From positions 1,696,024 to 1,760,023 of the forward strand of contig NW_002060955.1 in the NCBI RefSeq assembly GCF_000150275.1: DNA of 64,000 bases, in the 5' to 3' direction. The notes beneath the pieces are model-generated. The model was given only the letters and a program-made list of their open reading frames with translations, was not told the DNA's origin and made no database searches. Positions within the stretch are counted from its first letter, which is position 1; every line of letters begins with the position of its first letter. The stretch is from Trichoplax adhaerens. Taxonomy: Eukaryota; Animalia; Placozoa. Shown piece by piece: positions 1 through 64,000 of the stretch. The position numbers and the translations under genes were made by a program.

Positions 1-307
1 TAGATCTATGTTCGGCCATAATAAATTATATTGCCACCCAAGTAAATATGACTGCTGGTAATTCCAGTAGAAAGTAGTATTAGCAATTATTTGCTATATA
101 TTCGAAAAGATCAAAATATAACAACTTGTAAATTTGTCTATGCGATTGTAAACTAGAAGGGTAGTTGCTAGCCAATACTAAATAGTAGTTTTGTAGATGC
201 AATTCAGAAGCGTAATAAAATTTACTTTATCCTCAGGAATATAAAAAGATAGTATCATGATGTTATTCTCAATGCATTTCATTTTATTTTACTATTATAT
301 AAACTAG

Positions 308-3300
308 TTAATACCAGAAAGACAACGTAATGGTATCGTTCTTGGATATTATATCGTCTTCCGTAATACCAAGTTTGGATTTTTCGATAATCGTACTATT
401 TACGTTAACCAAACAACGACCAACGTCAACACTAGATATTATAGTGCTGCTAACCTAAAGTATTATTCAACCTATCTAATATTCTTATACGCTTTTACTG
501 CTGCGGGCACAAGTCCAAAAAGCTTACAGAAATCGATTGAAACATTAGAATCAGGTCAGTATCCATGAAACTTTTAGTAAACTATCTTAATTTATTGCGT
601 AAACAGTATTTTCAGGTAACGAAAAATTTATTTTACACTAGCTGCATGGATATTTTTACAAAAATTGGGCGCCATTACGCAATAAAATATTATACCAATT
701 CGTTATAGGCTTATTAATATTATAAAGTTTAAGTATACCTGTAAACCTATCTACTGAACAAAGATATAATGTATAATAAGCGTACATATTGTTACTGAAC
801 ATTCACTGTGTTTATATTGACTCGCAGTCCCTTCGGCATCTCCGATCAATGTAATGACTACATCTGGAACTTTAGCTGCTACATCAATCGTTATTAGTTG
901 GAGTCCACCTCTGCTAGTCAATCAAAACGGAATTATCACAAAATACAAAGTATCATATTCCCTGCAAAATAAAAATAGTTTGTCTAATAGCACTATTATT
1001 ACGCTCGGAAATGTTAATCAGCACTCCATATACAATTTGCTGCCATCTACTAATTATTCCATACTAGTAGCGGCAGCAACTTCGGTTGGCTTCGGACCAT
1101 ATAATTCACCCGTTACTCATTTAACTTATCCAGCAGGTAATCGACTAAATTTAAAGATTAAAATCATTTCACACTACTAATACAGTCTTTGATATTATTT
1201 GTAACCAAATGAAATAGTGGCTCCAAATGTAACCCAACAGCCTCGGAACAGAACTGTTGCAGCTGGAACAGATATAACCCTAGAGTGTAGAGCAACCGGT
1301 GATCCAGTACCTACTGTGCAATGGTTGTCCAATGGCCAATTAGTATCATCCATATACAGCGTTGTTACTAAAGCTGGTTATGGAAGTTTATTCATAAAGA
1401 ATAGTAATACAGCAGATAATGGAACTTATCAATGCCAATTTACAAATAGTAAAGGATCAGTAATGTCGAACTCTGCCTATATATACGTTAATGGTAATCA
1501 AACTACTCCATTGAGTAGAAGTTTAAATATATTTTTAAGTCAACAGCAGCCCGATATTGCTTTTCATTTAAAAGTCATATACTAGCGCTAATAATTTCTA
1601 ACGTATAGAAAAGCAATCGTTAGAATATACCTTGAAAGAAATTTATATTGATATCCTATTTCTTTTTTGTGATTATATGGTATATCAGATGGCAACATTA
1701 CAGGGTTTTGTCTTGGTGAAATTACAAGTGATATGAAATGGTCTAAAACATATAACGGTTATACTGCGATAGCAAAATGCCCTGTATCTGCTAAAGGTAA
1801 AAATCTCTATTTTGATTTACATGTTAATTTTATCGCTTGCAGAATTGATTTCTAACACCCAATATACCTGTTATAAATAGTTTAATTTTGCAATTAAAGT
1901 TGTCTTCTATAAATTAAATATGATTCTATGATCAGGTAATGCTACTCGTTCATGTAAGCTTAATACCAATGGCAATTCCGTATGGGATGATATCGATACG
2001 ACTAATTGTGAAACTCCATCATTTGATGTTCTATCGGTCTTGGTAAATATAGAAGCCACAGTAGCATTTAGTCTTTTATCATATTCTTACCTAACTAGCA
2101 TACGTAAAAAGCTCATCTATAATGTTTAAAATTAGATTTATTGATAATAGTTATAACAATATTATTATTTTCACAGCATGTTCTAACAACGAATATACAT
2201 GATAGTGATAGAATATATTCTCTTTAAGTTAATACGTGTGTGCATATTATGAAGATTGGAAAGCTTATATTGTACCGTACTCATCAATCTTAATTACACA
2301 CTTTTCATAATTTGTAAATTGAAAATTGCACCTACAATTTCACGAATTACTACAATCACAATAATAACTATCGATTGTAATTGCCGAACTTGTATTACTA
2401 AGTACACGTAAAAATGATTTGAAAGCTGTATATATTATGCTACATATTTGGATAAAATCCTAATATAATTATTGACGGATATTTAACAGACTCAACAACT
2501 TAATACAGTGGGTACCAATTTTTCTGAAACCATTATCGATGGTTTAGTTAGAACGACAACAGGCAGAAAGTTATATGGCGGAGATATTGTCATATCCGCC
2601 TCTATATTATCAAAATTGAATGAAGTCATGCCGTCTGTTTCTGAATCAGAATTAAATGTAAGCAAAAGCAAATTTATTTTTCTTATAATAAACTGTACTG
2701 AGGTCTAGATTTGCTGATCTTCCCAGAAATTGGTCACAATTCAAAGTAATCTATTCAATACTCAAAATAAAGAAGGGTGGAAATTTTCCCAAAAGGTTCG
2801 AGAAAATAATTCATCCAATCTATCTGATACCTATATATCAAGTTTCAAATTCTTTATAGTATAGTGATAAGGATAATTATTTTGGACGTATAAGTAGTTT
2901 ATATTTTTGAAATTAAGAAATTATCTTACATTAGCTAGTGAAGTACAAGAATTTTTGTAAATTGGAAATTGCTGTACATTTCTTTGCAGTTTTGCCGAAG
3001 CAGTAGTAACAACCAATCAATTTTAACGAACTTGGAAGAATTTGCTAATAAGGCGACTATTCTATCAGCAACCAATAAGACAACAGTAAATGCCAATAAT
3101 TTAGGTAGGCGATAATTAACAGAGACTATTCGTGATATCCATTAATGTAAAATTATATTGTATATAAATCCATTTGGTAGTAATCATTGTTAATCTAAGC
3201 GTCACATAAAATGGAAATGGGTTCTAACGTACAAATTTTTGCTATACATTTATTAATTAAATCATATTCATGCAATAGTACGTGTATTATTTTGTTAGCA

Positions 3301-6300
3301 TATTCTGTGGAATTTCTACGAGATTTGCTAGCATAAATAAATACGAGAAAGTAATTCGTGCACAGAATTTTCCATTGATTAGTCTGCCAAGTCTTTTCTT
3401 GCTGAAAAAGATTCATTCAGCTATACTTTAATAAGTATCAATTGCAACGATTATACAAGTGTAATTGCTGATGGTTAAATTTCTATCCATGTTTTTATTA
3501 TTGAATCGCAGTGATAATGCATTCACAAAAGATATACAGTACATGCAACGATGAACTACTAGTAGAAATATATATTAAGAACTAGACTGCATATCCTAAG
3601 CAATTATAATTCTGTACCGCTATTTTATCCTCAGAAACACTCATTTGAGCCTTTTAATTGCTTTAAAGAGTCAGATAAACTACTTATGTATAACACTTAC
3701 AAACAGACTATGAATGTATAAATTAAGATAAACTATTCTTTATTGGGTAAAATGCGATTTTCGAGCTTATGCATATGTCATAAGCTAGCTTCGTGACAAG
3801 GATAACGTAAAGTAAATTTCTAATTTACTAAAGTCTCCGGGATTCAGTATCGCTTAACTATCTCACAAGAATTTAGACGTCGTTGTTTCTACGTTAAACG
3901 ACTAGAGAAGTCCGATTTTATTCAGCTATCTACTGAGCTTAAATACCTTTCGGCAGCAGCTAGTATGAATGAGTCATCATAAGATTATGAAATTTAATTC
4001 ATACTAAATAAGTAAATTAATACAGAAATATTTATAATCGTAGACATGTACTGAATGATTCTTGATAATTAGACTACAGTATGCCCATTCACAGAATTAT
4101 TCATGGCATCGTCTATAGTTGAATATCTTCAGGATATTAATCACAAGCGTCACAAGACATAGCACTATAATAAATTAACATCTGTTACTATATAAAAACT
4201 CTTACTACAACTGTGCAGCATAATTTACTGTAAGAAATAATAACTATTGTGGTTCTTACTGTAAGCCATTAATAATTGCCATCATATATAAATGTTAATT
4301 TACTAAATTTAGTCATTTAACTCTTCGTGGTAGTTCGTACCATAACAGTATAGTAATAGATTAATAATTATACAAATTGTCTGAAAATATTCTGTAACTT
4401 GAAGCTGTCGCAATCTATGACCTTGATGGTGTATCTGCAAGTTCTGATTTTCACGTTACCGATGGTACAAATATGGCAACCGGAATACGAATTTCACTGC
4501 CTAAGGCTACAATCCAAAATAATCAACGTATGTACTCTTGTGTACTGTTTATTTGATACTTGCTTCTACTATCAATGGAATTATCCAAGTTATTTTAATA
4601 GCGTAATATTAAATCTAAAGTAGTATTTTACTATAATATTATTGTACAACTGCACCAATAGAAATACGAATTGTAGTACGTTAGCTAAACTAATCAAGAT
4701 CGTCCAGAATATTTTTTAGTTTCAATACTTAAACAGGATTTATTTTCTCAATAATTGGCATAGTTATCAAAGCTGTCGTCATCACTTATAAAACCCTTAA
4801 GGAAATGATACCTTCTTCATCAGCTAACTCAAGGTATCTCAAACTACTATATATAAAATTTAATTTTTTGAGAACATTATTTAATGATGTTATAGTCACT
4901 TTTATGATAGTATTTTGAAATGGAATAAATATATTATTAAAGCAGGAATCTTTAGAAAAGATTATTACTTCTACAAATTATAACTCCGCCTGAACTATAG
5001 TACAGAAAGTAATTAATACTGAAAATGTGCTACTATTTGGGTATAAAATATATTTCTTTGTTAATACGAATAAGTTACTAAGTAATATGTAGCTATAATC
5101 AAATTATAATTAGTAGAGATTTTGACTCGACTTTCAATTTCATATTAATGCTTGAAACTATCGTTGCCATAATTTTGGGATGTATTTATTTTTCTCTTTT
5201 CAATGAAAGTGTTGCGAGCAAAGATGATATTAATTTCGGTTGATAATATCATTTTGAACTTATAAATTAAAAACTACTTAGTATCTTTAACACGTTTTTA
5301 ATGGTTCTAATAGAACTTATCCTTTCAATAAATCTAAGATCATCGATACACGTACAAAGCAGAGTACTATAATATCATTTTCTAATCTACTACACCATTA
5401 TAATATACGTTTTCCTACATTTTTGTAGCAACATTAATCCAGCTGGTAGTACTATTCAAATTAATTCTCAAATTATTTCCATATCATTCTATCCTGATCG
5501 ATATGGAAATCTCTCTCATCCTGTTCGAATAATATTTGAAAATACAAATGTTAGTTAAGTATATCATTACTTAAAAATACTTAATAAGGCAATGATCAAT
5601 TAATTTCCTTAAAACAGTTTGTTATGATATATCGACTTTATCATATTATCGTGTTTAATCTAGACAATTGAAAATAAGAATACAGCGAAAGAAAACGTCT
5701 GCGCATTTTGGGCTTCGGCACCAAGGTAAGTAAAAACTATTACAATTATTGTACACCGACAATTCAATAACCTTCATAGCATTTGCTAAAGTAAACAGAA
5801 AATCTTAATTCATTACACTGATTCAGTAGACCTGTCTTATACGTCATCATGAGTTTTCCTCCAACGATATCATAAGATTTCTATCTGATGATGTAGCACA
5901 ATTTTTCAATGTGAAACATATGTGTATGTACTAATACCAATTTGAAGCTCCTTATCATCATGTCGATTTAAGACCTAGATGTGATAGTAAACTTAATCTT
6001 AGAAAACTATTATTGCATACTGTAGCCTGATCTTAATAGAATTAACCGATGAGATCTTCTGTTGCAAAGTACCTTATTACGGCTTAGCAACATCAAGTTA
6101 ATCGAATCGTTGTAGGCAATTTTAATACATATTACAATTATAATTAACAGCACACTATTTGGTTTCATTTGAATTTTGAATTGATAAATAGTCAATGCGG
6201 ATGGGATTCAACAGGTTGCCGGACTGGATCTGAATCAAATTCAACACATACAGTCTGTTACTGTAGCCATACTACTACATTTTCCGTTATAACAAGGGAT

Positions 6301-9300
6301 AAGTTGGTACGAGTCTGTAATCATCATTTTTATTACTTTTATGTAATTGCGCCCAATTATTAATTATATAGGAATACCGTACTCATGCTATTTTAAAAAA
6401 CTGTTACATGTGTCTATATAGAATTCTGCAAGTATTATTTCTTGTCAATTAATTATCAATCTCACATAGGTTCAGAGTCTTCAAATTGAAGTTATCACCT
6501 ATATCTGTTGTGGAATAGCCATCGCAGTCTTGGCCCTGACCATTGCTATTTTTGTTATGCATTGGAAGTTAGTATCGGCTAAGTATTAATATACCTATAA
6601 TATAAGTCAGGTTACTGGTCTATACGTTCCTGAGTAAATATTGTGAAGAAATGCTATAGATTGAATAAGCAATACCCTTTCGTATACCAATCCAAGATAT
6701 TACTCACCTTTTTATAATAAAACCATAGCAGAAGTTTATTATTGATTTTAATCACTTTCTAATAGGGTTGCATTAAGTTTCTAATAAGTACCGCAGTTCA
6801 TAGTTCTTGTAAAGTCCCAAAAAAGAGAAAATTTAGACTAATGTCATTGATAATAAAATTCAATCCTTCTATAGCACGAATATTTAATACTTTTTACTGT
6901 TACTGTTAGGGACGTCAAGAGCATCGTAAATGTCATGAATATCAATATATTTTTATGCCTCCTGATGATTAACATTTTGGTGATATCTGGATTAACAGCG
7001 ATTTATTGGAAGGTGAATCAAATCTTTTCTACATTTTTATCATATTTAAATGGAAAAGTAAACCTTTCTTTTAATTGAAATGATGTGTAATCTTAATTTA
7101 CAGCCTCTGTGTGTTGCGATTTCCATTTTCTTGCATTACATCTTTTTGGCTGCCTATTCTTGGTTATTAAGATGTGCTATTTGCATGCATTATCTATTTG
7201 CCAAAAATAAATTGGCACCTGGTAGCATTATGGGAAATTTTTTGACATGCTGTAGTAAGTAGAAACTAATACTTTACGATAAATCATAGAACGCTATATT
7301 GTATATAGATATGGTTGCTTTTGACGGAACAAAAATTTTAATATATTCTTAACATTTTCAAATTGATTGCAGTTTTACCTGCAACCATTCCAATCCTAGT
7401 TGGGATAATACAAGTGTCCCGATATGGATTTGATGGATATCTAAGCCATTACGCGTAAGTTTCATAGACTTAGGATAAGAGTATAGAACAAAAATTTTAT
7501 GTTTTACTCGTAATTGAACGATCTACTTAGTTAAGATGGTTTAATCATTTCTATCATTCATGAAAGCTAAAATTTATCTTAACTACATAGGTGTTGGTTA
7601 AGTACTACTCCACCTGTGGTTGTGACTTTTATCATTCCTATGATTTTACTAGCTTTGGTATGGCATGCATGGCAGTCACCTCAAAATTACAGATCAAACT
7701 GAATCCTATTTTTTTCTAACTACGGTACTATAAATCTGTCAAAACAAAATATAATTACATATTATCTGAAACTTTTAGGCAGCACTCATCTACAATGTAT
7801 TAACTACAACAAGAGCTAGCAGTAACGCTAGAGTTGTTTACGATTATAATGATGAAGAGCTCGAGATAAATAGGTAAAATATCTATATATTAGACTTATT
7901 TAATATATATGAAGTTAGCGACATTAAGTTCTTTTGTATTGCTGTAAAATCTGATTTAAGCCTAGTTGCATCGGAACATTAATATTAACAAGGCTCATTA
8001 TTTTTTGTAATTGATTTCTGTTCAGAAAAAATTTTCGCCAATCCTTCGTAGTCTTAGTGACTTTCATTATGACTAGTATATTGTTTGTGGCATTTACATC
8101 AACCAAAGATATCGTTTGTCAATATATCTTTGCCATTATCAGTCTGATTCAAGTAAGTCTTCAATTAATCATTCTTACCCGTAACTCATGTAAGTCAAGT
8201 TCACATCTGCAGTAGTTATGTATTTACTGGTCTAATATACTGCGTATCTTTATAGTAAGTATAAAGTGTTTTTCTCGTATGTTAATTATAAAATTCTTGT
8301 ACCAGATCGCTAGCGTAACACTAATGAAAAATTAAAAAATCTCATTGATGCATGATTCTTTAAATATAATGTGAAATGCTATACATGATAACGGACGTTA
8401 CTTCTCAATAATTAATCTTTCGTTATTGAATAATATCATATGCTATACAATTTAGAAAGGATTTTTAATCAAAATTGATCAATTTATACCAATTTTTATA
8501 CTATTGGGAGTAGATATGGGTACTGGGTGGAATATAATAGTGTTCAAAAGCTAAATGTAAACATTCTGCCTGATATTATTTAACTTACAGTACTTCTCTG
8601 ATTAACTTGAGTCAAGCAAGAAATGAATTGCCAAAATACTATATTATTATAAATACAATAACTAATGCTAACTTATTAACCGATTTCTTATTATAGAGCA
8701 TTTACATCTTGCTTTTTTATGCCCTTAAGAACAAAGAAGTATGTAGCATGGCATAGGATAAAGTCTTGAACTTATTAATTATTGTGTTCTTAGATTATAG
8801 ATTGCATGTTATATATCACAAAATGATAACGCTATAAATCGTAGATGATAATATACTCATTTATTAAGGATCGATCAACTTGAAAATTTATTATTGCTAT
8901 AATTGGCGTCCATAAGACTATAACTAACTGCTATAATATAATTGAATGATATAGATTCAATGCTACTAATTCATTCAGAGAATAATTTAACTAACTCTCT
9001 GTATTGACATAGATACAAATGGATTGTAAATCGAAGGCAAAAAATCATACAGCGTATGAATTAAAGCCAACTAAGGGCAAATCTTCGTAAGTTGATAATT
9101 GATTCAAGGAACACACCGCCTTGAGTAATTGAGACAATTGTATACGTACAATAGCTGATATTTCAATCTTAACAAAATATATCATACACTCGCATTTATA
9201 TAACGTATATTTCACTTTATACCGTAGATCACACTTAACGCCAGCGAATTATAACAATTATGAAGATGTAGGTGAAGACGCAATTTATCAGGTAAAAAAT

Positions 9301-9384
9301 TTTTTACTGTCAAACAAGTGCTATAAAACAACTGATACAAAGTAATGTATTCATTCTTTATGATAAAAATAGGAGGTGGATTAA
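308..9384 (+). CDS. Adhesion GPCR (class B2), 5'-partial, ~24 exons in window: FN3-FN3-Ig-HormR-GAIN/GPS-7TM-short tail
   Basis: GT-AG exons that splice in phase: 308-554 (FN3, RNGIVLGYYI..LKYYSTYLIFLYAFTAAG), 828-1136 (FN3), 1218-1493 (Ig, LECRATGDP..DNGTYQC), 1689-1796 and ~1936-2042 (HormR, C..W..CP..GNATRSC..W..C), GAIN exons ~2490-5550, ~5664-5725 (CAFW), 6192-6306 (GPS, W..GC..CYCSHTTTFSV), TM exons ~6470-8738 (LHYIFLAAYSW, CWL, YIFAIISLIQ), tail ~9013-9086, 9228-9291, 9373-9384 (EVD*). Start lies upstream of the window. Confidence 0.9.
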
Positions 9385-9889
9385 AGACTTCAATAAAAAT
9401 AGTAAAATGTTCGAATGGCTTATGCTTTATTTAGTTGCCCAGTTTTACAAATTATTCAACTAAATTTTGAATATAAATAAGTACATATATATAAGTATTA
9501 TCAGGAATTGAACTTAATTAGAACAGTTTCATCTGTTCATTGATATCGTTTATGATTGGCATTTATCAAGACTATTTTCTTAATATCAACATTTACAAAC
9601 GAAAACTGAACAATACATTTAATTATTACTACGTGGATAATTTAAAATAGCAATTACATCACAGCATGACTGATTAAGCGTTTTATGCTTCGTATTCATA
9701 AAGTGAATTTCTTGTATTGATTTAAAAATTTTAATATGTTAGCTTATGTTTACTGTGATTCTTGCCCACCGGTAGGTGTATAGTATAAGTAACTTGTCTA
9801 ACGTGGAGTTTTAGTTCTATTTTCAATTCAGATGTTTGTATACGGGTATTGATTAGGCAACATTAATAAAAGGTATTGCATAAGCAAAT

Positions 9890-12383
9890 GGTATAATAGA
9901 ATTTAGAAGTATGCCACAATACTTACATGATATAGATAAGATCACAAATTATGAGAAGAAAAAGCTAGATGGGATGATTGTAATCAAACTTGACCGGCTA
10001 CTTAAAATATTTCACTTATTTTTAAAATTGGTGATGAGCAATATAAAATACTAGGAATAGAGGATTGCTTTGAAAAGGCATATAAGTCTGGCAAAATGCC
10101 AGAATTATGTTTCAATTACTCCATAAGAGGGTTTAAACTAGTTAAGGATAAGAAAGAATTTATAATACAGTTAATGGAAAGTTATCATATCATTTGCAAG
10201 ATTGAAAGTGAAAACTGTGATCAAAACGACGGGTATGGTCGTCAATATTTTGTGCCTTATTGGCTGCATTCTTCGACTGAGTTACGGCTTACTGATTATT
10301 TCCAGTCTGTTTGGCTATCTATTGGATACGAAATTGCGTCGTATATTCCGGATGGAATATTTATTGCCATTTATCAACATCTTTAAAAGTGAGCAAGAAT
10401 CCACAAGTAGAAGTCTATCATCGATTTATAAAATAGTATATACCGGATTATTAATGTGAGATTATTATCAAGAAAGAGGACTGTTATATAGGCTTAAATT
10501 ACTGCTACAAGAATGTCTTGTAAAGAACTAATGGTATACGTTGAGGAACGTATTAAAAGTTTAGTTAATATGATCAAATCCATAATATGATAAAGAATAA
10601 GTTAAAAGAAGTAATTAATGACCAAATGCCAAAGTTTAAATCTGCACAATATGAATTTTACGTAAAATACTCTACATACAAAGGACTAACAAAAGCAATC
10701 AATGGTCTAACTGGCAAGAAAGATATAATCTGGTGTTTGCTGTGTGTAAGGTCTTATTTCAATCGATAACAATTCGTAAATAGCAACTTTTTACGGAAAA
10801 TTAATTGGCATGATAAAGCAAAGAGTTGAGTGTTAAAATTTTATAGTGTGCTTTTTGCATTCTTGATTTTTGAATTTTTAACATAATATGCCACGAATCT
10901 TCATCTTTATAAACTGTAAAAAAGTAGACTTTTATTTTAAGTTAGTTTGACCTAACTTGTTTTATCACGAGGTCACTGAATAGAGTTAATTTGTAGTTAG
11001 TCTTGTAGCAATCAATTATGAGTATTAAAGAAATAAATCTGATAAAATGTATCTATTATTTAGATCAACCGCAACAAGTTGAAGATGAATATAAGACGCC
11101 AGTAATATCCAGCAGTCATGGTAATTTATTTACTGGTGAAATTTTATAGAAAAATTGACTTATCTTTTGTTTCATTGCCAATCATTTTTCTTAAGCTGTT
11201 ATAATTTCCTTGAAAAAGTAATACTCTTACTCGCACTTTATAATTCATTAACACAAAATATTAAAACATAATATTAAACTTAAACAATAGAAATCAAAGT
11301 TTTTTACCTTTAATATTAATTTGTTCATTTACAATTACAGATCTTTACCAGGAAGAAAATTCATCGCAAATTAGTGACGGTAAATTATATTGCCTAGCCT
11401 ACAATGTCGATTCAGTCAATACAGTATCTAGCTAAGACGATGGTAATTCTTCGATGTTGCACAAAAAACCATTATCGTAAAGTTATAGCTGCCATTATCA
11501 AATAACACTGTTTAAGTAACTTTATTACAACTGAAAAATAGACGATATGAATACAGCTATAGCTCGCTTTAGTCGCATCTTTATTACACTATTTTTAAAC
11601 AGAACTAACTACTCATTTTCCATAGTCACATCATCATAGCTAAAACGGTTCAATAAATGGATAGTCATAAATTGAAATAATTTTTACTGGTAGATGTAGG
11701 AAATAGCTAGCGTAGTGACAACAGTGATATTAACGCCATAAACTTACAACATACAGAAGTCGAAGCCATAAAAAAATTCATGGGTGAGTTTCCAGCATAA
11801 ACGTTTTGATACTGATATGAGTGGATTTATTTTTATCCATGCTTTCTTCCTAGAGACAATTGAAAATAGTCGAAGCAATCTGTCAATAGAAAATGACTTT
11901 GTAACGAAATTGATTTCAGTTTATTCAATGTAAATAACTATAAAAATTAACAAATCAATCAGGCTCTAATCAAATTAATAAATACTATTGTATATTAATT
12001 CACTTATAATAGAGAAATGTTATTCCAGTGTCATAAGTAGAATTGGAGATCGACGGGTTTAATTAGCAAAGCATTTATACCTTTCCGATAACAATGTTGA
12101 TAATCTTAATCGACAATACGAAACTTTAAGTCAACATTCACATTTACCGAAATCGGACAAAATGTTAAATTATTGGCAGGAGAAGAATCCTTCAAAACAT
12201 CATTTACTGACATTAGTAGACATTCTATACGATCGCCAACAACACGAAATAGCAAATTCTCTTAACGATATGTTATTGAGAAATCAATCACATCCTTTAG
12301 TATCTAAATATATCTTAACCATTTTACATGGTAAATATTCTAATTGTGGTCAATTTCAGCAAGATATCTGTTACGATGCGTAA
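9890..12383 (+). pseudogene. Disabled ROCO-type COR + C-terminal death domain, copy 1 (no Roc domain seen)
   Basis: COR motifs QYLHDI, IVIKLDRL, LMESYHIICKI..YFVPYWL are split by frameshifts (ORFs 10096-10386, 10587-10769). Small linker exons at ~11064-11120 and ~11341-11379. Death-domain exon ~12013-12383 (RIGDRRV*LAKHLYLS..KMLNYWQEK..LVDIL) has an in-frame TAA. Confidence 0.75.
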
Positions 12384-12876
12384 GCACGTCCTAATTACGT
12401 GTGGCGACTGTATATAAGCCCGAGTAGAAAATATATCGCTCAGTTGATACTTCTCTAGTGTACGATAAGGTACTATACTTTCGTTGTATGAAGTAAAAAC
12501 TCATAAAACTAATCTTACAACAAGCCGCTTATTATACTTGTGAGGAAGTTGTTAGTCTTACAGTATCTCTCCGTAGTTAGTTGGAGTGACTAAGTAGCTC
12601 GTAAGTTAGTTGATTACTCACATTAGAAGGAGTAGGTAGTGCGGTGTGAGTGACACCTATGAATATGTTAATCAATTGAAATAGCTAAATTAAAGTAGGT
12701 GCTGAATATCCTGAAATGAAATATTGCTAATGTAGTTGCAAAACTGTGAGCTACAGTAACTACTGCATCATTAGTAGCTAATAGTACGTTAATTAACTAC
12801 CCATGCTTGCTCTATAATATACTGTACTGTACATAAGTGTACAATAAATTAATTAATTTATGCATCCTAATCTTAG

Positions 12877-15615
12877 CGATTAATAGCATACGTAATATTA
12901 TGACATTGGATGAAATTAAACAGTTAGCCAAAGATTGCGGATTGTATGAAGATGACGAAACATTTCAAAGTACAGTATGCTACAATACTTACATGATATA
13001 GGTGAAATCGAATATTGTAAGAAGAAAGAGCTCGATGGCGTGATTGTAATCAATCTTGACTGGCTATTCAGAATATTTCGGTTATTTATTAGAATTGATG
13101 GTGATAAACACGTTTACAGATATGCAGGAGTAGATGATTGCTTTGAAACGGCTTATAAGACAAATATAATGTCAGGATTGCGTTTCGAGCACGCCATAGC
13201 GAAGTTTAAGTTAGATAAGAAAGAGAGAGAGTTTATTTTACAGTTAATGGAAAGTTATCATATCGTTTGCAAGATTGACAATGAAAACAGCGATCATGAC
13301 GGTCGCTATAGTGGGCAATATTTTGTGCCATATTTACTGCGTTCTTCTACGGAGTTACGCCTTACTAATTATTTTCAATCAGCTTGGTTATATATTGGAT
13401 ACGAAAGAGCATCGTATAGTCCGGATGGAATATTTTATTGCCATTTATCAGCGTGTTTAAAAATGTGGAAGAATCCACAAGTAGAAGTCTATCGTCGATG
13501 CGTAAAATATTACATACAGGATTATCAATGTGAGATTATTATCAAGAAAGAGGGCGGTTACATAGGCTTACAATACTACTATACGATGCCTTCTAAAGAT
13601 CTAATAGCGGACGCTGAGGAGTGTATTAAATAGGTAATTAATGTGATTAAACCTCATAACATGATAAAGGAGAAGTTAAAAGAAGTAGTGACAGATAGAA
13701 TGCCAAAGTATGAGTCTACAAAATATGAATTTTATGTAGAATGCTCTGAATGTAATGAGCTAACCAAGTGGTTAATCACATAACCGGTAAGAAAAATATA
13801 ATCCAGTACTTGGAGTGTAAGGAATTTTTTCAATCGAAACCACTTCGTGAATGGCAAATGCTTGAGAAAGAGAAATTAGCAGGTATGATACAGCATCAAG
13901 TTGAGAATAGAAATTTTATTATTTGTTTTATGTATTGTTAATTTCTGGATTGTTTACCTGGCTAGGTGTACATACAATGTAAAAAGTGCGCAGGTGGAAG
14001 TAGTACCGAATATTAATAAATAGAGGGCATAAATTTTTACTATGATACATTTTACGCTTTGAATGATGGAAATTGCAATAGTGCAAACTTATATTCAATA
14101 GCATATACAGTATATTCAAAATGCAAGTGACTTTTAAAACATAAACGCTCCCTTCTTGATTTTACTTTACTAGCCATTTTAATTGTTATATATTGTAGTA
14201 GAGGGGAATTATATGAGGGTTAGGCGAATTAGTTAGGTTTGCACAAGAAATTTTATCAATTAGGAACTATAATAACCATAATCGTTTATCACATAAATAA
14301 ATGATAGTTGCGTTTATCAAACCAACACTTTATCGTGTACCGTATTTGCTAATAGAAAATTGCAATTATCAGTATTGAAGAATTTGATTGAGTGGTCCCG
14401 TTGATTAATTATTTAGATCAACCACAACGATTCCAACAGGAATATGAGATACCAATAACATCTGGTAAACTATGTAATTTTATTTGTGTATGAAATCTTA
14501 TAGTAAAATTGGTATGATCTATAATTCATCTTTGATCCCTTTTAACGAATGTTACTATATTCTTAGAAAAAGTACTATCTTGCATTTCACTTATCAAATA
14601 CATATAAAGCCATATACCAAATTCTTTCCAGATTTCTGCAATTTATGACCTCAAAATGCATGATAATGTGAAATAAAAACAAGTTTGAAGTATCTAAACA
14701 GACTATCGTAATGATACTACATAATTTTTGTAAATGCCATCGTAATTAGTCGAGTAGTGATAAGAGTTTAAACATAAATCTCATTTATGCATTTAGAATA
14801 GTGCTATGATAGGCCAAAGTTGCTTAAATTGGACAAGTTGATAGAATTTGTCAAATTGATCCAATCTGTACCATTCTATTCTGTTATATTGACAAGATAT
14901 TAAGTGTAGAGTTCCTTTATTGATAGATCTTAAACCTATTGTACAAGAACCTGCTATTTTTCGACAAGGAGGAATGCAAACTCAATGGGCTATAGATCCA
15001 TTACAAGATGGTAAATTAATGATAATAGCCTATTTGTCACAGTTATTTTCCAAAGAACACAACAGCTTGAAATGCGACTTAGTACGGACAATAAGAACAA
15101 GATCTCAGAGGCCATACCATCTTGAAATTTAGAGCTGCATGTGTGCCTAGGATAAATTTTGACGTAATCATAATATTACGATATGAAATCTACCAGATAA
15201 AATAGCTAATGTGGTGTTTAGCTATTTCAGTAAAATAATACTTTATGCTCTTACACTATTACGCTCAATTAATTAATGCTATCATATTTGCATTTCAGAT
15301 AGTAAGAGAAATCAATGCTTTATCATTATTGCCGATAATATGGACGGAAAGAGGTTGAAAGAATTTGGTTTGAAGTTAGGCTTGTCTTCTATTGATGTTG
15401 AAGATATTGTCGATAACAGTGACGAAAGATTTGCAAAGTGCATGAACTTATTAAGAACATGGTATTCTAAATTTGCTCCAAAAGTCAATTGGAATAATCT
15501 ATTGGAAGCCTCACATACTTGTAAATTGGCAAATATAGGTGAAAAATTGGTAAAGACATTTACTGCTGATAGTAAATTCCATCTAAAATTATATACAAGA
15601 CTGAATCAAACATGA
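12877..15615 (+). pseudogene. Disabled ROCO-type COR + C-terminal death domain, copy 2 (no Roc domain seen)
   Basis: IMTLDEIKQLAKDCG, then a 5-bp frameshift at 12971-12977, then MLQYLHDIGEI..VIVINLDWL..YFVPYLL (12977-13633). An in-frame TAG at 13631 is followed by continued similarity to copy 1 (CSEC). Linker exons ~14418 and ~14927-15010. Death-domain exon ~15299-15615 (LKEFGLKLGLS..DI..NLLRTW..WNNLLEA). Confidence 0.8.
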
Positions 15616-15619
15616 AGGA

Positions 15620-16170
15620 AGAGTTGGTGTAGCAAGGCTACTCGAAACCTTAGCTTGCACACCGAATCGAACTTTAAGGAAGGATAGGAGCAGCTAGTCG
15701 AATAGAACACTGAATCAGATTTTAAGGACGAATAGGTCTAATAAGGGAAACTTTAGAGTAATCAATTCAATCTAATCGAATATAAGACTGAATTTAGCTT
15801 GAGGCAATAATACGGCTTATTCGAAATTTCTGATTGAATACCGAATCAACGTTGAAGGAAGGATAGGTGTTACCAGGCCTATTGGAAATAGTTTAAGGTG
15901 ATGGAAATAAAGTTGTAATCCGGCAGAATAGCAATTAGCGCCGTACGGTATTTATTGACAGATACGATCATGCCTTATTGATGACAGTTCCATCATTTCA
16001 CACCCATATGGACTTCAACAGAATAATAACTTAACTGACGATTGAAACTATGATCCAAATGAAGTTCTAATCAGGCGGACTAGCCATAAACACCGTCAGG
16101 TATTTATTGACAGAAAAGATTGCGCTTTGTAAACGGAAGTTCAATCTTTTTACACCCATATGGACGTCAA
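15620..16170. repeat. Short degenerate direct repeats (accgaatc..aaggaaggatagg) plus a ~150-bp tandem duplication
   Basis: Motif recurs at ~15661, ~15710 and ~15840. Block ggtatttattgacaga..cacccatatggac occurs at ~15947 and ~16099. Confidence 0.65.
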
Positions 16171-16818
16171 TTGTCTGAGAAATGTCATTAGCCCATCCAT
16201 AGATTGCTGCCTACAGCTTCAATCAATCTTCTATTTGTATCCTTTGAGATGGACAGCGAGCGCTTTCCAAATTGCACACTCGCATTCGTCATGATTGTCA
16301 ATGCTTGTATCGACTATTTTACTTTCAAAAGACATCATTACTTATCGTAGGGGCTGAAATCATTTAAAGGTTATTTACATTATTGTCGGTATGGTCATAT
16401 TCTATCTTTCTGTATGAAATATTTGGGTTGTAGTTATTGGATAGTCTAGTATATCAAGGACTGAGATGCCTGTAGACTAACAACCAAGTCTACTAGCTAT
16501 ATTCAATTAAAGCAAGCATACTACTAGGTATTACTGTTCTTTACATATTACCCAATGAACAAGTAAAATTGCTATCGTGCTCATTCCTTGCTAATATTCA
16601 TCTTCTTATCAACAAGGAGCTCGGTCATAGCTTATGATAGTTTAATCGCTACTAATCAGATTCTACCTTGAGTAGTATACCTAGAATAATTCTATTCAAT
16701 GAATGCGAGTAGCAACTCGAGATTACTCATCTTCATCGATTCAAAATTACCGGATGAAGGACCATTAGTATCGTTACTCATTGCTTGCTCATATCCCTAT
16801 AATGAACAAGTAGGAGCT

Positions 16819-17150
16819 TTACTCATGATATTTAAATCACTACTGTACAACGCTATTTGGGCATGATCGGGTTCTACCTGAATAGTATACTTACTTTATT
16901 TTACTCATGATATTTAAATCACTACTGTACAGTGCAACGCTATTTCGATATGATCCAATTCTACCTGAATAGTATACTTACTGTATTTTACTCATGATAT
17001 TTAAATCACTACTGTACATGCAACGCTATTTCGGCATGATCCGATTCTACCTGAATAGTATGTTTACTCTATTTTACTAATAATATTTAAATCACCACTA
17101 TACCACGTTATTTCGGCATGATTGGATTCCACTGAATAGTATATTTACTC
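16819..17150. repeat. ~85-bp tandem repeat, 4 copies
   Basis: Unit ttactcatgatatttaaatcactactgtac..ctacctgaatagtata. Copies differ at tactgta/tactgtacagtg/tactgtacatg. Confidence 0.9.
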
Positions 17151-18263
17151 TCTTCTACCAAATGTAACTCGTAACTATCATTATCTAATAGTAGCTTATT
17201 TAATGGTCATTACTAATGACATTGAAATCACTGCAAGGTCATTTACTTTAGACAAGATCAGATTGTACCTTGGTAGTATACGAATGAATGCAAAGGAGCA
17301 ACTACTTTAGGTACCACATTACTGTATTTACATATTGCTCAATGAGGCACCATTTGCTCTGCTACCATTCAATTCTTGCTGGTTCTTTCTATTATCCAAT
17401 AAGAGTTTGGTGATAGCAATTGGCAAATGATATTGAAAGCATCATCCTGGCAGACCGGATAATAAACTGTTCTAGAGTGTCGCTATCTGGGATCACTCCG
17501 CTTTGCTATAAGACAGGTATCACCTTGAAAGCGGAGTATTTTAGCGCATTGACTTGCTGTCGTAATATCGCCTGTCCTGTAAACTACTGCTTGTTACCTT
17601 GTAGGGTACGCGCCATAGAACGTGGGGAATCCTCGATATCGTACAATACTATTTACGGCGATCAAATGCTACAAATGTTCACGTGGATTAGGATGTGGTA
17701 TTAAAGTTATGTTCGTACTAGGGCTGATTTATTGTCACAGTTCTAATGTCTGGTTAACGTGTATATGATATCGCGCTTGGCTTGGGCTTCTAAATAAAGT
17801 AGACTAAAGGATAGTAAAGCTCAAAATCTCAGATTCTTGATCTCGTTCCACTTGCAACCAGTTCTCGATACTAATACCTACCCATATGACCTATAAGCAA
17901 AATGGAATATTTGCATCTCTGCAACTTGAGCAATGAAAGTGTAGTAAAACCGCCAAAGTGTATCCATCATGTACCGTACAGATATCCATTGCAAACTATT
18001 CTAGTCTGAAAATGGAGCACAACAAGGACATCGGTACAGCAGATCCACATTGGCTATAGAGAATTGTAATCCAATTATACGAGCATACGCGTCTTTAATT
18101 TTTGAATGACAGTATATATCTATACAACATTGATTCATTATCATTATTATTGAGCACCATTAGTGGGCTAGCCCATTTTTATCCCGTCAGTTTTCTCGAT
18201 TGAAAATATCCAACCCATGCCAGGCAGTTTGCAGTCTATCGGCCACCTGCTGCTAATAATATC

Positions 18264-18510
18264 ATCGAGCAGTACAGGCTAGTTCAGAAAGAAAAGATGA
18301 ACAAGAAATTGTCTCCAAATTGTCAGCCCAGCATGCTGCTCGCTACACAATCATCGGTTGCTACGTACACCATGATGTTGACTCAAATCGAGCAGTATAG
18401 TACAGGCTAGTTCAGAAAGAAAAGATGAGCAAGAAATTGTCTCTAAATTGTCAGCCAGCTTGCTACCCGCTACGCAATCATCGGTTGCCTCGATACGCCA
18501 TGATGTTTTC
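18264..18510. repeat. ~125-bp tandem duplication
   Basis: atcgagcagta..aggctagttcagaaagaaaagatga..caatcatcggttgcct occurs twice. The second copy carries an extra tagta. Confidence 0.9.
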
Positions 18511-21113
18511 CCAAATAGCAACTTGTGTGTCAGGACTTCAGTACTTTCTATGCGCTATACACTGTACAGAGAATGGCTGCGTACTGTAGAATTTGCCCTT
18601 TAGCACCTGTTGTGGATTTTGCATGGAGTTTCTTTACAGTACATTGTACTGGGTCCTCCAGGCAGGTACTGTACTCTCGGACAAGAAATTGCCTGAGGGG
18701 ATTTTCTGAAAGGAGATCAGAATGAACAAGCAAGGGGGAAAAAATGGCCGCAAAATAACCAGGTTAACACCTAGCGCCCTTCTAACTGCAGGGCTAGCAA
18801 AACTAGTTCAAAAATTGGAAGAAATGAAGTGGATCGTAATGATGATGATGGGAGTGGAATGCCACGCCAAACGGTAGTCCAGCATCAACAGATACAGTAG
18901 GCAGAACCATGACTGAGCATTGCATGCCTTGATTCTTAGCAGATACTGTATAGTGTATATCCTTGTTAATACATGGATAATCTCAATATCCCACTAAAGT
19001 AGAACAACAATCACTTACTGATGTCTTTAGCATGGTCTAGTAGTCAAGTAGACTCAAGACGCCACTGATAGTCGAAAGTAGTGACTGAGGTAGTAATCAC
19101 GGAAGGATTCAGCTGTCAGCACTATATAAACAACGGCTGCGAGAAGACGATTAATTCGATTATGTCATGGATCATATTCCAATGTTCATTTCTTCTTTTT
19201 ACTCGCATCTGACAGCGCCTTGGAAGAGCGTCGACGAAAACAGCTTACGGTTTGCTATACAGTCGACTATTTTCTGACACATGCTGTTCAAGACGAGTTG
19301 AAAGCTCTAGCCAATCGATCCCTAAACTATCAACAATATACGAACAAGGCGCAATATTGCTAGGATCAATCAGAATGTTTTTCAATCTTTTGACACAGCC
19401 TTTTTTTACTTCAAAGTTGCATTTTAATATGGGGTTCAATGTCCAACATGGACCACTACAAAACAATCAAATCAGACCAAACTATCCTTTTATCCAACAT
19501 TTTATTGCCATTGATATCAAAATTACACTACATAGAAAATGATACAGTAATGTTTTGCATACAAGTAGTAAAACCAAGAGTGTGAGCAGTACCTAATTCC
19601 ATTCTAATTATCAACATCAGGCAAAGGACGACCATTCCAACAGGATAGCTATTTGCACTTTGTGTCGTCCTTGTGCCAGTTACAATACAAAGAAACAGTA
19701 TCAATTTATTGTACATTCATGTTGAGGTAACATTCAATAGCTATTCGTTTATCTCATGGATATGAATACGCATTGAAACATTCTTTTCCATGAGTACTTG
19801 CTATACCGTGTAGAATTAAAATTGGCATGCTTGTAGCCTTTATTAGAAAGGAGAAAAAATTCCATGTCGTGGACATCCACTATCGTTGTAGCGCACAATC
19901 ATCAACTATTCTAGCTTCGAGGACAAACAAGACGATCTATTCAATCTATCGCCTTTTACGTACTATCTTTGCAATAGAATTGACAATATTCTCCATTGCA
20001 AGCCGGCAAGGAGTTGTTACAACAAATTAGAATAGTATAAATAAAATGCCAATGTCATTACAAAGTATGATACAGTGTAGGAATAAAAGTACAACTTGGG
20101 TAGGCGCTTTACAGCTCATCCATAACATGAATTCAATTGGACAAGCACCTTGCTGTCCATCAACATTGCAATGAAAATAGAAAAATGAAACAGGAATTCA
20201 ACAGTCTAATTGGAAATAGCCTACCATTACAATTGAATAGACTGTATATACAGGACCGACAAGACCGCCAAGTGATGGCGCATTAATACTTTATAACGGT
20301 TAATACACATTAATTCCGTTAGAATGCAAATTGAATCTTAGTCAATAAGACAGTTTTGAAATTAATTATCAGTCGATAGCGGAAAGTATTGATTGAACAA
20401 GATCAAGCGTCGTTGTAATACATTACTGTAACAGTTATGGGCAGAATTGAATGGGATGATTGTAATTTTGGACTATCAGATAGTCGCTATCATCATCACA
20501 GAAAATTAGATGATAGATTATTACGAATAACAATGCAACGTTCCACGGCGAGTCAACATGAATTCAAATCTCACTGTGATGATGCATGACCATGGTGTAG
20601 GCCTAATTTGGCACTAATTTTGGAACACTTTCATTTGTAGTTCCATTGGTGGTAGTAACATGGACATGATAGATTCATTTCTACCGTACGCGTATCACCA
20701 ACTTGAATAAAGTAGTACTATTTCTATTTTATGACAAGAAAAAAGCAAAAGGACAAATACTGGAAACTTGTTTAGGCTAACATTTAGATCAGAGTATAAA
20801 AGAGTTCATCTATATATATTAAATATATCGATTTGTTGACAATATAGGGTATCATTTTGAAGTTGTCTGTTGATTTACAATTGGATGATTGTTCTTCAAA
20901 CTGTTGTAAAACATGAATCCAACTAGACATACTTGCATGTGTTGTGTTGAATGTGATCATCATGTAGAATGACAACGATTGATCACTGGCATTTGCATGT
21001 TGACCAACATGGGGTAAAAATCCTACTGGTATCACTAGTGCAGTCCATCGATCACTTACTGGTCATGCCTAGGTATGGAGTCTACCATCGATTGATTTCA
21101 TGACAACATTGAA

Positions 21114-21728
21114 TTAAAATCGGGTTTTAGGCTTACTTTGCTCCCATTTGGCAATATTGGGCAAGCTGGAGACTTTATGATAAAGATCACGTAGTTTAGG
21201 ATGACTACACCTTAAATAGCGTTTACATAGATTGATCATACGATAAAATGCTAAATCGGCATAAGTTAGTTGGTCACCAAGTAAGAAATCTCCACCATCT
21301 CGAATATAGAATCGTTCTAAACGATCTAAGAAATCGGGCATAATACAATCGCGAAATTCACACTCCAAGCGTGTTTTCTTTTCTTCATTGCGCTCAAAGA
21401 AAGCAATCCGGTAAAATTTTTCAAGAATATCATTGCAAAAGGCGTCGGCTAACATATCCGCTTTGGCTTGCTCTAAACTATCTTTACCGGCTAATCCAGC
21501 CATTCTAGCGACATAGCGTACAATGGCAGAACTTTGGGCAATTTGGACACCATCGACTTCCAGTATGGGTACTTGGCCGAATAAGAAATCATTTTGTTCT
21601 TTGATGCGTGGCCAATCTTCTTTCTCAAATCGCACATCTTCAAATTCAATCTCGCCGTGGGCTAAAATAAGCCTGATTAATTCAGCGCGTAATTCAACAT
21701 TAAAATAAATCAATCTTATATGTGTCAT
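21114..21728 (-). CDS. Glutathione S-transferase, sigma/HPGDS-like, intronless
   Basis: MTHIRLIYFNVELRAELIRLIL..FEDVRF..DWP..FGQVPILEVDG..QSSAIVRY..LAGK..FLLGDQLTYADL. Likely start is the ATG at 21728; the ORF track begins at a non-ATG codon at 21812. Confidence 0.93.
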   Translation of the reverse strand: MTHIRLIYFNVELRAELIRLILAHGEIEFEDVRFEKEDWPRIKEQNDFLFGQVPILEVDGVQIAQSSAIVRYVARMAGLAGKDSLEQAKADMLADAFCNDILEKFYRIAFFERNEEKKTRLECEFRDCIMPDFLDRLERFYIRDGGDFLLGDQLTYADLAFYRMINLCKRYLRCSHPKLRDLYHKVSSLPNIAKWEQSKPKTRF

Positions 21729-22469
21729 TTTATGCTTGGATTCGGTGTTGATCAACGTTGATGTTGCTGCACATAGACTTGTAGCAATGATAAAATGTTG
21801 AAAAAAAAGCAATCTACTATCAACAATACGCCCAACAGCGTTGACTTTGGACAGTAATAGTGTAGGACTGGGTTGGATTTCCTGAATCGCACACGACCAG
21901 TACTACGACTACTACTACTATCAATTATAGATACTAATAATGACTAGAGCTATTGTCGATAATGACTCTGATGATGGATCGGTTTTGCCTTTCCTTCCCT
22001 TGAAGAATGATATCCAATTGGATTCTACTCTCGTCAATATTGCTTGTGAAGGCAAGACTAGGATCGTTGTGTGGAAAATTCTTTCTTGGCAGTGGCGATG
22101 AAACACTAGCGTATGCTATTGGTTTGACTATGCGATTGATGATGACTTGCTTGGCAACAAGGCGAAAAAAAAAAGGGCACAATTCCACCCAAGATCAAGT
22201 TCAGTGTCAATGATAGACAAGTGAGCTAAAAGAAAGACAAGTTGAACCTTGGTAATTTTGCTGTCAATCGGTTGAATTTTACACCAGTTAACTGACTACA
22301 AGAGAAAGATTGGAATGGCACCGAGCGTAATTGCTGACTAATATCCGCCTCGCCATTTTCTACCTGGTGTAGACGATGAACGTTCGTTAGTACTGATGAC
22401 GTTAGGCGATGGGTTGGCCCAATATATAAGGTATTGTATGATTTTGGATGGGGCCACTTTTCACCCCGA

Positions 22470-23260
22470 TAGTACAGTACATTGTACTCAAGGCAAGGCA
22501 AGTCATCCCGTCCACTTGGGTTCAGTATAATAGGATCAGAGGCAGGTTGTTTGTATACTCAGTATGGACTGGATGGTACTGTATGGGACGGTACGGTGGA
22601 GCGACGAAAGCAACAGAATCGCCTTAAAACAATGCGACTGGATAGGACGTACTGTAGACTGTACACTGTAGAGTACAGTACATTGTACCCAGCTCAAAGC
22701 AAGTCATTCTGTAGGCTTTGGTTCAGTACTGTTGGTTTGAGGCAGCTTGCTTGTACTGTATACTCAGTATGGACAGGATGGTACTGTATGGGACGGTACG
22801 ATGGAGTGACGAAGGCAACAGAATACTGTAGCATTAAAACAATGCGACTGGACAGGACGTACAGTACAGTACTGTAGACTGTACACTGTAGAGTACAGTA
22901 CATTGTACCCAGCTCAAAGCAAGTCATTCTGTAGGCTTTGGTTCAGTGCTGTTTGGTATGAGGCAGCTTGCTTGTATACTCAGTATAGACTGGATGGTAC
23001 TGTATGGGACGGTATATTGGAGCGACGAAGGCAAAAGAAAAGCGTTCAAACAATGCGGACTGGACAGGCCGTACTGTAGACTGTACACTGTGGAGTACAG
23101 TACATTGTACCCAGCTCAATGCAAGTCATCCTGTAGGCATTGGTCCAGTACTGTTGGGTATGAGGCAGCTTACTTCTATTCTCTGTATGGACTGGATGGT
23201 ACTGTATGGGATGGTAGCGTAGAGCGACGAAGGCATCAAAACAACACTACAGTACAGTAC
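22470..23260. repeat. ~200-bp tandem repeat, ~3.7 copies, rich in TACAGTA/TACTGTA
   Basis: Marker gtacagtacattgtac at 22472, 22673, 22893 and 23095, giving unit lengths of 201, 220 and 202 bp. Confidence 0.95.
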
Positions 23261-23964
23261 ACTGATCCTGGTGGTTACAGTGTACAATACCTACTGTACA
23301 GTACGGACTGTAAGTCTGGTATTGTACGAAGTGCTGCGTAATGCTTATGCAGGGAGTCCGGGAACGGATCATTTTTGCAACGTCATTCAACGTCATGATT
23401 ACAGCACAAACAGTCGATAGCACTCATTCACTCGACCAGGTGTTTCACGGATGCACACTTCAGTCTCGTACTGGACGTCGTTCCGTCTGTCCTGTCCAGT
23501 ACGAGATTTTCGACAGTAACATCATCCATGGATGAATGAATGACTTGCCATAACGTCATTCTACCCATTGATAGCTAGTACAGTACAGTACAGTACTGTC
23601 CGTTAGAAGTAGAGTCTTGCGTCTTCTATGTACCTACAGTACCGTCCTTGACACAACTTTCATCAAGCTCATCCGGACCGAGACCGGGACGGGACCCTGA
23701 TGGGACATACAGTACCGTACTGTACTCTGTATCCTTCTGACTAGAAAACCCTTTCCTCTTAATTACAGTAAATCAATAAAATCAATCAATCAATCAATCC
23801 AAAATCAAAATAGTCTCTGCCAATCATATTTCCTACTGCACTCGTACACTACAATAAATTTATCAATTCAATGCTCGACTACGGTAGGATGGTGTTTCAT
23901 TTAGACTGGATCGGAAGAGTGAACGGTTGACCAGTCCACCTCAGTAAACCAGCAAAATAGTCAG

Positions 23965-24431
23965 CATCTCCATCGATGACAATCACTGGCCAATCAGTCA
24001 GCATGCTGTATTGTACTGTACAAGTGTACAGTGTAATAAGGCAGCCCAATAACGCTTCTACACTACCAGTATACCATGTTCAGCATTTCCTTCCACAGCT
24101 GCCGCTCATCTACATGTTTTCAACTCTTCCACCAATAGTATCCGATCATGCTTCCACTGTTGATGGACCTTTCGCTGCCATTGCAGTCATGACACCCACT
24201 ATCCATCGATGACAACCACTGGCCTCTCTTTCATCCAGTGTTGGAGTAGCTACAGACTATGGCCAATTTGTCAGCATGCTGTACAGTGTAATAAGGCAAC
24301 CCAATAACGCTTCTACACTACCAGTATAGCATGTACAGCATTTCCTTCCATAGCTGCCGCTCATCTACATGTTTTCTTCTCTTCCACCAATAGTATCCGA
24401 TCATGCTTCCACTGTTGATGGACCTTTCGCT
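23965..24431. repeat. Tandem duplication of a ~200-bp block abutting the assembly gap
   Basis: gtcagcatgctgta..cccaataacgcttctacactaccagtat..gatggacctttcgct occurs twice. Confidence 0.85.
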
Positions 24432-24481
24432 NNNNNNNNNNNNNNNNNNNNNNNNNNNNNNNNNNNNNNNNNNNNNNNNNN
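24432..24481. other. Assembly gap (50 N)
   Basis: Run of n characters. Confidence 1.
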
Positions 24482-25526
24482 ATTATTGAGTACCAAGTGT
24501 ACCCAGTACAGTCCCGCTGCCAGACCGGTAAGGGCGTGGCGAGCTCCAGGTCGGGTAACCTTAGCAACAACACTCACTTCTGCCGCATTCATGGATGCAA
24601 GGTATCGATCACCATCGCAAGCATCCAGTTCTAAGCATAGGCATTACTTTCCAACGAGAATGAACCAGTCATTTAGTGTAAAATGATTGAAACTTACTAC
24701 TATGATGTGTGATTGTATATGAGATCGGTAGACGTTATCCCTTTGACTGATATAAGCAAGTTGTCAAGCCTTTCAGATACGATACGGTAGCCCAAGTTGA
24801 TTAATTATTCGATGGACGATCAGTATCAAGCAGTTTGTTCATATGATGACCGTAAGTGATTATCGTTCAACATCAACGCCAAACGATATTGCCTAGGGCT
24901 ATTTTTACAAGCCATGGATAATGACAGTGGATTACACAACTATCCTAGTCTACACTTCTCTACGGTATAGAATAAACGCATACAGTATTAAAGACGACGT
25001 TATTTCTATACTACTCCACAACTTACTCGACGTCCATTCTCAAATCCTACCCTTTGCTGATTTTCCATAACTTACCTTTAAAAGACTGAGTAGAGAGTGT
25101 CAATAGGCGCAATTTGGCCAGAATTAATTTCTCCTCCAATAAAATAAATAAAATAGTCCATTATTGCAATAGACGCTCTCCAACGCGTACAAGAAGATCA
25201 TTATCACTAGGCATCATCATTGCGCCAACTTGTTTATCCAATCATTGCATTAGCTGGACACAAGGCTAAGCCTCGTCAATTTGACAACAAAATAATCATA
25301 ACCATTCAATCCACCTTTGCTAGAATGACTGTTGACTAGCACACAGTGATGTCATAAAATAGCGATACAATCCATAATAAGTGTATTGACCAACTTAGCA
25401 ATTCATCCCATTAAAAAGTCCATCGTAAACAAGTCAATGGACATACTAGTATACGCGTAATTTTCCCATAGCATATACATGCAAATTGATTTTCAGCAAA
25501 AACAACTATTCCTATCCACTCAAAAG

Positions 25527-28500
25527 ATGAATGGTGACGATGACACTACAGTCGATCTGCAATCATCCACTAAACTTGGTTATCAACAGCAGCAAGAATG
25601 GGATAAATTATTCATCTTAAAACATTCTATTGCAGCTAAAGAAGAAAAACTTCGTCTATTAACCGATGAGCTAGCAAGATCCAATCGCCAACGAGATGCT
25701 TGGAAATCCAAAGTCGAGCAAATTACGGACGAGAAAGTTCAATTGCATGGTGAAATGATCCAATTTTCTACTTATCAACATAAAATACTATCACCTATTG
25801 CTGACTTGATTCAACAAATAGAAGCTGCATTGTATTTAACCAATGAACCTGCTGCAACATCGGATAACCATCAAGACAATATTTACGCTCTACCCCGCCG
25901 ATTAGAAACTTGCTATCATGCTTTAAAAGTGCGACTTTATCAACCAATGCATGACATCAATCAAACAAATCAGACATACATAGGAGATTATCGCTATAAC
26001 ACAAATAGTCATCATGACTATACTGTATCCGCTGCTGTAATTAGTCAGAAAAAGACCTTAATGCATAAAGCGGTACAAACAATTCAGGAGCAAAATACAA
26101 GTGCCAGTCCATTTCTTACAAGACCCAATATGAAACAGACTCTCGTGACTAAAGCAACCACCGATAGATATGATAGCCCCAATGACATTCGAGATAGCGA
26201 TAGGATAACACAGACAACAGCACACAATCACAATTTAATTGAAAATGATCCAAATACAATCAATCAAACCAATACCAAAGCAGATAATATTACTTTAAAT
26301 GCTCATTACTCTGCTATATCTAGTCACAGCTCCAGTAATATTCAGGATATAAAAATGAATAACATGGACGAATTGAAAAAGCAATTGCAAGAAAAAATAG
26401 AACAAATCAATTACCTAGAGCAACATAGCCATCAACAAGACCAAAAATTAAACACTTGCAAAGTATTACAAGGTACGATGGGCGTTGAAATAGCAAAATA
26501 TACCACAGATATTGCTAAATTACAACGGCAAGTTCAAGATCTTCAATCTCAATTAATCGTTAAAACGAATAAGATTACTTCGCTGCAACAACAGCAACAA
26601 CTACTAGAGGAATGTCGTCAAGAAATACAAACATTACTAGCAGAAAGAAATAATTTATTCAAGATGGTCGGTAAATTACAAGATTCCCTTGGAATAAATC
26701 CATTACATCATTTTGATCATGCCACGATAACTCAACAGTATAAATCTTGGGCTACTCAGCCTTTACAAACTGGTCAAAAGTATCAGAAAAATAAAACAAT
26801 CATTGATAATAGTATAAAAACAAGTGGTCATCAACCACACCAAAATCAACAAGCCAAGCAAACGTCTGATTTAAGTGTCGTTATGGAACGATTTAAAGGT
26901 TCTTACTATCTTTATTACAACATGATTGAAACTTGTACTATATTTTGTTGATAGTACTTGTTTAGAAGTGAGATACTTCACTGTACTTCGAATTTATCTA
27001 CCGCTACACTCTAACAAACAAGGAACTTGCCACTATGATAAAGTAAATCCATTTCAATTTCTTTTATTAGCGTATCAGAAAGACTTGGATGTAGCTCATC
27101 GAGATTTGATATCCAAAGGACAAACGCATAATGATAGTAAGAGACGGACATTTGCAATGAAATGAAATTTTCAGTTCACACCTTCACACTATCTTAGCTA
27201 AAATATAGTTCAATAGCTAAATCAGGCGAAATAGACTGTCCTGTAGATTCGTTTTTAATCATACTTGTCGACGCCTGTAGCATCGCAAGTTTTTATGTTA
27301 AAAATTTTTCTCCGTCTTAGTATGCAAAGCAGCCTTCAAAATGCAGAAACAAATTACAAATATGCGCAAGGAAATTGACACATTATTAACAAGGTGATGA
27401 TAACCGTTTCAATAATATACTTGACCAAGTCACAATACCTCAAAATATATTTCCGATGTTAAAATGTAGATCCTTTTATATCTTATTATGAGAACATCAC
27501 AATAGTTTAGAACATCTGAAATGACTTTTAAATTGATATTTTATTGATAATTACAGATTAGATTGGTTAGCTGAAGAGCGTGAAACATTGTTAAAGGTTC
27601 GATTTTTATCGTGCTATTGATGATAGATCGTTAGGAATAAAGACTACTATACTATACTTATAAATTATATCCTATAGAACCGTATCTGGATGAATTTTTG
27701 TCCAATTTAACATCCAATATTACCTGTACTTATTTCTTTTTGCTCATAACTTGTTTAATGAGAATTTTTTAGTCTATATGCTTATAATTCCATTCATTAC
27801 CTTAAGAAACTTATAGAATAATTTTATCTTCCCTAATTGCACAAAATGTGTGTATTAGTGAGGTGTTAACGGTCATTAATAGGATAATATTATCCAGTAT
27901 TTCTTCCTATACTTATAACGTATGTACTATTACTATGTAGCAATGTTATTTTTATTAATTATACCCTAAGCGGTACCTTTACGAATGGCTTTAATCACCA
28001 TCTATTATGCATATGGAAATAGTTTAAAGTTATTTTGGTTCATGCCTATTAATAACAGGATAAAAAAAGTAGTCAACGACTGGCAAAAGACTTGACCGAG
28101 CGTCTAAAACATTCCAAAGCCTCCAATGAGAATTTACAGGCTGAAATTTTATTGCTGAGGGGAGAAATTGGTTTTAAAGATCAATTAATAGATCATCTAC
28201 GTATGTCCGTTGAACAAGTAAGATTATGCTTATATCACTTATGCAAACACGATTATCTTTCTATCCTCTAAAGCAAAGCATAGTAAAGTATGTAGAAGAA
28301 GGAAGGAGATTGAATAGAATATAATTATATTGAGATTTCATTATTCGCTTAGGCTAAAATAAATCAAGCTGCAATTGTTACCTTGGCAGAAAAACGAATT
28401 GAAGAGATGAATCAAGTAAGTTCTATTTTGCTATAACTACTTCAGAACATGGCAAGGGGAAATTATAATCATTCCTTACAAATAAGCTACAATCTATTGA

Positions 28501-29847
28501 ATCATTAACATGATTGCGTCAATAATTTTATGAATACTAACTAATCATGCTCGGAATATATTCTAGGCTACTCAAGTTAAGCACGCCAAAATTCTACCAT
28601 CTCTGCCAAATGATATTGATGCTTTAAGGTTAACATGGTAGCAAGCCTAATAGTTATTCTCCATAGATCAGATAGACTTTACAAGTAACGTAAACTCTTG
28701 CTTTTCTGTTACAGAAGTGCGAAAACTGGTTTACCACCAATCAATTCAGAAACAAATACTGTTGAATCGGTAACTGATCATAACAGAAGCACTGCTACAT
28801 TTAATATTTGCAGTTATGCTAGACGTAAAATCATAATAATCTATACGCGTATGTAGCATGGTGATCACTCTAACCCTAAAGCTGACGAAATTAGCCGTAA
28901 ACTTCAAACTGAAACTCCAGCTGATCAAGTATAAATTAATCTAAAAACTTTGATTCATGATTCCTTGATACATTTTATGTGAGGAAGTAATAATCCCTCA
29001 GAATTTATGTAATTATTGGCATAGTTTGTAACTATTTTACTTAAAGCTAATTTCTTATTTTATCGTCTTCCATTAGTTCAATTCCGTTCCTACAGGAAAA
29101 CAATTGCATAATTTACATCCTAATATCCATCAACAGCTACTGCACGACATTAATGTTCTCAGGCAACAGCAATTAGACATTTTAATGGACAATAACCAAT
29201 CATCCTCAACGGTTGAATTAGTTATATCGTCTAGAGTACCCAAGGATCAACATGAATCTTCAACGTCCGCTTTTCATCTCTCTGAGATAACGCAGGATGC
29301 TAGTGATCAATCAACTGTAAAAAAGGATGAAAAGTCATCGGCATCAGGACAGGGTCTAAATTTATCCGCTAAATTCGAAAATACCGACAACTTGTCATCA
29401 TTTACTGACGGTACCTATATTAATTGGATGAGTTATATAAAAATTTGTAATAAAGCAATGACGTTATTGTTTACATGATTAAGCATTTACTAACTATTCT
29501 CATACCGAAACGAATTGTAGACAGTTTATTATATAATTCAACGATGAATGAAAGGAATCAATTAACCGGCCAGGTATTGAATAAAGACGTCTATCAACGT
29601 TTACGGCTTCGATTGAACGCATTGAAGCGGTTGGGAGGGCGATTAGAAGAAGATAATACAGGTTCTGCATGTAGCTAATTTTATTTATTATTTGTGCCTT
29701 TAATATTTTATATTTAAAAAGTGGCTTTACACAGATGAAACTTTAACTCCGGTATTTTTAACTAGAATTGCATCAGATGATCCAAAATCATGATAGTAAA
29801 CTAAAAAAGTGCCGGCAAAAAGAAAAGGATATTTCTAGCTTGATGTA
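25527..29847 (+). CDS. Uncharacterised multi-exon coiled-coil protein
   Basis: Large first exon (ORF 25479-26951, donor ~26898) with Q/E/K/L heptads. Ten further in-phase GT-AG exons at ~27071, 27321, 27556, 28060, 28353, 28568, 28714, 29077, 29521 and 29766 end ..KEKDISSLM*. The start (25479 or 25527) and the last exon are uncertain. Confidence 0.75.
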
Positions 29848-30126
29848 AGATTCATAGCAGTGTCCTCTTCTTCAATGAGTACATGTAAATAGCGGATAAT
29901 CCAAACTCACGATAGCAAGTTTAAAAAATGCCGGTGAAAGAAATGGATATTTCTAGCTTAAAGTAAAATTTCCAACGGATCTTCTTCAACGAGTACATAT
30001 AAATAGCGCAAAAATGCAAATTCATGATAGCAACTTTAAAATTGCCGGTAAAAAGAAAAGGATATTCCTCACTCCATGTGAAATTGGCCATAGAGCAATT
30101 TTCTTCATCGAGTACATGTAAATAGC
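29779..30126 (+). repeat. ~115-bp tandem repeat, 3 copies; the first overlaps the last coding exon
   Basis: catgatag..tgccgg..aaagaaaaggatatt..ttcttca..gagtacatgtaaatagc occurs three times. Confidence 0.85.
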
Positions 30127-31888
30127 TAATGATTAACACAGATATCAATGTCCAAGTTCCCTACATATTTTAAGTTTGCTATTGTACGCATGCATATGTG
30201 GAATATTAGATCAGCATAGTTTAATTTCATACGACAGAATTACGGGAATGATTTTCAAAAGACTAAACATTATGACGTTTCACTTTACGTGCATTGCACT
30301 ATTTATGTATTATTTAAGCTTTGCGCTACGTTAAATAGTTATATTATGTCTCAGTGGTCGGTTTTGCTGGATTATTTCAATATTGATATTTCATCTTGAC
30401 AGAACCTAATCCTGTGATAATTTAATTTTTCTTCATGGATCAGCATGTAAATAGAACACTATGGTATAAGTATAATTAATACTATGTTAAAGCGTTAAAA
30501 ATCTAGACAGCCATAACTCTAATACTGCAATAACTGATATTAAAATAGAAACAGTGGAATATTCATATAGTTGCAGATTTTCACTAGAGTATACGTTATT
30601 TAAGCTTTGCGGCAGTTCGTTCTTCTACAAAAATATTTCTTATATTAGTAAATATCCTTACTTTTCGGATATGTTTAAATATTATATCATGCTTTGATTC
30701 TGATGTTGATGTAGGTGCTAATTTAATTTTAATTAATTAAGTAATTGTATGCCAATCATTGTACATTTGATGAAAATTTTCCGGAAATCTCAACTGTATC
30801 TATATAGTACGGTCAAAAATTAGAATCGTACTGGTATAGCCATAGTATCACATTTCAGATTCATTCTTTTACAATAAAGTAAATAGCTGAAACCAATCGT
30901 TAGAAATTGAAAATTTTTTATTCTAATCAAGGTTATAACCTGAGATACTAGGTTATTATTCAACGAACGATATTACTGTAGTACTATATTGCTATAGAGT
31001 AAATCCGTAAATACGAAATCCCATATTCATAATCTAAGCTATTTGAGAGCAAGAATGAATGAACAAAGTTTCATTTGATATGTAAAAGTTACTAAATTTC
31101 CAATGTAAATTAATGCGATAATACAGATAATTTATATAGAGCATCCATGAAACTAAGACAGCAATAGAATAAGTCATCAAACATTAAATCATCTTGTTTC
31201 CATAACGACAAACATTAGTTTGAACAATAAGTAGCCTATAAATTTGTAAAAATTTCACTTGTATCTTGTGTCTTTAACTTTCCTTGATAAGCATATCTGC
31301 TGCAGTAAGGCAATGCATTGCATTGTATAACGTTAGAAAATGCAAGATTAGCTATTAAGGTAAGAAGAGAACCGGAAAGCAGCTGTAACAAATAAGACAT
31401 AGAGATGAATTTGTATGAAAAGATAGTTTAGCCCTTAGTTACTACCGTTGCTTTCTGTAAAAAGTTGCCATACTTTAGGCACGGCGTAGAAAATGATCAA
31501 GTATCAAGCAGAAATAAACTTATAGATAAAGACAAAGCATTAAACAAGATTATATATTACGATGGTAATTCCATTTTTGTATATTATACAAATTCGTTCT
31601 AGGCCAAGATATGAAAGTATACGGTATATCGCAACGAATACGTAAAGCTTAATCTCATATAGTACGAAACATGCAAAAATATCATGCACGTTAGCAATAA
31701 GCAAGTTATTATTATCACCTATCTACCCATCTAAAATAATAATTTTCATCTACTAGAAACGAAAGGCATAAGCAGTGTAAAAGTAATTAGTTTTACTCCT
31801 CTGATCTGGTGTTAAATATATCTTTGAAAGATATTAATTCATTCATTAATTAATATTTGATTTCGCTAAGCGAATTAGAATAGGTTTT

Positions 31889-34800
31889 TTATTTTTTACA
31901 ATCTTCAACTAGTTTTTTAATGCCGCTAACGATGGATAATCCCAGATAGGCATTGAAGCCTCTCTCGTAATAGTCAGGTGCGTGGCCTCTGTTAAAATAG
32001 AAGGTTTGCACTTTAGTCATTTCGCTCGATTGCCTAGATAAATGATGAATGACTATGAAATAATTAGAGTAAATATTAACTTACCTATCGTCAATTCTGA
32101 ATATATAGGTCAATCTAGATTCACCACGTTCTGTTGGTTCAATTAAGAATCGCTCAGCTAGAACAATACCACGAGTTTCACCAATAGGTAAAGCACTATT
32201 GTATGATATCGATGCTGAGACGAGCACGCAAGAACCACGTTGTAAATGTGTTCTCCAAGATCTATAATCGATAAAAATAAAGCATATAGAGTTTTACCGT
32301 TGAATGTGTTTATTTCTAGTACTTGGATAAAAGTAGAATTTAGCTGTGTCTTTTACAGTTTTATGATGTATTTACTCACCGTAGTGCATAATAATCCCTC
32401 GAGTCCATAGTGCTCATTGAAGAGGAATTTTTGACATAATAATGAATATCGGTTTGGCAATCAAGAGTTTCTACAACTTTGTGGTTTTGCACCATTTTAT
32501 CCCACAAATGTCTACAATATTTGTTGTTCACAATCAGTCTTAGCGTCGCAAGAATGTATTCACCCATGATGTTATTATATACTATACAAACCTATCATTG
32601 AGTAGTAATTCCAAGATATCTTCAGCAACACCATTGACAGTGGTAACAGCTCTGGCTAACGATAATGGATAGTCATCGCTAGCTTTTTTAAATGAAATTT
32701 CTATTCCGTTTTGCAAACTGTACGGTACCCAGCCACTAAATTTATTTTTATATTCCTATAGATTGATATAAAGTATTAAGTGATGAATAACAATAAATAT
32801 TAAAAATTGGAATGGAAGTGTCAATGATTATTCTAATAACGATGAGATAAAAATTTGAAGGTTTATTATTACATTTATAACGATTCCAACTGCATTCTTA
32901 ATGTAACTCTTAAAATCACTCTTTCCATCCGATTTACGTCGTCCTAAATCGGACAGTTGTAAGGGTTGGCCAAGGTCCAACGATGTAAAATCGCAAGCCT
33001 TGACAATGTCAGATGAAATCTGAAATCGAGGTATATGAAGAATCATTTCTTTAGCATAATAACCTTGCCATGAATACATTATGATGTCAGTTTCTACATA
33101 TAATTTTGACTTACCGTAAACAATTTTTCATGGTTACGAATCATTAAATCAAGTACGTCAATGACGGTCTAACCAGATTGATTCATCATAAACCCATTTC
33201 AGTATATAGAATTGTAATCTTAAGACATGAAATAAAGAATGCTATAATCGAATTAAACTTACAACGCTGTCATTAATTTCTTTACTGTTGGCAAGATTGG
33301 ATGGCGAAGAAGGCCATGGTAATATCTTTTGTAGAGGACCAGTTTGACTCGCTACGCTAAATAATGATGGGCTTAAACATACAGCAAGGCTATTGATAGT
33401 CATCTGAAAATAGAGACAAATACATGAAATTTACTTATAGGCAGACAAGTATGGATATAACATTTCCTACCTGATGCATATCGGAATGGGATGCAACATC
33501 ACTTAAAAATTCCAAGAGAAATCTTAAGGCATCACGGCTTTCGTCTGGCATCAGTAGAACAGCCAATTGAGTATAGTAAAACCTTAAGTCACTTTCAACA
33601 TCTACAACAGTAATAAAACAAGGCGTTAATGATATATTCTATATAGGCTTACAGTAGCTTTTCCATTTTAAATGTACATGATTTTATAAAGACCAAAATT
33701 TCTGTCATTTTGCTGTTAAAGACAGGTTCAGGCAATTCTCGAAAATATCCCTTGAGCATATCAGCAATATCATGGTGATAAGATTTTTCAAATTCGTTGA
33801 AATTACTGTTCGCTTCACATTTTTTACGTAGTGTAGATACGCGCGATTTGACGCCAGCTTTTCTAAAGATGCCTTCAATAGCTAAGGATAAGAAATTATT
33901 TTGAGTGTATAATTATAGTTTACGTGTATGTATGGCACTATAGTGTAGCAGATGATGCAAAGCAGTGTAAAACTATTTTATCTAAAGATTCTTATAATGA
34001 TATACGTATTTACCGTTTCTACGTAGATAGTCTAGAGCATTGATAATAGATTGAGGTAGGGAGCGTCCAGTTCTTTCCAATACAATCCATAAAGGTAAGT
34101 TTAGTAATTTATCTACGAATGAATGCAGATACAAGATACAAATTTAAATAGTAGGAAAATAATGCACTTAAATGCGCAGTTCTTTGCAATACAATCAATC
34201 CATAAAGATAAGTTTAGTAATAAATCTACGAATAAATGCGAATAGTAATTTGACTAGTAGGACAAAAATGGACTTGAACGTCCAAGTCTTTGCAAAACAA
34301 TCCATAAAGGTAAGATTAATACTTAATTTACATATGATTCGACTAGAAATTAAAATACAGTATTGAGTGCGAGGAAAAAAATAGACTTGTATGGTGGTCA
34401 TTATACATTAATCTTGTAGTACCTCTGGATTCATTTTTTGGTCTTTTGCGAACAAGTTTGGATGGCAGTAGCCTAATTAATGATATTGAGAATGATTTTA
34501 TTAACTGTTAGGTTCACTGATTGGGTAAAGATGAAAATGTCTAAGTTAGAGCCATAAAATTACCTATCTAAAGTCTGCTTAGTCGATGATTGATTTTCTA
34601 ACATTTCCGTAAGTTTACTAAAGGCAAACTTTTGCACAGCAGCAAATTGGCCGGCTGTTAATTCACTGAGGCTAAAGTCCCTAAATAGAAGAAATAAAGA
34701 AGGCATGATACCTTGGCCGTTAAATATAGATATAAGACTGAGAGTAGGAATTCTATGTATTTACCTTTCCATCTTAACAGGGACAACAGCACGTCCAAAT

Positions 34801-37560
34801 GGATGCCATTTTGAGCTTTTCTTGCTAACACGATGTGCAAGACTACAAGAAATAAACATAAACATAGGGGTAAATATACCAAGCCATAACTACATCATTG
34901 GTATATTATTTCATGGCATTAAAAGAAACATTGACCTATAAATAATATAATCAAACCTTGGCTGACGTAAAGCATGGGAATCTTTACGTAAAACAACGGC
35001 ATCATGAAATCGATGACTGTTTGAATCAAGTAGGTTGGGATCGCTGGAATCTGAATCTGTTTCGACCCGATCGGATAACTCCATAGAACTCTTTTTGTGC
35101 CCTGTATAGAGGTATTAAAAGTCATAGAAAGCGAATGCGTAACTACAACAATATCCATGTAGAATAACGATAGAGGCAACGATGACACTGTCACAAACCT
35201 TCCAGGTCACTTGAATCATCTTGTAGAACAACCAAGTCAGCTAAACTGGCAGACTTTTGACTACTAGACAATGAAGCTTTCGATAGCTGGTTGTTACTTT
35301 CAGCTGTTGCATCGTTGTCTTTTCCTATATTTAGATTGCTATGACCATCCATAAATGGTAAATCTCTCTTTGCATAGTCATCACCTCCACTCGACGACCT
35401 AGCATGGTATCGATCTTTCGTATTTTCAATCCTTTTATTGTATAATAGGGGAAATGATCCAGTAATACTTTTGTTGGCGTTCATTCCATAAAGTCCAAAT
35501 CTACTTTCAATAAACTTATTGCGTGGTTTTTTGTGCCCACTTTGAGCCATGTTAGACATCCTATTATTGGATATCGTTATAGTTTTACTTTGCTCACTCG
35601 ATTCCAACTCTGTCGATCTTTGTGTTGTCCTCGATGTGCTGTGAATATCAACCGACGATCGAGAAATAGAATCACTCCCAATGTTGGTGTCGGAAGGATC
35701 CATTTGACGGACATTCAGCAAACTCTTTGCTAAATTTTTGCTAGTATCACCATTCCATGTTCGATTATAATTCTTGGTAGGGCGTTTTGAATAATTGGAA
35801 CCCACACTAGAGGTGCGTATAACCTCTGGTGACTGAATACAGTTATCATAGCCAGCTGCTTTATCGGGAAAATCGGAAATTTGTGTCATAATGTCATAAA
35901 CGGGAAATTTGGGAGGTATAGCACTGGCTTTAGATCTATCTTGAAATCGACTGGATAAGGCAACAAGTTCGTTTTTATTTCCTTTCACTACTGGTTCAAC
36001 TACAAAAGGCTTCCTGATATTTTTATCGAAAGAAGAAATTGTAAATGCTCTATCCGGTTTACGTCGATCTGTTTGTTGAGGGATATCGAGCTTAGATGTA
36101 GTTGAAAATTTAGTAATTGAAGAGGTATGAGAAGCTTGTTGAGAATCTACTTTATCTAGTGATGATGGCTTTGCTAGGTTGGTATCTGTTAAGGTATGAC
36201 TACTTGAATTTGGAGTTAAACTTTTAGTGTTATCGTTGACATATTGATTTAATAGGTTGATTCGCCTATGCCACATTTTAAGGGTAGAAATAAATGAAAA
36301 CATTGAGAATTAGCTATGGTAGAATTTTAATTTTACAACAATATCCTTCTTCAATCATGATGCCCTTTTATGATCTTACCGAATGACAGCATTAATTGAG
36401 CTAGCATCCATGAAACTGTTATCTTTTTTAACAGTTGCAATGTCGATGGGAAATTGTCCGTCTAAATGAAGACATGGATTGGAAATTGGTACAACATATA
36501 TAACATATCCATAACATAAAATAAGCTACGTGTAAATTTTCCATCTTTGCGTAGACATGTTATGATTACAACGACTGTGTTGTGAGAGAGCTCGATCATG
36601 CATGCTACATACCTTCATAGGCTCGAGCATAACGAGAGAAACCCGTAAATTTGAGCCATTGGCAAGCTTCTCCTGCATCTTTTTCTACAGTATGAAAAGG
36701 AAATATTTTTGTAAGAAGGGATAAAGCAAGGCAATTTTTGTACTGGATGTTATTGCTAAAGTCATTGATTGGTATTCTACTGCTATACCTGTGACATTGA
36801 CAATTTGGTTTTTACTAATTCTTGGCAATTCGGGGGAAGATTGTACACGAGTAGCATCGTTATGGCCAATATTAAAGATTGCCTTGGATGGTAAATTAAT
36901 TAATGACTTTGTTTGATTGATTGCTTCATGTTGAATTTGTCCTAAATTTTTAGAGTCCAAACTTTGTGTGCTGCCAGCCAACTACAGACAATAAAGTAAG
37001 CGTAGAATAACGATATCATGGTTGTTGAATGCTAGTTGTTTCTTGATTTTTAAGGTGGTATTGATGATGCTTTACTTACTTGCAAACTTTCTAAATCTTT
37101 CTGTAACTGCTCGTTTTGCTGGGATAGCAAATCAAGTTCTTGATCTAAGCTTTTAAGTAGCTATATAGCGATGGAGGTAGAAAATATGGATTATTTTAAA
37201 GCGTATAAAATATTGTCGAAGTATCTACTTTTTCAGTAAGTATAGTAGTTTTCATTAGTAAATCAAGCTCTGTGTGTTCATTTTTACTAGCTAGATGGAG
37301 ATAGAGAAAGACAAATGCATTTCTTGTCGATATCCTCTTTGACGGTCGCTATACAGTACTGTAGTTAAAGTAAACTAATCTACTAGTTTTTACACGTTAC
37401 TTCAAATGGAGTAGTTGATGTAAGCTTTTAAGTAGCTGCTAGTAGACAATTTACTCATTATGAAGAAACTTTAAGAACGATATTACCTCTTTGTCAACTT
37501 GAGCGACTACGCCAGATTTCAGACCATTCTCCATTGAAAGAAACTTGCTGCTATCGACAT
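31889..37560 (-). CDS. STARD13: DLC-family RhoGAP (SAM - Ser-rich linker - RhoGAP - START), DLC1/STARD13-like
   Basis: SAM: DAGEACQWLKFTGFSRYARAYE / GQFPIDI (~36685-36381). Ser-rich exon ~36265-35199. LTAGQFAAVQK. RhoGAP: ERTGRSLPQSI..GIFRKAGVKSR..DIADMLKGYFRELPEP, with the arginine finger present. START ends RGHAPDYY..CKK* (stop 31889). The 5' end is unresolved, and the symbol denotes the family, not one-to-one orthology. Confidence 0.92.
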
Positions 37561-37904
37561 CTGTAGGAGGAAGAAAAAGCGAAGAATTGAGCTTTATTCC
37601 TTGCATTCAAGATTGACTGTCTACTATAGCAAAAGATGATGATTTATTTGCATCTGGCAATACTAATACAGCCCCCCCCCCTCCATTGATTTTGCTGTTT
37701 CTTCGAAGGAAAGACTGTGCGCAAGTGTCTGCACTCCGCAGGTCATAAAAGTATACAGTCCAGCGAGCAAGAAAGGCAAGCTGTTGTCGTCTAGTTTGGA
37801 GATATTTTATGGCCCAAGATTACTGGTATGATTTTATGGACAAGGATTAAGGTATCTTTCTCCTTTCTTGCAAAGCCTTGACAAGCAATTGGAGACATTC
37901 AGCT

Positions 37905-38410
37905 ATGGTCAAGAAGCAATCTTGCTCGCTACCGTTGTTAAAATGGAAAAGCACCCAAATGAATGATGGCCTAGACACAAATTGGAGCGATAGCTAGAAT
38001 CAAGAAGCAATCTCTCTTGCTACCGCGTTGTTAAAATCCAAATGAATGATGGCCTAGACACAAAGTGGAGCGATAGCTAGAGTCAAGAAGCAATTTCTCT
38101 TGCTACCGTTGGTAAAATAGAAAAGCATCCAAATGAATGATGGCCTAGGCACAAATTGGAGCGACAACTAGAGTCAAGAAGCAATCTCTCTTGCTACCGT
38201 TGTTAAAATGGAAAAGCATCCAAATGAATGATGGATTGATGGCACACGGACAGGAGGATAAAGTGGAGCGATGGCTAGGGTCAAGAAGCAATCCATTCGT
38301 GCTACTGTCGTTGAAATAGATTTCTCATGGAAGACATGATCTCCCTACCCCTCCAAAAAAAAATGATGGCTAGGATCAAGAAACAATCCACCCGTACTAC
38401 CGTCGTTAAG
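37905..38410. repeat. ~80-bp tandem repeat, ~6 copies
   Basis: tcaagaagcaatctctcttgctaccgttgttaaaat..ccaaatgaatgatggcctagacacaaattggagcga recurs. Confidence 0.9.
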
Positions 38411-39249
38411 GTTCAAATGGGAATGGCTGTTAGTTAAAATAAGAAAAAGGATAGGAAATGGCGAATAGTGGATGGTAATGTCAAGTGACGATGATCGCCT
38501 ACAACGAGTATCTTCATTTTTAGCATGTTTAACATCTTCATCTTACCGACTAGGAGTAAAACAGACATGATATTCCCAACGAACGAATGGATAATGATTT
38601 TCAAGACAACCTAAAGAACGCTCATCAAAACTTTAATCTCATCAGATCAAAACGATTAATGCCGATAACTTGCAATGGTGACCACTCCGTGTCGACAACT
38701 ATGCGTAAAATCGAGGATGGAAATGATGTTAAATAGCCACAAATTGAGCTTTCCAAGGGTATACAAGTTAAGCAAAACAATAAGGATTAGAAATGATGAT
38801 GGGAAAAGACAGCAAGGTGTTGGAATTGACGATTGCATCATCTAGCGCTAAGCTGTCATGATTTGCACAACATTCCTGGAGCTAGTTGTTATTTCAACCC
38901 TTATATGGGTAAAAAAAAGTCTTGGATGATGGCCATCTATTGATGCAAACTTATTGGAAATGCAATATCAACGGATGATCCATGTCTGGTTATTCTTCGA
39001 CCGGAAATCAGCCTGTCAAGAAATGGCATGATTGACAGTTGGATGCTATCGTCAAAGGTTTACTGGAGTGATTGTGATTGCAAGCCATTGCAGCTTGTAA
39101 AAATAAAATCAAGGGGTGAGAAGATGACAACATTATGTCCTACTAATCCTATTACGACATTGTTATTCTATTTGGAAAGTTACATAAAACGAGGAATGGA
39201 TATTGTGTTTGTCAACGCCAGTGGTGCTTAAGCTGAGCTACCGACAGTG

Positions 39250-41000
39250 GGCTCTCCAAGAATGGAGAAGGAACTGCAGTGGAGCTGGAAATGATTCAAC
39301 AGACGTTATTAAGAAGAAGAATGAAGGAATCAACATGCTGGTTCGACTGCAGTAGAACTTCAAATGAAATTTCCTATTACAAATTTAGAACTGAAATGAA
39401 GACATTTGAAAAAATGGACGAGGAATGCACATTCTTGAAAAGGCTAATTTGAGGTGTAAAATTGAAAAGGGACGTTGGCAAGAATGGACAAGGAATCAAC
39501 ATTCTTATTCAACGACAGCCAAAGCTTGAAATGAGCTTTCCTATTTCAGTCTATCACTCAAAAGAAACATCTCGATAAATGGATGAGGAATCATTCTTCT
39601 AATTCAACGACAATTGAGCGTGAGAACTCATACTGAAAGAGAGGCCTTGAAGAATAGAAGAAGGATCAACATTCTTATTTAACTGTAATATTTCCTACTG
39701 AAAAGAGAGACATGGAGAAGAATCAAGGAGGAATCTACATTCTTATTCAATGGTAGTGGAGCTTGAAAATGAACTATTGGGAATGAAGATGGAAAGAAGA
39801 GTGTGGGGGGAGAATGGATGAGAAATTAAGATGATGATGGGGACAGCAGTTTATGAAATGAGCTTGCCATGTAGGATTGGAAGAGACGAAGAATCAATAA
39901 GATGATTAGATGATTGTTCAGCTTGAAATCAAACCCAAGATTTAATGTTAAGGATGGCTGACCAATGGCGATGATGAGGAGACTGTAGTTCAATTGGAAT
40001 TGGGCTGCAAGACAGGATTAACATTTGATAGCCAAGACGCCATTGCAAGAATGGATGAGTCATAACATGGCATTAATCATGAATCATTGATGAACAACGT
40101 CCATCATAATCGACATGGCTATGATTGAGCCATAACATGAACAACACACGAATAGTTTTCCCTGCGTCATTAGGGAATCCCTTTTACTTTCATCCATTCC
40201 ATGGATGAAAGTAAATTGAGCAGGAATCGTGGGGGATGATGACTAAGACAATCCACTTATTTTTCTCAAGGGAGAGTGAGAAAGAATGCCAATCTTCTCA
40301 TCATCATCTAGTTTATAAATCCAGTGATGGAAAGGACATCAATGGATGGAGCTGATTGCAATATACACAAGCCTCCTCCGCTAGCAACAAACTGTTCATA
40401 TTCATGTCGACATGGTCGAGAAGATTTTTCTTTCTTGGTAATCCCCATCCAACATCCCTCGACTGTACAATTGATGCAATTGAAGTTAAGATGGATATTT
40501 TCTATGGACAAGTAACTTGTTCAAATGGTCATCAATCCACTAGAAATGGATCGTCAATATTGATCTTGACAAGGTTGGATGAGATTGTCCTGTTCTTGGC
40601 AATCTCGATATCCCTCAACAGCACTCTTATTTCGGGCTATAGCTGTATCTTTTGAGCAAATCAAGACAGACATTTTGTAGCCAAACAACCTCTTCCCATG
40701 GCATCAACAACATGTTCAAATGTTCATCGATCAACTATGATTTGACAATCCAACATCTCTCAACACAAGAGTACTTCTATTTCCGACGCTAGTTACATCT
40801 TTTAAACAAATCAAGATGGACTCTTCTATAGCCAAACAACCTCTTCTCATATCCATCTGTCTACTAGGAATAGATCGCCATCATTGATGTCGATTTGTGC
40901 AAGTACTGGATGAAGATAATCTCTCAAGTACACTTGGATTGCTTTTATCCCATCATGGATGTTGACATGTCGGGCAAGATTGAATTTTCTTCCGCTGGCT
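39250..41000. repeat. Two adjacent families of degenerate tandem repeats
   Basis: gaaggaatcaacattcttattcaac recurs over 39250-39900. aaatcaaga..tagccaaacaacctctt recurs over ~40590-40860. Confidence 0.7.
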
Positions 41001-41169
41001 ATCAATAAATACAACGAAATGGATCCTTTTTATACAGTAAATCAATCACAGTTGAGGTAGGCCTCGATACTAACAATTCATTGAGAGCTAATGTAATTAG
41101 CCTTGTGTCAATCTTCATTGGGGCAAAACATGGCGTTCTTCCATCGCTTCCAACTTGAGATGAAGAGGA

Positions 41170-42080
41170 CAAGGAGCAATCCATGTTTTACTTAGCACTA
41201 ATTAACTGTTCACTGACTGATCCCATTGGATTAACCACCATTATTCCATCATCTGTAGCTGGAGATGGGTATGAGATTGTACTTTGCTCATATTCAAGAT
41301 TCTTGCAATTAGATCAGTCAACGTTATGCCATCCTCTCCAATTTACGGTGGATAGGAGATTGTACTTTGCTCTAATTGAAGACTCGTGCAATTGGATTAA
41401 CCAGCATTCATGCATCATCTCTAGCTGGAGATGTATGCCATCATTTTTACTTGGTACTTCATGGAAGATTCATCCAATGGCATGAACCAACGTTAAGCCA
41501 GCACCATTTGTAGGTGGAGATCCATGTCGTTTTTACTTAACACTGATTGAGGAAATGGCGATTAACCAACATTATGCCATCACCATCCCTAGGTGGAGAT
41601 CAATGTCATCGTTTTTTACTTAGCACTGATTGAGGAAATGGCGATTAACCAATGTTATGCCATCACCATCCCTAGGTGGAGATCAATGTCATCGTTTTTT
41701 ACTTAGCACTGATTGAGGAAATGGCGATTAACCAACGTTATGCCATCACCATCCGTTAGAGATGGATATGAGATTGTACTGAAATCCAATTCCAAACTCA
41801 TGCAATGAGATCAATCAACGTTATTCCATCCCCTCCAGCTTGAGATGAATGTGCAATGGCTCCAACTGAAAATTTATGAAATGGCATCAGCCAACGTTAT
41901 TCCATCCTCTCTAATTGGAGAGGAATGTCATCATTTTTACTTAGCATCGATTCAAGATGAATACAATTTAAATGAACTAAGGCTATTCCATCATTGCCAT
42001 CTTCAGATGGAGATTGTACTTGGCTCCAATGTAAGACTAAACCTCACGCAACAGATTCATCAACGTTATTCCCATCATCG
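41170..42080. repeat. Degenerate tandem array with a near-perfect ~65-70 bp x3 core at ~41520-41755
   Basis: ttttacttagcactgattgaggaaatggcgattaaccaa..ttatgccatcaccatcc. Confidence 0.85.
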
Positions 42081-45000
42081 ACAGCTTGCTATTCCTGCTT
42101 TCTATTCCAGATAGCGGATGTCATTTTTCAAAGTCAAAAGTCCATCATCAGATACTGTATTTCTGAAGTCAACTCAATATGGCTACCCAACCACTCTCAG
42201 CCTTGGATAGACTATCGAAGAGGATGGCGGTGATTATGGAAAATAGCTGCTGAAGGATCAATTAATAAACTCTTCTTTTCTTTCTCCATGGAGAGCTGCT
42301 GTCGATCCAACTCGAGCATCTAATCTTGTTCACATCATGATTGAGATTCATAACCAAGTTCAACTCTCGATCGCTACAAGGAAAGGCTCATCTCATCCTT
42401 GAAATCTTGCCCAATTTGGCATCATGCCACGATTGGCATTAGTCTTACAGCACAAATATGCTCATCTCCATTGCACGATGGAATGGCCTTTTGCCATCAT
42501 GCAAGATTGATGTTGTCCATGGCATGATGGCGATTGATCAAACCTGTTCAACTTCCTTGCAAGCCTATTACTGTCGGATCTAGCTAGCCTTTTGTCATCA
42601 TGCAAAGATTCAATTTTGTCCATATCATCATGGGGATAAATGCCCAGCAAATACGTTCATCTCCATCGCTAGATGGATAGACCTCATTCCCATGTTAGCT
42701 ACCCTATCGTACGAGCTATCATTTTCTCCACCATGCAAAGACAGATCTTGTCTGCATCATCATTAGCACTCATAAAGTTGACATGACTAGGTAGATAGGC
42801 CATTCTCAAGTTAGCAATCTTGTCAATAGGATGATTCGTATTTCCAGACTTGTATAGTATCAAGCCAAAAAGTCCATCGAACCATCAAGGACAAGGACAG
42901 ACATGTTTAACTCGATCACTAACCTGCCCAGTGAATGATACAACATATTGCTAGTCGTGATCGCCAGAAAATCCCCACAATAACAGCTCTAAAATAAAGT
43001 TCTAGACTTGCAGATCAATGTCGACAATCAATCATGATGAAATGCATGTCCAAAAAGGCCTATCCATCGAGACGAAGATGAGAACAAGATGATCAACTCT
43101 TGCCATGGCATGGTTAAAAGAATCCCATCCCAAACGCAATATCGGAGCTAATCCACGTCAAGGCATTTTCTCCAATGGAGTAAAACATGCTGAAAACGAT
43201 AGGCAGCCAGCGACTACAATAACTTGTTTAACTTGGTTAACCTAGGTCATATCGAATAGGTCGAAAAAAAAGTAGGAGAAAAGAAAGCGACGAAAATGCC
43301 GGAAATGGGTCGATGATGAAAAGGTAGAAACAGGATCCGATGGGAGGATACTTGGCCGCCTCACTTTTGGCGTAGGGGAAGGGCAAAGGGAAATGATTCG
43401 GAATATCCTATTATAAATTTACAATCCAATACAAGCTAATCCATCCTTGCATCAACAGAAAGAAGTAAAAACCCAAATGGTCAACCCGAATATAGTAAGA
43501 AATGGAGGCATCAAAAGTCGGATCACAACGTGTCTAGACCAAATTAGCCGCTGGTGTCAAGAAAGATCATTTCCATTGCTTTTTAATCGTTTACATGGGA
43601 TTAACTCACTTTGGCTCTGATCGATGCCTATCCATTACCCGGAAATTAATCGGACCAGGGCACGAAATCCAACGGATAGATTTCATCGTCTTCCCCATAT
43701 GTAGACGATGACAAAAGGGGAAAATACGCCGCCATAATCACTTGGATAAAGTAGTTTTTAATGAGCCTTTTCCCATACAAAATGTCGACAAGTGTAGAGA
43801 TAGATACCCATACCAACATGAACGTCATTGATATCATCATGGCCCACTTGATCCCTCCATCCATGCTTGTATTGATAAGCAGATTAAATCCCAATATCAT
43901 GTGGAATCGAGTTGGAAATGTCCTCGCCCATAACGGCAAAGGCCAACAACAACAAAAAAAAATTGCAACATTGGAGAGAGAATCTGCCCGTAAAAATAAT
44001 AGGAAAACAATAGAAAAAGGATAAAAAGAAATGATGGAAATGATAGGATAGAAATAAAAAAGAGTGGTAATGACTACCAATAGAGATTGTCTGCTGAATT
44101 TGGATGGATTAATCAATGAGTAAAAAGACGGAAGAAAGGATTACCCATCGTCCATGATTGCTGGGAAAGAAAGAAATCATTCATCTGCCATGAGTGATGG
44201 CAATGGTAGCTTATTGAGCCTATATTATTCTCTTACAACATCATCTAGCGTATACTGAGTGCTCATGGATAAATGGATTATTTCATTGCCTAGCCTTGAA
44301 GGAAATCCACAACCCATGAAATATCCTCCATCAAGGCCCTAGAGTCCCTTTTTCCACTGCAAATGCAAATGCAAGCAATCAACGAGCCATGATGGCCGAT
44401 TGGACTTACCTACACACTCTACCACAAGGTCGTTGTTTGAATCAAGATGGCACTCAATTCGATCAATCGCTAGAATTCAACACTCGATCCCAATCTTGTC
44501 TCCTTCTTCTTCGTCTTATGCTCGTCTTATTAATCAATTTCTGAATCAACAGACTTCTTTCAGCATACTCTTTCAATCACTGCAAGAGGAAGGAAAACTT
44601 GGCAAGAAAATCAACTTGCTAGGCGATCGTCGACGATCCAATTGGCTGCACAAGACGTCCAATCAATCCTCTTTGACAAAGTTACCTATAAAGTAAAAGT
44701 TAAACTAAGTCGACCAATCAATCAAGCCAATCGTTGGTCAACAATTTGATGCATTGATGATCCAATTGGAGGAAAAAAGTGGCTGGAAAGAGCGATTTGA
44801 AGCATGCAAGAAAAATGAAAATGGCGACCAGCGACATGGGTCGAGACACGGTAGTGGGGGGACAAGGCCGTCTACCACATACGTAGGGTAGGGTGGGCTA
44901 CCAGCCCAGGGGGGGCCATCCTTTGCACCGCTAGACAACAGACTGAAGACGTTGACCAATTTTTATTGGTATCGTATGGGAAAATGGATCATGACAGGGA

Positions 45001-47454
45001 TGGTAGATAGTCGTTGAGCCCAGGGTAAAGTCGTCATTTTACTGTATAGAACAAGAGTTGAAATGGCATACAAAAGCTTAGAGAGCCAAGTCATGGTTCC
45101 ATAGTTCACTTGGGCAGGTGCAACAGCAGGTGGTGGTCATAACGGTATCGGGGGGGTGAGGGGGGTACAACACCGCAGGTAGGGTACAGTCGCAAAATAA
45201 ACTCTATTTCCTATAGTAAATCGTGTTATAACCTGAGTCACAATGTAACCACTATGAGAAGACACGGTACCCCCACCCAATGCACAACATGGCTGATATT
45301 GATTGATCTTACTATCCCTAGCTGGAATAACTAGGATAAAATCTTCCGTTTTCCTCCTCTATTGGCATCATTAATGATTCCTAGGGCTGCTACTCAAGGC
45401 TATAATGTAGTAGACGACAACGATGAAAGCATAAGAGGGTAAAACGATAGAAATTTCAGCGTCAAGGATCGTCTCGGTATCGCTTTCAGCCTTTCACTTT
45501 TGCCTGCTGCAGCCTATCTCCTCCCGAGCTAATGTGGAGGAATAGCATGGAGAAGGAAAGTTAAAGGATTGATCTACTGTGGCAAAGTCCTATGTCTTTC
45601 CACCTAGTGGATGTTCTTGATGTAATGAGGCACCTTTTTCTTGTCCACGGTGCTTATGATGAGTGCAGTAGTAGATTGAATTTGCAGCTCGGTAGAATGC
45701 TGGATCTGCTGCTGCTGCTGCTCGTCCTCACCTAGTTCTAGTGGTCATGGAGTAGCATGAGTAAAATCGCTTACGCGCTCCTTCTATTTCTTATTAGCTA
45801 GGTTAAATGATGGATCTTCGTTACATACCACTTTTCCACTGCTATAGATGAGCGAGATGGTATGAAACAGCTTGTAGCTATATGCGACTAGCTCTAGGCC
45901 AACGTTGAATATGACAGCCAATCTATTGCTGCATACCTCAGAACGATTGACGAGCTGCTAGCTATAATGTTAAAGTTGAGTAGTTTATTCATCTACTGTT
46001 ACACCTTTCCTCCTAGTTAGAATTGATGAGCCACTGACAATAAGGATTAATTTAATTTCATGATAAATTCAACCATTACTGTACATCTCCTTGTAGTTGG
46101 AATGGATGAGCTATTACTGTCTAACGGGCGAAATTTAGCCATGAATTTACCGTCGCATCTCTGTCAAAAATGAGTGAATAAAAAAAATTCAAATTTCTCC
46201 GATACTTACAGGATACTGTTGGCTCTAATTCTATCCAGCCTTATACATTGCCTAATTCTATATTGACTACATTAGTCCCGTAACACACAAAGTATTCCAT
46301 CAGTATTGCTATGGATCCATATCCCAAATAAAGCCATCTCCAAGTAAAAAAAAGGAATACCCCTCCAATACTCAGCCAGATCTGTAGACCAGAGTTAGTG
46401 TTGACTTTAATCCTATCTAAGCCTCTGTTAACTAGCAACAAGATCCATAAAGTATCCGATCAAGGATTGCTACGGATCTATATCCCAAATAAAACCCACC
46501 CTAGGTCAAAAAAACTAAAATTCCACCAAAATTTCAACACGATACTGTAGACTATTTGCCAGCAACAATATCCACAAAGTATTACTTGCGGACTACTATG
46601 GATCCATATCCCAAATCAAGGCCACCATCTGGGTAAAAAATGACCAGGTAAAAAACAATGAAAATACCTTCTCATACTCACCAAGAGAAACTCCAACCTC
46701 GTCTAAATTTGCTCGGTGAGCAATAAATACCATAAAATAGTCCTCTATGAATGTTATGCAGCAAGAGCCTAAATAAAACCCGACCCCTCCATCCAAAGGA
46801 GTAGGCTAATTGAGATGCAAATAAAATCAATACTTACCAAGATTGACTGTAATGCTATCCAGGTTCGGCCAGCTAGCATACAGGTATTGCAATTTTCAAG
46901 ACGAGCACTACCGAAATAACAGATTGAATATGGCTACATCAATCAATGATTCAATTAAGCAAAATATTGATTTAATTTGACCACTTCGTCAACACGACCA
47001 CAATGATACTGCGATTGTTATCGCCATTTCGACATCGACTGTTTACATATAAGGTGGCAATCGCCATAACCATCCTGCCCTTACTTTAATCCTTGATGGC
47101 CATTTCTTTACACATTGCTATAGTATCTAAATTCGATGTTAGGTAGACTTTGAGCTCAATCTGGCCGAGAAAAGATCGCACTGATTACTTACAAATCGAA
47201 TTATCTCACTTTACACATTGGTTACGCTGTTATAAGTTATAACCTTCACAAAGATTATATTTACAACGGGAATGGGGCCTAGATGCAGCCAAAAATAAAG
47301 AAATGGCGGATCCAATTACATCCTATTATGTCAAACTGAGCAATATCCTCATTTTACAAAGCTATCCCCCAAAAATAAATGCGGTGACCACCCTTGTTAA
47401 CCCATGTGCTAAAGCTTTACCTTGCCCACTCGACAGGTTATACTATAGCTCAAG

Positions 47455-48330
47455 ATGGCTACTTGCTGAGGAATAAGAAGAAGGCATTGCTACCCCCATC
47501 GATCCTCAGTACAGTCTTTGTTGAGTTAGGATTTGATAAAAATCAATAAACTACTCTACGCTAGCAAGAATAGAGTATCGATAGGCTCACTAAAGTAAGC
47601 CAGGAGCTAGTCTTGTTGGAAATGATATTAACTTAATTACGTAAGCCAGTGATATTCTTGAGCTGAATTACGTATCCTTTATGAATCATGCTATTCAAAC
47701 AGATCAGCATCTTGTTACCAATATGCTAAAAATTTCCCTTACCTGATCGATAGATTATACTACAACTTATGACATTCTGGATGATCTATATATTAATGAT
47801 ATCCTGGAGCTAAATTATGTATCCATTATGAATCATGCTATTCAAAACAGGTCAGCACCCTGTTACCAATTTGCTAGAAATTTCCCTTACCTGATCGATA
47901 GATTATACTACAACTTATGACATTCTGGATGATCTATATATTAATGATATCCTGGAGCTAAATTATGTATCCTTTATGAATCATGCTATTCAAAACAGGT
48001 CAACACCTTGTTACCAACATGCTAAAAATTTGCCTTGTCTGATCGATAGATTATACTACAACTTAAAATGGCTGCTTACTGAGGAATAAGAAGGCATTGA
48101 TACTAATCTATCCGCAGTACAGTCTTTCATGATTTAGGATTTACAAAATCAATCCCTTGACGCTAGCAAGGATAAAATGCCGATGGGCCCCACTAGCATA
48201 GGCCAGGAGCTAGTCTTCTTGAATTTGACATTATTATTTTGATTACGTAAGCTAATGATATTCTTCTCCGATATATTCTTTAGCTTAATTGTGTATCTTT
48301 TCATGAATCATGCTATTCAAAAGAGGTGTG
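47455..48330. repeat. Nested duplication: ~128-bp x3 tandem unit between two copies of a longer flanking block
   Basis: atgaatcatgctattcaaaacag..ctgatcgatagattatactacaactta occurs three times. atggct..tgaggaataagaag..ccaggagctagtctt occurs at ~47455 and ~48068. Confidence 0.9.
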
Positions 48331-49579
48331 CATCGTTGTTATGATCCATAGCCAATGTCAATAACCAATGTGAAAAGTTGAATACAATCCTAAATGTCAT
48401 TAAAAGCAATGTTAATTACCTGTGCATTTCATTCCTATCTTGTTATGGCCTACAGTAGAAGGGAAGAGAAATATTCAATTTCACCCAGCAAATTTTTTGA
48501 GTCAATGTAGAAGCTTCAAAAGCGAAACACTTTAAGGAATTAAGTATTCACAATTTTAGAAATCATGTTATATAAGGCTTTAGCAAATTGACCAATATAT
48601 GCAAATATCATATTATCCAATTCAATTTTTAACCCATGCTCAATCATCTAAATAGATTATTCAATCGCCAACATATGGTGGATGGTAGTATTCGTTGTTT
48701 ATCGGTCAGTCTTCCTCTAGCCTTATGTCAATATTATCTACAGATTTTTTATTTTTTTCCTGTAGGAAATAAATAATATCCAGCAGCCACGTTATGGAAA
48801 TGCTTGATAGGGTCTTGGTAATGAGAAATCAGTTTAAAATGGATTGGCCTAGATAAATAATTCTTTTCCGTGCGATGGCTACTTATAATCCTTATGAAAT
48901 TATTTAAAATACAAGCAGGGCAAATATCTGCTTTTGATTCCCTTGTCTCTATTAATCATAATCCAATAGCATCCATATTGTAAGCCAATCATTGACAGAC
49001 CATTTATTTTAAATCACTTGAATAATCTGGTCTTGGCTTTAAAGAATCAAACAGTAATAAACTGACCCGTTTCTCCTCATATTCGTATTTGTTACTCGTA
49101 CATCGTTTAATATACTTCATAAATTGCTAAGTTGCGGTACTAGAGACGCTCAACTTGTCCTACTATCAAGGCAGAACTAATTTGCTCTAACAAATAAATA
49201 AAACAAGGCAGGAAATCAATATTGATGGAGGATTTTATACATCTCTCAATTTTAATTGTAGAGTAGGATATTGTACAAAGATTACGTAATATCTCTTACT
49301 ATTCCTATCATTTAACAAGCATAGATACGGGAAGGCTTTCAAAATTCTCCCTCTAAAGACAGTTTTAAGGTTTACACTTAGAATGTTTATTGCTTATTTA
49401 ATTACTCATAGTCATATCTCTCCATACGTATCCATAGACTGCTCCTTGATATCATCCATCAATCATCTACAAATCGTTAAGCTTACCTAAATAGGAAAGA
49501 GCAACTTATCGCATAAATAAATTAATCTTCTCATGCCAATAATAACTGCCTAATACGGAATAGATCCAGTAGGTGTCCA

Positions 49580-52500
49580 GGTCAAAAAATAATAATGAAA
49601 AGGATTGTCTAAATGTTAGGAAGAAGTCATTTTGCAGCATATAAGTTTTCATCTCTTAGCGATGCGGTGATAACATTAGAATTCCATTATATACGAATTA
49701 ATACAATTAGAATTTCAATTTATAAGCAGGTAATATAATTAGAATTTCATTGTATATATCTCATAAACTAACAGGATATGCAATATTCTAATAAAAAGTT
49801 ATGAAGTGATCTCAATAAAAACAGCTACGCTTAACATACATCCATCCATCCTTTCTTTATGGTAGTGGTAAAATTTTATTATTTTACTTAAGAAATAAAA
49901 TCCTGTTTGATAATGTTCAATCTAGACTTTCTTTCGATTTCTTGAAGACTACTACCGGTGCTTAATATGATCCATCAGTGGTTTAATAATGATCATAAGG
50001 ATTGTCTAATTATTTGAAAGAAATCATTCTCCTACGTACAATAATCAAACTCTAATACAACGCGCGTAATATAACTAGAATTCCACTTAAAACATTTGGA
50101 AATATAAAGTAGTAGTCTACAGTAAATCCAATAAGAACTATATATAGAACACTATAGCTGCAGAGAGAGCTAAAAATTGAAAAAAATGCTAGCAGATATT
50201 ATCTATCAGCAGTTTAATAATGATTACGAGGATTATCTAGAAATAAGAAGAGAGCCATTTTATTCATATAAATTAATCATTGGTTTAAAATGCGGATAAT
50301 AGAATTAAAATTCCGTTTAAAATAATTTAGAATATACGGTAACAGCCAACGGTAAACCCATGAAGGACTATTGATGGAACATTACTACTGCAGCGAAAAC
50401 TAAAAGTTGAATGATATGCTAGAAGATAATATCATCCATCAGCATTTAATATCGATTATGAAGAATTATTTTTCTGCATATATTTAATCATCTCTTTACA
50501 ACACATGTAATATAATCAGAATGTCATTTAAAATTCGGAAATAGAAAGTATCAGTCTACAGTTAATCTATAAAAAACTATAGATGGAATACTACCGCCGC
50601 AGAGAGAGCTAAAGACTGAATAAGATGCTGCAAGATAATGTCATCCTTCCGCGGTTTAATAAGAATTGTGAGAATTTATCTAAATATGACGAGAGAGAGA
50701 GAGAGAGTCTTTTCCTTTACGTAAATTAATCATCTCTTCGTAATATAGTTATTGTAATTAGAATTTCAAGCAAAATTTGGAAATACAGTCTTGTATGTTA
50801 TTCACTCTTGAACTCTCTCTGTAGTGGAATATTGAAATAATATATGTATTAGGTACAGACTGCTAGTAAATATTATCTATCCATGAAGAACTATCTCAAT
50901 ATTACAACAATAATAATAATTGGAGAGATCATTGTAGAGAATAATAATTGTAGAGATCCGGTATAGTATGGAAAGAATAACATTGAGACTTTAGTAATAG
51001 GGTCTTGTTTGATGTTACTCAATCTCAAACCCCAGCTCTCCCTGAATTAACATCTTGTGATTACTCAGTACCTGCCTAGATAGAATTGTCCAATAAAGAC
51101 CGTAACAATTGTCTCCACGAGAGAGAGAGAGTAACTTTTCCTCCAAATTACTCAGTCTTTTCTCGATGAAGGTAACTAGAATTACATTAAAAACTTAGAA
51201 ATAGAATCTTGTTTGGGGTTGTTCAATCATTAGGATTGCGATTTGGTATTGGTAAATCTTTAACTCGAGCTCTTCCTCAATTGACTCAATTGTAGACTCC
51301 ATCGTAGATAGAATGATCTGATAAAGATCGTAAGGATTGCTCAACTAAGAGCAAGTTTGAATTACATAAGCTCACCTTCTTTTTGTAATAATTAGTTCAA
51401 TAGCAATACAAAGTTCAGAACAGAATCTTGTTTGGTATTGATGAAGCTCTCCCTAAAATGAACTGTTTGTAGTACAATAAACTGCTAATAGAAAGTTCCA
51501 ATAAAGATGGTGAAGATGATCTAAATAGGAAAAATAATTTCCCCTAAATCAATCAATCTTCTATTTACGATAAAAACTATCGTATAGTAAGAATAAAAAT
51601 TCAACAATAGAGCTTGTTTGATTTCCTCAATTTTGAACACTAGCTCAGCCCTGCATTGACAATAAATTGATCCTACAAGGTTTCTCAAATTTGTCTATAT
51701 CATAAAATCAATCCTTTCTTTATGATTCAAATTATGATTGCATGGATCCGGTATACAGGACAAGAAATGAAAAGAATAGCTCCGTTCTAGTTCATGAATA
51801 GCATTTTATTTAACTTTCCATTCTCTTTGAATTTATTCGGTAATACGTATTCCTCACTTATAGGCTGTTGCTGAACATACAGCATCGAATAATAGTCGAG
51901 ATTGCCTTAATGCGGTGGATCAAACTTTTGACGTAAACAAATTCATCTTCCTTTTCAATAATTAGTCATCATCATAGTCAATACATGATCAGCTTAATAA
52001 ATAATATAATTAGTCATCATAAATAGTCAACATATGAGAAAAGAAAATATTGTTTTATTAATCAAAATATGGCGCTATTCAAGCAGTTAATCGATCTTGT
52101 AGAATAATAAAGAAGAGATTGATTCTCCCCATTGGCTAGATAGACCAGTCGCATGGATGCTTAAACTTCTAGCAGATGGCTATGACTAATCTTTAGACCG
52201 CAATGATAGAGATATTGAAAAAGAAGACTCACGTCTATATACACTACTATCCATTTCGTTCACTAATATTAGCCCTCCACCCAAATATTCCTTAGTCTCA
52301 CGTTTACATCGATCACCATTTCTAGAATAAACTAATCTCTCGATCACGATGATGCGTATACTGCCATTTCTCCGGTTGCTTGGTATTTTCCTTCGACCTA
52401 AATATTTCTTAGTCTTATGTTTACATCAATCACCATTCCTAAAACGATGAATTCATTTGTAGATCAAGACGATGAGATAGAGATGAAACACATCTATCAA

Positions 52501-52640
52501 TACGACTATCCATTTAATTTCTTGATATTAGCCCTCAACCCAAATATTGATTAATTAATTCTGTTTCCCTGATTTTGACTCCTTGCCTAAATATTTTTAT
52601 TTGATCTTATGTTGACATTAGTCACCATTTCAAAAAGGCT
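49580..52640. repeat. Old degenerate tandem repeats (~230-bp family followed by shorter families) with (GA)n patches
   Basis: gtttaataatgat..aggatt..aattagaatt..cagagagagctaaa recurs over 49580-50800. aatagaatcttgtttg recurs over 50990-51650. gtttacatc..tcaccatt recurs over 52200-52640. Confidence 0.7.
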
Positions 52641-55600
52641 GATGATGACATGGAGTGTATTGATTCCGCCATCATTACGCCAGCAGGTGTAATGGATTGA
52701 TTCAATTGAAGACCAATCGATGTTGTCATTTTAACTTTTTCTTTATTCACTCAATACCGTGCCTTCCAACTAGCAGTCAATATTATTATTAATCAATTAA
52801 CTCAATCTTGTTGATAGTAGGTTGAAAATATCTGATACCATCTTTATCCTTTATTCTATTATCACCGAGACATCTTATCAGCATCATGAACAATGCTATC
52901 TATTCTTATCATTTGTCTTATCTAATTTCGACATCACATGATCCAACGATCATAGATAAAATTGATTCAGATTGCGGTTAAACTAGAGTATACAGTATGT
53001 TCAAATAAGGCCGATAGACAAGTAAATAGACTGCAAACCATACTGTATAGAGTTAATAATAATCAACTGATATTGAACAACCCAATCGATTTTTATTAAA
53101 ATGGATAGGCTGATAAGCATCGGCATGAGCTGTGGGCCATCGTTAGTGACTGCTGAAAAAATAATTTTGTTACTTTCTCTTTCTTCTTTCAAAGAAGAAC
53201 AGACATGGTACTGTACAATCGAAAGTGATCCAGAATATCCATTTCATGGCTTGAGATAAAAAATACGTATTTACTTATTAATCTGTATCACCTATACTGT
53301 AATTATCCAAATCATTGAAATGCTCCTTTGGCTATTCTTGGAATCTCCGGCACGGCAATCCTCTTTGCATTATTAAATAGGCATTGGCCACGCACTACGT
53401 TAGTCGATAATTATAATAATAGGTAATAACACATTGCTGGTCAATTGTGGAGCAATTTGCTATCAAAAAAATTATCAAAACATCGCATAGTAACGTCGTC
53501 GATTCTAGACTGCGTTAAGGCTAAGGTTGAGATTTATTGAGTGTCATAGGCATGCCAAGAAATTCCTGGCCTATTGTGCTCTTGGGCAAGATTTAAGCTA
53601 GGCTACTACTGTAGAATACAATCGATTTTCATTGCTTCTCGTATAATTAATAACAAGCATCTGTGGAAAAAATTTTAGGGGTATAAATAACGAAAAATAA
53701 GAAATTGATCAGATACTTAAAAATTAACCATTTAAAATCCATATCTATCCGTGATCGTTCTTTCAGCGATTGCCAAGGCTGCTCCACCTGTCCTGAAACC
53801 CATGGCTAGAAATATTTCATGACATATTTCTAGAATCTCCCATCATAGTTATAATAGTATTTCAATACTTTCATTAAATATACATGTATGCTCTCTTACA
53901 AGGTCATGTCTTGTATAAGGAAATTATTATGTTAATAAGAAACAGCTTTACTTGTCGATCATGATTGAAATGAAATTTCTTAATCTATTCACTGATCATA
54001 TCATATAAGTGACTTGGCACCATTCAATCACGGCATCACAATGACATCATCTGTTTTAGAGCTCAAAACAAGGAAGTAGTAAAGTTGCTTTCCATCGTAA
54101 TAATCAAAAATTATCTTGAGCATCCATCGACTACTTAGAATAATACCTATTCGCTAATAGAACATGATTAAATCATGGCGTCATAATATCATCATCCATT
54201 TAGAGCTTAAATCAGGGAAGTAAAATTAAGTTCCAAGGTTATAAACAAGGATAATCATGAACGTATTTATTAATTGGAATAAAAGCTATTCAATGTCGAT
54301 ACTAACAATGGTTGTCCTACTTATAATTGCAAGAATACTCGGAAACTGCTTTTAAACATTCTTGGAATCGCCATCCCAGTCATGACACTTTTAAATATTA
54401 AAGATGCATTCTCCGTCGCTCAGATTATACATTGCATTCATCCTTTGCTAACACAAAATATATTATTTGTTAATCTTGGTTAAGTTATGGAATGGCAACA
54501 TGATGAGATAGAAAGAATATTTTTAATGTTATAATGACATACGGAATAGACTATCCGCCCACTAGAATGGTAATGGAATACTGTACTAGAGTGAGTGCTT
54601 AAAATTTTATCCTAATATCGATCCTTTAGAGTTGCGATGCATCATTGTGATCAGTAGTTGCCTACCTCGATAAATTATCAGGAAAAATGCTTCTAATTGT
54701 ATGATAATACATTATATTACCTATCTATTAAAGTCGCAATTTAATATTATGCTTAGATTTTTTATTGCTAGTTTAATCGCCAGAAGGAATACTTTTGGTG
54801 CGGTGATAGTACTGTATTTTATAGTATCTATCCATCGAGCCGCAATGCATGACCATCGATAATCTATAATTAATTACTCTTTGACCTATTCCGAGAACTC
54901 CTGTTCTAGTAATGGTACTTTTAATTATTTAATGTATTTCTTCTACGTGGTGAGAATGATCGTGTATTATCCTAATAGATGAATAGCAAAATGATATTCC
55001 ATGCAGTCCACGATCAAACCATGCTATCGTCATGAAATCAATTTTCATTCCTTTGAACGAGTTATAAACCTCATACGCATGAATGAATAATTTTAAGGCT
55101 TAGATAATTACTAGCAAGAAATGTTTTCAACTATGAAATTTAAAAGTGATAAAATGATGTCAGTTTATCACTGGCTACAGTAATAATAAAATATTATCCG
55201 CATGCTAACCCTGCAATTTGAAACGTTAGAATTCTGATCTGAGCTATAACGACTGTTATATACCATGCAAGACTATGAAAGACATTTTGCTGATCGATTA
55301 TATTATAATTAAACCATAGCGTAGCAATGCAATAGGATAGCTATTGGCTACTTGTCAAGAAAATATTACGAAACAATTCTTGAAGGGTCATGATAATATA
55401 GCGTTCATATACTCGTGCTATCCGATATTGCTAGAGACGCAATCTTATTTAAGAGGATGAAAGGTTATCCCATTCCGAATTAGTAAGATAATCTAAAATA
55501 CTTCTTGGTCTGAAACTAGAATTTCTATCCTAGTTATAAAAGACAGTTTCAACGGCATTTTTAGATAGTATAGTCAGTTATGCATAATACTAATTAAAAT

Positions 55601-57516
55601 GGCAGTTGCATTCCTAATGATGCAGGTAATTTGAAACGTTTCATCTCCTATTCTTGGAATTTCTATCCAAGTAATAACGATATGAAATACTTTCTTTATT
55701 ACATACCTAATTTTGTCCATGATGCGCCACAGTAATGAGCTCGAAACAAGGACAGATTACCTAAAAGTTCATAATCAACCTATTATGCCACTATTCAATC
55801 ATCTTCCACTGAATTTAACATCATTTAATAATGATTAGTCTTTGCTTGATTAGTGCACGTAAATAAGAGTAATAATAGCCTAAAATAAAACTTGTTCAAT
55901 CTTTATTAACGCTAGTCTGCTCTTATCGATGGTGTGTGGGCAATGCAAATGCTCCATAAACTCTTTCTGGATTCCAATCATAGCTATACAGTTTTAAATG
56001 GATACTCCCTCATGCGGTATTATATATCGCGTTAATAGATAGTAAACAGGAGTCATATTGGCACTAGCCCTTCATAGAGCTAAGTATTTGTGACAGAATT
56101 GATTTTCACTTTACTTGACAGTAGAATGAGGCATTTAAAGCCCAACGTATGCCTGTGATAGAATGCTTTTCAGTTTACCGTAAATTCGATATCTACCTGT
56201 AGACTAAAGTAAGCATCCCGTCGTTCACCAATCTTGAATGGCAATAGGCAATAGCCAAATAAAACCAACTTAGTTCGCTAGTAGCCTATTACTAAAGCTA
56301 TGATACGGCAATGGAAGCCAATTTATACAGTATGACGATGGTCATGATATTTATTACGTAGAAATGAATTTCCCGCCAATGCCAATAGCGTCTCTATTAA
56401 GTAAACGAATTATCAATCATTCACTATAAACCATAAAACCCTTCCCTATACTTAATCAGCTATTTCTTTGCGTAGCATTAGCTCAGAAAGTACAGGAAAT
56501 AAGAAAATTTTCTCAATTTGGTTTACTGTGATGGACAATAAATTCATATAGGAAGTCATTTATTAAACGTATGGTATTCCAATGCTGTAAATATAATAGA
56601 CCGTATTGGAATACCGTACGTTAATATAGCGTAATAGCAAACTGGATATGAATAGTCATCGCTCTTACAATTTTCTACTAATTGACGTATCATACAATAC
56701 TGTAGTAGGCAAGAATCACAACACACCTACAGTACCTCCAAGCTACACGAAATTTTCCAAAAGGATAATCCGCATGACTATAGCAAATTTTATTACAGTA
56801 CGGTAACTTTTTACTATACAATGTAGTAAAAGCCTTAGACCAAACTGAAGAGCAGATCAAACTTTTTATTTAAATACAAATTTATGCGCACAAGGGCACA
56901 ATAAAACATGCTGTAAAACTTTCTACGTTTACTAAGTTTAATATAGTAAATTTTGACGCTAACGTTGCCGATATCAAATAACCAATAATTAAACTTATGC
57001 AACCGTTTCTACTAATTCTATTTTGCCTACTGTATTGATGAAATAATGTACCCGAATAGCGAGATAGACTCTAAATTTACTTGGATAAAATCATGATATC
57101 ATAGATTGAATAACTATAGGCATAAAATGTTGGAAAGAAACTATGTTAGAAGTGATATGGCAATTTCATAAACAACTGTATATAAATAGAGTTTGAAAAA
57201 AATTTGAAAACTGCTGCAGCTAAATTACAGTTGAAGTTAATTTATAAACAAGATATTTAAAGCTCATTTTTTTGTACAAGCGATATTTAGACAACTGGTA
57301 CAAGTACTATTAATAAAGTAATCATCTATTAAACTTTTCAGATAAGGGTAAAACATTACTAGCCCCTTTACCTACATTACTGTTTACATTACAAGCGAGT
57401 ACGTGTATAATGTACGAGTATGTCAGTAAAACAGAATGTTAACGATCTATATTTTACAAGATTGACTCGTACGTAAACCATGTCTTTGCACGAGCATAGA
57501 GCCAGAAATGCTACCA

Positions 57517-60500
57517 TTACGTTTTTCTACGTTTACTGGCTCTACTTGGAGGAGTGGCAATTGCTGCTTTAGCAGTCGATCGACTACGTTTCTTACCAGC
57601 AACTACGGGCAACATGTCTTTTGGCCATAATATATTATTGTCCGTATCCAATGCTTGCCGCAATACACCACTTAAGAGTAACTCAGCACTGTGTACAGTC
57701 ATACAATTTTTAACAGCATCGAAGCAAACGTCTTCGTCTTCATCACAGCTTATAATTAACACATTATTGTTAGGATTAGTTGGCATTTTACTTAAGTAGT
57801 GACCACCAGCACATTCTACAATCATTTTCATTTGTTCCGGCGGTGGGCGTACATTCGGTGTCACATACACTTCATAATTTTCAAGTAATGGTTTTTCTTT
57901 CGCATTATCATGAGCTTGCCTGATTAGAAAGTTATTCTGCCTTTCTGCAACACGATCTTTGATGAAATAAGCAGCTGATGGTACAAATGTTTTGGCAGAT
58001 TTACAGGCATCAAGCCACTTCGTATTGACGATAGGAATGCCTCTCGATAGGCCACATAAAAATTTAACGGTCCTTCGAATTTTGTCTGTCACTAAATGTG
58101 TACATTCCTGGATATTATCAACTACTTGACCTCCTAAAGATTTAATTGTCTATAAAATAAAACAATACAAATTAGTTCTTATACATGTGTAAGCTACATA
58201 AATTGAAAGTTATAGTCCACGCAGCCTGACGCAGGGCAAGAAACTAAAACTTACTTTTTCACCATCTTCATCAATGAAACCTGTAAACATAACTTTAACC
58301 GTCGGATTTTTGCATTCTGATTCAACACTAGATGCATAAATGGTAGACGAGCTATCTTTACCAGAAGATTCAAACGGCTGTTTTCTAGATCTTCCTCTTG
58401 TGCTACTGACACTTTGAGATTTATCTTTGATATTAGAAGGTGCTGATTTTTGCCTTTTATTTCCATTTCTCCTACTTGGACTTTTTACTTCCAAAGTATC
58501 CACAGTGTCGCTACTTTTCTCGGTAGTGCAACTTTCTAGTGCAATATTTGGCGATTCTTCGTCTACGGTTGCATAATTTAAATTGTCGTCGGTTTCAGAT
58601 GGGGATAACTCAGTAGTCTCTTTTTGGTCATGTGATATTTTTCTTTTGATGCCAGATTTTGTAGATTCTTCTTGCTGCCGAATTGAATCAACTATCGACA
58701 ATTTCTCTTCACTATCCTTAGCAGATACATCTTTATTATCAGAAAGCTTACTTGCGATCTTGCCATCTTTATTTTGATCCTCTTGAGCTACTGGAGCTGT
58801 GGAGAATAACGGACTGGAAAAGCCTTGATTATCGTCTATATCAGTAGCATCAGAGTCGTCATTTGCATCTGCAACCTCTTCAGTAATTTGCTGTTTAACA
58901 GGTCGTAAATCCAAGGTCGATGGCAATTTCTCTACAGAGGGTACACTATCGAATAAACTCTTATCAGATTGGATACTAGTTTTTACTTCATCATCTGAAC
59001 TGTATGCAACAGTGGTTGCCATTGGTAGATCGACATGTTTGTCTTTTTCTTTCTGACAAACGATCGATTCATTAAACTCATCTTCTGATTCCGTATCTGC
59101 TTCATATGGATCTTGTGCTCTAGCTTTATTATCAGACGAAGCACTAGCAGCTGTGTTTGAATTAGCATTTCCTAGGAAAAGATTGGTGCAAGAAAAAAGA
59201 AATCAGAATCAGTTAGAACCAACCTTTTGTCAATTTAATGATAGCGTTGTGTTTTAAAACTAACCATCATCTACATAGGAAATAGTTTGATCTTGGTCCT
59301 TATCATCTAAATTTAATTTGTATGCTATAGTTGCATCATCATTGTTGGCAATCGTTTTTTCACTTTTATCGTCTTTATCAGCATCAGTAGAGATGTCATA
59401 TGCTAGCGTTTCTTCGTAAAAACTGCTCTCTTTTCCCTTGCTAGCTATTTCATTATTATCAACCTCTATTTCATAGCAAAGCGTTTCTTGATAATCACTC
59501 GCTCGTTTTGTATCTTTATGGCTAATTTCATCATCAGTTGGTGTAGACTGCTTAGCATCATCATCAATGTTATATGGAATCGTTTCTTGATTGTAGCTAT
59601 CCTGCACTTTAGAAGTACTACTATTTTGAATATTCTCGGCATTCACGATTTTGGAGTAATCATTCTTTTCTTCCGCATCATCATTACTTGTATCATCACA
59701 TGGCAATGTTGCCTCATTTGAAATAGTTGCGCTATGATTTATATCTTTTCTGAACTGCGAGCTCTTACTTTCATCCGTATAAACTAGAGTCTGTTGATCG
59801 TCAGTATCCTTGTCTGCAACAGATGACCGACGTTGTTTGTTGTTAGGCTGGCTTTCTTGGCTACTTCCACTGCCAGAAGTTTCAGCTGAGTAAGCTTCAA
59901 CTGCTTCCAAATTAAACGTGACCGTTTTCTTGGAATTTATTTCTTGCTGAATTTTACTGTCATCGTGCTTTCGTGGTATAGCTGGTGATACTGTTTCAAC
60001 TTTTTTTAATAACAGTTCATTACTGCTGTTAGAATCAGGTAAGTCATCTCCGTTGGAATCTACAAAATATACAATCGATTCGAGTCCGGTGATTAATATA
60101 AAAGGCGTCTACGCTAACAAATTTGCATTAATCTGCAAAGGTAAAAAGCATAGCACAATGTTTAATGCTAGGATTTATTTACTTCACAGTGACATGTAAA
60201 CAAGACATAATTCTATATTCACGATACACTTTATAGAAATGTGCAATCACAATTAGCAAGTTTGATTTTATTGTACTCATAGTCCTGTCATAATCAATTT
60301 ATTAAGACCTGATTGTTTCTCACGATCGGGCTTTTCTTTTACATCATCGTCCATGTTTTCTGCCTACAAGGAGCACAAAATGCAAAAACGTACGTACGAG
60401 AGTAATCACTGATTTTATCCTACATGTAAAGATTTTTGCAATGTACTATTAACAAGAGCAATAATAAATTAATTACCAACGTGTGTCAAAATGATAGGTA

Positions 60501-61059
60501 TGAGTATCTCTTACTTGTAAGTTAAGCATTAATTCTGATTCTGATGGAGTATCACTGCCATCGTCTTCTTCGTTATCATCTTGCTCTATCGTACGAATGT
60601 AACAAAGTCTAAGTGATGTCAACGTGTTTTTAAATGGCCTCAAAGAGTAATGTATTTGAAAGAAGATTCTTCTAATCACATCTTATATTTACTAACTAAC
60701 ATGAAATAACAGCGAGTTCAACATGACATCATACCTAAATTTTTCAAGTACTGACAGCGAACATCGCCAAAAATGAGCATATCGCAGTGGTTTAACTCGT
60801 AACGAACATGCGGCTGAAGTTGTAGCTTTCCACGACGTGATTTGTTCTTGCTATCGCAATCATACAATAGGTGCATGTCGCCAGCAATTTCGATGCATGC
60901 ATGGCGTTTGGAGAGTGGTTTTACCGGAACATGCACGGTACTTTTTTTGTCGCGTCCAATATAATTTTTACCTCGGCGAATAGGAAAGATTGCTTCTTGA
61001 AATTCCTCACGCCACCGAAAGACTTTCAAGTATCCAACCTGTAAAGCATATGATGACAT
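57517..61059 (-). CDS. MDC1: MDC1-like mediator of DNA damage checkpoint (N-terminal FHA, acidic linker, C-terminal tandem BRCT)
   Basis: FHA exon 61059-60735 (NYIGR..LSKRHACI..DCDSKN..LIFGDVRCQY). Further exons at ~60585-60514, ~60364-60309, ~60059-59264, ~59171-58255 and ~58149-57517. Tandem BRCT KVMFTG..LGG..THLVTDKIRRTVKFLC..RGIPIV..WL has the MDC1-type phosphopeptide pocket, followed by a basic NLS-like end. Confidence 0.88.
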
Positions 61060-61279
61060 GGTTAACAGTGACTACCCTACTGCATATGCATAAGTTATAA
61101 ATCAGCAAGCAAGTTGTAGCCAGAAAGCCATCATGCGCATGGTAAGATTCAGATTAATTATTACCCTCGTTTGATTGCACTGCACAGCCTACTCTGTATC
61201 GAACTAGATTACATTACGTCCATCTACAGTCGATGCTAAAGTCACTATTCTTGCAACTTTATACAGTAAATAACTCAGG

Positions 61280-61950
61280 ACCAGGCTCTTGGTGCAGATT
61301 CGAGCTACTAAAAAGGTGCAATGGTGATAAATTGCGCAGGGCCACTTCAGGCCGCCATTAGCATCGTGAGCCATGAGAAATGGAGGATAAGAATCGTGGC
61401 CAAGAGTAATTCGGTTTTGTGTAGCTGTTAGCGTTGTCCAACCATGAGAAATGGATATTTTGAATCATGGCCAAAGTAGTTGGATACATTATCATTATAA
61501 AGTCATCATTTTTTGATCACTTAATTAAATGATTCATAATTATAAGCACTGCTAAATTAAGGCTATAGGCGCAGATTCGAGCTACTAAAAAGGTGAAATT
61601 GTGACGAGATGCTGCAGATCCGGTACAGCTATATTGTATACTGTATACATCTCCAGAGGTCATTTTTGGCAGTTCATCAATGATTCATCCTAAGGCTCTA
61701 CAGTAGGCTACTAAAATGGTGAAATAGTGATGAAATACTTGTCGGTAAAGTCCTGCAATTTACGCCAAGGGATAATAACAATCATGGTCCAGAGAAGTTT
61801 GCTACATTCTCAACTAGATCATTAACGTGCAGAGATCAAGTCCAATAGACACAGTAAGAATATATTAAAGTCTAAGTCATGATTTATTTTCCACCTGGGT
61901 GCAGATTAGAGCTACTAACTGTATTGGGTGAAATGGTGATGAAGTACTGG
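61280..61950. repeat. Dispersed ~45-bp direct repeat, 4 copies, upstream of the MDC1-like gene
   Basis: gcagattcgagctactaaaaaggtg.aat.gtga at ~61294 and ~61571, with variants at ~61706 and ~61901. Confidence 0.75.
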
Positions 61951-62729
61951 CAAAGAGTATGATAGGTAGTGTCCAGATATTTATGCGATCTGCCAAGCTA
62001 GCATGTCAAGTCTAACGAGTATTTCTTGATGATTTTCTCATCCATGATATCGTGGTTGTGGTTTTCGATCGGTAGATGTATTGATTCTACTGACTATATA
62101 TTCTACGAGCGTGATCTTAAGCTCCATTACGTCATAATACGATGAACAATAACGGTGAAAAAGCCATGATGATTTTACAAGAATGCAATTAAAACCTTGC
62201 AGCCCGTTCATGCGTAGGCATACCTAAAGATACTTACCGGAGTGGATGCATCCTGTGCACTCTTGACGACATCTTCTTCTTGTTGAAAGACGTCCAAGTC
62301 CAGTGGTATCGTAAAATCATCCATTGCTTTAATTGGCTTGCAACGATAACGTGTTACAATGGCAACGTGATCGCCTTTTCGAGGCTTAACAGAAAACTGG
62401 ATGTAGACTGCACAAGTTGATCAAGGCGGTAGCCAATGGATGCCCTGGCAATGATCCAATTTGCTTTGACTGCTATTATTCTCAAACAGAGGATGCAAAT
62501 ACTCGCTTGCACAATTGGATCAGTAGAATAACGTTAATGAAACTCTGGCACTTTCATCAATGACCAATCACAACTGATAGAAGGAAAGAAATTTCTTCTT
62601 GTTAGACCATCCTAGTTCTACAAGGCTGAAAAAGGTCGTGGAGAAGAGGAATTTGGATCATCCTTCTCTTGCTTGGCACTCTATCAGGCTGAGCAAGGAG
62701 TTGCGCCAAAAGCAAACATGTACGAGCAG

Positions 62730-63990
62730 GTACGCTACAGTACTGTCCACTGTACTGTGCAGAATAAGCTGTCATCCCTAGGGTGATTTCTGTCTTATTG
62801 ATCGTGTGATACGCGTTGAAAACCGATGACACGTTATTGACCAGCTGGAGGACGTACGGTACAGTACTGTACACTGTACTGTGCAGAATAAGCTGTCATC
62901 CCTAGAGTAATTTCTGTCTTACTGATCGTGTGATACGCGTTGAAAACCGATGACACGTTATTGACCAGCTCGAGTACAGTGTAAAAGCAGATTGTACTGT
63001 AAAAATGTAGAGTACTGTACTGTACGTTGGATTGATAAAAAGCAGAATACCGTCTTGACACCTACAGTACTGTACTGTACAGTATACAGTAATATAGATC
63101 CTGGAGTCGCACACAGCACAGTATGCTGTGGAAATCATACAGTACTGTACACTGTGCAGTAATATACTGTACAGTGTACAGTGTACAGTACAGCATAGTA
63201 CTCTACTAATCTGTACTGTAGCCCGAATTTCGACTACCGTGACAATAGTTTTGCTTAAGCTGTTGCTCAATATTCACAGGCGTACATGATATTCTATTGT
63301 CTAGTGTCTACTCAACGACTCATAAACTGGTAGATTAAGTACTATAGCGTACAGTACATTGTCTTTGTTGATGGCCCGATGAATGCGAGTCATGGCTGAA
63401 ATCCACTGCGGATGGCTTTCAAAATCATATCGTGCCTACAGTACGGAATCATGATCGCATTCTGTGAAACTGTGTGTAAAATAAATGTCGTAGAAAGCTG
63501 ATATACTATACTGTAATTTACGACATATGTTTTCCACGAGCCTATACCGTACTATACTGTACTGTACAGTGTACAGTACTGTGATTTGGTGCATCGGTTT
63601 GCACTCTGGAGTCTCCATACTAGACAGACTGATAGATGGACCCTAAAATCGTTAGCCTACAGTAGACCTACTGAAACAACTGCACAGCTACCTAGTAATG
63701 ATAGCAATGGCAGCTAAGGCTTTCAAAATCATGTCGTGCCTATAGTAAGGGAACCATGATCGCATTGTGTGAAACTGTGTGTAAAATCAATGTCGTAGAA
63801 AGCTGATACACTATAGTGTAATTGACACCTTCATTTGCGACATCTGTTTTCCACGGATCGATACGGTACTGTACTATACTGCGATTTCGTGACTGTGTCA
63901 CGTCTTGCTAGTGGACAGACTGACATATGGACCCCACAATCGTTAGACTATAGTAAACCTAGTGAAACAACGGCATACTGGAAGTAGGCG
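62730..63990. repeat. TACAGTA/TACTGTA-rich zone with a 124-bp tandem duplication (62730-62974) and a ~305-bp duplication (~63412 and ~63717)
   Basis: Direct alignment of the copies by eye. Dense mixed CAGTA/CTGTA/CAGTGTA runs at 63060-63220 and 63550-63583. Confidence 0.9.
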
Positions 63991-64000
63991 CGTCTCCATA

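Follow-up and report, generated by a model that had tools for sequence, protein, structure and literature searches.

Mixed-orientation CAGTA/CTGTA insertions in Trichoplax adhaerens: probable excision scars of Tc1/mariner-type elements behind the ACAGT repeats

A tandem array upstream of a GST gene in Trichoplax adhaerens contains one unit lengthened by CAGTA and CTGTA insertions, and we consider that these additions, together with the ACAGT repeats of Trichoplax generally, are probably cut-and-paste scars of Tc1/mariner-superfamily elements with CAG...CTG ends. The insertions, their polarity, their position at TA dinucleotides, the random orientation of successive units, and the presence of TA-flanked CAG...CTG elements at particular places were all observed directly.

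The window, i.e., the whole stretch of 64,000 nucleotides that was analysed, belongs to the 105.6-Mb T. adhaerens assembly (1414 contigs) and encodes TRIADDRAFT_60096. The array is located 745 bp upstream of the GST gene, within a 3.7-kb intergenic region with this gene on one side and TRIADDRAFT_60096 on the other. The main features of the locus are as follows:

21117–21728, minus strand: coding sequence of the GST gene
22329–22366: promoter-like block AATTGCTGACTAATA ... GCCATTTTCT, between the GST gene and the array
22440–24040: putative footprint island, holding 27 copies of TACWGTA over 1.6 kb (rest of the window: 0.9 per kb)
22473–23300, plus strand: tandem array of four ~200-bp units, starting at 22473, 22674, 22894 and 23096
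25479, plus strand: start of TRIADDRAFT_60096

The four units measure 201, 220, 202 and ~140+ bp, the fourth one diverging. The sequence-only reading had proposed that the greater length of unit 2 is due to five-base insertions of CAGTA or CTGTA, each at a TA, and the alignment of the units bears this out at three places:

22754–22760: TACTGTA in unit 2; TTG-TA-TAC of units 1 and 3 has become TTG-TACTGTA-TAC, a derived 5-bp insertion without an abutting unit
22824–22830: TACTGTA in unit 2 (AGAA-TACTGTA-GC), which units 1 and 3 lack; again a derived 5-bp insertion without an abutting unit
22860–22876: TACAGTACAGTACTGTA in unit 2, where CG-TACTGTA has become CG-TACAGTACAGTACTGTA

At the last place, two CAGTA were added in front of an older CTGTA unit of opposite orientation. 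The extra 5 + 5 + 10 = 20 bases thus explain the difference in length from the other units. The position 22824 is occupied by TC and AA in the other units, and an ancestral TA would have to be assumed there. Pairwise identities gave the unit tree ((u2,u3),u4,u1), with units 2 and 3 being 93–94% identical; because the tree pairs unit 2 with unit 3, the states private to unit 2 are derived insertions and not three parallel deletions. The strain H2 carries the same array structure, with zero indels across 22175–23524. A genome search found the array at one locus only, and the ~200-bp unit was therefore rejected as a mobile element in its own right.

We then listed indels regardless of motif in five kinds of comparison: between tandem-array units (264 kb), between two COR paralogues of the window, within a MITE family, between the members of two haplotig or duplicate pairs, and between H1 and H2 (36.9 kb). 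Across all five, the 5-bp indels were exclusively CWGTA-type (11 of 11) and occurred in both orientations, as the sequence-only reading had expected, so that no other pentamer competes with them. Six of the eleven lie at a TA without an abutting unit, which means that these insertions are not confined to the vicinity of an identical pentamer. All remaining indels were homopolymer or tandem-duplication events of 1–4, 6, 8 or 10 bp, or copy-number changes of longer repeats. Sister units, paralogues and MITE copies, or else the second strain, retain pre-insertion states with a single TA, namely TTG-TA-TAC, AG-TA-TG, G-TA-AAC, CG-TA-CTG, TG-TA-CAA, AC-TA-GA and AAA-TA-TTA.

Sequence comparison firmly supports insertion as the direction of change in three settings, i.e., the unit tree, a COR gene copy and the MITE copy L043; the intact gene paralogues and the other MITE copies thereby agree with the unit tree in making the longer states derived, in line with the original proposal. 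Two features of the window bear on indels outside the ~200-bp array:

12971–12977, plus strand: TACAGTA in a copy of the ROCO/COR gene family, with five extra bases (12972–12976) that cause a frameshift
16818–17158, plus strand: 87-bp tandem array with a CAGTG insertion in units 2 and 3, absent from units 1 and 4

In the COR copy, AG-TA-TG has become AG-TACAGTA-TG, and the pieces 12876–12971 (32 aa) and 12977–13633 are 5 nt apart. At least six intact paralogues, whose open frames measure 737–894 aa (e.g., C1389:86444|86443), have these two pieces side by side in one reading frame, the contiguity being judged by coordinates and open-frame lengths. The closest other unit is 140 bp off. In the MITE family, TACAGTA is present within the right terminal repeat of copy L043 and absent from copies L042, L044 and L036. 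The insertion of the 87-bp array (5 bp, or 4 bp in unit 3) follows the TA of a TACTGTA and has the opposite orientation. As for the gene family itself, the stretches 9908–10880 and 12876–13633 of the window hold two tandem copies, truncated or broken, from a large ROCO/COR family of single-exon genes, which has more than 40 paralogues genome-wide with open frames of 700–900 aa.

The unit that these insertions create is the most abundant word of its length. TACWGTA was the top 7-mer in the window (108 observed vs. 14 expected) and in an independent 200-kb sample of twenty evenly spaced 10-kb pieces of the largest scaffold (L016–L035; 264 kb together with the window), where its count of 407 exceeded that of every A/T-only word in this genome of 31% G+C. 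Same-composition TA-NNN-TA controls reached 45–59 in the same sample. Since the second-ranked NN-CAG-NN word was found only 73 times, the enriched object is TA-CWG-TA rather than any phase of ACAGT. Isolated copies, defined by the lack of a unit 5-mer within 40 bp, were 3.3 times as frequent as controls (101 vs. 21–37 in 264 kb). Their flanks favour A at position −1 (0.47, T 0.14) and T at +1 (0.44) and lack a G/C preference, so GTACWGTAC is a mere by-product of stacking. The units are concentrated in islands, and another one lies near the end of the window:

62700–63900: second putative footprint island, with 24 TACWGTA

A 7-bp variant of the unit, the 9-mer TACACTGTA/TACAGTGTA, was 11-fold enriched in the 264 kb and makes up about one-tenth of unit junctions; it would fit a 5-nt-overhang joint of putative CAGTG-ended elements. 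The words TACGCGTA and TACGCGTATA were likewise 6- to 25-fold enriched in the 264 kb. The ratio of one-mismatch derivatives to perfect copies was ~1.2, which suggests a typical scar age near 0.1–0.15 substitutions per site, a rough value that is inflated by the 7-bp variants. The excess of ACAGT in Trichoplax, which the sequence-only reading had named correctly, was published by Wang et al. (2010, Biol Direct 5:18; PMC2871265), who found it concentrated upstream of genes, proposed a role in transcription factor binding, and called the transposons of this genome inactive. A literature search for publications tying the ACAGT excess of Trichoplax to excision footprints returned none.

The arrangement of stacked units argues directly on how they arise. 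Among units at 5-bp spacing in the 264 kb, 58 neighbour pairs were mixed and 55 had the same orientation, with neighbour transitions (AA 27, TT 28, AT 33, TA 25), triplet patterns (SS 11, MM 11, SM 11, MS 10) and totals (251 TACAGTA, 264 TACTGTA) equally balanced; perfect runs were only as frequent as coin flips predict. The statistical independence of neighbour orientation rules out slippage as the builder of these arrays, which upholds the earlier argument that slippage is unable to produce mixed orientation. The centre of each unit is as random as a tossed coin and independent of its neighbours, which is what the A:A mismatch repair model set out below predicts. Arrays of one to five units numbered 332, 42, 16, 9 and 3, five being the longest in 264 kb, and the chance of a further unit rose from 0.17 for singletons to 0.40–0.43 for arrays of two to three units. 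Adjacency exceeded random TA targeting about tenfold (113 observed vs. ~11 expected from 27,371 TAs). This excess and the rising chance of gain indicate that existing units attract new ones.

Comparison with H2 extends the picture to alleles. Three sites in the island beyond the array differ between the strains:

23576–23599: short stacked array; relative to H2, the count differs by one 5-bp unit, and one unit is turned round
23742–23743: plain TA (CTGAC-TA-GAAAA) where H2 has TACTGTA, a TA/TACTGTA polymorphism without an abutting unit
23760–23770: TAAT followed by TACAGTA, where H2 has four stacked units and a ~125-bp 5' fragment of the CAGCATGTTTAC MITE family (L015:7870-8035)

H1 and H2 are only 0.8% apart, yet they show several unit differences, all within the 23.5–24.0 kb island. 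In a 99.1%-identical haplotig pair, 450 bp contained five unit-type indels and four substitutions; in both comparisons, unit indels accumulate in the islands at a higher rate than substitutions. Because alleles this close already differ by several units, the process is taken to be recent or ongoing and strongly focused on islands. Near-identical alleles also differ by 10-, 15- and up to 22-bp multi-unit steps and by orientation flips of single units, and some of the 10–22-bp steps may be deletions or array instability on top of unit gain.

An additional 143 bases are present in H2 at window position 23762, at a distance of 500 bp from the array. The H2 element is cut short and its junctions are rearranged, so neither an empty site nor a scar could be called for this polymorphism, and in no allele pair of the reachable H1/H2 comparisons did an element in one allele face a clean additional unit in its counterpart. 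Further along the intergenic region, a ~255-bp tandem repeat (24050–24481) ends in a 50-N assembly gap (24432–24481); its copy number is different in H2, resulting in alignment indels of 179, 62 and 107 bp.

The 143-bp segment led to the elements themselves. It has at least 16 relatives of 85–96% identity across the H1 genome, and the search for TA-flanked CAG...CTG elements proposed by the sequence-only reading was thus successful. Members of subfamily A are 185–227 bp long, with terminal inverted repeats that begin CAGCATGTTTAC and end GTAAACATGCTG, and the configuration TA|CAGCATGTTTAC...GTAAACATGCTG|TA was seen in three independent insertions (L036, L042/L044 and L043). A second subfamily has kept only the left 115 bp. 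A TA precedes the left end in nine of ten resolvable cases, and CAGTA or CTGTA precedes it in seven of nine; several copies are embedded in long stacks of units. Examples of intact copies are G000:C1405:226814-227005 and C1403:1007621-1007842. The family has few members: an exact 14-mer end occurs 15 times in the genome and is absent from the 264 kb of unbiased sequence, and the family is probably the single MITE family counted by Wang et al. or one of their five Repbase non-autonomous elements. A generic scan for inverted TA-CAG...CTG-TA ends in the window, the sample and H2 returned matches at chance level only. In metagenomes, the MITE end gave five chance matches on unrelated microbial contigs with 0–0.25 TACWGTA per kb, which serve only as a negative control; a sixth contig (L058), labelled human-gut metagenome, was excluded from the analysis.

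Two duplicated loci add detail on this family. A small scaffold (L044, C1228) duplicates part of a large one (L042, G000:C1405:226 kb) at 94–98% identity; the duplicated part contains a 125-bp tandem repeat as well as the MITE, and the flanking stacks differ in unit number and in the centre base of one 7-bp unit; the small scaffold is probably an unmerged haplotype of the L042 region. A second MITE-like element of ~220 bp (L037:449-672, G000:C248), with terminal inverted repeats starting GTACAAATAAT, was found beside a CAGCATGTTTAC element, within a 450-bp segment that is missing from the allelic or duplicate locus L041.

The enzyme that would mobilize such elements is represented by candidates only. 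The sequence-only reading had proposed looking for a DD34E transposase, and a genome search for an autonomous element or a DD34E transposase with matching terminal repeats was negative; it recovered only open reading frames that lack terminal repeats. Four HTH_Tnp_Tc3_2 matches correspond to fragments or short frames. The intact ORF of 358 aa at L050:895-1971 (G000:C1409:3537595-3538671), which has HTH and DDE_3 domains and in which the first catalytic Asp is apparently Ala (IIWIAEISF), looks like a domesticated IS630/Tc1-type transposase. Three intact pogo/Tigger-like ORFs of 419–550 aa (L051:1042-2691, L052:859-2115 and L053:1396-2673) combine HTH_Tnp_Tc5 or Psq with DDE_1, one of them also with CENP-B_N, and may represent either domesticated genes or trans-acting transposases of the MITEs. 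No sequence was shared between the Tc1-like and pogo-like ORFs (L011–L014, L050–L053) and the MITE ends.

The locus was also compared with more distant sequences. A metagenomic contig from a distant placozoan (L054) carries GST DNA that is 83% identical and a cluster of TACWGTA at the same upstream place. The block at 22329–22366 can be aligned with it (reverse strand, ~340–390 bp from the L054 3' end), whereas the ACAGT units and the DNA surrounding the block showed no alignment with this contig. Within the block, GCCATTTTCT presumably resembles a YY1-type site. A Logan contig with 50% protein identity (L055) was discarded as uninformative, its TACAGTA copies being in-frame Ala-Thr-Val codons.

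The explanation that we favour would proceed as follows. An element would integrate at a TA, which would be duplicated. On excision, the transposase would cut the non-transferred strand 3 nt inside each end, leaving flanks that keep the TA and a 3-nt overhang; the overhangs would pair with a central A:A mismatch, the repair of which would yield TACAGTA or TACTGTA at random, with a net gain of 5 bp. Each scar would then offer two CWG-flanked TAs, apparently preferred targets, and this preference would explain why scars stack, at 5-bp spacing and in random orientation, in certain intergenic or promoter islands. The 7-bp product is the canonical footprint of Sleeping Beauty, a CAG-ended element with a 3-nt stagger (PMC6943129), as the sequence-only reading had correctly stated; given such a stagger, the CAGCATGTTTAC family would leave exactly this product on excision. 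We infer that the units were left by such elements as they excised, and that the genome has, or had until recently, a source of transposase; its lineage could be either a Sleeping-Beauty-type Tc1 or some other Tc1/mariner/pogo group that combines CAG ends with a 3-nt stagger. The footprint interpretation of the earlier reading is partly supported: it stands as regards insertion, TA site, orientation and the presence of elements, whereas the DD34E transposase with matching ends did not materialize. Hairpin or P-nucleotide scars (hAT/Transib-type) and 5-bp target duplications were rejected, as they would duplicate the target directly instead of adding CWG.

Several observations weigh on the other side. 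A density of ~2 units per kb implies roughly 200,000 scars, which sits uneasily with such a small MITE family. The excess of unit indels over substitutions in 99%-identical haplotigs calls for either a very active enzyme today or extra instability of the arrays, and the MITEs that abut arrays could reflect targeting of arrays instead of their making. The most far-reaching form of the excision scenario, in which low-copy TA/CAG-ended elements still hop, driven by one of the domesticated-looking Tc1/pogo genes, and have left more than 100,000 scars in autocatalytic piles in open promoter DNA, is one that we offer tentatively; in this scenario, a genome long described as lacking active transposons would owe its dominant simple repeat, and perhaps a regulatory feature, to these piles. 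Rather unlikely, in our judgement, is that a repair or replication process makes the units, with breaks near quasi-palindromic GTAC-W-GTAC arrays being healed by templated synthesis or strand switching, and MITEs merely targeting the result. A possible template, i.e., a matching TACWGTA 9–46 bp away, is available for five of the six insertions without an abutting unit; the single-unit flips and 10–22-bp steps between near-identical alleles would also suit such a process, the search for an active transposase was negative, and array-targeting MITEs occur in other genomes (Micron in the TA repeats of rice). Templated repair, however, gives variable lengths and junctions, whereas the inserts seen here are always 5 bp or multiples and TA-bounded. 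The distance of 140 bp between the COR insertion and its closest unit, and the ~100 isolated copies at 3.3 times the control frequency, also argue against templating from nearby. Orientation independence and the TA + CWG + TA anatomy are specific predictions of footprints, and TA-flanked CAG...CTG elements are present in the genome.

An ordinary (ACAGT)n microsatellite, built by slippage and kept in promoters by selection as a cluster of transcription factor binding sites, would account for the concentration of units in intergenic and 5' regions (reported in 2010 and evident in the islands of the window), for the island at the equivalent upstream place in the distant placozoan, which fits a selected function as well, and for those multi-unit indels that lengthen same-orientation runs. 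We nevertheless hold this origin of the units to be highly improbable, and the data contradict it. Slippage copies orientation, yet the neighbours split into 58 mixed and 55 same without run structure, and arrays do not exceed five units in 264 kb. New units appear at plain TAs, within coding sequence and in a MITE end, and the islands outpace substitutions, whereas the adjoining promoter block can be aligned across species. The islands may have a secondary regulatory role. Cut-and-paste excision remains the reading that we prefer for the origin of the units.

If this reading is true, it would provide a mechanism for a 16-year-old oddity, namely the sole animal genome with a pentanucleotide as its commonest microsatellite, and it would mean that a repeat class can arise throughout a genome from nothing but excision scars. 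A low transposon content could then mask long, possibly ongoing cut-and-paste activity, because such elements leave scars and not copies. From counts of TACWGTA one could read the places and times at which elements landed, and the promoter islands of Trichoplax, an early-branching animal, would lend themselves to work on target choice and end-joining repair in a natural setting.

Compared with the footprints of Sleeping Beauty and other Tc1-like elements with a 3-nt stagger, the Trichoplax units represent the same 7-bp product at TA, with A and T about equally frequent at the centre and a net gain of 5 bp. Sleeping Beauty-type footprints, however, are single scars at known donors, while those proposed here occur at ~2 per kb genome-wide, are stacked, and have a candidate transposase only. 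The (ACAGT)n microsatellite described by Wang et al. (2010) belongs to this sequence class and to this genome, and it agrees in abundance and in position upstream of genes; that study included no mechanism, orientation analysis or link to the one MITE family that it counted. New here are the statistics on unit orientation, the insertions of known polarity in a gene and in a MITE, and the TA-flanked, CAG-ended MITE family with a copy found only in H2.

As in Tc1/mariner MITEs (Stowaway/Tourist-like), the Trichoplax family is non-coding, 185–227 bp long, with CAG-starting terminal inverted repeats of 12–20 bp and a TA on both sides; unlike them, it has a very low copy number, includes a subfamily reduced to its left end, and is embedded in CWGTA stacks. 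Transposons associated with microsatellites are known from other genomes as well: Micron in (TA)n of rice, mini-me in Drosophila, and the retroposon poly-A tails that seed A-rich repeats. These systems share with Trichoplax the association of element and repeat and a proposed role in repeat birth. In them, however, the repeat is the target or an internal part of the element, whereas in Trichoplax the units would be the excision scars themselves.
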